A stretch of DNA of 64,000 nt, taken from contig OX597834.1 in the NCBI GenBank assembly GCA_951406725.2, forward strand, positions 17,422,001-17,486,000. Reading direction: 5' to 3'. Both the position numbers and the translations under genes were made by a program. This document shows positions 1-64,000 of this stretch, in pieces (within the stretch, counting starts at the first letter, position 1; each line of letters begins with the position of its first letter). The notes under the pieces are model-generated. The model did no database searches. It was not told the DNA's origin and saw only the letters and a program-made list of their open reading frames with translations. This stretch comes from Octopus vulgaris (taxonomy: Eukaryota).

Positions 1-329
1 CACCACCACCACCACCACCACCACCATACTACTACTACTACTACTGTTGCTGTTGTTGTTTCTAAGTATATTGTCAAATTGAGATTGATGAAACGGTGAA
101 ATGTGACAGCCAAGAGATACTGAAGAGTTGTTTTAATGTAATCCAATCTAGTTATGGTTCGCATACAATTACAGGGGATGGTTGTTTGGTGTTGTTGTTG
201 TTGTTGTTGTTTAGCCCCAGGTCAGTTGAACTAACCGGACCTACGATGAAAATTGTCCAGTCATAACTATCCTGCTTTGTGCTTTTCACACAGTGTAAAC
301 CTGACGAGTAACTCCACGGGTGTTGGTGG

Positions 330-532
330 CAGAAAAAAGATAGAAGCACCCAGTTCACACTGTAGAGCGGTTGTTGGCATTAGGAAGGGCACCCAGCCAT
401 AGCGCTCCATATTGAAGGTAATCATGGAGCACAATGAGGACCAGTGCCTCACCAGATCCTGTCAAACTGTGCAACCCATGTATGGAAAACAAACCTTAAA
501 TGATGGTGGTGATGATGATGATGATGATGATA

Positions 533-565
<33 letters not shown>

Positions 566-645
566 GTGATGATGATGATGGTGATGGTGATGATCATGAT
601 GATCATGATGGTGATGGTGATGATCATGATGATGGTGATGATGAA
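330..645 (+). mobile_element. Old RTE LINE 3' UTR (family D) whose (GAT)n tail has expanded to ~145 bp
   Basis: gcacccagttcacactgtagagcggttgttggcattaggaagggcacccagcc...caacccatgtatggaaaa..ttaaatgatg matches family D copies at 1025, 20263 and 46485, and runs directly into (GAT/GGT)n at 500-645. Confidence 0.7.
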
Positions 646-990
646 GGAAAGTATTGCTCCCTCATGCATCTCAGCTGGTGCTGTTGCTATGCACCCAGAC
701 AATCTTGGACCACATCCAGAGAAAGTGGGATTGGATTTGTGCAAATTCTTTCCCCCACTATAAAATGTCCATCATGCACAAGGCATCGCTTGAAAGAAAA
801 AGAGGAAGACCTATCACAAAAGGGTCGGTTGTAGCCTTTGCATGTGTGGGACTTTTGATCAGGTGACGGCAATATTCATACACGAGTTTGTAGCTGTCAT
901 GAATATATATATATATATTTATACCCATACATGTATATTTATATATGTATATAGTAAGTAAACAAAGAATAAATATGTATATACATACAT

Positions 991-1021
<31 letters not shown>

Positions 1022-1024
1022 AAG

Positions 1025-1341
1025 GCCTCCCTTGGCACCTATGCCAGTGGCACATAAAAAGCGCCAACCGATCGTGGCTGTTGCCAGCCAACCCTGGCAC
1101 CAGGGCCAGTGGCATGTGAAAAGCACCATCCGTATGTGGCCAATGCCAGCGCTGCTTTGACTAAAAAGCACCCACTACACTCACGGAGTGGTTGGCGTTA
1201 GGAAGGGCATCCAGCTGTAGAAACACTGCCAGATTAGACTGGAGCCTGGTGCAGCCTCCTGACTTCCTAGACCCCGGTCGAACCGTCCAACCCATGCTGG
1301 CATGAAAAACGGATGTTAAACAATGATGATGATGATGATGA
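1025..1341 (+). mobile_element. RTE LINE 3' UTR (family D) with tandem gtgccagtggcac..aaaagcacc units and (GAT)n tail
   Basis: Near-identical to 46594-46968; ends ggatgttaaacaatgatgatg. Confidence 0.85.
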
Positions 1342-1456
1342 AAGATATATTTATACATATCTATGTATGTATATGTATATATGTATGTATATATCTATAT
1401 ATGTGTCTATCTATCTGTCTGTCTGTCTGTCTATCTATCAATCTATCTATCTATCA

Positions 1457-1493
<37 letters not shown>

Positions 1494-1521
1494 TATATAT
1501 ACATATATATATACACACACA

Positions 1522-1559
<38 letters not shown>

Positions 1560-1604
1560 CATATATAGATACACATATATATATATATATATACATATAT
1601 ATAT

Positions 1605-1665
<61 letters not shown>

Positions 1666-1735
1666 TACATACATACATGTGCATATACATATATATGCAT
1701 ACACACACACATATGTATATGTATTATATATATAA
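1340..1735. repeat. Compound (TA)n/(CTAT)n/(CA)n microsatellite
   Basis: Directly visible; source of the YIYI ORFs. Confidence 0.95.
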
Positions 1736-1797
1736 ATAATAAGGAGGAAATGGGGAAGTAATTAATAAAATATTATTTATTAATTGTAAAATGACAA

Positions 1798-1886
1798 CAT
1801 CTCTGACAGCTGTTTCGATTCAGTTATCTTTAGATAATTAATTTACAAAATTAAAATCATTATAAGATGAATCTCTTCAGAGGTAG
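1798..1886 (-). ncRNA. Type I hammerhead ribozyme, intact core, long stem II
   Basis: Minus strand reads acct-CUGAAGA-gauuca...ugaauc-GAAA-CAGCUG-UC-agag. Perfect 6-bp stem II, palindromic stem III (ACAGCUGU), GUC cleavage triplet ending at 1805; stem I is short. Confidence 0.75.
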
Positions 1887-2083
1887 TAAAGATATACTCA
1901 TTAGAAATACATGTTGCGATAATGACTGCAAACCATTAACTGATAGTATATATACAAAAAGAGCCAGTTATAGAAGGCATCAATCCAACATAAGGAGAGA
2001 AGGTAGTGTGTATTTTTAAGTCTTAAAGTAAGAAAAGAAGAGATTAATATAATATCATAAGGTATGATATTATATTATTTACA

Positions 2084-2492
2084 GCAGGCTTCTTTCAGTT
2101 TCTGTCTACCAAATCCACTCACAAGGCTTTGGTTGCCCCAAGGCTATAGTAGAAGACTCTTGCCCAAGGTGCCATGCCATGAAGCTGAACATGGAACCAT
2201 ATGGTTGGGAAGCAAGCTCCTTGTTTCTTTACTACCCACAAGGGGCTAAACATAGAAGGGACAAACAAGGACAGACAAACGGATTAAGTCAATTACATCG
2301 ACCCCCAGTGCGTAACTGGTACTTAATTTATCGACCCCGAAAGGATGAAAGGCAAAGTCAACCTCGGCGGAATTTGAACTCAGAATGTAACGGCAGACGG
2401 AATACGGCTACGCATTTCGCCCGGCGTGCTAACGATTCTGCCAGCTCGCCGCTGGGAAGCAAGCTCCTTACCACACAGCTACACCTGAGCCT
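2084..2492 (-). mobile_element. SINE family A 5' half, interrupted by a family B SINE
   Basis: Matches the head of the family A consensus (19601-20020); split at 2223-2452. Confidence 0.85.
2223..2452 (-). mobile_element. Young full-length SINE family B with 17-bp TSD
   Basis: A-box-like TGGCAGAATCGTTAG and B box GAGTTCAAATTCC on - strand; TSD tgggaagcaagctcctt at 2206-2222 and 2453-2469. Confidence 0.92.
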
Positions 2493-2559
2493 ATTTTGAT
2501 TGAGAAATTTTGGGGTTCTTGCTCTGGCTAACCAACTGAGTCTAACGGCAAGGAAATGA

Positions 2560-2900
2560 AGGAATTTGTTGGCTCTGGTCTCCATTATGCACCCAATAAT
2601 GCAGCTGAATCGCATGGACCTGAATAGCTCCAGGTGTTCAGCTCTATTAATACAGCCAACAACTTTTCCTGGTTAATTTTTGCTCCTGATACCACTTCTC
2701 ATTTCCCCCGATATGGTGCTTATTATCTCAATGTATTTGCTTTTCAACACCACAACAGTGCATTGTTGGCTTATGCCAACACACATCTCCCACATCCTAG
2801 TTCACCCAGGATGCCCCTCGATGTTTTCTGATTGTGCTGAAGTGGCCCAAGAGCCAGCAGATACAACAGGGGCAAGAAGGGACCTTGGAAGACTGGGCAG
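2560..2900 (-). pseudogene. Decayed L1/Tx1-clade reverse transcriptase fragment
   Basis: Manual translation with stops and frameshifts: VFQG-PFLPLLYLLALGPL...RGILGELGCGRCVLA*ANN/VTVVV...VSGAKINQEK, fitting the QGCPLSPLLY..ALEPL, YADD and GAKIN..K motifs. Confidence 0.65.
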
Positions 2901-3476
2901 TTCAGTTATAAATTCAGGTGATACAATTGTTCTACTTTTAGATATAAAATTGGGTTTTTAGAGAATGATTCATACGGTACAGGCATATGCATTAACACAA
3001 CTGGACAACTAACTGTATAGATACAGAGATAGCTAAAGTCAACAGAGATATAAAGAGTGACAGGCGTAAAATCCTTTCTGATAAGACTCTTTTAGATTTT
3101 CACTTTCAATACCGGATATCTATAAAAAAATAAAAAATAAAGTAAGAAGGAATAAATAAATAGATACTCCCTAACAAAAGAATCTTAAACACTTTAGTTG
3201 ACCAAACAGCAGAACATTATGACAATGAGTACACACCCACAAACTCTGGAATTTTGAACACCTAGAAGAGAAAAAAATCACAAACAAAACATAAAATACA
3301 CTACACACATGCAATGTACCCTGATTATATAAAAAAACCAAACCACAGCATGTATCATACCCAGTCATAAATCAATAGAATATATTAGAGAATAAGTTAT
3401 GATATTATTATAGTTAATTTTTGTGTCCGTCTTTATGTTCAGAGTTCAAATCCTGCCAAGTTTGATTTTGCTTTAA

Positions 3477-3677
3477 GGCGGTGAGCTGGCAGAAACGTTA
3501 GCATGCGGGGCGAAATGCTTAGTGGTATTTCATCTGCCGTTACGTTCTAAGTTCAAATTCTGTCGAGGTCAACTTTGCCTTTCATCCTTTTGGGGTTGAT
3601 AAATTAAGTACCATTAATTTATTGACCCCGAAAGAATGAAGGGCAGAGTTGACTATGACAGAATTTGAACTCAGAAC
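3477..3677 (+). mobile_element. SINE B copy followed immediately by an inverted SINE B segment (fold-back)
   Basis: 3544-3607 and 3614-3677 are reverse complements at about 54/64 positions, with loop gtacca. Confidence 0.85.
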
Positions 3678-4022
3678 ATAATAATAATAATAATAATAAT
3701 AATAATATGTACATATATATATATATATATATTCTTATTCTGAACTGATTTAGCCTTCTCATGTTAATTGCTTGGGGACAAGCTATTACTACTACTACTA
3801 CTACTACAACCATTGCTGTTGCTATTGTTGTTGTTGTTATATATATATTACTGATCAAATATTACCTTAAGGAAAGTGTTTAACTATGAAAACATCTACA
3901 TCATTGAAAGGCTGTTCTCTGGTGTCTATTGATCTCGCACCAGTTGGGAGGGGGGAACCTTACAGACCATGTGTTAAATATTGTATGGCCTACTTCACTC
4001 ATCTCGGATATCTTCCACCTTG

Positions 4023-4058
<36 letters not shown>

Positions 4059-4477
4059 ACGTGAAGCTACTCATATTTCTGATGATATTAAAGTAAAGAG
4101 TCAAGACAATTTTTCTTTCCTTCTTTCTCTATTACATACACACCTTCATTGGGAAAAGCATCATGCTTAAAAGAGTGTGTGTGTGTGTGTGTGTGTTTGC
4201 ATGTTTATGTATGTGTAATTCATGCACATAGTTATACACACATACACACATATATATATACACAAACACACACACATATATAGATACATAGAAATACATA
4301 TACATACTAACATTTAAAAGTTCACATTCAAATGTTTTCAAATACATTCATATGTTGCCTCTGTTTCCTCTCTCTGTTTCAATCATCATCATCATCATCA
4401 TCATCATCATTTGACACCCCCACACACACCTATACACACACATGCACACACACACACACACATCAATAAATATTTAT

Positions 4478-4937
4478 TGGTTTTGAATTCTGGCACAAGG
4501 CCAGCAATTTTGGGGAAGGGGTAAGTCAATTACATTGACACCCACTACCACCACCACCACGCTCTAAATTGGTCCCTATTTTATCAACCCCGAAAGGATG
4601 AAAGACAGAGTCAATCTCAGCAGAATTTGACCTCGAGACATAAAGATGGACAAAATGCCACGAAGCATTTTGCCTGGTGGGTTAACAATTCTGCCAGCTT
4701 GTTGCCTTAGAGCATACATGTGTTGGTTTCAAAGTTTGGCACAAGCCCAACAAGTTTGACGGTAGGGTTAAGTTGAATACATCAATCCCAGGGTTCAACT
4801 GGTGCTTATCTTATCAACCCTGAAAGGATGAAAGGCAAAGTCAACCTTGGTGAAATTTGAATTCAGAATGTAAAGACGGACAAAATGCCACTCTAGCATT
4901 TTGCCCAGTGTGCTAACAGTACTGCCAGCTTGCTGCT
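4478..4937 (-). mobile_element. Two tandem older SINE B copies (tail variant ggccttgtgccaaaatttgaaacc)
   Basis: Repeated ggcacaaggccagcaatttt...cccgaaaggatgaaag...aatttgaa.tcagaa...ctgccagct. Confidence 0.8.
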
Positions 4938-5059
4938 TTGCTAATTATACAGGGTGTCCCCCCAAAATAATAATACAGGGTGTCCCCCAAAAATGATAAT
5001 ACAGTGTGTCCTCCAAAAATTGACATCGTTCCATAGGCTAATAACATAGTCAAATATGT

Positions 5060-5245
5060 AAGATCGTTAGCTCCTACACGCATTTTTTTCTCTCCTTGTT
5101 TTTTTCTGTGTATCTTTCTGTTGAAGAGCATAGGCTCAAAACGTAAAAGACTTTTTCTATTCCTGAGTACTATACTAATACATTTGTTTGTTTGTACTCC
5201 TCCTGCCTTCGTCTTTTGTTTATTTTCGTAAACTTCCCCTTTATA
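5060..5245 (+). mobile_element. Penelope-like non-autonomous element with degenerate hammerhead (5113-5150)
   Basis: tcttt-CTGTTGA-a-gagc atag gctc-AAAA-CG-TA-aaaga; colinear with 51598-51767. Confidence 0.65.
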
Positions 5246-5299
5246 TAAAAACTAACCCAGTTTGGATTGGGTATGCCATTGAATATGACAATCTGCTGT

Positions 5300-5531
5300 T
5301 GAAATGGCCACCACTTCACCTGACTTGAAACCTTGTGATTTTTTTTCTATGGGGCTTTGTGTGGGGAGTGGTCTATATCCTCTTCCTACAAGCCTAGAGG
5401 AACTGAAGCAGAGAATCACTGAGGTGCTGGAAGATGTTATGCAAGACAAGCCACAGTGTGTTTGGCAGGAGCTGGACTACCGATTTGATGTGTGTCTTGT
5501 CACAGGTTGTGCACATATTGAACATTTGTGA
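5300..5531 (+). pseudogene. Tc1/mariner transposase C-terminal fragment (frameshifted)
   Basis: W/PP.SPDLKPCDFF.WG...LPTSLEELKQRITEVLEDV.QD...VWQELDYRFDVC.VT..AHIEHL*, the typical SPDLxPxDFF motif and GxHIEHL-type end. Confidence 0.85.
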
Positions 5532-5711
5532 AGCTTTGAGAAATCACATATAAAATCTACATCTCCCCAAATCTCCTGTTTGAATTTTGATAAATAAAAT
5601 CTTTTATTGTCCAACATGAAGCCTGTTTAATTTCATTTGCCTTGCACATGTTTTTCAGATAACCACATTTCAAATGGTGTCAATTTTGAGGGGGACACCC
5701 TGCACATATAT

Positions 5712-6330
5712 ATTGGCTTTAGAACTTGGCACAAGGCCAGCAATTTTGGGGGTAAGTCGATTACGCCGACTCTGGTGCTCAACTGGTGTTTATTCTATCA
5801 ACCCGGAAGGGATGAAAGGCAAAGTCAGCAGTTACTAAATTTGAATTCAAAATCAAAATGTAAAAACAAACAAAACACCACTAAGCATTTTGCCCAGTGT
5901 GCCAATGTTTCTTATTTCTTTATTGCCCACAAGTGGCTAAACATAGAGGGGACAAACAAGGACAGACAAAGGGATTAAGTCGATTACATCGACCCCAGTG
6001 CATAACTGGTACTTAATTAATCAACCCCGAAAGGATGAAAGGCAAAGTTGACCTCGGCGGAATTTGAACTCAGAACTTAGCGGCAGACGAAATACTGCTA
6101 AGCATTTTGCCTGGCGTGCTAACGTTTCTATCAGCTCGCCACAATAAGCACAGTAAATATTGATTTCAAATTTTGGCACAAGGCCAGCAGTTGTTGGGGA
6201 GGGTCTGAGTTGATTACATTGACTCCAGTATTCAACTGGTAGTTATTTTATCAACCCTGAAAGGATGAAAGGCAAAGTTGACTTTGGTGTAATTTGAACT
6301 CAGAATGTAGAGATGGACAAAATGCTGCTA
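5712..6330 (-). mobile_element. Cluster of three SINE B copies (young full copy at 5911-6140)
   Basis: Three occurrences of the aaggatgaaaggcaaagt central segment in the same orientation. Confidence 0.85.
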
Positions 6331-6917
6331 ATATCTTAATATGTAAATTGTGTACCATACCAAGCCAATACTTTGGGTTTTTTGTTAATAGAGCAGGTTT
6401 GTCAACCTATGGCAAACCCATTTTTAAGCATAAAATCAGATCTTCAGCTGTCTGATGGATGTTAGCAGACCTGTTCTATTAACAAGAAATCCAGGGCATC
6501 AGGATGGTAGTTTGTGTGTGTGTGAGGAACATGCTAAGTTGAATGGTTAAGAAGTTTACTTTGAACCATGAGATTCTAAGTTCAATCTCAGATCGCAGAA
6601 AATTATCTCCTGTCTTAGGCTAAAGTAAGCTCAATCTTTAGAAAGTGAAATCGAATGGATAGAAGCAGCAAGAAGCCTACAAGATGAACGAAGTGCATTT
6701 GTAGTTGAAATAGTCAGTCTCATCATAAGTGGCATCATGCTTTTTCTTCTTGGAACTTAGAGAAGAGCTGTCTGTGGAATATTCAGTCACTTATATTTAT
6801 GGCCATGATACACTGAGGCAGTAGTTTAGTTTCTAGGGCAACATTGTCAAACACAACTTGAGAGGAGAACTACCATTGCATGCTAATTCTCAAATATTTG
6901 AGTGCAAAAATATTATT

Positions 6918-7095
6918 CTGATGATAATGATGGTATTGTTTTTAGTGGTGGTGGTGGTGGTGATGATAATGATGGGGATGATTATGATGGTAGAGGTTGT
7001 GGTGGTGTCAACAACAATGAAGGTGGCAGTGGTGGTAGTTGTGGTTGTGGGGAGCTGGGATGGGGTGATGGTGTTGATGATGATGATGAAAATCA
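6918..7095. repeat. Degenerate (GAT/GGT)n trinucleotide repeat
   Basis: Directly visible. Confidence 0.9.
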
Positions 7096-7434
7096 TATTC
7101 ATGATGCATAATAATTTCTTCCTCATTTTGACCTTAATTTATGCTCAGCTATGGTATTTTGATTTGCACCGATGGAATGCAATGTTTACACAATAGTCTG
7201 CATCCTGTATTTATATCATTAACATTAGGTTGGACAAGATAAACTGTAGTCTATTTAGACCAGGGGTGGGAAAAAACTTTTTAGTGTGGCGGACAAAAAT
7301 TTCCAATGAAAAAGGTTCGTGGGCAGACCACAAATTCTAACTCTTATATCTGTGTAAATCTTGTATATATCTATGTATAATTCTATGTGTGGAGGCCCAG
7401 TTAAACACTGGTGATGATGATGATATGTATACAT

Positions 7435-7537
<103 letters not shown>

Positions 7538-7586
7538 CATATATGTACACACATATATATATGCATATATATATATATTATATATA

Positions 7587-7631
<45 letters not shown>

Positions 7632-7699
7632 AAAAATGAAACCATATAATAGTGAAACTAAGAGATTGCTCTGGCATCACATTGGGCAAGAAGTTGAAA

Positions 7700-7883
7700 A
7701 TCTTTTTGGCCCATGACACTCCATGGACTCCAACTAAGGCATGTGTAAAATTTGAATGAACTCAGTTGGGTAGTTCTCGAGTTTTAGGGATGTACGCATT
7801 CAGACAGACAGATAGACAAACAGACAGACAGACACACATACACATACATACACACACACATTCTCAGTTTTATATATGTGTAG
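7700..7883 (+). mobile_element. Non-autonomous Helitron/Helentron-like 3' part
   Basis: aaatttgaatgaactcagttgggtagttctcgagtt + (GACA)n/(CATA)n + ttttatatatgtgtag follows the architecture of DINE-1/Lep1-type elements (pattern recognition only). Confidence 0.5.
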
Positions 7884-8099
7884 TTATATAATTTTAGAGA
7901 TGAACATTTAAAAATATTTACATCTCTTCTACAGTCAAACTCTTATCAAAATCAGATGTTTTGTTTCCTGATGTGCACAAAGTACTGGGCTGGATTTGAA
8001 CCAGGAGTCTTTATTTCTAAACCAAGTGTTTATTCCTAAATTAAAAGTTTATCCTTCAGGCCACTGACACAGGAATAGATCAAATGATAATAGGGTGAA

Positions 8100-8428
8100 G
8101 ACCCCCTTCAGTCATGAATGACCATGGGATCGAACCTAGAAAGTTACCTTCCGAGGCACAAGTCTGGGCAAGGTTGTTTGTGGAAGGCCAGCAGTTGCCC
8201 ATGCATACCAGCCTCCCTTCTCCGTGCCACCGATGTTATCCAAGGGAAAGGCAAAGGTCGATACAGATTGGCAAAAGTGATGTCACAAATCTTTTTACAG
8301 CTGAATTAACTGGAGAATGTGAAATAAAGTCTTGCTCAAGAACACAACACGCAGCCCGGTCCAGGAATTGAACTCATAACCTCATGATTGTAAGCTTGAC
8401 GCTCTAACCACTGAGCCACGCGCCTTCA
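8100..8428 (-). mobile_element. tRNA-headed SINE (family C head with a distinct body)
   Basis: - strand gaaggcgcgtggctcagtggttag (A box)...gagttcaattcc (B box)...gtgttcttgagcaagac. Confidence 0.8.
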
Positions 8429-8721
8429 CACAAAAAAACAGGGTAACCTGAGGTTAAACAACAACATTATACAGCAGAGATTATAAGAAGACGAAAATAG
8501 ACTAAATGGTGAATGACAGCCAGATAGAATTATAAAATGGTTAACTTAAATCAAATGATAATAATTGGAGATCAAACTGCTTGAAACATAGTTGATAGAT
8601 GTAAACATTTCACTGGCTGTTTTGTCTCTAAAGTTATGTTTAATGGTCCAAAAAATTATAATCTTATTAGCAGCAACTGTTGATAATTGCGGATCAATCC
8701 AATCAAAGCACACTGGGTTTA

Positions 8722-9050
8722 CTTAGGTATAAGCTGCATTATTTTACACTTGATTTTTAACTGTAAAATTGGGGTGTGACTTATACATGAGGTAAAGCTA
8801 AAATTATGAAGGATAAAAATTTTGGATCAAGATTTAACACTAAATTAGAAGCGTGAGTTATACATGAGGCTAAACTAAAGTTATGAAGGGAGAAAATTTG
8901 GTAGAAATTAGGGGTGGAACTTATACATGGGGTGAAGCTAAAACTATGAAGGGAAAAATTTTGTCTCTAGATTTGGCACTAAATAAGAGGTGCAAATTAT
9001 ACACAGAACTATGAAGGAAAAAAATTTTGTATGAAGATTTAACATTAAAT
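8722..9050. repeat. Tandemly repeated subterminal segment of a pogo/Tigger-like MITE
   Basis: Four units of ttatacatgagg..aagctaaaa.tatgaagg..aaaatttt; reverse-complement homolog at 21317-21510 begins ccataatttgctcgagtataagccgcac. Confidence 0.6.
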
Positions 9051-9615
9051 CTTTGGGCTTTGCTAAATAATCTAAGATAGGATTTGAACTCAGAATGTAA
9101 AGAACTGGGGTTAAATACTGCAGGATATTTTGTTCAAGACTTTAACAGTTCTGCCACTCCATATTACACATTACATATGCTGATTAAAAAACTGAAACTT
9201 TAAGATGTGTTGACCTTAGTGGAATTAGAACTCAGAACATTAAAAGCCTGGATAAATATGGAATAAACACTCTCACAGTTCTGCCAGTCCCTTCAACACA
9301 CACACTCCTAACGTTCCATATACTGATTAAAAGACAAAATGTCTAAGATGAGTTGATGCTAATAAGATTATCGTTTTTCAAACCACTGAACTCTTTTAAG
9401 ACAAATTCAGTTTTTTTTTCAATTTGATCTAATTTAAAAAAAATATTCTCGTCTACTCTGTGCTCTGATTGGTTTGATACCTGATAATCAGGTGTTGTTA
9501 ATCAGATTAAAATTTTTCAAACAACTAACCTTTTTCATACCAACTTACTTGAGATTTTGTCTGATTCTTAGTTATAAAAAGTCTTTTCTTTTGAAATTTT
9601 TAGATTTAAATTAAC

Positions 9616-9996
9616 AGCTGCGTGATAAGTAGCTTGCTTACCAACCACATGGTTACAGGTTCAGTCCCACTGCATGGTACCTTGGGCAAGTGTCTTCTAT
9701 TATAGCCTCAGGCTGACCAAAGCCCTGTGAGTGGATTTGGTAGACAGAAACTGAAAATAACCCATTGTGTATATATATATATATATATACATACGGCGGA
9801 CTTGTGTGTCTGTGTTTGTCTCCTCACCATTGCTTGACAACTGATGTTGGTGAGTTTACGTCACTGTAACTTAGCGGTTCGACAAAAGAGACCGATAGAA
9901 TAAGTACTAGGCTTACAAAGAATAAGTCATGGGGTCGATTTGTTCGACTAAAGGTGGTGCTCCAGCATGGCTGCTGAAACAAATAAAAGAATAAAA
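9616..9996 (+). mobile_element. SINE family A
   Basis: Near-full match to family A consensus. Confidence 0.9.
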
Positions 9997-10316
9997 AAAT
10001 AAATGAATAAAGCCCCCCACCTTCTCAACTAAATGGTGGTTGGTTCAGCCCCATTGCATGGCACCTTAGGCAAACATCTTCTATTAAGCTTTGGGCCCAG
10101 CAAAGCTCAAAGACTTATGAGTGAATTTGGTAGAGAGAAACTGAAAGAAGCCTGTCATGCATATTTTGTTTTACATGATTCAGTCATTTGACTGTGGCCA
10201 TGCTAGAGCACTGCCTTAAAAGGGTTTCAGTTGAAGAAATTAATCCCAGGACTTATTCTTTTCGAGCCTAGTACTTATTCCATTGGTTTCTTTTGCCAAA
10301 CTGCTAAGTTACAGAG

Positions 10317-10639
10317 TGTTGGATAAATAATTTAACGAAACAGGCATAAAGAAAATATTTACACTACACACTACAATCTCTGTTACGCAAGGTTAAATGA
10401 TCTCTACCAACAGCTCACTGTGAACTGCTTCACCTCAATTGCTGACAGTTCTTTATTTTATAGTAATGTGTCAGTCCACTTTTAGTTACTTGGGGGTGGT
10501 CAGAATCCCTCCACAACAAAATATGTTAGGAAAATCTCCACTCAACTGTGCAACTTTGGCAGTAATGAAGTGACACACCAGCTGGAATACTCTTAACCAT
10601 CATATCAATATTCTTTATCGGTAATATCCTTATCGAACA
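10317..10639 (-). mobile_element. Possible solo LTR
   Basis: TG...CA ends with 9/10 inverted terminus tgttggataa/ttatcgaaca; tataaaataaa on - strand; flanks cagag/caatg are only a partial TSD. Confidence 0.4.
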
Positions 10640-11424
10640 CAATGTGCATGCACACACACACACATACACGCATGTACTCATATCCTATCATTCATGCACA
10701 CATTCACACACATATATGTCCATATTGTTTTGGTCATGCACACACATATAAATCATTTACACATACACACACGTATATCACTCACTCACTCATAGACAGA
10801 TACACATTGTATCATTCATATATACACACATACATTGCCTCAGTCATTCACATATACACGTGTGCATGCACACACACACAAACACACACATATTGTCTCA
10901 GTTAGTCACACACACACACACACATCCATGTCCTTTTATTCATTCACAAATGCCTACACCTTCTCTTTAAAAACAAATTGCATTAAGGGAGATGATACAC
11001 CGGAAAAAGAAGAACCAACAGATGTGATATTAATATTGGTTTCAAATTTTGACACAAGGCCAGCAATTTTGAGGGAGGGGTTAAGTTGACTGCATCAACC
11101 CCAATGCTCAACTGGTACATATTCTATTGACCCCTGCAAAGATGAAAGTCAAAGTTGACCTTTGAAGAATTTGGACTCAGATTGTAAAGATGGATGAAAT
11201 GCCAGGCACAGGAGTGGCTGTGTGGTAAGAAGCTTGCTTTTCAGCCACATGGTTTTGGGTTCAGCCCCACTTATGGTACCTCGAGCAAGCATCTTTTACA
11301 TGCTTTTACATGGCACTGGCACATGACTCTTGCAGGCCAATCCTTTTCATCAGGAGAACAAGCCTTAACACTTCTGTTGTGGAGTACAGGTCTTTTTCAG
11401 TACAGCAAGGTGCCAGGCATCTCT

Positions 11425-11762
11425 ATAACACTTTTTGTATTTAAAACAACTATAAAAAAACCCAAATATTCTATTCTATGTTCAAGCCAACCAGCTCTGG
11501 CTGCTCACACCTATCCTACAATGACATTCTAAAAATAACAATCACATCAAAATCTCAAAGCTATGAGATAACGCCTGATTCATTCAGTACATCATCATCA
11601 TCGTTTAACGTCCGCTTTCCATGCTAGCATGGGTTGGACAGTTCAACTGGGGTCTGGGAAGCCCGAAGGCTGCACCAAGCCAGTCAGATCTGGCAGTGTT
11701 TCAATACAATGTGAATAAATAAAAATTACATTTGATAGAATACTCTGAATTCTAAAAAGTTA
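11425..11762. mobile_element. TTAA-type (piggyBac-like) MITE family 2, interrupted by an RTE tail at 11590-11702
   Basis: Homologous to 60301-60474 and to the reverse complement of 40845-41065. Confidence 0.6.
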
Positions 11763-12679
11763 GAGAAAGACTCTCCCAAAAGTCATCAACCGTTTACATA
11801 AGTTTTCCTGAAAAACAGAATGACATGGTTCCCATTAAAAGAAGTTCTTTCACTGGGATAGACCTTTTATACACCAGTATACTGTGACTCTTGTCACCAT
11901 TAATCTCTCTCTCTCTCCTTCTCTGATAAATCCTTTTATCACTTCAACCATCATTGCAGTAATTTTCATTCTGCTTCTTCTTTTAGTGTTCTGTCAACTT
12001 CAAATAGTTCTTGCCGATAAATATCTAAATATTCTGAATAAAAGGTGAAAGCATCACTTGGTCACTTTAACTAAGATGTAAGAATCGGAAGACATGGCAA
12101 TTAAATTAATCTTCTTAAAGGAATAAAAAGACTGTTGAGTTCATCTTTATCATGGATGATGTAATAAGCCAGTTTTGTAGTTCTATAGAAGTTTCTGTTT
12201 TCTTGGATTTGAGAAGTAGTGGAAAATGATACTTCAAGAAAGAAATGAGAAAAACTGAAATTTATTTTGAAAAATATCACTGAAATGGGCAAGAAAATAA
12301 GTAAAAATCAGACTAAAAGAATATTCTGGAAAAGACCTTCCTACCTAATACATACATACATACATACAGATGTACGTATTACATACATACATGCACACAT
12401 ACATACATATGTACGTATTACATACATACATACATTCTGTTGTCTGGGATATGGTTATAATCCCAGCTGTGTCCCCATCATGAAACACATCGGCATACTC
12501 CAGAATTCCAAAGCATGTTTGAAGATATTATTTTCAACTCTCATATGAGAATATAAAACTCATATAGAAACTGGAGAATATACTGGAAGATACTTACTGT
12601 AATTACATATTAAAACAGAAAATGGAAATAATTCAGACCAATAAATTAAGATAATATGTTTTTATTCTGTCTGTCTCTC

Positions 12680-12722
<43 letters not shown>

Positions 12723-12755
12723 ATATATATATATATATCCATATAGGATAAATAT

Positions 12756-12810
<55 letters not shown>

Positions 12811-13209
12811 GTGTGTGTGTGTGTATTTATGTAGATGTGAGTATGTGTGTGAATATATGTCACACGAAAAAATATAGCATTGCTATTTGGCAAGTATATA
12901 ACTAGAATATTTATTTCAGTGTATATATACCGCGAATAGTTGAGTGAACACACACACGCACGCACACACATTCGCCGGTCGGGCTTATTTAAATAGTTTG
13001 AATTCGCCACCACTGGCGAAAATTCAGTAACATTCAGCGATGGAAAATGAATAAATATTATATTAAACTACATAAATATATATTTAGTTTTACATTTTGT
13101 CAATTTTTATTGTTTTAATATGTTTTGATTTTAAAACGCTTATATTTTTTTAACTAATTATATATATCATAAATATTTTTGTTTGTATGTACATATATCT
13201 ATCTATCTG

Positions 13210-13252
<43 letters not shown>

Positions 13253-13569
13253 CACACACACACATATATATATACACATACACACACACATGTATCAAGT
13301 ATATAGACACATACACAAACACAAGGACGCATACACCTACAAACATATACACAAATACATAAGGATGTATGTGTATGTGTGTGCGTGCGTGCGCGCGTGT
13401 ATGTGTATGTGTGTGCGTGCGTGCGCGCGTGTATGTGTATATAGTATTTGTGTATGTATGTGTGCGTGCGCGCGTGCATGTGTGTAGTATTTGTGTGTGT
13501 CTGTATGTGTGTGAGTGTGAGCGTGTGCGCATGCATGTGTATGTATAGTATTTGTGTGTGTGTGTATGT

Positions 13570-14240
13570 GTGTGAGTGTGCTAGCGCTCGTACATGTAAG
13601 AGTGTGGTAACATCAACCTAGCGAGGCAGGGAACCGTCGCTGGCATTCGGCAGTTGTCGTTTTTTTCCGACATAGGTCTGACATAAACAACTTAAAGCCA
13701 TTTCCGGCGAAACGAGACTGAACTGTTGGAACATTTAAAAAAAAAAAAAAAAAGATTATTTTTCAGAGATGGCTCGTAAAAATTCTCAGAAAACAGGTAA
13801 GGGCCTTTTTCAATTCTCACCATCTCAATGAAATATATATCGCGCGCAAACCTTATTTTAACACAGGATTCTAGTTTTATGGCCGATTACAAGAGGCAAT
13901 GTGCATCTGTCAAGTATTAATCTATAACACGGCCGCCGTCTCAGGCTCTTGTGCAATTGTCAGATATTTATCCCCTTCTCTGATAATAATAATGATAATA
14001 ATAGTAATAAGCATCAAGTATTGGTTATGGAATCGACTCTCCACTCGATCGGTAGTTCTTTATCTTGTTTCTTTTCTTTGCTTTTATCTCTTTTTCTTCT
14101 CTTTTCTTTTATCTCTTCTTTCTTGTCTTGAAATCCTCGTCTGCGTGCAGAGACCGACCGCTCCACTTGTGCTGCTGCTGTCGTCTTTACTGTCTTAAAG
14201 TTTTTTTTCTTTGGTGCTTCTACCGACCATACCACGTCAC
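13570..14240. promoter_or_regulatory. CpG-retaining unique island, candidate promoter/5' exon region
   Basis: Non-repetitive and CpG-rich relative to 1-12.9 kb; ETS-like TTCCGG near 13702; strong splice donors on both strands. Confidence 0.4.
13769..13796 (+). CDS. Candidate short coding exon MARKNSQKT(G..), phase-1 donor
   Basis: ATG...AAAACAG|gtaagg; also preceded by acceptor-like ttatttttcag, which would give a 30-nt exon 13767-13796; no homology recognised. Confidence 0.35.
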
Positions 14241-14263
14241 ACTTTATCTACACACATAGGCAC

Positions 14264-14264
<1 letters not shown>

Positions 14265-14299
<35 letters not shown>

Positions 14300-14385
14300 G
14301 CACACACATATACACAGGCTCATGTGTGTGTGCGTGCGTGTGTGTGGTATCTGCACAAACACACACAGGCACATACACACAGAGG

Positions 14386-14419
<34 letters not shown>

Positions 14420-14849
14420 CAGAGAGGCACACATATACACAGACTCATGCGTGCGTGCGTGTGTGTGTGTGTGGTATCTGCACAAACACAGATTACATAT
14501 ATGTGTCTATATATAGGTATGTGTGTGTGTGTGTGTGTGTGTTTGTGAGTGTGTAAATATGCATACATAGATGTGTGTATATATGTATATCTATGTATAT
14601 ATATATATATATATAGTGTGTGTGTTTGTGAATGTGTAAATATGCATACATAGATGTGTGTATATATGTATATCTATGTGTGTATATATATAGTGTGTGT
14701 GTTTGTGAATGTATAAATATGCATACATAGATGTGTGTATATATGTATATCTATGTGTGTGTATATATATATATATAGTGTGTGTGCATATATGTGTTGT
14801 GCGTGTATATATATATATACATACCCAAACATATATATATACATGCCCA

Positions 14850-14901
<52 letters not shown>

Positions 14902-16009
14902 GGTGTGTGCGTGCTTGTGTGTGAATATATATGTATATGTTTATATGTGCATTCTGTGTGTATGCGTAGCTGCATGTATGTGTGTTTATATATATCTAAG
15001 GGTGTATATGTACAGATATGCGTGTGTACAGATGAATATATATATTGCTATATGCATGAATGTAGATGTAGATCTGTGTGTAAATGAAAGAAATGTATAT
15101 ATAGCTCCTTGTATTTGTGTATATAGATAGATAGGTGTGAATACATACATACATACATCAGTTTATGCATTTGTATACATATGTGCATATATAAATATGG
15201 GCATTCTTTCGAATGCTTAAATATGTATCTGTAAGCATATGTATATATGGTTATCTGTGTGTATGCATGACTATATATGTATGTATACATATGTATATGT
15301 GAACGTGTATACAGGGATATGTATGATTACGTACTTATATACGTTTATATACGTGCATGTTTATATATATATATATGTCTATGTATATATATCTATGTGT
15401 ATGTATATATATATATGTGTGTGTATGTGTTTGTAAGATTCTTGATGTGAATTCTTGTATTGAAACAAATCTTGAGTCTTGGGAGGGTCATTACGCCAGT
15501 AATTATAAACGCACAAGATCATCGTCATCGTTCAACGTCCGTTGTCCATGCTTGCATGGTTTGGACGGTTTGATCGGAGCAGGTAAGGTGTGTGTGTGTG
15601 TGGTGGTGGTGGTGGTGGTGGGGGGCTGCACAAGATATATATTTATGTGTGTGTGTATATATATATATATGCAAACGTGTATATACATATGTGTATATAT
15701 TATATGGATATACATGTGTTTATGGATATATGTATATGTGCGTGTGTGTATATATATATAAATGAAAAGATCCCGTATATATATATGTATGTGCATATGA
15801 GTATGTATGCATATATATGTGTATGTATGTATACGTACATATATGTGTGTGTATATACATGTATGTATGTATATGTGTATGTGTATATATATTTATGTGT
15901 ACATATGTGTATGTATATATATATATATATTGATAGAAATGGCAAGACAACAAAAGAATGAAAGAGACCTCGATATTATGTAAATAGAGGAAAAGAATGA
16001 AAGAGACCT

Positions 16010-16078
<69 letters not shown>

Positions 16079-16085
16079 TGTATGC
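14265..16085. repeat. Extended compound (TA)/(TG)/(CA) low-complexity region with local 50-130 bp duplications
   Basis: Examples: repeated ggtatctgcacaaacac and aaatatgcatacatagatgtgtgtatatatgtatatctatg (three times). Confidence 0.9.
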
Positions 16086-16185
16086 ATATGTGTTCAATTC
16101 CTGGCATGAAAATGTTACTAGCATTGCCAGGTCTTCAGGCCTGGAACAGCAAGGAAATATGTATATATATATGTGTGTGTGTGTA

Positions 16186-16304
16186 TGAGCCTTCTTTCTC
16201 TGGACTTTCCTGTTTCCGATGAAGAGCTATGCTCAAAACATTGGCAACACCTCTCTCCCTTCACCGAGCATCAAATTAATATATTTCTTGTGCACGTCCT
16301 CACT

Positions 16305-16306
<2 letters not shown>
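16186..16306 (+). mobile_element. Penelope-like element with degenerate hammerhead (16212-16245)
   Basis: gttt-CCGATGA-a-gagc tat gctc-AAAA-CA-TT; colinear with 57459-57640; flanked by (TG)/(TA)n. Confidence 0.65.
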
Positions 16307-16388
<82 letters not shown>

Positions 16389-17113
16389 CTGCTCGCTTAG
16401 CCAGCGGGGTGGCATCATTTGAAGGCTAAAACAATGCGGAGCGCATTGTGACCAGTGATGTGTAACAACATCTGATAGCCTGGTCGGTCACAGTGATATA
16501 TATATATGTTCCACCCGGAGACCTTTTTTTCCACTATTTGTCTCTTTGCTGTTATTGCTGATACATTTCTCTCACCAAAATGTGACTAACCATGGGGTTC
16601 GTCTACCAGTAGAACCTACTCTTTCTCATCTCCTTGTTTCATACCTTGACCTCCATTGACTAGCATAATGATCCTCTTCTCAGGTTTCATAGGCTTACAA
16701 ACTGCACCTCACTGGCACTTGTGGCATGAAGAAAACACCCAGCACTCACTCTGAAGTAGTTGGCATTTAGAAAGGCATCGGACTGTAAAAACTTTGCCAA
16801 TGCAGAAATCGAAGTATGATGCATCTTGTGGATCCACTGACCCTGTCAAACCATCCAACCCATGCTAGCATGGAAAATGGTCATTAAATGCAAATGATGG
16901 TGATGTATACATATGTATAATACCCAGCAAGGGTCATAGAATCATGAAGGTGCACATGCTGTTGGCTTTTGAAAGTTTTTGACTGTTGTTGTTCATATTT
17001 TCACTTGATGAAAATGGTTCTTTGTAATGATGTAATGTTTCCTTTAGTCAGTTAAAAATTTGTTGGAAACAGCTGTAGTGAATTGCCACATTATCTATCT
17101 GTTATTTATTTAT

Positions 17114-17397
17114 TTATATGGGAAACTACCACCTGTGTCATCTCTTGTGAAAGGTAAGAGAGTCCAGTTTGCTGGACATTGTTGTAGAGCTGAAAAGAGG
17201 TAATTTCTACTCTTCTCCTTTGGAAGCCATCTACTCGCAATACCAGAGGGCGCACACTCTCCTACCCTGATGTAATCTCCAGGGATACAAGCATCCAGCA
17301 ACAGGACCCCCGTAATGCCATGATGGACTGTGAAGTCTGGCGTAGCATGGTAAATTCCATTGTCTCGACCACGGTCGGACAATGATGATGATGATGA
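17114..17397 (+). mobile_element. 5'-truncated RTE-clade LINE: ORF C-terminus plus (TGA)n tail
   Basis: LYGKLPPVSSLVKGKRVQFAGHCCRAEK/EVISTLLLWKPSTRNTRGRTLSYPDVISRDT...AMMDCEVWRSMVNSIVSTTVGQ* with one frameshift; (TTTA)n on both flanks. Confidence 0.85.
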
Positions 17398-17721
17398 TTT
17401 ATTTATTTATTATTCACCTCTCTCGGAATCTGCTCCTTGCATAGATCCAAAGTATATTATGGACTGTACATTTAGTGCAATGTATGTTTGTTGATTGGCC
17501 TCGGGGCTAGTGACATACTCAGTCGGGTACAGTTAATCCTATGCATAACTTGAATATGTCTGCCTGTACTTTGGTACCTGCATATGTATTCCTTCATCTT
17601 TGCTGTGTACAAATTTTACTTTTCGACCTGACCTGGTGCCTTACCATTTAAGTCCCTGATTCAGTTGAATCCTGATCTATTATAATATGTATATATGCAT
17701 ATTTGTGTTTATATAAAGACT

Positions 17722-18013
17722 GGCATTCTGTTGGTTATGATGATGAGGGTTCCTGTTGGTTTGCTCAATGGAACAGCCTGCTTGTGAAATTAATGTGCAT
17801 GTGGCTGAACTGAACATTTTACAGTCAGGTTTATCCTTAATGTAGTTCTCAGAGAGATTCAGTGTGACATGGTTGGCCCTTTGAATTGCATGTACAACTC
17901 ATTTTTGCCAGCTGAGTGGACTGGAGCAACGTGAAATAAAGTATCTTGTCCAGAAACACAACATGCCACCAAGAATCAAGCAGAATGGTCTAACCACTAA
18001 ACCACGCGCCTTC
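17722..18013 (-). mobile_element. SINE family C
   Basis: Reverse complement of 33611-33918, with a deletion in the head. Confidence 0.8.
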
Positions 18014-18019
18014 ACACAT

Positions 18020-18092
18020 TTATATATATGTATATATATATAAATACCTCTATTGACATATGTATATACATGCATATATATATAAATATATA

Positions 18093-18144
<52 letters not shown>

Positions 18145-18284
18145 TATATATATATATAAATATATATGCATATATATATAAATATATATGCATATATATA
18201 TATATAAATATATATGCATATATATATAAATATATATGCATATATATATATATAAATATATATGCATATATATATAAATATATA

Positions 18285-18333
<49 letters not shown>

Positions 18334-18396
18334 TGCATATATATATATAAATATATATGCATATATATATATAAATATATATGCATATATATATAA

Positions 18397-18456
<60 letters not shown>

Positions 18457-18457
18457 T
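18020..18457. repeat. (TA)n with higher-order tatataaatatatatgca units
   Basis: Directly visible. Confidence 0.95.
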
Positions 18458-18630
18458 AGGAAGGTTTGGAGATGATGTACAGGTATTTTATATTAGAAGA
18501 GATGAGGTACTCAGAAAATCGGATGGTTTATATTTACAGATATTTATTTGTATATTACATGTTTTATACATCATATAACTTAGATCATGTATTAGCGCTT
18601 TCTCCCATTCTAGTGGGGTTTTCAAATCAA

Positions 18631-18661
<31 letters not shown>

Positions 18662-19600
18662 ATATATATAAATAAATCTATCTTTCTATCTATATATATG
18701 TGTGTGTGTGTGTGTGTAATTTAAAAAGTGTACTTGAAGGCAGAACACATTACCAGGAGTTTTGGGGTTGGTAGATGGTACTATTCTTCACACCTATGCA
18801 CAATGTGGTTTAACAATAACCATCATACCTCCTGATAGGCTAGTACACATTATTCCAGCCACATTATAGTAATAATAATAAAAATGTAGCTTCTTAGTTG
18901 TAGGTACCTTCATAAGAGATTATCCCAAGAATTGTTTTTTCCCATGCGTCTGTCAGAAGCGCTCACCTGATTGGGATGTAATACTGTATCTTTTAAAGTG
19001 CAATGGAACACGTGACACCATACCAAAAGATTTTGATTCAATAGTTTCACACTCTGCTCACACATTTTGATAACAACTATAAACTTGCTGCGTAAGCCAA
19101 TTTAGAGAATTCTACCCATGTTTGGTGATAAATACCAAGGAAGTGAGTTGATTGCATTGCACTGTAAGGCCAACTGGCTTGCGTAATAGTGAGGATTGAT
19201 TTTTGAAAACGTGTGTATGCTATATAAAGCTTAAAATTATCAATTGTATTTTCTGTTTATTGTTACTATATGTAGTGTGTGTGTGTATGCATGTTTATGT
19301 GTATGCATATATATGTGTATATGTATGTATTGTATATCTATATATTAGTGTATGTATGTATATTTATGCAGAACACAGCCAATTTCTTGTACAAAGAGAG
19401 GTACAAAGACAGGCTAAGAGAAAGAAACAGGGAGAGAAAAAGAATTGAATGCAATACTGAACTGTCTTAATTATAGACCTTAAAGGCATAAAAGTTGAAT
19501 TTGACAGGATTTAAACTAAGATAGCGGGGATGTGAAATGAATAGGGCAAGGCAGTTTATCTAATCCTCTAACAACTTAACTAGTTCACCATATATATATA

Positions 19601-19818
19601 CTCTTTACTCTTTTACTTGTTTCAGTCATTTGACTGCGGCCATGCTGGAGCACCGCCTTTAGTCGAGCAAATCGACCCCGGGACTTATTCTTTGTAAGCC
19701 CAGTACTTATTCTATCGGTCTCTTTTGCCGAACCGCTAAGTGACGGGGACGTAAACACACCAGCATCGGTTGTCAAGCAATGCTAGGGGGACAAACACAG
19801 ACACACAAACACACACAC

Positions 19819-19866
<48 letters not shown>

Positions 19867-20020
19867 GACAGGCTTCTTTCAGTTTCCATCTACCAAATCC
19901 ACTCACAAGGCTTTGGTCGGCCCGGGGCTATAGCAGAAGACACTTGCCCAAGATGCCACGCAGTGGGACTGAACCCGGAACCATGTGGTTGGTTAGCAAG
20001 CTACTTACCACACAGCCACT
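19601..20020 (-). mobile_element. Young SINE family A (tRNA head, CORE-like cttgggcaagtg, internal microsatellite, gagtaaa tail)
   Basis: A box tggctgtgtggtaag, B box gggttcagtccc; CpGs preserved. Probably one of the known octopus tRNA-derived SINEs (OK/OR1/OR2), assignment unverified. Confidence 0.92.
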
Positions 20021-20041
20021 ACACAGCCACTATATATGTAT

Positions 20042-20257
20042 ATAGTAAATTCCCAAAAATGAAGAACAAACACAAAAAACGACAATGCGAGGACGTGGTA
20101 CATGTAAAGTATTTAGCAGATGCTCGAGGAGGGAAAGAAAGGTGGTTTTATGTTTTGAGCAAAGCTCTTCTTCGGAAACAGAGGAGACAGAGTAAAGTCC
20201 AATAGAAAAAGAAGACAGAGGTAAAAAAAATCACCAACGATTCACATGTGGTTACAA
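20042..20257 (-). mobile_element. Penelope-like element with degenerate hammerhead (20145-20179)
   Basis: - strand gttt-CCGAAGA-a-gagc ttt gctc-AAAA-CA-TA-aaac; colinear with 57459-57640 end to end. Confidence 0.7.
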
Positions 20258-20262
20258 TATAT

Positions 20263-20452
20263 GTAAAAAGCACCCACTACACTCTCGGAGTGGTTGGCGT
20301 TAGGAAGGGCATCCAGCAGTAGAAACTCTGCCAGATCAAGATTGGAGCCTGGTGCAGCCATCTGGTTCGCCAGCCCTCAGTCAAAATCGTCCAACTCATG
20401 CTAGCATGGAAAGCAGACGTTAAACGAGGATGATGATGATGATGATGATGAT
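20263..20452 (+). mobile_element. RTE 3' end (family D) with (GAT)n tail
   Basis: gtaaaaagcacccactacactctcggagtggttggcgttaggaagggcatccag...gacgttaaacgaggatgatg. Confidence 0.9.
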
Positions 20453-21316
20453 ATATATATTGATACATAGATAGATAGATTGTTGTTTGAAGTGCCGTGC
20501 AGATTTTATTTATTAAGAAAATGGAATTTTGGATAATTATTTACTTAGTGTTTTGCAGCTTTGAGAGATTCATCAAGAATTATATAGTTTTACTGAAAAT
20601 TTATGCCTTATATGAGTTACTTGAAAAAATCTGGAGTTGAATTGGGAAGAGAATATTCTTTGTTATTTTAAATGTGGTGAAAGTGAAAGTAAACCGTCCA
20701 GTTTACTTTTTATATTTCTTGCATGCACCAAAGATGAGTCATGAGTAATGCGCAAAGTAATTTCAAAGCAACTGTAGCTTTCCGGCCGTGACCATTCCGT
20801 CGCTTAATCCTTTACCCCAAGCCTGAATCGCAACTTTAACTTTTAATCGTTAACCTAAACCTATAACGCTGAAGCCTAAACTTAGAACTTTACCCTCACC
20901 CTTATTCTGAAGTCTAAATGAACCCTAAAGGAACTCTGTCTTAAAAATGACGTGTCTTTCATTGATTGTGCTAAATCTTATTGCATACAAGTGCATGCGT
21001 AAAACCCAGGATATACCGGCTTTTTGCTTCGTGCTGTGAGAAATTTCCGTTTGAAATCTTCAATTTCAGGATGCCATACACACCAACACATGCATGCTTT
21101 TTGTTCTCTCTGTCTCCGCCTGCCTGCCTGCCTGTCTCTCTGTCTGTCTGTCTGTCTGTCTCTCTCTGTGGTGTGTCTGTGTGCGTACGCGCCACGTTTC
21201 CTACCAATACACAAGAAACCCTTAATTGTTGTCCCAGCATTTATTAGGCTTCTAACGAAGAAGACAGTCGTACAATGTCAGTATATGTAATAATACAAAA
21301 CAACAGCATCACACAC

Positions 21317-21510
21317 ACCATAATTTGCTCGAGTATAAGCCGCACCCCACTAATTTAGTGTTAAATCTTGGTACAAACCTTTTTCCCTTTTTACCCTTCA
21401 TAGTTTTGGCTTTACCCCTTGCACAAATTAGTCACACCCATCCCTTTTTTTTTTTCAGTTAAAAAAAAATCAAGTATAAAACAATCCTATTTAACACACA
21501 AGTATAACAC
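21317..21510. mobile_element. pogo/Tigger-like MITE end
   Basis: ccataatttgctcgagtataagccgcac resembles the TIR of 31655-32169. Confidence 0.55.
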
Positions 21511-21515
21511 CCCCC

Positions 21516-21569
<54 letters not shown>

Positions 21570-22401
21570 ACACGTTGTATGTATTCCTCTGTGAGTGAGA
21601 ATCCAGAAGCAAATCGCCGCTAACATGGTTGTACGCATTGTCTGCGTCCCGATGAGAGCTGTTGTGTCCCGGTTAATTAATCTAATTTGCGAATTCCTTA
21701 TATATTATGAATATTCTACAGTCATATTCGTTTGTGTTTGTCTTCATGTAATATGTGTGTGTGTGTGTTTGAGCGTGCGTACGTGTATATCCGCACGGTG
21801 AGAGCTTGAAGGAATGTCTGTATGTGTGTGCGTGAATGAATGTCTTGTACACGTATATAAAATGAATGAATGTGGAGTGTTAATGTGTGTGTATATGGAA
21901 TGTGAGTGTTTGTTGTTGTGTACGAACGTGTGTCTGTGTGGTGATTACAGCTTAGTTATAAATATATACGGTTTCGGTGAAAATTACTCTCAACTTAGGT
22001 CCATTGTTACGAGGTGGTGGTTATAGTGCTCCGGAAATCAGTTCTTCAGTATTTCTTCCTAATTTGTTTATTGTCTGTTTTGAATTGAGAAAAAAAAAGA
22101 CTCTTAATTGAAAAGTTGCTACTTCCTCTCTCTCTCGTACTTTTTTTAAATAATTTTTGAAAGCGAGTACAACCACCACCATCATCATCATCACCGTTAT
22201 CGTTAGCAACATCGCCGTCGTCGTAGTATAATTAGCCATCATCATCATTGTCACCATCACCATCACCGCCGGCATCATCATCTTCATCATCCCACCGAGT
22301 TAAAGAATATTGTCCATTTATATTTTTCGCAGCATCACTTTTTGTTTCTGGGCTTTTCGTCTAATTTTTCTCGTCACTTCTTATTTTATTGTCGTTGCTA
22401 C

Positions 22402-22497
<96 letters not shown>

Positions 22498-23094
22498 GCA
22501 CACACACACACACACACAGACAGACACAGACACACACATACACACATGCTTGGCATTCTAGCCTACTTTCTTTTATATATATATATATATTCATATTTGC
22601 ATGTGTACACATCCACTAATTCATCACACATAAACCCTTTTTTATTAGAAAATAATTTGTGGGGTTTACTTAAACCCGAAACTCTCTCTCTCTCTTTCTC
22701 TCTCTCTCTCCCGGTGCTTATCGAAGCTCTGTTCTGTTCCGAGACCAATATAATATAATATTGGTTGATAGAAGCACCACCATACCGCGTGCTTGTGAAG
22801 GCATGTTCTTGCTTCTCTTTATTATTCAATTTATGGATTATAAAGCTTTGCTCGTTTCTTTTGAAAGACCAACTGGAATAAATTAATAAAAAATGCACGA
22901 CCATATTTTAATTTAATAAACTAAAACCTTCTAATATAAGCATTGTGTTTTCCCCCACCTATCTTACAACCCAAAGAAATAATAGACACATCTTGTTCTC
23001 TCTCAAGCTATCTTTCTCCCTCCTCTCTGTATAATGTATATTGTATGCATCTTTAGCTATATACAAATGTATATAGAGCCGTCTATTTAACGAA

Positions 23095-23111
23095 TCTGTC
23101 TATCTGTCTGC

Positions 23112-23177
<66 letters not shown>

Positions 23178-23206
23178 ATATAGCTATCTATCTATCTCTA
23201 TCTATC

Positions 23207-23273
<67 letters not shown>

Positions 23274-23303
23274 GTCTGTCTGTCTGCCTATCTGTCTGTC
23301 TGC

Positions 23304-23389
<86 letters not shown>

Positions 23390-23511
23390 GCCTATCTATC
23401 TGTCTGTCTGTCTGCCTATCTATCTATCTGTCTGTCTGCCTATCTATCTATCTGTCTGTCTGCCTATCTATCTATCTGTCTGTCTGCCTATCTATCTATC
23501 TGTCTGTCTGC

Positions 23512-23581
<70 letters not shown>

Positions 23582-23591
23582 GTCTGTCTGC

Positions 23592-23629
<38 letters not shown>

Positions 23630-23640
23630 GTCTGCCTATC

Positions 23641-23712
<72 letters not shown>
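23095..23712. repeat. ~620 bp (CTAT)n/(CTGT)n tetranucleotide array with higher-order units
   Basis: Directly visible; recurrent tctgtctgtctgcctatctatcta blocks. Confidence 0.97.
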
Positions 23713-24140
23713 CTTTCACAAACACACACATACACATACACACACGCGTATTTAATCACTTTCTGATACTCACAAAAGCGCATATAAACACACGTACACA
23801 CCCACAAAATACCAAGTGCGTGTAGCAATTGATGACCAAGGCATGTGATACAGGCAGAAGCAAGCCACGACAAAAGAGAGCCTATACATGCATGCATGTA
23901 AACTCTGTTTACATACATACTTGTTGCAGCTATCAATATGTTCGGAGTGCAACCGGTTTATATCGGTGCACCATTTCCATGCACTGCACACATTTCTTTA
24001 TCATGAGATATTAATTTTTTTTTCTTTCTAAATTTCTCTGCACTGTGTAATTGGTTATACGTATGCGTGGCTGCATACATATTTTGATACGAACTGCACG
24101 TATGTTATTAACATGCACGTTTATACACACAGCATATACA

Positions 24141-24177
<37 letters not shown>

Positions 24178-24397
24178 CGTTTCTCTGTTTTTTTTCGTTG
24201 TTCAGAAAATAAAAGTTCGTTTCTATGTTTTCGTTTCTCATTGTGTTCAACGTATTTTTTGATGTCCTGTACCCATATATGCATGTATATATACATATAT
24301 ATGCATCTATATATACACATAAATGCATGTATATATACATATAAATGCATGTATATATACATATAAATGCATGTATATATACATATATATATGTATG

Positions 24398-24443
<46 letters not shown>

Positions 24444-24606
24444 CTGCAGTATACACATATAATGACATTATATATATAGTGACATATGCACGTACAAAAC
24501 ACATTCAGATGTATATATACATACATCTAGCTACATATATACATGTACTGCAATGAAAATGCATATACGATGATGGTGCGTATATCTATCTATCTATCTA
24601 TCTATC

Positions 24607-24681
<75 letters not shown>

Positions 24682-25360
24682 CTAATGCTCTTTTGCTGTT
24701 GTGTGTACGCAATTTCAGGCGGAATATTAAATTGGCCAAATGAGAGGATATTCGCTTTCATATTTTTTTTCTTTTCCCAAAGAATACGTGGTATAAAAGC
24801 GATGCGAAACAGTCCTGTCCAGGAGACCGAAACACGGGTTGTGTGGCGCATTCGATTCTCCCGGGATTTTTTCTTCAGTCGTTGCGTTAAAAAAACGATA
24901 TACCTAAAACCACAACATCTTGGTTTCTTTGACTATGCAATCAACCATTCTTTGCTATGCTACGAAATGCATGGCTATCAATGTTTTTATCACGTTCTTA
25001 GACACACACACACACGTATGCGCGCACATATTTGCTTGTTTTCTATATGAATGCGTTTTCTCTACCCGTGTCTGTCTCTCTCTGTCTCTCTTTCTCCCCT
25101 CTCTCCATTTGCCTGTCTGTCTGTCCACCTTTCTCTCTCTCTCTCTCCCTCTCTGTCTCTCTCTCCCTGTCTCTATAAATGCACACAGACAGCAAATATA
25201 AAACGTACAGCTCAATAAATATTTCTTCCACATATTCCACAGACGTGAATAGAAGCGACGTCTTGAGAACGCAATATTGTGTAATAGCCTGAAACTGGGT
25301 TGTGTCTTTGTTTACCAAGAACACGACGAAACTCCCCTCCCTCCCTTCCTGTATTCCACC

Positions 25361-25436
<76 letters not shown>

Positions 25437-25766
25437 TATATGGTTTCTTCTTCATCATGCAAGCTCACACGTTTGTTTTTTTTTTATTTTCACAGAAATG
25501 TTATAAATGCCAAAACAAATAAATAGACAGATAGATATAAATAAATGAATAACAAAAAAAAAAAACCCAGTTGAATCAAACATAGAAGGATGAACGATTT
25601 TTTTTTTTATTGTTGTGTCAAGCTATTTTCCACCTGGGTGCTGGCGCTGCTTATCTCTCTCCAGGCAAATATCGTAATAAAATAGATGATGATGATGGTG
25701 ATTTGTTGCATCTTCATTGCTTTATAAACGTTTAGAACTAAGACAAAAAAAAAAAAAGAAAAAAAA

Positions 25767-25800
25767 ATGGAAAAGAAAACGAAGCAACAGAAATACCCAG
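25767..25800 (+). CDS. Candidate short first exon MEKKTKQQKYP(G..), phase-1 donor
   Basis: aaaaATGG...TACCCAG|gtcggt in unique sequence downstream of (CT)n tracts. Confidence 0.25.
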
Positions 25801-26373
25801 GTCGGTGATTTCTCTATATTAATATATATATAAAAGCTTATTGACGTTCCCGCATTATGCGGGAATTTCCCGGTATTAATAATAATTTCCTGACGCATTC
25901 AGGCTTTCCGCCGAATATTCCCGCCTTTTGATAAAGTCTTTACGATTTTACCGTATTCTATTCCCTTTGTAAAAGAAAAAAAAAGTGTGTGTGTGTTGGG
26001 GTAGATGGAGGATGTTGATCAACAGAAGATAAGCGGGGAGAGTACACTCCAGAAAAAATAGCGTGTTCAAGTCGTGCCCTGCGGACATAACCAGGATGCC
26101 GTTGCTGCAGAGAATGGCCGGCGACACTCGCTACCGCAGCCTCTCTTCGCCACCACCTTGCGGGGCCCGCAGTTATCCCGATTTTGCTGACGAAATCGGC
26201 AGTGCGGGGTCAGAAAACGGGATCCGGACAAACACCTGATTAATGGCCGGTCGGGCTCTTAACATTAGTTTTCTCTGCGTTATGGGCGGCGATACCCTGG
26301 GTGGGGGCGTCTTCGGTGCCGTCCTACGATCTTTGATTCTAGTCGTCTTTCGGCTTATTCCAGGCGTATCTTT

Positions 26374-26732
26374 TTATCGTTTACTTATTTCAGTCATTGG
26401 ACTGCGGCCATGCTGGGGCACCGCCTAGACAAATCGTTCCCAGTTCTTACGTTTTAAAAAGAATTAAAGATTGGAATTTATTCTATCGGTCTCTTGCCGA
26501 ACCGCTAAGTTACTGGAACGCAAGCATACCAACACGGGTTGCAAAGCTGTTGTGCGGAACAAGCACAGCACAACACAAACACACACACATACACGACGGG
26601 CTTCTATCAGTTTCCATCTACCAAATCCACCCACATGGCTTTGGTCGGGTTTGTCCAAAGTGCCGCGCAGTGGGATTGAACTCAAGACCATGTGGTTGGG
26701 AAGCAAACTTCTTAACCACACAGCTTCGCCTA
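26374..26732 (-). mobile_element. SINE family A
   Basis: Match to consensus. Confidence 0.88.
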
Positions 26733-27777
26733 GGAAGGGTTGATTTACGCTAGGTCCTCCTCTTAATAATGCACGAAGGATCTCGATGCATTGCCATCTC
26801 GTCCATAATATTGCTGTCTTTGTCTTAGTTACATTTAGCGTGTGTAGTTGTGTGTATGTATTAGAGTATGTCTGTGTATTTGTGTATGTGTACATATGTG
26901 TGTATTTGTGTGAATGCTTGCACATGTGTGTGTGTATGTATGTATATGTGTGTGTCTGTATGTGGTTTCAACTTGAAAGACTTTTGCATTGAAAATAGGC
27001 AATTAGAGGACTTTTGCTTTTATGATTTTGCGAACAAAGAAATCCCGAGGAATGTCTCAACGATTTGGTTATGTCTAGAAATGGCAATTACTTATAAGGT
27101 TCTTTAGATTTTTTTGAAGTACTGCAGAATTTTTGTTTTTCATAATTTTGTAACGATAACTCTATCCGGTTCATTTGTTTGCAAGCAGCCTTCTCAAGGC
27201 CAGAGTTGTTGGAAATATATATTAACTGTTTTATCAGGTTGTTCTTTGTGTCGTATTTTACAATTTCAAATTGTATTCTCTTTCTTTCTTTTCTATGTGT
27301 GTGAAGAGAAGAGATGTTACCTGCTAGATAAGTGAATGGGCGTTATTTTCTTAAGAAATTTTTGGGTGAATTTATGAAATTGGATAGTATATTTGAAACA
27401 AAAATATCTTGTCTGAGAGGAGATGACGTAAAAGGGTGAAGAAAATCACCTCAGCTGTACAGATGTTTTTCTTCATTGGGATTATAACTAAATCCATAAT
27501 AAACAGATTATTTAATGAAGGTAATATAGTGGCCTTGAGACCATGGTTTCGATTCCCCGACCGGGCGATGCGTTGTGTTCTTGAGCAAAGCACTTCATTT
27601 CATGTTGCACCAGTCCACTCAGCTGTAAATGAGTTCCAGTATTGGGTGGAAAGTTAACTCTGAAATGGACTAGCGTCCCGTTCAGGGGGGGGGGGAATGT
27701 AATCTCAAGTTATTTATACCCCATGGAAACTGGGTTAAATTTCGGCTTTTTGAGTATTTAGGCTCATGACAGACCCT

Positions 27778-27990
27778 ATGTATGTATGTATGTATGTGTG
27801 TGTGTATGTATGTATGTATGTATGTATGTATGTATGTATGTATGCATGCATGCATGCATGCATGCATGTATGTATGTATGTATGTATGTATGTATGTATG
27901 TATGTATGTACGTACGTACGTATGTATGTATGTATGTATGTATGTATGTATGTATGTATGTATGTATGTATGTATGCATGCATGCATGCG
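27778..27990. repeat. (TATG)n with (CATG)n and (TACG)n blocks
   Basis: Directly visible. Confidence 0.95.
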
Positions 27991-28071
27991 TTGAACTTTG
28001 AGCAAGTGTCTTCTATAGTCTCGGACCGATCAAAGCTTTATGAGTAGTAGATAGAAACTGAAAGACGCCCA

Positions 28072-28104
<33 letters not shown>

Positions 28105-28479
28105 TGCCCCTTCCCCGCTTGACAATCGATATTGCTATATTTACCTCCCCGTAACTTAGCAGTTCGGCAAAAAAGACCGATGGAATATATACTAGGCTTT
28201 AAAAAAATAAGTACTGGTGTCGATTCCTTTGACTAAAGTTCCCCATCATGGCTGCAGTTCAAGTAAAAGATATGTTTTAAGTAAAACCGAGTCTCTAGAC
28301 TGTTGCCAAATAACATAATTTCCCCGAGACGAAGTTTTAACCTTCCTAAGTATGCAGACGATACACATAGAGCAAAGTAGGAATCATTGTGATGGACAAG
28401 TATAATTTTAGAATCAATGTTTTGTTAAGGTATCCATCCACAACCTGTGACTTAGTCTACAATCGTAGATGTTTTACTG

Positions 28480-28740
28480 GTCATTCCACACTCTTTTGAC
28501 GCTGGAAGATGGCTGGCTGGTTAATATTTAAGTATCTGTCTGCAGTTGTAAGATTCTACACTCAAGTGGTGCTGAAGAAAGAGCATTCAATTAAATTAAG
28601 CTTAGCAAAAACTCCAAATAGGTCACTGCTTCAGGCACATGGCATATAAGTCTTCTCTTATTACAATGAAATTGGAATACGTAGTGCCATGTCATATATT
28701 ATATAAGTAATAGAAGCCAGTCAACAACATGTTCGTGAGT
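28480..28740 (+). pseudogene. Decayed hAT-like transposase C-terminal (dimerisation) fragment
   Basis: FKYLSAVV../LHSSGAEERAFN*IKLSK/TPNRSLL.../SSLITMKLEYVVPCH, resembling the PHSNA.EERVFS motif; stops and frameshifts present. Confidence 0.5.
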
Positions 28741-28781
28741 GAACACAGTAAACCGTACAATATTTCGTCTACTATATATAT

Positions 28782-29036
28782 ATCACGTGACCGACCAGAC
28801 ATCGCTGGTCACAATGCGTTTGCATTGTTTTAGCCTTCGTATGACGCCGCCCCGCTGGCTAAGTGAGTAGGCCAACAGAAGAAAGAGTGGTGAAAGAGTA
28901 CAGCAGGGGTCACCCCCCCCCACTGCCGGAGCCACGTGGAGCTTTTAGGTGTTTTCGCTCAAAAAACACTCACAACGCCCGGTCTGGGAATCGAAATCGC
29001 GATCCTACGACCTAACCACTGGGCCTTTGCGCCTCC
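28782..29036 (-). mobile_element. tRNA-headed SINE family E
   Basis: - strand ggaggcgcaaaggcccagtggttagg..gatttcgattccc; its 3' part recurs on + at 16385-16498. Confidence 0.8.
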
Positions 29037-30469
29037 ACACACACACTATATATATATATATATATCTTATATAGTGACTGTCAACTCATTGGTGAGTGTG
29101 ACCATCACTGACAAAATGTTCTGGATCAGTGTTTCTCAACAATTTTTTGTCTTTGGACCCCTTTCATTCCTATTATACTCGGAGGAACTCTCATAGACAT
29201 TTGATGTTAAAAAAAAAAATCATAATTTATTTTTGTAGAAGCTTGCTTTCCAACCAACCACATGAGGCAGATATTATTTCGGAATTTCCTTGTTCGTGAG
29301 AGATGTTTAAACAAAAGCTAGGTGTTGGTCAATTCAATCTGTACTGGATGTGAATATGTTCATGGTATATTACACCATATAAAGAAACGAAAGAGTTTTT
29401 TCTGTGAAAAGGAAAAAAAAAAAAAAACAAAACAATTTGTAGGCGCGCACACATACGTGCTTGTACAGATCACATTTTTTTTTTTCAACATTTCAAGTTT
29501 CATTTTGTAGCTATCGTGGTTATTGCTAGTTGAAAACTATATATTTGTGTTGTATGTCAGTCTGTATGTGTGCGTGCCCACCACTGTTTTTCCATATTAA
29601 ATTCCGATATATTAGTAATACGCACAATCTGAAAGATATTTGTTGAAAATTTCATCAAAAAAATACTTTTTCTCTGAAAGTTATGAAGAAACGGCGAAGT
29701 TTCGCGTAGATACGCCGCAGAGTGGAGCTGTAGTGTTTGGGAAATGACGAAACGACCATCCTTTCATATTTCGTGTTACGGCATCGACTTGCTTCTCCTT
29801 TCTTTTGAATTGGTTCAATTAACTTTAACCCCTGCCTAGACCAGTTTTTGCTTTATGCCAATATATGAAATCCTAATTGAAGGCGGAACTAAGGCTTTCG
29901 TTTTCGCAGAATCGATTCACACATAGATTCAGGGTTGTTGTATATCGTATTTAGTTTCGTTCTGCCTCTTTCTTTAAGGCCGATTCCACATTTCATCTTT
30001 TAGGAATCAATAATATCGGAGCAATATTTCTGTTTTTGAGGTTTTCCGTCCCAATAACAGAAGACTGTTGAAATAAATATTAATAAAATACAAAACTGGT
30101 CGACGTTAACCTGATTATATTTTCTTTTTCTACAAAAATTTGTCTTGCACCAATTATAAAACGAAACCTTTTTTTTTCTTTCTTTTTTTTTTTTTTTCCT
30201 GAAAGGTGAATGTTCATGTTTGTAACCACTGCTAAAGTCTGCAAAGAGATGTCCAAACATTCTTATCTATCCTCCTAAATTTCACTTCTTGCGTGCTTTT
30301 GTGAGAAATCAATAGAGTTATTATTGAAATAATTATAAAATTATTGAAACGTTATTGTTAGAAATCAATAATGATATTTTTACATCATCGATTTCTAAAG
30401 ACGATAACATTTTTTTAATAAAACGAGTCCGCAGTTCAAGTTTCGATTCTAAATCGAAACCAGTTCTTT

Positions 30470-30705
30470 CCATTTACGTCTTCGTTTTGGAACGCATACT
30501 TGCATATATTTCCTTGCCCCTCCCCATGGAGTTGCATTTCCACCCAGCCCCTAAACATTTTCGTCTTCTACTTTCCCTTCTGCCTGATGAATGACTAGCG
30601 TCCGAAACGTTAAAACCTTTCCTGTCAAGCGTTATACTAATAACACCTTTGTTGAAACTTGCCCCTCTCATTGTATTTTTCTTGTTTTTGCTCATTCGTC
30701 ATATT
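30470..30705 (+). mobile_element. Penelope-like element variant with hammerhead core (30584-30612)
   Basis: CTGATGA-a-tgac tagc gtcc-GAAA-CG-TT, then agcgttatactaata as in the 5060 and 51598 copies; stem I not retained. Confidence 0.6.
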
Positions 30706-30796
30706 TATGTGTTTATGTGTTTATGTGTGTGTGTGTGTGCGTGGACTCGTGGCTTAGTGGTTAGAGTATTACGATCACAAGATCATGATCATGATC

Positions 30797-31140
30797 ATCA
30801 TCATCGTTTAACGTCCGCTATGCTAGCATGGGTTGGACGATTTTGACTGAGGGCTGGCGAACCAGATGGCTGCACCAGGCTCCAATCTTGATTTGGCAGA
30901 GTTTCTACAGCTGGATGCCCTTCCTAACGTTAACCACTCCAAGAGTGTAGTAGGTGCCTTTTACGTGCCACCGGCACGGGGGCCAGTCAGGCGGTACTGA
31001 CTTAGCGGTTCGGCAAAAGAGACCGATAGAATAAGTACTAGGCTTACAAAGAATAAGTCCTGGGGTCGATTTGCTCGACTAAAAGGCAGTGCTCCAGCAT
31101 GGCCGCGGTCAAATGACTGAAACAAGTAAAAGAGTAAAAT
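30797..31140. mobile_element. RTE 3' end (- strand, 30797-30980) joined to SINE A 3' part (+ strand, 30980-31140)
   Basis: Matches to families D and A. Confidence 0.85.
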
Positions 31141-31144
31141 ATTT

Positions 31145-31389
31145 AATTCATGTTTTATACAGTATATACTGTACAGTATTTTTATTTATTAATTTTTAGG
31201 TGCGAATATGATTATTTTAACACAGAAATAGTTAGAATCTAAAATAAATAAATAAATAAATACCTATTGGCCGCAGAAACCCGCGATATACTGAGGAGTC
31301 TGCGATATGAATTTACATACACTAGCCAGAAAAATTCGCCATGTACTGAGGGCGCGTTAGGTGAACCGCGATATAGCGAACGATTACTG
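31145..31389. mobile_element. Tigger-like transposon end
   Basis: Repeated ccgcgatata motif and terminus ...gcgaacgattactg|TA. Confidence 0.55.
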
Positions 31390-31654
31390 TAGTGGATAAT
31401 TTAGAAGATAATAAGAGGAAGTAGTTTAGATAAATAGAAGAATGTGTATTTATGGAAAAAGCACTATTAGATAAAAATGTAGAAAAGGAAAACAAGTACG
31501 GAATAATTAACAAGTTTAGAGGTCAGGAAAACCGGATTAAGAGAAGTTAAATGTTTGTTTTAGTAGTTTATGACGAAGCATTTCCGTCTCTGGCTTCATT
31601 CACATATATAGGCTGGGATTTCGATGGTTGGTTACCAAAGTATTTATTTACATA

Positions 31655-32169
31655 CCGTAAATCCTCGAGTATAATCCGCATTTTTTCCACCCCCAATATT
31701 TAACGGTCAAAATCCCTAGTGCGTACTATATACGAGGTTAAAAATGAAAATTATTTTCTAAGTAATGTCCGAGTCTCTATTTGCTGTCTGGCAATGTTTA
31801 TTCAGACACATTTTGTGATGTCGGGGGCGAAAATACCTTAAGCTAAGCCTGAAAGCAATGAAGTCATAAAAGGATCATCCATAACTTGCAGTAAGCAACA
31901 TTTATTAAACGTTATTACTGTTATTTCTTTATTTTCTGCAAACAAAATGCACAAAAAACTACACGTTTGCATTATGTTATATATACAATAATAATAAAGG
32001 ACGTTACCGTATACATTTTTATAAACCAAGGACGTTATATAGACCTCTTTGACTCAAGTTAGAGAAGGGCTGCTTATTATACGCAAGGTTTGGGTTTTTC
32101 AGAGGTACAGCCCCCTAAAAATCCCCTGCGTATTATACGCAAGGGCTGACTATACTCGAGGATTTTCGG
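31655..32169. mobile_element. pogo/Tigger-like MITE
   Basis: TIRs ccgtaaatcctcgagtata / tatactcgaggattttcgg; TA on both sides; subterminal tattatacgcaagg repeats. Confidence 0.85.
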
Positions 32170-32330
32170 TAGATTTCTGTATATTCATATTCTAAATTCT
32201 GAAATTTTAAGGTAGGCAAAGTGTCGTTCTTGCCTGGAAGGTATGCCATAACGTGAGGATATGTTTATGTAACATTTACTTTAGCCTTTTCCCCTCTAGT
32301 TATTTGACGTCTCAGTTCAGTGGCGTAACG

Positions 32331-32749
32331 CTTGTGCCAAAATTTGAAATCAATATTCTCTTGATGTATAAAGCTACTAGTTTAGTTAGCTGAGGACGGA
32401 GTGACGATATTTCTCGTCGTCTTGTTGATCGGGGTTTTATTTTATTTCAATTTTTACTACCTGGAATTTATCTGCAGAGCACCATCTCATGGCTGAAATC
32501 TCTCTTTGTTTCCATTCCAGAGTCTGATTAATTGTGTATAAATAAAACAGACACACACACACACACACGCACACTTGTTTTTATGTCGAGTTATAATGGA
32601 AGTGGTTCTGTGGCAAGAAGCTTGCTTCCCAAGCACATGGTTCCAGGTTCAGTCTCACTGCGTGGCAAGTGTCTTCTACTATAGCCTAGGGCCGACCAAA
32701 GCCTTGTTAGTGGATTTGGTAGACGGAAACTGAAAGAAGCCCGTTGTGT
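32331..32749 (+). repeat. Copy 1 of ~420 bp local direct duplication (copy 2 at 34362-34754)
   Basis: Shared unique sequence plus the same SINE A insertion with the same internal deletion (ctgcgtggcaagtgtc). Confidence 0.9.
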
Positions 32750-32841
32750 TTGTATATATCATATCTATATATATCATCATCAAGCCTTGGAAATTACTGC
32801 TTAAGGGATCATAAGCACATTTACCCGGTTTCCGTGATGTA

Positions 32842-33048
32842 CAAGGGTGTGCTGAAAAGTTCCTGGTTTTAAGGGTATCGCGAAAGACCTGGTTGGAGGC
32901 CCAACCTTCCCAGTTCTTTAACAGGGCTGGAGGACCACTGCGATAAGTGTGTGAATCTGAGAGGGGAACATGTTGAATAAAATCATAATTAATTGATCCT
33001 CTTGAATTTTCTTTTACCCAAAGCCAGGAACTTTTCAGCAACCCTTCG
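32842..33048 (+). mobile_element. Mariner deletion derivative (MITE)
   Basis: TIRs caagggtgtgctgaaaagttcctgg / ccaggaacttttcagcaacccttcg; TA flanks; retains transposase end WLEAQPSQFF..GLEDHCDKCVNLRGEHVE*. Confidence 0.88.
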
Positions 33049-33110
33049 TATAAGTGACCAAGATCACAATATGCCATCCCCCCCCCGACTAGCAACTGAA
33101 TGGGGCATTG

Positions 33111-33550
33111 GTCCATCGCAGGGCCACTCATTTACAGCTGAGTGGATTGGAGCTATAAGAAAAGAAAAAAGAAACTGTTTTGCTCAAGAACACAACGCAT
33201 CGCTCAGTACAGGAATCGAAACCACAATCCTCCGATCGTGAGTGCAAACACGTTAATCGCTTGGCCACATGCTGGGACACTAGTCCATCGCAGGGCTATT
33301 CATTTACAACCGAGTGGACTGGTGTTTCACGAAAGAAGATGTTTTTTGTTCAAGAACACCACGCACCACCCGGTACGGGAATTGAAACCACTATTGTACG
33401 ATCGTGAGGGCAGCACCTTAAACACCAGGCTACGTGCTGGGACGCCAGTCTGTCGTAGGGTTGCTCATTTACAATCGAGTGCACTGGTCCTGGAATCGAA
33501 ACCGCGATCGTACGATCCACACCCTAACCGTAGGTCACGCGTTTTCACGT
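33111..33550 (-). repeat. Head-to-tail trimer of a ~170 bp SINE-C-derived unit
   Basis: gtccatcgcaggg..ctcatttaca..gagtg.a.tgg...ggaatcgaaacc...cgatc recurs at about 33111, 33283 and 33448. Confidence 0.75.
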
Positions 33551-33610
33551 ATCTAAAGTGACTCACAAGGGCAGCCACTTTATATAAGTGTGTGTCTGCT
33601 ATAGTTAAGT

Positions 33611-33918
33611 GAAGGCGCGTGGCTTAGTGGTTAGGGTGTTCGGCTCACGATTGTAAGGTCGTGAGTTCAATTCCCGGCGACACATTATGTCTTTATTTCA
33701 CATTGCTCCAGTTCACTCAGCTGGCGAAAATGGGTAGTACCTGTATTTCAAAAGGGCAAGCTTTGTCATATTCTATGTCACGCTGAATCTCCCCGAGAAC
33801 TACGTTAAGGGCATGTGTGTCTGTGGACTGCTCAGCCATATACATATTAATTTCACGAGCAGGTTGTTCCGTCGATCGGATCAACTGGAACCTTCGTCGT
33901 CGTAACTGACGGAGTACC
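33611..33918 (+). mobile_element. SINE family C, near full length
   Basis: A box gtggcttagtggttagg, B box gagttcaattccc; body shared with 17722-18013. Confidence 0.88.
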
Positions 33919-34214
33919 AGTGCTACGTTACGTTTGAAGAAGGAGGCGGTCAGAAACCTACGTTACACAACTGCTTCAGTTTTTCCTGATGTCCTACTCA
34001 ATGGCTTTTACACATCACAATTCGGAAAATCCGGCTGACTTTTTCTAGTATTTTCCGGAGTCTCAAGTTGCTCTTGTCTGCTGGCTCTTATGTAAATTGG
34101 ACGAATCCCGCTGATATTAAATCTTGTGATTTTATTTTAAAAGTGCTGCTAAGATTCTTTTACTAGAAAACTCTCAACTGGGTTTTTTTAATGTTAATAT
34201 TCTCTTGATGTAAA

Positions 34215-34382
34215 GCGCTGAGCTGGCAGAATCGTTAGCACGCCGGGGGAAAATGCTTAGTGGCATTTCGTCTGTCTTCGTGTTCTGTGTTCTAATTCCG
34301 CCGAGGTTGGCTTTGCCTTTCAACTTTTTGTTCAACTTACAGCCTCCTCGACCTTGCTGGCCTTGTGCCAAAATTTGAAATC
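34215..34382 (+). mobile_element. SINE B (older tail) with TSD aatattctcttgatgt
   Basis: TSD at about 34196-34211 and 34383-34398. Confidence 0.75.
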
Positions 34383-34753
34383 AATATTCTCTTGATGTGT
34401 AAAGCTACTAGTTTAGTTAGCTGAGGACGGAGTGACGATATTTCTTGTCGTCTTGTTGATCGGGGTTTTATTTTATTTTTTACTACCTGGAATTTATCTG
34501 CGGAGCACCATCTCATGGCTGAAATCTCTCTTAGTTTCCATTCCAGAGTCCTGAATAAATAAAACAGACACACACACACTTGTTTTTATGTCGAGTTATA
34601 ATGGAAGTGGCTCTGTGGCAAGAAGCTTGCTTCCCAACCACATGGTTCCGGGTTCAGTCTCACTGCGTGGCAAGTGTCTTCTACTATAGCCTCGGGCCGA
34701 CCAAAGCCTTGTTAGTGGATTTGGTAGATGGAAACTGAAAGAAGCCCGTTGTG

Positions 34754-34754
<1 letters not shown>
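34362..34754 (+). repeat. Copy 2 of local duplication
   Basis: See 32331-32749. Confidence 0.9.
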
Positions 34755-34790
<36 letters not shown>

Positions 34791-34978
34791 TTGTCCCCCC
34801 AACATCGCTTGACAACCGATGCTGGTGTGTTTAGGTCCCCGTAACTTAGCGGTTCGGCATAAAAGACCGATAGAATAAGTACTAGACTTACAAAGAATAA
34901 GTCCTGTGGTCGATTTGCTCGACTAAAGGTGGTACTCCAGCATGGCCACAGTCATCTGACTGAAACAAGTAAAATAGT
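34601..34978 (+). mobile_element. SINE family A
   Basis: Match to consensus. Confidence 0.9.
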
Positions 34979-36051
34979 GTACCTTATACAAATTACCCAA
35001 CTTCAAAAACGGGGTTTGCTTGCTGAATACAATGTGCAGCGTATTGCACGATTTTGCACAGCATTCCCAGATATCTGGAAGCCGGACAAACGGTTAAGTA
35101 TTGTTTAAGACTGTGTCGTACGGTGCATAATTCTTATTGAGCGGTTAATTGGTTAGAGATTATTGAACGCTGTAGTCAACTCGGCCTGTGTACATGTTTA
35201 CGTATATGCTTCTATACTTACGTGCCAGCCGATGATAGCAATTTTTTTTCTTCAGTGAATTCGTGTTTATAGGTGAGCACGAAGGCTTTATGAGTAGGTG
35301 TGTATATCTGTGTAATATAAGTGATTTTTTTTTATCTGAGAAAAATGAATCGTACAACACAATGAATACATCAGATTCGATCTAGTTCGACTTTAATAGT
35401 AGAGTAGGTGTTAACGTATCTGGTGTCGTAAGCTGAAGCGATTTTAGTCAATTACAATTAATAATCCATGTCTAAAACGATTATGGTGAAGGAAAAATAT
35501 TAAAAGAAAAGATGCAATTGAAACATTTTTGAAATGAAAGATTAAAATTAATTTGGTAGTGTTGGCTGTTTAGTTAAGAAGATCGGTTTGGGTAAATTTT
35601 GCGAAGCACAAGTTTCACCTTTGCGGAATTTGAACTCACCCTCTCTTATTTATGAGAAAACGAAAGATATGACCTCTATGGAGGCGCGTGGCTTAGTGGT
35701 TAACCTGTTGCACCCATGACCACAAGATTGTGGTTTCGTTTCCTAGACTGCGCGATGTGTTGTGTTCTTGAGCAAAGCACTTCATTTTACGTTCCTTCAG
35801 TTCACTCTGTTGGCAAAAATGAGTAATCTTGCAACAGACTGGCATCCCATATAAATACACACACACACACATATATATAGACAGGCTTCTTTCAGTTTTC
35901 ATTTACCAAATCTACTCATAAAGCTTTGATTGACTCGAGGTTATAGAAGACACTTGCTGAAGGTGCCACGTAGTGGGACTGAACCCGATATCATGTGACT
36001 GGGGATCTAGCTTCTCACGTTTGATTATTTATTATTATTATTATTATTAAC

Positions 36052-36414
36052 GGGTTCCGGGTTCAGTCCCACTGCGTGGCATCTTGGGCAAGTGTCTTCT
36101 GCTATAGCCTCGAGTCGACCAATGCCTTGTGAGTGGATTTGGTAGACGGAAACTGAAAGAAGCCTGTCGTATATATGTATATATATATGTATGTGTGTGT
36201 ATGTTTGTGTGGTTGTGTTTGTCCCCCTAGCATTGCTTGACTGCCGATGCTGATGTGTTTACATCCCCGTTACTTAGCGGTTCGGCAAAAGAGACCGATA
36301 GAATAAGTACTGGGCTTACAAAAGAATAAGTCCCGGGGTCGATTTGCTCGACTAAAGGTGGTGCTCCAGCATGGCCGCCGTCAAATGACTGAAACAAGTA
36401 AAAGAGTAAAAGAG
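36052..36414 (+). mobile_element. SINE family A (5' truncated, young)
   Basis: Match to consensus from the B box to the tail. Confidence 0.9.
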
Positions 36415-36804
36415 ATTATTATTTTGAAGTTATGATTCTTCTTCTCCATTGCTGATTAGACAAGTGTAAAAAGAAGTTTAAAACCCTTCTTCGCTTTAAT
36501 CAAATCGCGGCAATTTGTCCACACACCTCTTTTCAGTCGCCTCAAGGTTTCCTTTCAACGCCCATGAAAAATGCTGGTTTGGAACTTCGTTATTTTGAAA
36601 GATCAGACGTGCGTGTGAGAAAAACGACCCGCCCTTACGTTGGCAATGGTGGTATTGTGTGTATTTGTGCTTTATTTTTTAAAAAATTCGTGGAATTATG
36701 AACGTCGCACTTTAGAATCGTGATATCGTGATCACCACTTGCCGTCACGTAAGCTTTGCACGTACACATACACTTGATATGGGACACGGGTTGAGAGTAT
36801 TGGA

Positions 36805-36869
36805 TATGTTTGTGTGTGTGAGTGTGTGTGTGTATGTATATGTGTGTAGATATATATTTATGTGTGTGT

Positions 36870-36924
<55 letters not shown>

Positions 36925-36951
36925 AATATATGTACATATAAACTCATAAAA

Positions 36952-37005
<54 letters not shown>

Positions 37006-37356
37006 ATATATGTGTTTGTGTGTGTGTGTGTGTATATATGTGTTTGTGTGTGTGTGTGTGTGTATATATGTGTTTGTGTGTGTGTGTGTGTGTGTATATA
37101 TGTGTTTGTGTGTGTATGTGTGTATATATGTGTTTGTGTGTATATGTATGTGTGTATATATGTGTTTGTGTGTGTGTGTGTGTGTATGTATATGTAAGTG
37201 TATATATATATACACACACAAACACATATGCACACATACATACACACACAAACACACACAAACACATATATACACACATACACATATATATATATACACA
37301 TTTTTATGAGTTTATATGTACATATATTTGTGTGTGTATATATGTGCGTGTGTTTG

Positions 37357-37414
<58 letters not shown>

Positions 37415-37570
37415 ATTATATATATATATATATAAATATGTGTATGTGTGTGTTTGTATAATATATATGTGTTTGTGTGTGTATAATATATATATATATA
37501 TAAATAAATATGTGTATGTGTTTGTGTGTATATATATATGTGTATGTATTTGTGTGTGTGTGTGTATGAT
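36805..37570. repeat. Compound microsatellite containing an inverted duplication
   Basis: cacaaatatatgtacatataaactcataaaaatgtgtata (about 36921-36960) has its exact reverse complement at about 37293-37332. Confidence 0.92.
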
Positions 37571-38244
37571 TATATAAACCATTATGTGAATCGCATTTTT
37601 TCATTACACTTTTTCCCCCTCTTTTTTCCTTTCGTTGTCGTCCTGCCAGGGATTGTTTTCCTTTACAAAGTGATTCGATCGTATTCACTTCTTACTTATT
37701 CTTTGCCCCCCCTCCTCCTCTTCCACCTCAATTCCCCCCGACTGCGCCCTCTCTTCGGTGACGTCTGGATATTTTAGTCTTGCAAATTGTTGTCGTCAAC
37801 CAATGTCGTGGAGAAAAAGCTAAAAAAAAATCAGCTTCAAAAATGTGTATTTTCCACTTTCGCCACCGGCATTGTATCAAGCACGTGACGCAAATGCCCT
37901 GTAAAATATAATTTATTACACGAATAATAATAATAATGACATTATCAACTCTCTTCTGTAATCTTCAGTTGTGGAATGTAGTTCTTTCATTTGTTTTTTG
38001 TTAGTTTTCTTTCAGTTCTGGGTTCTCAAACCGTGAACTGAGTAGGCTTGCACTTCACGAGAAAAGAGAAAAAAAAATGTCGTCGTCATCATCATCATTA
38101 TTGTTACGTCCACTTTTTCCATGCTTGATCGGACGGAGTTTATTTATTTAAGGCAGGTTTTTCTACGGCCGGATCTCTTCCCGTTACCTTTCAAGGTAAT
38201 ACTTCCTCCATGGCCAGGCAGGCATATTTTTCCACAGAATGCTC

Positions 38245-38662
38245 TTACTCTTTTACACTTTTACTTGTTTCAGTCATTTGACTGCGGCCATGCTGGAGCA
38301 CCGCCTTTAATCGAGCAACTCGACCCCAGGACTTATTCTTTTGTAAGCCCAGTACTTATTCTATCGGTCTCTTTTGCCGAACCGCTAAATTGCTAATGAA
38401 TAAATACTACTACTCGTATGATAGTGACACACGTTTACAACTCACCATTACACGATGTCATGGCAAGGAAACCCAAACACACTCAAGCACGCGCGCCTAA
38501 TGGAAATTCTTTGAGTTTCCATCTACCAAATCTACTCACAAGGCTTTGGTCAGCCTTGAACTATAGCCGAAGACACTTACCCAAGGTGTCACACAGTGGG
38601 ACTGAACCCAGAACCATGAAGTTGGCAAGCAAACTTCTTACCACACAGCCACACCTATGCCT
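38245..38662 (-). mobile_element. SINE family A segments (young tail part, older head part)
   Basis: Match to consensus. Confidence 0.8.
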
Positions 38663-39065
38663 ATAGCCTTGCATGACCCCTAAATATCCTTCTTCTTTAT
38701 TGCCCCACTCTATCCTTGTTTCTTGAAGGTTCACTCAGACACCCCATCACATCTAGTTTTGTCTCTTCCCAGTTCTAGCGGATCACTCTCGTCTTCTCTT
38801 TTTCTAAAATGTGAGTGGTTCTGTTGCTCCTGTGCAGTAAGATACCTATTCTACTCTGGTTTTTCCTTGCATACTCCTCGAAACCCTAGGATTCTGCATA
38901 AGCTTTTTAGGGGTTCTGCAGAAACAAGTCCGTCCAAGGGGAAATAATACTTTACTTGTAAACAGGTGAAGGTTGGTGACAGGAAAGGCATTTGGACGTA
39001 GAAAATGTCTCAGTTAACTTCATCTGACCCACCGACCCATGCAGGCAGGGAAAAGTGGACATTAA

Positions 39066-39284
39066 CCCTTTTGTTACCTTGTTTCTGTTTAGTTGCACAG
39101 CTTTTGGTTCAGTTCATTTTGAAAGCAACGACGAATTTAGTAAAAATAACTTTCAGTTTTAAGCAGGTGTTTGGAACATATACCAACGTGAAAGTTTGAG
39201 GGAACGTTTTAATTTAGTTCCCTTTAAGACAGGAAGTTCATATTGTGGAAACAGGGGCTTGCAGGCAGGTTGGTATGGAAAGGG
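39066..39284. mobile_element. piggyBac-like MITE family 1 inserted in an RTE tail
   Basis: TTAA|ccctt...aaggg|TTAA; removing it restores the family D end ggacattaaaacgatgatg; second copy at 49321-49547. Confidence 0.85.
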
Positions 39285-40266
39285 TTAAAACGATGATGAT
39301 TATATATATGTATAGAGTGAAACAAAGAGAGAGAGAGAGAGAGAGAGAGTATTTCTTTATTCACCATAAGGTTGAGAAAAAGAGGGGACAATACGGGGAC
39401 AGACAAAACAAACGTTGGGGTCAGAGTATCGAATGAGACGAAACGTATGAATAAACAAACAATTAAAATATATAAAATTAAATGAGAATGAGTGATTAAC
39501 AAAAAATGAAGCGGAGGACAAGAGTTCTCAGTGATGGCTCTATGGCCCTAAAGGGTTAGGGCAGTGGTTTTTCATGGCAGGGTGGTGTTGGAGCTGTGAG
39601 GATTGGATAGTGGGTTGGACAGTTCGCTACGTTGAGGAAAATAAGATGCCTTTAAAAACGTTACGTTTGTTTTGCTTGTCTTCATGGCAAACGAAAAGAG
39701 AAATTATGTGGATTTAAAATTCTATTTTGTCTTCTCATTCAAAAAAAAAAAAATGTGTGGAAAGGTGGGTGCGGTGGCGGTGGTAGGACAAGAAATTCAA
39801 ATCAAATTTTTATTATTATTATTATTTTTTAGTGAGTGCGTTTGCGTTTGTTGGTGGTGGTGAGATGTTGAGGTGTTTTGTATATGTCAGTGAAGGAACC
39901 ATTTAGGTTCAGTGTGTTTAGGTGACTAATCACATCCACCGTGCAGTAGAAAATGGACTCCTGTCGTGTCAGGTCTTGTGATCCAATTTCAGAGTTTACA
40001 CTGCTTTGTGATACGATGACTTTAGGAGTCTAAATTTAGAATGATTTCAATTTCCTCTTTACTGGATTGCCAGCCAACTGAACGAAGGGAAAGTGCATAT
40101 GTGACACAGCATCACATTTCCCTATCTCTCTTTCTCCCTCGCTGGTTGTCTGTTTGTCACTCCTCCCCTTTCTCTCTCTTATAGAAGAAATAAGGTCATG
40201 TAACTTAACAGGGAGTGAGAAATCAATATGTTTCTTATTCACGTCATTTTATTTATTCTTAGATAT

Positions 40267-40632
40267 AGGCGTGGCTGTGTGGTAAGAAGCTTGCTTCCCA
40301 ATCACATGGTCCTGTGTTCAGTCCCACTGTTTGGCACTTTGGGCAAGTGTCTTCTACTCTAGCCTCGGGATGTCCAAAGTCTTGTGAGTGGATTTGGTAG
40401 ATGGAAACTAAATGAAGCCTGTCATATATATGTATATGTGTGTATATATATATTTGTCTTTGTGTGTGTGTTTGTCCCCTCACTATCGCTTGACAACCGA
40501 TGCTGGTGTGTTTACATCCCTGTTTCTTTGCATAGAATAAGCCCGGGGTCGATTTCTTCAACTTAAAAGCCCTTTAAGGCAGTGCTCTAGAATGGCCGCA
40601 ATCAACTGATTGAAACAAGTAAAAGAATAAAA
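40267..40632 (+). mobile_element. SINE family A
   Basis: Match to consensus. Confidence 0.88.
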
Positions 40633-40844
40633 GCATAGTTTTGTGGAGAATGTTGTGGGCTGAGGCCTGTTTGTGTGGGCAACAAATTCACTTCAAATCT
40701 CTCATGCCCTTAGCTACACTCATTTGTTGAACCAGAACATTTGTCTTTTGTATGTTGTCCTTTGTAAACATTAAACTAGGTGTGTGTGTTATGTGAATGA
40801 GTAAGTGAAAAAAGCTGTTTTATTAAGGCTTGAGTACACTTTAC

Positions 40845-41065
40845 TCTTTAACGTTAAAATTATTCTGTTAAATATAATGCTTATTTATACTCATTTTTAA
40901 AAAATCAGTCATGCGTTGTCTCAAAGCTTTGAGATTTCAATGATGTGACTGCTTATTTTTAGAATGACATTGAAGGGTAGGTGTAAGAAGCGAGATCTGG
41001 TTGGTTTGAACATGAAACAGGATTAATGTTAGGGTTGAATATGATTGGTTTAAAATGCTAAAGAG
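40845..41065. mobile_element. piggyBac-like MITE family 2
   Basis: ctcttta...taaagag|ttaa; homologs at 11425 and 60301. Confidence 0.65.
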
Positions 41066-42000
41066 TTAAATGATGTGCTTGAGGGGTGGTGGTTATTTTT
41101 AGAAATTACAAAAAAAAAAAGCAAGTTACATAGGTGCAAGTTTGCATGGCTTTGTGGTTAAGAAGTTCACTTTGCAACCATGTGGTTACAGGTTCACTCA
41201 CTGGTAATGTTTCTTTTGAATAGTTGCTAGTCAGTAACTACAAGGTTACTAAGGGCAGGTAGAAAATTCCAGAGGGATGATGTTCTAGGTGTGGCTGAAG
41301 GATTGGTGACAGACACAATGTGGGTGACAAACAGAGGAGCAATGAATGACTGAGGGATACTTGAGTGATGGCTGTTGTTGTTGTTGTTTAACTGTAGGTC
41401 AGTTATGGTTTAGAAACCCCCGTTCCATCCATGGCCATTCCCTTATAGTTTTCAAGCATTGTATTCACTAGATGGCATGATTCAGTGTTTTTCAATGTGT
41501 CCAGATGTGGTTGTGTGGTTAAGAAGTTTGCAAATATTCTGCTCAATACCACGAATTTGCTCTGCCTTAACCACTTGAGCATGTCCCTTAGTGGTTGACA
41601 GTATGTGCATCTCTGCCGGGAGTCCAGTTGAAATCTAATAGGTTTAATTTCTTAGAAATTAACCCATCTACAAATGACACCAGCTAACAAACGCTTACCC
41701 TGGGTTTGGTTTTTAATCGCCGCTGTGGTTATCCCAAGTGTTGGATGAATATCCTGTCGTGGAGACATCGAGGCAACCCTGTATTTGTTTAATAGACGAT
41801 TGCTTGAAACTCTGAACAAATAACACTGTTGTAGTATAATACGGAATGGTGTGTGTGACTTTTACCTGAGAATGTACCTTAAGAATGTAAAAATATAAAA
41901 CAAAGTTATGTAATCCTATAGGCCAATTTACAACCAATCAGTCGGAACCGATTGTGGTCGTAAGTAGACGATGACCTGTATATACATATATATATATATA

Positions 42001-42806
42001 CTTTTATCTTTTACCTGTTTCAGTCATTAGACTGTGGTCATGCTGGGGCACCGCCTTGAAGAATTTTTAGTCAAATGTATTGACCACAGTACTATTTTTG
42101 GATCTTTTCGGTTTGAACGGCAGTTTTTTCTAGCGGTGTCATATGAAATTGTCACCCATAATTATGAACCTAGTATCGATCTATTGCATTTCAATCTGTT
42201 TTAGGGTTAGGGTTAGGGTTAGGGGTGGGGGGAAGGGTATCTTTTTTTTCTTCACAAATGTAAATAAACAGAATCTGTTTCTTAAACGAGGGACATATTC
42301 ATACGGCACAGAATGTTTTTTTTTTACCTCAGTAGAAGTCAGTGATTGGTTGAAATTGCAGAAATTGAAGAAAAAAAACAACAAATATCTTACAAACTAT
42401 AGAATTTTCTCAATAAAGCCAAGAGAAAAAAATGTTTTATAAACACATTCTACCAGTATACGAAGTTTAAAATTTTTTAGTTACCTAGAAATTATGTTAA
42501 AAACTGCCGTTCAAACCGAAAAGATCCCTATTTTTGGGGGATAAAGCTTGGTACTTATTCTATTGAACTTATTTGTCGAACTGCTATGTTTCGTGGACGT
42601 AAACAAGCACCTGTTGTCAAGCAGTGGTGGTGGGGACAAACAGGCACATACACACTCGTACACAAACTCATACACACACAGACATCACACATATATACGA
42701 CGGGCTTCTTTCGGTTCCCGTCTACCAAATCCACTCACAAGAAAACCGTTGTCCAAGGTGTCACGCTGTGAAACTGAACGTGGAACCATGTGGTTGGGAA
42801 GCTACT
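42001..42806 (-). mobile_element. SINE family A split by a DNA transposon
   Basis: Consensus resumes after 42535. Confidence 0.85.
42100..42527. mobile_element. Non-autonomous DNA transposon with 8-bp TSD (Merlin-like termini) carrying (TTAGGG)4
   Basis: Perfect 28-bp TIR ggatcttttcggtttgaacggcagtttt / aaaactgccgttcaaaccgaaaagatcc; TSD CTATTTTT at 42092-42099 and 42528-42535; superfamily inferred from GG..CC ends plus 8-bp TSD. Confidence 0.9.
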
Positions 42807-42825
42807 TTCATATATATATATATAT

Positions 42826-43050
42826 GCGGCGAGCTGGCAGAAACGTTAGCACGCCGGGCGAAATGCGTAGCCGTATTTCGTCTGCCGTTACGTTCTGAGT
42901 TCAAATTCCGCCGAGGTCGACTTTGCCTTTCATCCTTTCGGGGTCGATAAATTAAGTACCAGTTACGCATTGGAGTCGATGTAATCGATTTAATCCGTTT
43001 GTCTGTCCTTGTTTGTCCCCTCTGTGTTTAGCCCCTTGTGGGTAGTAAAG

Positions 43051-43055
<5 letters not shown>
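42826..43055 (+). mobile_element. Young full-length SINE B inserted in (TA)n
   Basis: Near-identical to the reverse complement of 2223-2452. Confidence 0.93.
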
Positions 43056-43107
<52 letters not shown>

Positions 43108-44277
43108 CGAGAGCCTAAAATATACTGGAGAAAACACACAAGCACACATACGTGTGTGTGTGTGAGATATACTTTAAGAATGATTCGTTGGTGTATTTCT
43201 TTGTATTCCCTTTCTTTCTCATTTACTTGACTAAGAGTCTGCTGCTGCTGCTGGTAAGATCACCCTTTCCCCCCTCCTCACTTCGAGCAACACCATCCCC
43301 ATTTTCGTCTTAAGCCTCAATTCTAACCCACAACCATCCACAGAACTACATCTACGTGTCAAATATCTATGCATCGGTAGAGTAATAAAGTAAAAAATAT
43401 AAAATAAAAATAAAATAAAATAAAATAAAAAATGAAATAAACTTTCTGTGAGTAAAGAAAAGACGAAATAAAATAAATATATACAGCCAAGACGAACAAA
43501 AAATGTACAAAAACACACAAAAAAAACCATGTTACTCTTGCCTTCATCAGCAAAGATTAACATCGTTCCCCGTCGTCCTTTCTTCATCGACTCCACCTTC
43601 TTACAGCTCAACAACAATACACCCGTTTGCAACACCCAGCATTGTAGATCTCACCATTATCGTTTGTCATCATCATCATCGTCATCATCGTCAGCACTGA
43701 CATCTCATACACCTAACCTCTCCACCTCTTCCTCTACCGTTTGCGTTAGCTTACACTATATGAACTTGAAACAGTTCGGTGGGTGGATAGATAGATGGAC
43801 GGGTGTGTGTATGTGTATGTGAGAGAGAGAGAGGTACGTTCGAACCCCTCTTCCTCCCTCCCGCCGCCCACCATAATAGACCACCGCCTCCGCCCACCAC
43901 TTTTCCATTTCCTCAGTCGTAGGGAGGAAGAAGGGTTCCGTTATGTCTGCCCTAACTCTTTATTACTTCTCATCTTGCTTGCTGTTTTTTCTTCCTTTAT
44001 TCCTCTCATGTACTTCTCTTTCTTTCAAAACTTATTCCTTTCCTGTTTCCCCCCCTCCCATTTTAATGGCAATTTTTCTAATGGGGGGTAAAATAACCAA
44101 AAAGTACTGCTGTTTCTTGCAATACACACCAATAGATACATCTAAAGCAAAAATTTTTCAAGGGCTCTTAAAATGCTATTGCGGATCCCCAATTTGCAAT
44201 TTTGTTGCATGGACACCCCTAACCCTAACCCTTAGGGGCCATATGAACTCTGGTTGAGAAACACTGGGTTAAATGAT

Positions 44278-44660
44278 ACTCTTTTACTGGTTTCGGTCAT
44301 TTGACTGCGTCTATGCTGGAGCACTGCCTTTAGTCAAGCAAATCAACTCCAGGTCTTATTCTTTGTAAGCCTAGTACTCATTCTATCAGCCTCTTTTGCC
44401 GAACCACTAAGTTGCTGGGACGTAAACACACCAGCATCGGTTGTCAAGCGATGCTGGGGGGGGGGGGGCAAACACACACATACACATGCATATATATGAT
44501 GGGCTTCTTTAAGTTTCCGTCTACCAAATCCACTCACAAGGCTTTGGTTGGCCTGAGGCTATAGTAGAAGACACTTGCCCAATGTGCCATGCAGTGGGAC
44601 TGAACCTGGAGCCATGTGGTTGGTAAGCAAGCTACTTACCACACAGCCACTCCTGTGCCT
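44278..44660 (-). mobile_element. Full-length SINE family A
   Basis: Match to consensus, head aggcacaggagtggctgtgtggtaag. Confidence 0.92.
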
Positions 44661-44952
44661 ATGATGATGATGATGAATTTTTTTTTTTTGTTTTCATGTT
44701 ATGTCATTTAGTACATTCCTCCTGCTCTAGTACAGCTCTAGTATAGTGTGTTTCTCTGTCATTCAAATAATGTTTATGTAATTGTCACCCCCCCCCAATA
44801 TTACCTTAACCCACCTGCCATGTGTTTATCACCTTGTCAACACCATCCACCTGTCTGCCACTTTTGTTTGTTATCACCCGGCAGCCAAGCCAAGCCAAGC
44901 CTACCACTGGTAACATCTGTATCATTGGATATTGCTGCTGCTGCTGCTGCTG

Positions 44953-44985
<33 letters not shown>

Positions 44986-45845
44986 TTAATTCACTAGCAT
45001 CACTATTGCTACTATGACCCACTGACACAGTGCTGCCTGTACCATCACCAACTTGACACTGACATCCATACTACTACTACTACTACTACGACTACTACTA
45101 CCACTGCTGCTGCTATCACCATCACCATCACATCTACATTATCAAACACACTACTGCAAACACCACCACCACCACCACCGCCGGCATCCCCCACCCCGCT
45201 CCATCGTCATCCCCACCTCCATTACCACTACCACAGTGTCACATTCACTTGGACCAACCACTGACTGGTACTAATGAAGCAATATGAGAAGCCAGTGTTT
45301 TCCTTTAACTCTTGATAACCCAATCCCCACCCACACCGATCTCCCTCCCCCCCCGTTCCTTTATAAATAAGATCAACCCAACCTTTGGCACATAAGAATT
45401 GCTGTTGGTTATAAATACACGTCAGCTACAATCAAACAGTTCTGTAATTAAAGCATTCCAGCCATGACCTTCCCAACTTATTTTTCAAACGATGCATTAA
45501 GGGCCATAGTAATCTAGTGTGTCCTTCCTTTGCTTAAAGGTGGTAATGTGGGAAAAAGCATTTGGCTGCTATTTCTAGCAAATTGCATAACTGCATAGAG
45601 GTTTTCTCTGAGTGGTTGACACTCAAAAGGATAGTTCAAATCTTGATGCAGTTATTTTGATGTTCCCAAGATAAATTTCTCCTCTAGATGGGATACCAGT
45701 CTTTTAGAGATAATGTTTTCATGAGAATTGACACTTACTTCAAATGTCTACAGATCTGACATGCAGAGAATTGAGTGTTCTTCCCAAAGATACAACAAAA
45801 TACTTCCTGTTGATTTGAACTCAAAACCCATGAATTAGTAGCTCA

Positions 45846-46436
45846 ATCATCATCATCATTGTTTAACGTCTGTTTTCCATGGGTTGGACGGTTTGACAGG
45901 TCTAGAAAGCCAGCGTTTGCACCTGGCTCCAATTTGATCTGGCAATGTTCCTACAGCTGGACACCCTTCCTAATGCCAACCACTCTGAGAGTGTAGTGGG
46001 TGCTTTTTATGTGCCAGCAGCACAAGAGCCAGTCAGGGGGCACTGGCATCGACCACGTTCAGATGGTGCTTTTTATGTGCCACCCGCTTGCTTCCCAACC
46101 ACATGGTTCCAGTTTCAGTCTGACTGCATGGCATTTTGGGCAATTGTGTTCTACTATAGGCTTGGGCTGACCAAAGCCTTGTGAGTGGATTTGGTAAACG
46201 GAAACTGAAAGAAGCCTGTCATATGTTTGTGTGTCTGTGTTTGTCCTCTGCAACATCGCTTGACAACTGATACTGGTGTGTTTACATCCCCCGCAACTTA
46301 GCAGTTTGGGAAAAGAGACCGATAGAATAAGTACTAGGCTTACAAAGAATAAGTCCTGGGGTCGATTTGCTCAACTAAAGGCAGTGCTCCAGCATGGCCA
46401 CATTCAAATGACTGTAAGAGGTAAAAGAATAAAAGA
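45846..46436. mobile_element. RTE 3' end (-, 45846-46084) joined to SINE A (+, 46086-46436)
   Basis: Matches to families D and A. Confidence 0.85.
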
Positions 46437-46484
46437 ATTACTGATATACAAACACTGTCACTCAATATATAGAACACGGACTGA

Positions 46485-46968
46485 CTCCTGTGCAGGTGGC
46501 AAGTAAAGAAACACCGTTTTGACCCTGTGCTTGAGGAGATCCATTGAGTCAAGTATACCAACATAAAAAATCAATGGAAACTGCAGTTGTGAGCCCTGTG
46601 CCGGTGGCACGTAAAAAGCACCATCCGACCGTGGCCGATGCCAGCGCCGCCTAGACTGGCTTCCATGCCGGTGGCACGTAAAAAGCACCAATCGTGGCCG
46701 TTGCCAGCCTCGCCTGGCACCTGTGCCAGTGGCACGTAAAAAGCACCAATCGTGGCCGTTGCCAGCCTCGCCTGGCACCTGTGCCAGTGACACGTAAAAA
46801 GCACCCACTATACTCACGGAGTGGTTGGCGTTAGGAAGGGCATCCAGCTGTAGCAACACTGCCAGATCAGACTGGAGCCTGGTGCAGCCTTCTGGCTTCC
46901 CAGATCCCCGGTCGAACTGTCCAACCCATGCTAGCATGGAGAACGGACGTTAAACGATGATGATGATG
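46485..46968 (+). mobile_element. RTE 3' UTR (family D) with four tandem ~58-67 bp structured repeats
   Basis: tgcc.gtg.cacgtaaaaagcacc four times from 46594; (GAT)n tail. Confidence 0.9.
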
Positions 46969-47289
46969 AAGCCTATGCATCTCCCATTCATCATAGGCTG
47001 ACCCAGGTCACCTATGTAATGAAATCAAGTTACTTAAAATGCAAGTTGACCCTTTTACTCTTTACCATAAGGCACTGTGTTTGTGTCAAGTATACAGTTT
47101 TGTCCTTCAGTAGGTGGAGATGTGGTGTTGTCTAGAACAGCAGACTTGTGGATTGTACTTGTATATCATAGGAGGGTTGCTTATAGCAGTAATTTTGCTC
47201 CAACACTGGAAATATGCACTCTTGTCCCTCACCCTGATGGTTACATGTACCAGAGAGACGAGGAATGTAAAATGCACTTTCAATTGCTC

Positions 47290-47720
47290 AGTCTCTCTCT
47301 CTCTCTCTCTCTCTCTCCCTCTTCTCTCTTTCTCTCTCATTTTCTCCATTTTCTTTCATCTCTCTTTTTCTCTGTCTCCTCTCTGTCTGTCTATCTTTTC
47401 TCCACTGTCACCTCTTTCTTTTTCTCTCTGTCTCTCCTCCTCTCTGTGTGTCTTTCTCTGTCTCTCTCTCTTTTCTCCCTCGCTCTCTTTTCTTTCTTGT
47501 CTCTCCTCCTCTCTCTCTCTCTCTCACTATCTCTTTTCACTCACATGTTACCTTTCATTATCTCTCTTTTCTCTCATCACTCTTTCTCTCTCTTGCTCTC
47601 TCACCCTCTTTCCTCTCTCTCTCTCTCTCTCATCTCCTCTCACTTCACACACACACACACATATGCACACACACACATTGCCTCATCGTCTCTCTTTCCC
47701 TCCCTCTCTCTCTCACATAC
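47290..47720. repeat. Long CT-rich polypyrimidine tract
   Basis: Directly visible; source of the 274-aa LS-rich ORF. Confidence 0.93.
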
Positions 47721-47897
47721 ATATGTTGCCTTTCGCCGTCTCCTCTCGACCACTTCTGTTGTCATTCTTCGTTTTTGCTCTTTAAATCTTGACGGTCTTC
47801 ATATTGAAACCAGCTTAATTGACAAATTGTTTTGCTCACTTTACAAGGATTCAATTGAAACCACTGCCAGGCTACTTTTATTGCTACTCTATTTGTT

Positions 47898-47922
47898 ATG
47901 AATGGTTTTCGTGTGGGCAGAG
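47898..47922 (+). CDS. Candidate short first exon MNGFRVGR(G..), phase-1 donor
   Basis: ATG...GGCAGAG|gtcagg (weaker donor) after UTR-like unique sequence and a CT tract. Confidence 0.15.
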
Positions 47923-48487
47923 GTCAGGTCATATCATCCATTCATTCATTTATACATTCATTAACTTCACATGATTTATTTATTTATTTATTTGTTTATT
48001 TTATTTTATTTTATTTTTATCGCACGATTCGTGAACAGTGGTGTTAGTTCTGGTTGCGTAAGCTTCCCACGGGTTAATCATTGGTTCATTGCGTTTCTGA
48101 AGCGAGAGACCAGAGATCGAGATTGACAATAGCAGTGTCTGCACAACTCTGGCGAAACAAATACCACAAAGTGTTTTTGTTTGATGCACTGGTTTTTAAG
48201 AAATGTTCTCTACGAAACACATGCACAGAGAGAAATGATCACACACACACACACACACTACAAGGTATTTTCGTTTGATGCCCTGGCTTATAAGAAATGT
48301 TTCTCAACAACACACTTGTACACATAAACATACACATACAAATACACACACAAAGATGCACACACATATTCACATGTGTACGGAGGCATTGTTTCTTCTG
48401 TTTTTAGTTATTTGGAATATTCCTGTAAGGAAGGAGCTGGTTTCTAACGAAGACATGAAGCTCCATTGTTGGAATGTAGATAATTAG

Positions 48488-48950
48488 CATCATCATCATC
48501 ATCATTGTTTAATGTCTGCTTTCCATGCTAGCATGGCTTGGACGATTTTGACTGAGGGCTGGCGAACCAGACGGCCGCAACAGACTCCAATCTTGATCTG
48601 GCAGAGTTTCTACACCTGGATGCCCTTCCTAATGCCAACCACTCCGAGAATGTAGTGGGTGCTTTTTACATGCCACCGGCACGGGGCCAGTCAGGCGGTA
48701 CTGGCAATGACCTCGCTCGAATCTTTTTACACATGCCACCGGCACAGGTGCTAGTAAGACGACGTTGGTAACGATCACGCTCGAATAGTGCCCTTTTACG
48801 TGCCACCGGTACGGAGCCAGTTGGCTGCTCTGGCAACGATCACGCTCGGATGGTGCTCTTGGCACCCTACTAGCACGGGCACAAGTGCTAGTAAGGCGAC
48901 GCTGGTAAAGATCACACTCGAATGGTACCCTTTTATGTGCCACTGGCATG
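48488..48950 (-). mobile_element. RTE 3' UTR (family D), subfamily with five diverged tandem units
   Basis: Match to family D; (CAT)n at the left end. Confidence 0.88.
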
Positions 48951-49320
48951 GGAAAAAACAAAAAAAAGGAAAAGAAAAATTTACATTACAAATTTGAGAA
49001 AAGTTTTTGCATATTTTTGCTGATCCACTTAAAAATTGTATTTGCCATGTGTGAGTTATCAGGTTGATTTACTAACAAATCCAAGAGCACCATGTTGCTG
49101 GTGTAAATGTAAACGAGTATGAGGGACCATATTTATGTGTGTCTGTCTGTCTGTCTCTCCATCTGTTCTGAGTATGACATTAAACTGCGTCCAGTGGGGA
49201 ATCTCCTGCTTGGGAGTTCTGGTGTTGTAGGGAGCCTGGTGTCACCTCTCATTATCATGACTTTCAGGCCTTTTCTGACCCAGGACTGTATTACCTGTCA
49301 GAGTCCCATTTATGGATTAA

Positions 49321-49547
49321 CCCTTTTGTTACCATATTTATTTTGAGATGCTCTGTGTTCCCTTTCCTTTCAATTAATTTTGAATATAACAAAGAGTTTA
49401 GTAAAATAACTTAGTTATCACTAAGCTGGTGTTAGGAACATAAATTGTGACTATGGTTTGGTGGAAGATTTTTATTCAAAACGTATGAAAACAAGACATT
49501 TGTACTCAGAGCCAGAGCAGGTATCGGCCAGGTTGGTATTGAAAGGG
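49321..49547. mobile_element. piggyBac-like MITE family 1
   Basis: TTAA|cccttttgttacc...ggttggtattgaaaggg; colinear with 39066-39284. Confidence 0.75.
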
Positions 49548-51254
49548 TTTGATAGATTCCTCAAAGGTAGAAGGGGCTTCTGTTATTTTGGACAAAGCCA
49601 TAAGGAGAAGGGAGCTCTTTGAGGAGAAAAATACTCTGACATAAAACCTACAGTCAAAATTGTATCAGTCATCTTGCAAAGTTTGTCAATGGAACCTACT
49701 GTTGTGATTGAAAGAGTGACAAAAGTGTTGTACAAGCTTTTGTCACTTAAATCCAATGATGTACAGATGATGTCTTATTATCTTTTTATTTCATGATCCA
49801 TTTTGTACTCTATGAAGTCCTATAGTGATGGATGTGTGGTGTGAAAAGTCACATCCCACGCACATGTTAGGATGAAAGTAAATCGGAATAATCAGGTTGA
49901 ATATGAGATGGCTACCACCTGACTAGATGAGGCAATCATATGTCTGTGTGTGGGTGTGTCTTTTCTTTGAGTTTCATTTAAATTCTTAAGAGAGTTCAAA
50001 CTGGTTGCTAACAGAATCTCAAGATGGAAGATAGAGAAGCTTTGGAACGTCTTACAAATCTTCTTGTGCCACCAGTAAATTGAATTTGGAGAATCTGCAT
50101 CAGTTTTTTTTTTGCTCTTTCTTTGAAAAACTTGGTATTTTTAGTTTTTTTTTTCCATGTAAATTTGTTGGTACATAACCTTATGCACTATGATTATAGG
50201 TACAAATGAGAATTTGCATGTGTATGTGTGTGTGACTGGCTTCCACACAGTTTTCATTTATCAAATTTTACTTACAGAGAGGCTATGGTAGAAAACTCTC
50301 ACCCTAGGTGTTCTGCTGTGAAAGTGAAACAAGTAAAAGCTAAAAGTTAAAAAAAAGATAAACTGTCTGAAAAGACAGGATGGTCGTTGACCAGTGTTGA
50401 CCAGAGACTAAACTACAACCTACTTAGAAATACTTAAGTATCAACCCATGAAAGTTAAGTGCCTAGGTTATGGGCACAATAGAATGCCAGTTACAGGATA
50501 TGAACCACTGACATTCGCTGCTGGTTCAGTAACCTATTACTTTGGTCATTTTCAGGCTCTTTGAAATACTGACCACTACATTTGTGCCTGGCTAAAGTGG
50601 TCAGTATTTAGCAAAGACAAAAAGAAAAAAAAATACCGAAGAATCTCAGATGGTTAAGTTGGTATAAATCTAAGAATGTTAGAATCAAAACTTGCATATA
50701 CTCAGGTTCCAGGTTCAATCCCACTATGAAGCTGTGTTTCAAATAGACCAATGTTATCTGAATGAAACTGTGCACGATTAATCCAAAACAGTGCGAATAA
50801 ATCAGCATTGCATTTGACAATAATCTGAATGGTGAAGGGTCAAACTGAACAAAGACATACTTTATCGTTATTATTCATTTATTGAATAAAGTGGGGTCAG
50901 CTGCCAGAATTGTTGGCATGCTGGGCAAGATGTTTAGCAGCATTTTGTCCTTTGTCAATTTCTACATTCTGAGTTCAAATTCTGCTGAGGTTGACTTTGC
51001 CTTTCATCCTTTCAGGACTGAGCACTGGGGTCGATGTAATCAACTTGACACTTCCCCCTCGAAATTTCAGGCTTTGTATTTATAATAGAAAGGATTATTA
51101 TTCGTTTATCGGATGAGGCGGGGAGCTGGCAGAATCATAAGTATGCAGGGTAAGATGCTTAGCATCATTTTGTCCTTTGTCCATCTCTGTGTTCTGAGTT
51201 CAAATTCTGCTGAGGTTGATTTACCCCATAAAAACAGCTTTCCAAAGGCCATAT

Positions 51255-51535
51255 AAAAATCTCTTGGATACCACTTAGCAACTGCACAGGTCCACCTGTT
51301 GTCTGTGAACCTTGCAACATGTCCAGTCCAGCAAAGCTTGTGCTTTCAGTACTCTGCAATGACATCATTCACTCTGTACCATTCTCAGATTATCTAATTT
51401 CAAATGTGCTCTCTTAATGATGTTCCTAGCATGCATCCTTCCATAGCCCTTTGTATCATAAGCAATGTTCTATCCTCCTTGTAGTTGCCCACATCTCACT
51501 TGTGCATTAAGAGTGCAGGTAGCATAGAGTCAGTG
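51255..51535 (-). pseudogene. Decayed RTE ORF C-terminal fragment (separate lineage)
   Basis: MLPAL../SEMWATT../IQRAMEGCMLGTSLREHI*N*II*EWYRVNDVIAEY*KHKLCWTGHVARFTDNRWTCAVAKWYPRD, fitting the RTE W.GHV.R..D.RW...V..W.P motif. Confidence 0.8.
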
Positions 51536-51597
51536 CGTATGAGAGGTGAACAGAGCTTTTATTTCCATATGATTTTCATGGTTACAGCTATCTATCA

Positions 51598-51767
51598 GGA
51601 TCGCTAGCCACTACATGTTCTTTATTTTCTCTCCTTGTTTCTTTCTGTGGAAGAGCGTAGGCTTGAAACGTTAAAGACTTTTTCACCTCCTGAGCCTTAT
51701 ACTAATATATCTATTTGTTGTCTACACCACCTGTCTTCGTCTTTTGTTTTTTGTGAATTCTCCCTAT
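51598..51767 (+). mobile_element. Penelope-like element with variant hammerhead (51640-51677)
   Basis: tcttt-CTGTGGA-a-gagc gtag gctt-GAAA-CG-TT-aaaga; colinear with 5060-5245. Confidence 0.65.
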
Positions 51768-52298
51768 ACACACACACACACACACACAAACACACATACA
51801 CACACACATAAATATGTGTGTGTGTATGGTGTGTGTGTTTATATGCGTCTTGGTGTCTACGTTTGTCCCCCACCACCGTTTCACAACCGATGTTGGTGTG
51901 TCTACGTCCCCGTAACTTGGCGGTTTGGCAGAAGAAACCGATAGAATAATTACCAGTGTTTTTTTTTTTTTTTTTTAAAAGTACTGGGGTCGATTCGTTC
52001 GATTAAAATCTCTTGAAGGCGGTGTCCCAGCATGGCCGCAAGTCTTAATGACTAAGACAAGCGAAAGATAAAAACGGAAGGAAATGCAACGTCAAAAATA
52101 AAACGAAGAGAAGTGACAATGGCGCTGAGGTTGTTTCTGTCAGCGAAGAAAGCAATTATCAGATGGCAAAAAGTCTGTACAAAACACGTTTACTGCAAAA
52201 GTTTAGGTTTGTCGCTGAAGGAATATGTTTGACAGCCATCGATGTTGCTCGGGAAGGAGAAGGGTCGGTGGGTTTTATTTGTTTTTTTTTACCTTTCC

Positions 52299-52500
52299 TA
52301 TTTCTTTATTACCCACAAGGGGCTAAACACAGAGGGGACAAACAAGGACAGACATAGGTATTAAGTCGATTACATCGACCCCCAGTGCGAAACTGGTACT
52401 TAATTTATCGACCCCGAAAGGATGAAAGGCAAAGTCGACCTCGGCGGAATTCGAACTCACAACGTAACGGCAGACGAAATACCGCTAAGCATTTCGTCCA
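52299..52500 (-). mobile_element. SINE B lacking its extreme 5' end
   Basis: Match to consensus; abuts CA/CT microsatellite at 52505-52960. Confidence 0.88.
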
Positions 52501-53657
52501 TTGCAGCATATACACACACTCGGAGACATACATACACACATACACTCTCTCTCTCACTAGCATACACTCTTTCTCACACATGCACACACACACACACACA
52601 CACACCACTTTCTCTCTTTTATGTACATTCTTTCTCTCTCTCACATATACACATATACCCACCTCACACACACACACACTCTCTCTCGCATACATTCATA
52701 CTCTTTCTGTCTGTCTCTTTCTCTCTCTCTCACACACACACACTCTGTCTCTCTCACAAACTCCCTCCCTCTCTCACACATACACACACTCTGTCTCTCT
52801 CTCTCTCACAAACTCCCCCTCTCTCTCTCTCACAAACACATATGGCCCGCCTGCACATATAGCCTGTCTTTCTGTCTGTCTGTCTGACACACACTGCCTT
52901 TCCTTCTCTCTTTCTCTCATACACACACACCCTCTCTTCCCCTTCTGTCTCTCCCCATTTATAAGAACCAGAGATATTTTAAGAGGGTTAAGTTTAATAA
53001 AAAGCTTCCTTGATTTCCTCTTGTAATGTCAACTTTTAACTATATTGTTTTTTTTGTTTTTTTTCACTTATTTGCCTTATTTTTTTCTCTTCCCACTAAA
53101 CTAGTTTTCCCCATCACTGTTCTTCTGGGTTGATATTCCTTAACCTAGTTCCTTATCTACAGCTCTCCCTCTTTAAATAGGTCTGCTTAACAATATCACC
53201 CCCACCAATCCGTTTTACTACCTGCCCTTAAGGAATCCAGCTCAGTAGTATTTTTTTTTTTTTGTCCTACATTTTTGTTCCTGATGTAGATTAACGTTTA
53301 TTTATGAATTTCGTTTGATATATTTTAATGTTTGGTTGTGTGGTTAAGAGACATGCTTGGCAACAATGTCGTTTCAGGATCGGTTCCCACTGCGTGGCCT
53401 ATTGGGCAAGTGTCTTCTACTGTAATCCTGAGTCTTGTGAGTGGGCTTAGTGGACAGAAACTGTGTGGAAGCCTGTCATGTGTATGTATATATGTCATGT
53501 ATATATGTATATATGTGTGTGTATGTATATATGTCATGTGTGTGTGTATATATATATTGATAGAAATGGCAAAACAACAAAAGAATGAAAGAGACCTCGA
53601 TATTATATAAATAGAGGAATTTATCTGTAAATATAATATGTGACAATTATTCAGTAG

Positions 53658-53700
<43 letters not shown>

Positions 53701-53703
<3 letters not shown>

Positions 53704-54066
53704 TGCAGGAGCAGCTGTGTGGTAAGTAGCTTGCTTACCAACCACATAGTTCCAGGTTCAGTCTCACTGCATGGCACCTTGGTCAAGTGTCTTCTACTAT
53801 AGCCTCGGGCCAACCAAAACCTTGTGAGTGAATTTGGTAGATGGGAATTGAAAGAAGCCCGTCATATATATATAAGTGTGTGTGTGTGTGTGTGTGTCTG
53901 AGTCTGTGTTTGTCCTGCCAACATTGCTTGACAACCGATGCTGGTTTGTCTACATCCCCATAACTTAGCAGTTCGGCAAAAGAGGCCGATAGAATAAGTA
54001 CTAGGCTTACAAAAAATAAGTCCTGGGGTTGATTTGCTTGACTGAAACAAGTAAAAGAATAAAAGT
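53701..54066 (+). mobile_element. SINE family A
   Basis: Match to consensus. Confidence 0.9.
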
Positions 54067-54087
54067 GTAATATATGTATATCTATAT

Positions 54088-54388
54088 ATCATCATCATCA
54101 TCATTTAGCGTCTGTTTTCCATGATGGCATGAGTTAGATTGTTTGACTGGAACTGGTGAGCTGTACCAGGCTCCAGTCAGTTTTAGCTTGGTTTCCACTG
54201 CTGGATGTCCTTCCTAATGCCAACCACTCCACAGTGTGTACCTGGTGCCTTTTTTGCATGTCACTGGCATGGGTGTCTTTTACATGTCACCAGCACTGGC
54301 CACAGCTCTGTTTTCACTTAGCTTGACGGGTCTTCTCAAACACAGCGACTGCCAAAAGTCTCGGCCACCTGTTGTAGCCTCCGTGAGA
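54088..54388 (-). mobile_element. RTE ORF end plus family D 3' UTR
   Basis: LTEATTGGRDFW../VFEKTRQAK* followed by the D-type UTR and (GAT)n. Confidence 0.75.
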
Positions 54389-54671
54389 CTGTCTTTTGTA
54401 TTTGTTTGTCGCCCCCCCCTTGCTTGTTCGGCAAAAGAGCCTGATAGAATAAGTGCCAGACTAAGAATAAAGTCCTGGGGTTGATTTCTTTGACTAAATC
54501 CATTAAAGTGGTGCTCCAGCATGGCTACAGTCTAATGAGTGAAACAGATGACAGATGCTGTTGGTAGAGTGGATGGGAACTTAGCTAAGTGGTTAAGTTG
54601 TCTTTGCAATCTTGAAATTCTGGGTTCTATCCCACTGTCTGGCATATTGGGTGAGTCCCTTTATCATAGCC

Positions 54672-55012
54672 TTCACCATCATTATCTGGTTGAGCTTGCT
54701 TGGGCACTTTTAACCCATGCATGTCATCTATCTTGCCCCTGCATTAGTTGAGAGAGGTCTTTGGGGAGGCATCCAGTGTTTCTGGTGAGCTGAGCGACAT
54801 GCATTGTGTTTGGATGACCTGCTCGAGTATGGCCATACTGTGGCATCCATAGCTGTAAGTCCCTTGCCAACTCTTGTTTTGCTTGCCAGCCATGTCCCAC
54901 AAAACACAAGCCCCTTACCCTTATAATGATAGAAATGGGCGGGAGATCTCTGTACAGCTGGTTTTTAGTGGGATGAGCTCTTTAAGATAATTTTAAGACT
55001 ACTCTTAGCATT
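54672..55012 (-). pseudogene. Decayed RTE ORF C-terminus (related to 17114-17397)
   Basis: MLRVVLKLS*RAHPTKNQLYRDLPPISIIIRVRGLCFVGHGWQAKQELARDLQLWMPQYGHTRAGHP... Confidence 0.8.
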
Positions 55013-56181
55013 CATAAGTTCCATCACAGTCTTGGAGCAATCCTAAGTCTTGTGAGTGAATTTGGAGAGATGGTAACTGTAAAGAAGCCCCTCAGATAGA
55101 CTGTACTCATAATTCTAAGATCTGGCCTTGTCTTGTCAGTTGAGTAACTGGATTTGCATACACATTGAAATCATTGCAAGAGTCTGTCATTGTATCCAGT
55201 GCTATCTTAAAGTATGGACACACTTGGCAGTGCCCCAGGGGCTCAATTCTCATCTATTGATGCTTTGGTTTGCTGTCAGTAAACCTATACTATAGTGCCC
55301 AGTGTGTTGATTTTCCCAGGAGCCTATAATGCTGCTATGGGGGTCACTGATCATCTGGGCTAATCAGCTCAACTTGTGCCAGAACGAAACAACAAAATAG
55401 TAAACCCTTGGTGATGTTTTTTCTTCATATGAAAGAAGCCCATTTATTTTAGGTCGACTGCTGAATCAGGTGAACTTGAGCTGGTGGAATGCTTAGTGGC
55501 ATTTTGTCCATCTTTACATTCCAAGTTGCCTTTCATCGTTTTGGGGTCGATAAATTAAGTACCAGTTATGCACTGGGGTCGATGTAATCGACTTAATCCC
55601 TTTATCTGTCCTTGTTTGTCCCCTCTATGTTTAGCCCCCTGTGGGCAATAAAGAAATAAGAAAATACACTCAATACAATCTGTAAAGTGGCTGGTGCGAA
55701 GAAGGGCATCTCTCCTTAGAAACCAGGCCTAATGACATGCATGAGCGCTGGTTTCTTTGGGAGGTGTCTTGGACCATGATGATTCCTCCAGTTCATGCCA
55801 GCATGGAAAGCAGATGTGAAATGGTGATACTGTTGTTGATGGTGATAGTGATGATGATGATGATGATGACGTCCATGCTTGCATTAATTTTGTTGGGTCA
55901 GTAATATTTTACAGTTGGATGATACCACTACTACATGTTTGAGCGTTCACCCATGAAATAGGTGTGGAAATAGCTATTTTCTCAATTAGGTCAAACATCT
56001 GGAGCAAGCAGAATTGTGTGTGTGTGTGTGTGTTTGTTTTGTTTTAGTAACAATGTAATGTCTGTTGGAAGACAGGAAGGTATGAAAATAATTTTTTTTG
56101 TTTTCTGCTGTTTGGTATGGCTGAGTTGCCTTTGAATGTGTTTCAGTGACTACTTCTTTGGCACAGAAGACAAACATATGC

Positions 56182-56212
<31 letters not shown>

Positions 56213-56349
56213 TGCATGTACAGAAATACACACACATACAGACCTATGGAGAGGGATTACAATTGATTAATTGAGCGTAATTGACCTTAATTGACATAAA
56301 CATGTTCCCTCTTCTCATATTCCTAAAAGAAATATTCTCATACACATAA

Positions 56350-56600
56350 ACAGAGAGAGAGAGAGAGAGAGAGAGAAATGGGCATAGAAGAGAGAGAGAG
56401 AGAGAGAGAAATGGGGATAGAAGAGAGAAGGAAAGGAGGTGGAGAGGATAGAGATGACGAGAGGGAAAGCACAGAGAGAAAAGAGGAAGAGAGCGAGAGA
56501 GATGGGAAAAGAGAGAGAGAAGAGAAAGAGAGAGGGAAAGGGGATAGAGAGGAGAGAGTGAGGGGGAGAGGGGAAGGGAGAGAGAGATAGAATGAGAGAA
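56350..56600. repeat. GA-rich polypurine tract
   Basis: Directly visible. Confidence 0.93.
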
Positions 56601-56651
56601 ATATTAAAGCATCTGCCACAAATTGGTGGCACCAAAAACAGCTGTGCTAAA

Positions 56652-56697
56652 ATGTCTCAAACACATTCAATGTTGCCCATTTTTTTTTCTAAAATAG
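56652..56697 (+). CDS. Candidate short first exon MSQTHSMLPIFFSKI(G..), or a recursive splice site
   Basis: aaaATG...AAAATAG|gtaagt consensus donor, phase 1; the AG is also preceded by a T9 tract. Confidence 0.25.
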
Positions 56698-56826
56698 GTA
56701 AGTAGTGTTTCTCAGCCAATTGTTTCCTATAGGCCCTTTGATTTTTGTTTTACTCTGGTGGACCCCCCCCCCCCCCCTTCCCATAACCGTTCATTTGTTA
56801 ATTATAAAAAAAAATCCTATTATAAA

Positions 56827-57228
56827 CCCATCAAGACATGGGATGAAGTGGTGTGAAAGGATCTCCAGACGTTGGGCCTCACAGAGGGGACGACAAGGGG
56901 CTGAGACTTCTGGTGGTTTGCAGTGCGTGGGAAGACACCTTAAGCTAAGCAAAATAATTGGTTGTCCCCTACATCCCTCTTCAGGTTAGCAATCCTTATC
57001 TTGCAGGTTCATGGGTGCTGGTGTTACATAAAAAGCACCCATGCTGGTGTCACATAAAAAAAGATAAACACCCTGTACACTCTGTAAAGTGGTTGGCATA
57101 AAGGAGGGGCATCTATCTGTAGAAACCATGTGAAAACAGACCTGGAGCCCAGGCAGGTCTTCAGTTGGCCAGCTCCTGTCAAACTGTCCAACCCATATCA
57201 GTGTGGAAAATGGACGTTAAATGATGAC
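56827..57228 (+). mobile_element. RTE ORF end plus family D 3' UTR (older copy)
   Basis: PIKTWDEVV*KDLQTLGLTEGTTRG*DFWWFAVRGKTP*AK, then ..taaaaagcaccc..gtggttggc..ggacgttaaatgatg. Confidence 0.8.
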
Positions 57229-57366
57229 AGTGAAACCAGGCCATACCTGTATTAAACCCAGTTCTTAAATATGTATGGGAGTGACAGCGACACAACTAAT
57301 AGTGTGACTACGACGACGACTTATTAGGAATTGTATTAAAAAATTGTTAATATATATATACATATG

Positions 57367-57409
<43 letters not shown>

Positions 57410-57458
57410 ACACACACACACATATATAAATTATATACACACACACATACACACATAT

Positions 57459-57640
57459 ATGTGACCATGTGTGTACCCCCTTCTCTGGATCTTTCCTTTT
57501 CCTATGTTTCTGACGAAGAGCTCTGCTCGAAACGTAAAACTCTCCTTCCCTTCCTTCCTGAGCATCCAATAATACTATATTTGTTCCACATCCTCATGTT
57601 GTTGTGTTTTCTCTTTGTGTTTTCATGTTTGGATTAACTA
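57459..57640 (+). mobile_element. Penelope-like non-autonomous element in a (TA)n tract
   Basis: Contains an intact hammerhead; homologous to the 16186 and 20042 copies. Confidence 0.75.
57506..57540 (+). ncRNA. Minimal type I hammerhead ribozyme, intact core
   Basis: GUUU-CUGACGA-A-GAGC UCU GCUC-GAAA-CG-UA-AAAC: 4-bp stem I, 4-bp stem II, palindromic ACGU stem III; predicted cleavage after A57536. Confidence 0.8.
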
Positions 57641-57954
57641 TATATATACATATATATATACATTAGATGTATAACTGATTTATTGCACATAGATTTTAAT
57701 CATGAAATCTTGTATAGACCCTTGTTGGGAATCACTATAGCTGAGTCTGGTTTGATAAAAATTTGGCTGTTATTTCTCTTAGGTGGAGCAACCAGTTGGT
57801 AAGGGAGGGTCCCTCATTAGGTCTACTGTCAAGTATTTTGTGAACATTTTATGTGTCTGTTATTATGGAGACAAACTACCCTTATCTCAACCACTGCCAC
57901 TAGATGTAACTGTGCCATGATTTTCTTAGAAAACAGACATTGGGTAAAGAGGAG

Positions 57955-57970
57955 TCTGTGTGTGTGTGTG

Positions 57971-58042
<72 letters not shown>

Positions 58043-58255
58043 GGTGTGTATATATATGTGTGTGTTGGTGTGTATATGTATATGTGTGTGTGTGTGAATG
58101 TATATATGTGTGTATGTGTGTTAATATATATGTGTGTGAATGTATATATGTATGCGTGTGTGAAGGTATATAAGTATGTACGTATGCATGAATGTGGGTG
58201 GGTGTGTATGTATGCATGTATGTATATGTGAATGTATGCATTATTATGTATGTGG
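57955..58255. repeat. (TG)n/(TA)n microsatellite
   Basis: Directly visible. Confidence 0.95.
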
Positions 58256-58668
58256 TGTCCCTCTTATCTGTCATTTGTTAAAATATTTCCCCTCCTCTGA
58301 TCCCACTTTTCTCTGAGCCCCACCCTTCATCTCCTTTGTCTGTCATCCTTTATATATATATATACAGCTGTAGACATTGCTTCATCAGAATATCTTGACA
58401 GTCAATCAGTCATCTACTGTTATGTTGTTGCTGTTGTCATTTAGCTCCAAGTCAGTCTCAATTAGACATTCCATTCATGGCCATCCCAAACATCTTTTTT
58501 TTTAAGATTTGTTTTTAGACATAATTTATTTAGAACTACATTATTCAGTATTATGTGGTTTGAGGAAAATGTGGCTGCCCTTTCTAGAAGGCTAGGTGAC
58601 TAAATGTGGGCCTGCTCATTGGCTCTTGCTTAGTTGTTTGTGTCCAAAAGAAGAGCTATGTGTGTGTA

Positions 58669-58706
<38 letters not shown>

Positions 58707-59888
58707 GGGTTTTTGTATGTGTGCTTGGTTACTGTTTCTCAATCAAAAACATTGACCCTATTAATACCAACCCACCTCTGTGTCTTTGATACCAAACCAC
58801 TTGTTTAAAATATTCATATTCAAATTAAAGCTTTCCTTCATAATTTATATAAAAGCCTTTTTGTTTGGTTATGTTCCAAACATTAGTTTAGTGACAAATT
58901 TAATTAATTTCATTAAATGTATTTAAGAAAAAGTGAGTCTTTGAGAACCACAGTTTCTGCTGTCCTCTTCTGGTTTTCAAGTTCTTCCAGGTTAATAAAC
59001 CTCTCAGATGGTTTGTGTTGCCACATATATGGCAGCTAGGCTTTCTATCTTGCACTACCGGTTTCATAACTTTGTTTCTGTAATAGACTGAGTACTAGAC
59101 TTAAAAAAATAAAAAGAAAAAAAAAAGGTCCTGGGGTCAAGTTGTTTACCTCAAACCTTCAAGTTGGTGCTCCAGCATGGCTGCAGTCCAATGACTTAAA
59201 ACAAGTAAAAAATTAAAGATAATGTATCTCAACTTACTTTGTCCACTCTGTCTTTCCATTTTTTTTTTTGAAAGACAGAATAGTGTGATTTAAGAGAGAT
59301 TTATTTCTATTTCTAGCAGGTCAAGCAACTATATTTAGAACAGTGATTATCAAAGTTGTTTATTTAATGCACACATTGGCATAAATAGAAATATTTTGGT
59401 GAATTTTGTGTATTAAGTTTGAAAAAAAACCCCCCAAAAAAACCATGTACTAAAAATGGATATTTATATGTTTTAGCTTGTAAATAATATAAACATTGTA
59501 AACTGATGGACATTACCAAGTCCTTCTTTATTGAATAAAAGAATCGTAGTTTATCAACGAGAAATATGAGCTTGATGTTTGTTGGTGATATTTTCTGTTT
59601 TGACATGTTTGTGATAAACATTGCTGTAGTTCGGCTCCTAAGCAGTGATGCTTCTCTCTCTCTCTCGCTCCCCCCCCCGTCTCTTTCTGTTTTTTGTATG
59701 TTTTGCTTTAAATGTTAGAAGTGAAGAATATTCCGTTTTAATTTTGTGGTGTGTTTAGCTCTATCTCACCAAACATTAGCACACATGGAGTGAGATGACT
59801 GGGTGTGACTGTTTGGATGCTGAGAATTTGGCATGACTGACTGGACATTCAACCAGCTTTTGGTGACAGTATTTTTTTGGTATTTTAA

Positions 59889-60119
59889 GGCGGTGAACTG
59901 GCAGAATCGTTAGCACGCCGGGCGAAATGCATAGCCGTATTTCGGCTGCCGTTACGTTCTGAGTTCAAATTCCGCCGAGGTCATCTTTGCCTTTCATCCT
60001 TTCAGGGTCGATAAATTAAGTACCAGTAACGCACTGGGGTCGATATAATCGAATTAATCTGTTTGTCTGTCCTTGTTTGTCCCCTCTGTGTGTAGCCCCT
60101 TGTGGGTAGTAAAGAAATA
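59889..60119 (+). mobile_element. Full-length SINE B
   Basis: Match to consensus. Confidence 0.92.
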
Positions 60120-60300
60120 AGTATTCTTTTGGTATTGGAGGTACACACACACATACACACACACATGCATGTGCGAGCAGAAATATACACATACAGTGAG
60201 AGAGATAAAGACAGACGAACAGACAGACTTAACATATATATATAAACAGAATCAGATGCTCTCTCACACACACACAGAGGCAGGCACAAGGTTCTCTTTA

Positions 60301-60474
60301 ACTTTTTAGCTTTCAAACTGGCCATAAACTGGTTTGATCTGGCCTCTTGTACCTACCAGACAATGTCATTCTAAATCATCAAAAGCTCAAAGCTAAGACA
60401 CAATGCATGATTAATTGAAAACATTGTGAATAAATAAGCAGAACATTTGATGAAGTTACATGAATGCAAAAAGG
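60301..60474. mobile_element. piggyBac-like MITE family 2
   Basis: ttaa|cttttt...aaaaagg|ttaa; homologs at 11425 and 40845. Confidence 0.65.
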
Positions 60475-60671
60475 TTAAAGTCTTTCATTTTTTTCTTTCC
60501 TTGGTCAATAATGTACTTTTTTTTTGGTACTCAGTACTTAAAAGAGTTACTGGTAGATTCTTCTGTATTAAATAATTGCGATAAATTATTAAAAATAAAG
60601 TTGATTTTTTTTTTCCAACAACAGAGGGGACATACATTTTTCTGGAAAGGTATAATGGGTCTCTCTCTCTT

Positions 60672-61240
60672 GTGTCATGGCATATTCACGTTGTTGATGA
60701 ATCATGGCTTGTTCCTCCTCCATTTATTTCTGTCTCTCGTAACATCACCCAAGTCTTTCTCGCTCTGCACATTCATTCTCTTCTTCATCCAGTTGAACAT
60801 CTTCATTCTCTTCCTTCTTCTCTCGCTCTCCTTCCCATCAGCTCAGTCTCCACCATGTAACGCTCCATTCTATCATCCTCTCTGAGAAAATGACCAACAA
60901 ATCTCCACCGTGTCTCTCTCTATATCTAGTATCCATCAACTGTCTCTTCACTTTCATTTTCCTCAACACTTCCACATTCATCACCCTCTGTACCTACGAG
61001 ATTCTAAGCATTTTTCTATACAACCACATTTCTGTAACTTTGAGTCTCTTCTCCATGACTTTGCTTATCGTCCAAGACTCACATCCATACATTAGCACCG
61101 ACCAGATGTAGCACTTCAGTAGTCTTTTCTTGACTTCCATTCCAATTCTCTTTACACAAAAAATGCTCCTCATATCCATAAAAGTTTTCTTTGCTAATCC
61201 AATTCTGCACTTATCTGACCTTCCATCTGATGTTATCTCA
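60672..61240 (-). pseudogene. RTE LINE ORF fragment (post-RT and C-terminal region)
   Basis: ITSDGRSDKCRIGLAKKTFMDMRSIFCVKRIGMEVKKRLLKCYIWSVLMYGCESWTISKVMEKRLKVTEMWLYRKMLRIS*VQRVMNVEVL...RDRNKWR; the YGCESWT and EMW.YR.MLRISW motifs are diagnostic. Confidence 0.92.
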
Positions 61241-61251
61241 TTTCTGATTTC

Positions 61252-61652
61252 TCATTTACTTGTTTCAGTCATCTGACTGTGGCCATGCTGGAGCACCGCC
61301 TTTAGTCGAGCAAATCGACCCCGGGATTTCTTCTTAGTAAGCCCAGTACTTATTCTATAGGTCTCTTTTGTCGAACCTATAAATAACGAGGACGTAAACA
61401 CACCAGCATCAGTTGTCAAGCGATGTTGGGGGGGGGGGGACAAACACAAACACATAAACACACACACATACATACATATATATACATATATACAACGGGC
61501 TTCTTTCAGTTTCCGTCTACCAAATCCACTCACAAGGCTTTGGTCGGCCTGAGGCTATAGTAGAAGACACTTGCCCAAGGTGCCACGCAGTGGGAATGAA
61601 CCTGAAACCATGTGGTTGGTAAGCAAGCTACTTACTACACAGCCACTCCTGT
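61252..61652 (-). mobile_element. SINE family A
   Basis: Match to consensus. Confidence 0.92.
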
Positions 61653-62161
61653 GGCAGATTGAATAAATCAGGTGACAAAATACAAAACACAACTGTGGAG
61701 CTGGGGGGAAAATAGGTTGAGAAAAACTCCTATAGAGCTATCTTACTCAGATTGTTGCAAAAGGCTTAAATGTTAAGACTTCCTGTACCTGAGGGTTTCT
61801 GTTTATTTAAGAAACCTTTGTTTTGATATATGAAAGATGAGGTTATTTTCTTATTGCAAATGATTGCAACTTGGTAATAGCTGAGACTGCTGTCGGCCAG
61901 AACTATTATCTCTTCCGTTATAGCAATATAAACATCAATGACATCTGAGAGTTGATTTAATAGACTACATCTCTTCCCTGAAATTTGTAGCTTTAGAGTA
62001 AATTCTTTTATGTTTTTTTTTTTTAAAGCCAAAACACTGATTAAAAAGAAATAAAAGCCAATGGTTTGCCCTTGAATCCTATTTTTCGATATTTCGATAT
62101 TTCGGAATTAAGACACCCTGTTTAGGAAAAACAAATAACAACACTAAATCTATGATTTCTT

Positions 62162-62200
62162 TTTCCTGAAGAAGGACATCTTAACCCCGAAATATTGGAA
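62162..62200 (+). ncRNA. Possible degenerate minimal hammerhead
   Basis: uuuc-CUGAAGA-a-gg..cc-GAAA-UA-UU-ggaa; stem II only 2 bp; palindromic AUAU stem III. Confidence 0.35.
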
Positions 62201-62994
62201 TATAAAATAAAAGTGCTAACATTTGACCTGTCGTATTTCTTATAACTTGCATTGTCTTGGGTTTTTTAAGAACATTTGCACTATAACTTTGTTTAACCGT
62301 AAGCTGGCCCTAACTGGGTAAACCTATAATCAGTCATTCCAGCCATAGCCATCCAGCTCGGTAATAGCCGAGACAGCTATATGCCAGTGCTATCATTTGT
62401 TTTCCAATAGCAATATAAATTTCAGTCTTGTATTAAGAGTTGATTTAATTGACTGCATCTCTCCCCCAAAATTTGCAGCTTTCTGTGTATGTCGGAAACC
62501 ATTAATATTATCAATGTTTGACAGTATTATGCTTCTGCTGTTGTTTAGCCCCCACCCCACCCTGGTCAGCTCTGTTCAAGTTTATTTTGGACTTCATTAT
62601 CTTAGATAGTCTCCTTTTAATGATGATGGTGTGATTTGAGAGATTGGGAGGTAAAATGACACATACACTGTATGTGTTGTGTTTAAGCTGTGTTTCTTTA
62701 CATTTTCGGTTCAAATCCTGCAGAAGTCGATTTTTACCTTTCATCTCTCTCAAATCAACTAATTAACTGTAATTTTCTCCCCACCCCCCATCACCAAGTA
62801 GATGATTTTGTAAATATTTGGTATAAACAATTGTTGTGGGTGGCAGAATTGGTAGGTTATTGGACAAAATAAAATGCTTTGGGGCATTTGCCCTGTGTCC
62901 CTTTATGGCTGAGGTCAGCTCATAACTGAGATAAATTATTTTCAACTGTTTTCTCTGAATTCCAAAAGTATAGTCTTGATTTCTTATATAGAAA

Positions 62995-63256
62995 TCATCA
63001 TCAATTTCATCATCATCTTCATCATCATCCTCATCATCATTTTCATCATCATCATCTTCATTATCATCACTATTACCACCACCACCACCACCACCATCAT
63101 CACTACCGTCATCATCACTGCCACCACCACCACTACCACTATCATCATCACTACCACCATCATCATCATCATCATTATCATCAACATCATCATTATTGCA
63201 TCTTCGTCGTTGTCTTCATCATTGTCATCTACATCATCATCTTCACCCACCATCAT
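62995..63256. repeat. (CAT/CAC)n trinucleotide repeat
   Basis: Directly visible. Confidence 0.93.
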
Positions 63257-63538
63257 TTTACAGAAAACATCTATGCTATTTATATGATGGCTTATGCTAG
63301 AAAACATTAATCATTAGTATTTCTAATTTAGACAAAACCAGCCTAGGCACATTGGGGAAAAAAAACTGTGCGTACACCACATCAGATAGTTTGAGAAGCA
63401 CTGCTCTATTTTATCAGTCCGATAAGAGTCAAGATGAAAGTTGATCTTGATTAGGCTTGAACTCAGAATCTAAAGAGCCAAAATAAATACTGCAATAAAT
63501 AATGCTCTTACAATTCTGCCAATCCACAATGGTCACAA

Positions 63539-64000
63539 GGCGGCGAGCTGGCAGAAACGTAAGCATGCTTAGCGGTATTTTGTTTGCCGTTACGTTCTGA
63601 GTTCAAATTCCGCCAAGGTCGACTTTGCCTTTCATCCTTTCAGGGTCGACAAATTAAGTACCAGTTACGCACTGGGGTCGAGGTAATTGACTTAATCCGT
63701 TTGTCTGTCCTTGTCTGTCCTCTCTGTGCTTAGCCCCTTATGGGTAGTAAAGAAATAGGTATTTCATCTGTCTTTACGTTCCGAGTTCAAATTCCACCGA
63801 GGTTGACTTTGCCTTTCATCCTTTCGGGGTCGATAAATTAAGTACCAGTTATGCACTGCGGTCGATGTAATTGACTTAATCCATTTGTCTGTCCTTGTCT
63901 GTCCTCTCTGTGTTTAGCCCCTTGTGGGTAGTAAAGAAATAAGTATTTCATCTGCCGCTATGTTCTGAGTTCAAATTTTGCTGAGGTCAACTTTGCCATT
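63539..64000 (+). mobile_element. Tandem multimer of SINE B (period ~184 bp, runs off the window)
   Basis: Unit 1 starts at the A box; units 2 (63759) and 3 (63943) start at gtatttcatctg directly after the gaaata tail. Confidence 0.9.

Follow-up and report, generated by a model that had tools for sequence, protein, structure and literature searches.

Dispersed copies of a minimal hammerhead motif in an octopus genome, probably derived from Penelope-like elements

The repeat at 57459-57640 of a 64,000-nucleotide stretch of Octopus vulgaris DNA, here called the window, spells out the core of a hammerhead ribozyme, which raises the question of what kind of element carries such a core and how it came to be there. 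The sequence-only reading had ascribed a complete core to 57506-57540, and this is borne out by a match at 57510-57536 to a strict descriptor, written to accept CUGANGA or its U3-A8 form, stems II and I of at least 3 bp each and palindromic positions 15.2/16.2. It is the one match in the window, and 0 of 200 block-wise dinucleotide shuffles match. All parts lie on the plus strand. The 5' strand of stem I, GUUU (57506-57509), forms 4 bp with its 3' strand, AAAC (57537-57540). The core residues C3-A9, CUGACGA, and an unpaired A between A9 and G10.1 occupy 57510-57517, followed by stem II (57518-57528; predicted pair probability about 0.8), GAGC/GCUC with a 3-nt loop and a G10.1-C11.1 closing pair. 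The descriptor then places G12-A13-A14, the palindromic ACGU of a loopless stem III and H17, which is A57536, at 57529-57536. From the hammerhead consensus, a cut would be predicted 3' of 57536.

Rfam did not recognise the motif: the three matches at 57460-57640 include no hammerhead, and neither do the 150 of 330 matches listed for the whole window, which are mostly microsatellites matching miRNA models. A relaxed descriptor, partly circular because it was written from the copies themselves, gave seven matches in the window versus 1.27 +/- 1.24 in 60 shuffles (maximum 5); its seventh match, at 41866, is not homologous to the six copies described below. The fold model, which has no tertiary or magnesium terms, prefers an extended hairpin at 57510 in which the 5' strand of stem I and C3 pair with G12-A14, and it assigns stem I a probability of 0.02. 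For two strands, the designed double hammerhead comes to -9.1 kcal/mol, compared with a cofold minimum of -30.7 kcal/mol. The nearest motif on the same strand lies 5.9 kb off and is a U6 variant. Given the predicted misfold and the lack of a matched partner nearby, the solo 57510 copy is most likely inert.

The window was said to hold six segments of about 120-240 bp with one layout, and all six are present at the places given for them as homologous copies, with C3 at 5118, 16216, 30584, 51645 and 57510 on the plus strand and at 20175 on the minus strand. An nhmmer search with the 57459 copy recovered four of the five others (E 2e-14 to 6e-4), and the 30470 copy is joined to the set solely through the 51598 copy (nhmmer E 0.0035). 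When a profile made from all six was run against the window, no seventh copy appeared, the next match having an E of 0.6. Pairwise identities of 47-78% divide the copies into three subfamilies, A, B and C. Subfamily A (65-69% identical) comprises the 57459 copy (57460-57638, plus strand), which by strict descriptor and homology is the sole one with an intact minimal hammerhead; the longest copy, on the minus strand at 20045-20256, with C4, G12A and ACAU in its core (20175-20149) and ATAT-type runs on both sides; and a short plus-strand copy at 16186-16306, with C4, G12A and ACAU in its core (16216-16242) and a stem I of 2 bp. The two copies of subfamily B, both on the plus strand and 78% identical, share U6 and a 5-bp stem I; the one at 5060-5241 (core 5118-5145) also has G12A, and the one at 51598-51764 (core 51645-51672) a G10.1-U11.1 wobble. 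Subfamily C is the 30470 copy alone (30520-30701, plus strand, 5' boundary approximate), which has the box CUGAUGA in a core at 30584-30611, has lost G10.1 and is without stem I.

Common to all six copies is a minimal type I layout: a core with a single additional A, a stem II of 4 bp, ACGU without a loop, and a short stem I. The unpaired nucleotide between A9 and G10.1 is there in 6/6; G10.1-C11.1 is G-C in four, G-U in one and broken in one; the palindromic 15.2-16.2 reads ACGU in four and ACAU in two; and stem I measures 4, 4, 5, 5, 2 and 0 bp, i.e., 4-5 bp in four of the six. The sequence-only reading is supported in taking this layout for a minimal type I hammerhead whose palindromic stem III, having no loop, would close only with a second copy. 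Five of the six copies are nonetheless damaged in core or stems. The core letters C3UGANGA9/G12AA14/U16.1-H17 are complete at 57510 and at 30584, the latter with broken stems, and altered in the other four. G12 has become A in three copies, C11.1 U in one and ACGU ACAU in two, all six changes being CpG transitions. In the two subfamily B copies, hammerhead position 6 is U (5118-5124 and 51645-51651) and a 5-bp stem I and a 4-bp stem II are kept; two subfamily A copies have C at position 4. In the subfamily C copy the first box is complete and stem II includes two compensatory pairs, and a stem I pair is C-G in subfamily B versus G-C in subfamily A. When the six copies are aligned, 83% of 54 cells pair, compared with 20-50% when the partners are slid; in three of nine pairs both partners have changed, and a covariation score as high turns up in 6 of 500 shuffles. 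Covariation among these six related sequences, in which each compensatory change amounts to one event between subfamilies, lends the hammerhead fold modest support.

The wider family was sampled by aligning contigs of four public runs to 57456-57950 at 80% likeness. Matching contigs number 8,001 in DNA run X2 (organism A) and 5,085 in DNA run X6 (organism C), in keeping with the high copy number that had been suggested. Summed contig depth, which is not copy number and gives an order of magnitude only, is about 3 million on the element versus 48.5 on the unique flank in X2. These figures indicate very many copies in the family. The right flank at 57660-57795 is itself repeated, with summed depth in the thousands, and unique sequence begins near 57800. 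Among similar contigs, the majority reading keeps the core intact: C3, G5, A6, G8, A9, G12-A14, the stem II pairs and ACGU show no listed variant that reaches 8%, and U4 to C (5, 11, 13 and 25% of depth in the four runs) is the sole listed variant in 57510-57517. This conservation is biased upward because only contigs at least 80% alike to the 57459 copy were sampled. H17 itself (A57536) reads U in 25%, 70%, 74% and 94% of depth in the four runs, so the GUA cleavage triplet proposed earlier stands for the 57510 copy but not as a reading of the family. C57540 in the 3' strand of stem I also varies, at 6-15% in three runs and at 83% of a low depth in X12, and the loop II base at 57524 is mostly C in the run contigs. 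A dip in depth at 57524-57557 was considered as a cleavage signal and rejected, as it occurs in the DNA runs too and tracks the 57459 copy's own differences.

Before 57478, 125 contigs of one DNA run and 109 of the other have loose ends that match the 20042 copy; the family continues there with 20042-like sequence, and the 57459 copy is therefore shortened 5' of 57478. Runs X9 and X12, guessed to be RNA, hold 2,082 and 107 family contigs and leave the unique flank uncovered, for which reason they are not evidence for transcription of the locus. One X12 contig (record 1) of 3,778 letters has a family copy near one end and about 3.7 kb upstream in element orientation, and may represent either the complete parent element or a transcript of the host.

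Where the copies sit and where they end bear on how they were inserted. To say that they lie in (TA)n tracts was an overstatement. TATA does stand right after five of the six, with copy ends partly set in the same analysis and a background of 2.2% of positions starting TATA, but a long (TA)39 follows the 16186 copy only, and the 30470 copy ends in a degenerate TA/TG run. For the 57459 copy, the TA-rich run at its 3' end (57639-57663, no strand assigned) is the likely target site. A (CA)n/(TA) tract at 57370-57459 lies on its 5' side, and that left flanks are also TA-rich fits a target site. A low-complexity 9-nt repeat flanks the 20042 copy; target-site duplications are not resolvable in TA/CA runs. 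Subfamily A copies end 64 nt (16186), 102 nt and 104 nt after H17. A 37-nt 3' segment (57602-57638, plus strand), present in the 57459 and 20042 copies and missing from 16186, is a candidate for the optional "tail" of a Penelope-like element (PLE), although with 16186 as the single tail-less copy a simple deletion also fits. At their other ends, the two subfamily B copies begin at the same place, and two subfamily A copies share a 5' start when aligned by eye (11/14), MAFFT putting the gap elsewhere. Apart from the 30470 copy, whose boundary is approximate, no window copy reaches further than about 82 nt upstream of C3. None of the six has a tandem or inverted partner beside it in the window. 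A MITE was rejected for want of convincing terminal inverted repeats.

Is a PLE the source? Lunse et al., as cited in a review (PMC6765202), reportedly describe minimal hammerheads (min-HHRs) in PLE pLTRs. A Penelope ORF next to full-length members was to be looked for, and none was found in the window by profile, tblastn or Pfam. A profile of 38 PLE proteins, which recovers metagenome controls, gave a best E of 3.9 for a coding remnant; 179 proteins run by tblastn against the window gave nothing below E 0.02; and Pfam recognised no RT or GIY-YIG among 142 window frames, its two sub-cut-off matches being of neither type. No protein-coding gene at all was recognised among these 142 frames of at least 62 aa.

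The link to PLEs is one of analogy and comes from a scan of metagenome contigs. The pattern comprised stem II and GAAACGU with the first core box omitted, and 31 of 64 parts were covered, yielding 120 loci. Although the pattern left it out, a CYGAN box was found upstream in 71 of the 120. The 94 AT-rich loci with a 4-nt loop have a different 3-bp helix as stem I and read CCGA in 35 cases and CUGA in 35; with CCGA as frequent as CUGA, C4 is thus a common natural variant. Pieces of a PLE ORF occur in 13 of 97 AT-rich loci, and in 11 of the 97 (about 8 distinct sites) the C-terminus of that ORF ends 91-109 nt upstream on the same strand. Relatives of the ORF carry RT motifs, a CX4CxxC linker and GIY-YIG, arranged as in Neptune/Nematis-type PLEs, with Pfam matches near or below cut-off. 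The 5' ends of this metagenome family, an animal repeat unrelated to that of the window, are heterogeneous, and its 3' ends fall 60-89 nt (30/71) and 110-139 nt (26/71) after H17. One locus, L008 (4505-5022; also L017 and L069), has a PLE endonuclease remnant next to an inverted truncated piece, with the same core about 108 nt on, an arrangement that is typical PLE insertion anatomy. Among the best 20 metagenome loci, none shares homology with the window family clearly beyond the core; as the likeness is mainly over the core, the metagenome family shows analogy and not parentage. If its spacing is a guide, the window copies, with about 82 nt or less upstream as opposed to 91-109 nt, stop short of the place where an ORF would be reached. 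Pattern scans of viral contigs and of genome contigs gave 0 matches.

We consider it probable, at roughly 0.78, that the copies are dispersed insertions of the pLTR-derived 3' end of a Penelope-like element at TA-rich sites, and the Penelope-derived origin proposed from the letters of the window is supported as the likeliest source. Truncated insertions of an autonomous element and a fixed-length non-autonomous derivative both fall within this explanation. Several observations count against it: there is no PLE coding remnant in the window and no tandem or inverted partner, the candidate tail varies in one copy, and both B copies have U6. The two B copies also begin at one and the same place, which would not be expected if 5' ends were truncated at random. 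Tandem and inverted partner copies are typical of PLEs. Still, six solo copies do not decide the question, since most PLE motifs are solo in PMC4209133. The parentage, insertion route and cleavage that we infer would run as follows. A PLE GIY-YIG endonuclease would nick AT-rich DNA, and the PLE reverse transcriptase would begin on the RNA at either of two sites 3' of the hammerhead, leaving copies with or without the 37-nt segment; copying would end before the ORF, or the template would be a derivative devoid of one. A tandem parent transcript would bring two motifs together through ACGU, each forming stem I with a strand of the other, and cutting would follow H17, probably aided by protein.

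This kind of motif has been known since 2014, and the window family is a further case. According to Cervera and de la Pena 2014 (PMC4209133), min-HHRs occur in the pLTRs of metazoan PLEs by the thousands per genome and mostly solo; a single min-HHR showed no activity and dimers low activity. The window family resembles these min-HHRs in its type I form, the extra nucleotide between 9 and 10.1, G10.1-C11.1, the palindromic 15.2-16.2 without loop 3 and a helix I of 4-5 bp, as well as in having several sequence families per genome and mostly solo copies. It differs in a helix II of 4 bp (7-8 bp in the Schistosoma families there), in the C4 and U6 variants of two copies each and in that no linked ORF was found. 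At 6 copies per 64 kb, a figure that takes in decayed ones, the window family seems denser than the min-HHRs of the same source, where a genome holds 2,000-9,000 intact motifs. An optional tail of 30-40 bp and a (TA)n bias are PLE features in Craig et al. 2021 (PMC8557442), where MRC1 exemplifies non-autonomous PLEs. TA-rich sites and the candidate 37-nt tail liken the window family to Neptune/Nematis-type EN+ PLEs of that paper, whose CX2-5CxxC linker is found in the ORF ahead of the metagenome look-alike, whereas the window family is known from non-coding copies alone; Naiads share the TA bias and lack canonical hammerheads. For mechanism, the model is Poseidon PAc of Anolis, from Frangieh et al. 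2024 (PMC11167929): nicking is AT-rich, two RT start sites define the tail, the hammerhead cleaves only with protein, and ribozyme mutants insert normally in vitro. PAc belongs, however, to another clade and host, and these properties were measured in PAc alone. By PMC8557442 and PMC11167929, the in vivo role of PLE hammerheads is still open.

From cephalopods, 235 Rfam hammerhead loci are given for the giant squid in PMC6962438, and 31 recently active Penelope-like families for Octopus vulgaris in PMC13282606, a paper whose main text contains neither "ribozyme" nor "hammerhead", as is also true of the main text of PMC8967140. Among papers on hammerheads or Penelope in octopus and other cephalopods we found none on the window family, which may well be catalogued already. 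The use for repeat annotation is that a short repeat of high abundance can be placed in the PLE pLTR class.

Other origins must be weighed against a PLE 3' end. The sequence-only reading had offered a non-LTR retrozyme as an alternative, in which a tandem unit of about 200 nt would be transcribed, cut, circularised and reinserted by PLE enzymes, the window holding dispersed monomers. The likeness is real: both are short, non-coding and low in GC, with a type I hammerhead and probable dependence on PLEs (PMC7229834; bioRxiv 10.64898/2026.07.22.740005), the copies are close in length to the 150-450 bp range of PMC7229834, and monomers are evenly spread along Xenopus chromosomes in the bioRxiv report. 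One X2 contig even holds the core twice, returning from 57541 to 57505, possibly as a rare tandem or local duplication. That joint, however, occurs in 1 of 8,001 contigs, and 0/6 copies in the window are tandem; tandem arrays may exist elsewhere, as most contigs are shorter than one unit's span. As described in the same sources, retrozymes are tandem, mostly with canonical hammerheads and self-paired circular RNAs, whereas the window copies are solo and minimal, with a helix I of 5 bp or less in place of the canonical 6 bp with its loop 1-loop 2 contact, and no loop 3, and the unit RNA is not self-paired (the whole-copy fold of 57459-57640 has z = -0.38). We regard a retrozyme as unlikely.

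That the two B copies begin alike, as by eye do two A copies, would also suit an element of the SINE type, akin to the Schistosoma hammerhead SINEs, which has a promoter of its own and has acquired a PLE 3' end. The stretch of stem II and GAAA resembles a Pol III B box. Yet these letters are accounted for by the hammerhead core and are found again in the PLE-linked metagenome family; inspection by eye revealed no A box, ARAGORN found no tRNA in the window and Rfam no tRNA match at the 57459 copy, although a decayed head could escape both. The SINE origin seems to us unlikely as well, marginally less probable than the retrozyme. Domestication of the 57510 copy as a host ribozyme kept by selection is very improbable. 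This copy is indeed the sole one of the six with a complete core and intact stems, but most similar copies are intact too, and selection is therefore not required to account for it; moreover, it is predicted to misfold (the low stem I probability above), and the window has no recognised gene. That an ordinary repeat should resemble a hammerhead by chance, as the short stems and the missing Rfam match might suggest, is largely refuted and the least probable reading of all: none of the 200 shuffles passes the strict descriptor, the copies carry compensatory changes, and an unrelated PLE pLTR has the same core and stem II together with a stem I that differs but is compensated.

Returning to the Penelope-derived reading, a more specific version is conceivable, if rather doubtful, in which the copies are ORF-less PLE derivatives of fixed length (about 190-215 bp), SINE-like in behaviour, that target TA runs in tens of thousands of copies, subfamily B having spread after A6 changed to U with stems I and II kept and compensated. 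If true, the hammerhead fold would have been kept as a recognition signal for PLE protein and not for catalysis, and subfamilies A and B together would offer a natural test of whether cutting is required of PLE hammerheads at all. A genome with many copies and a possible U6 subfamily would allow one to ask statistically whether selection acts on catalysis or on the fold; with two U6 copies seen, the spread of U6 is a lead only.

Several families of short interspersed repeats predominate in the window, together with microsatellites. Tandem arrays at 63585-63997 (184 bp, 2.2 copies) and 46666-46805 (58 bp, 2.4 copies) are built from other dispersed repeats, and no hammerhead core lies within either. 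The 5060 copy interrupts a possible Tc1/mariner remnant at 4942-5500, with three 26-bp units at 4942-5020. The letters 3' of this copy resemble a transposase motif; downstream, at 5289-5528, there was no Pfam match. A long hairpin at 3478-3681, made of an abundant short repeat and its inverted second copy, gives a sub-threshold Rfam match to MIR5380.
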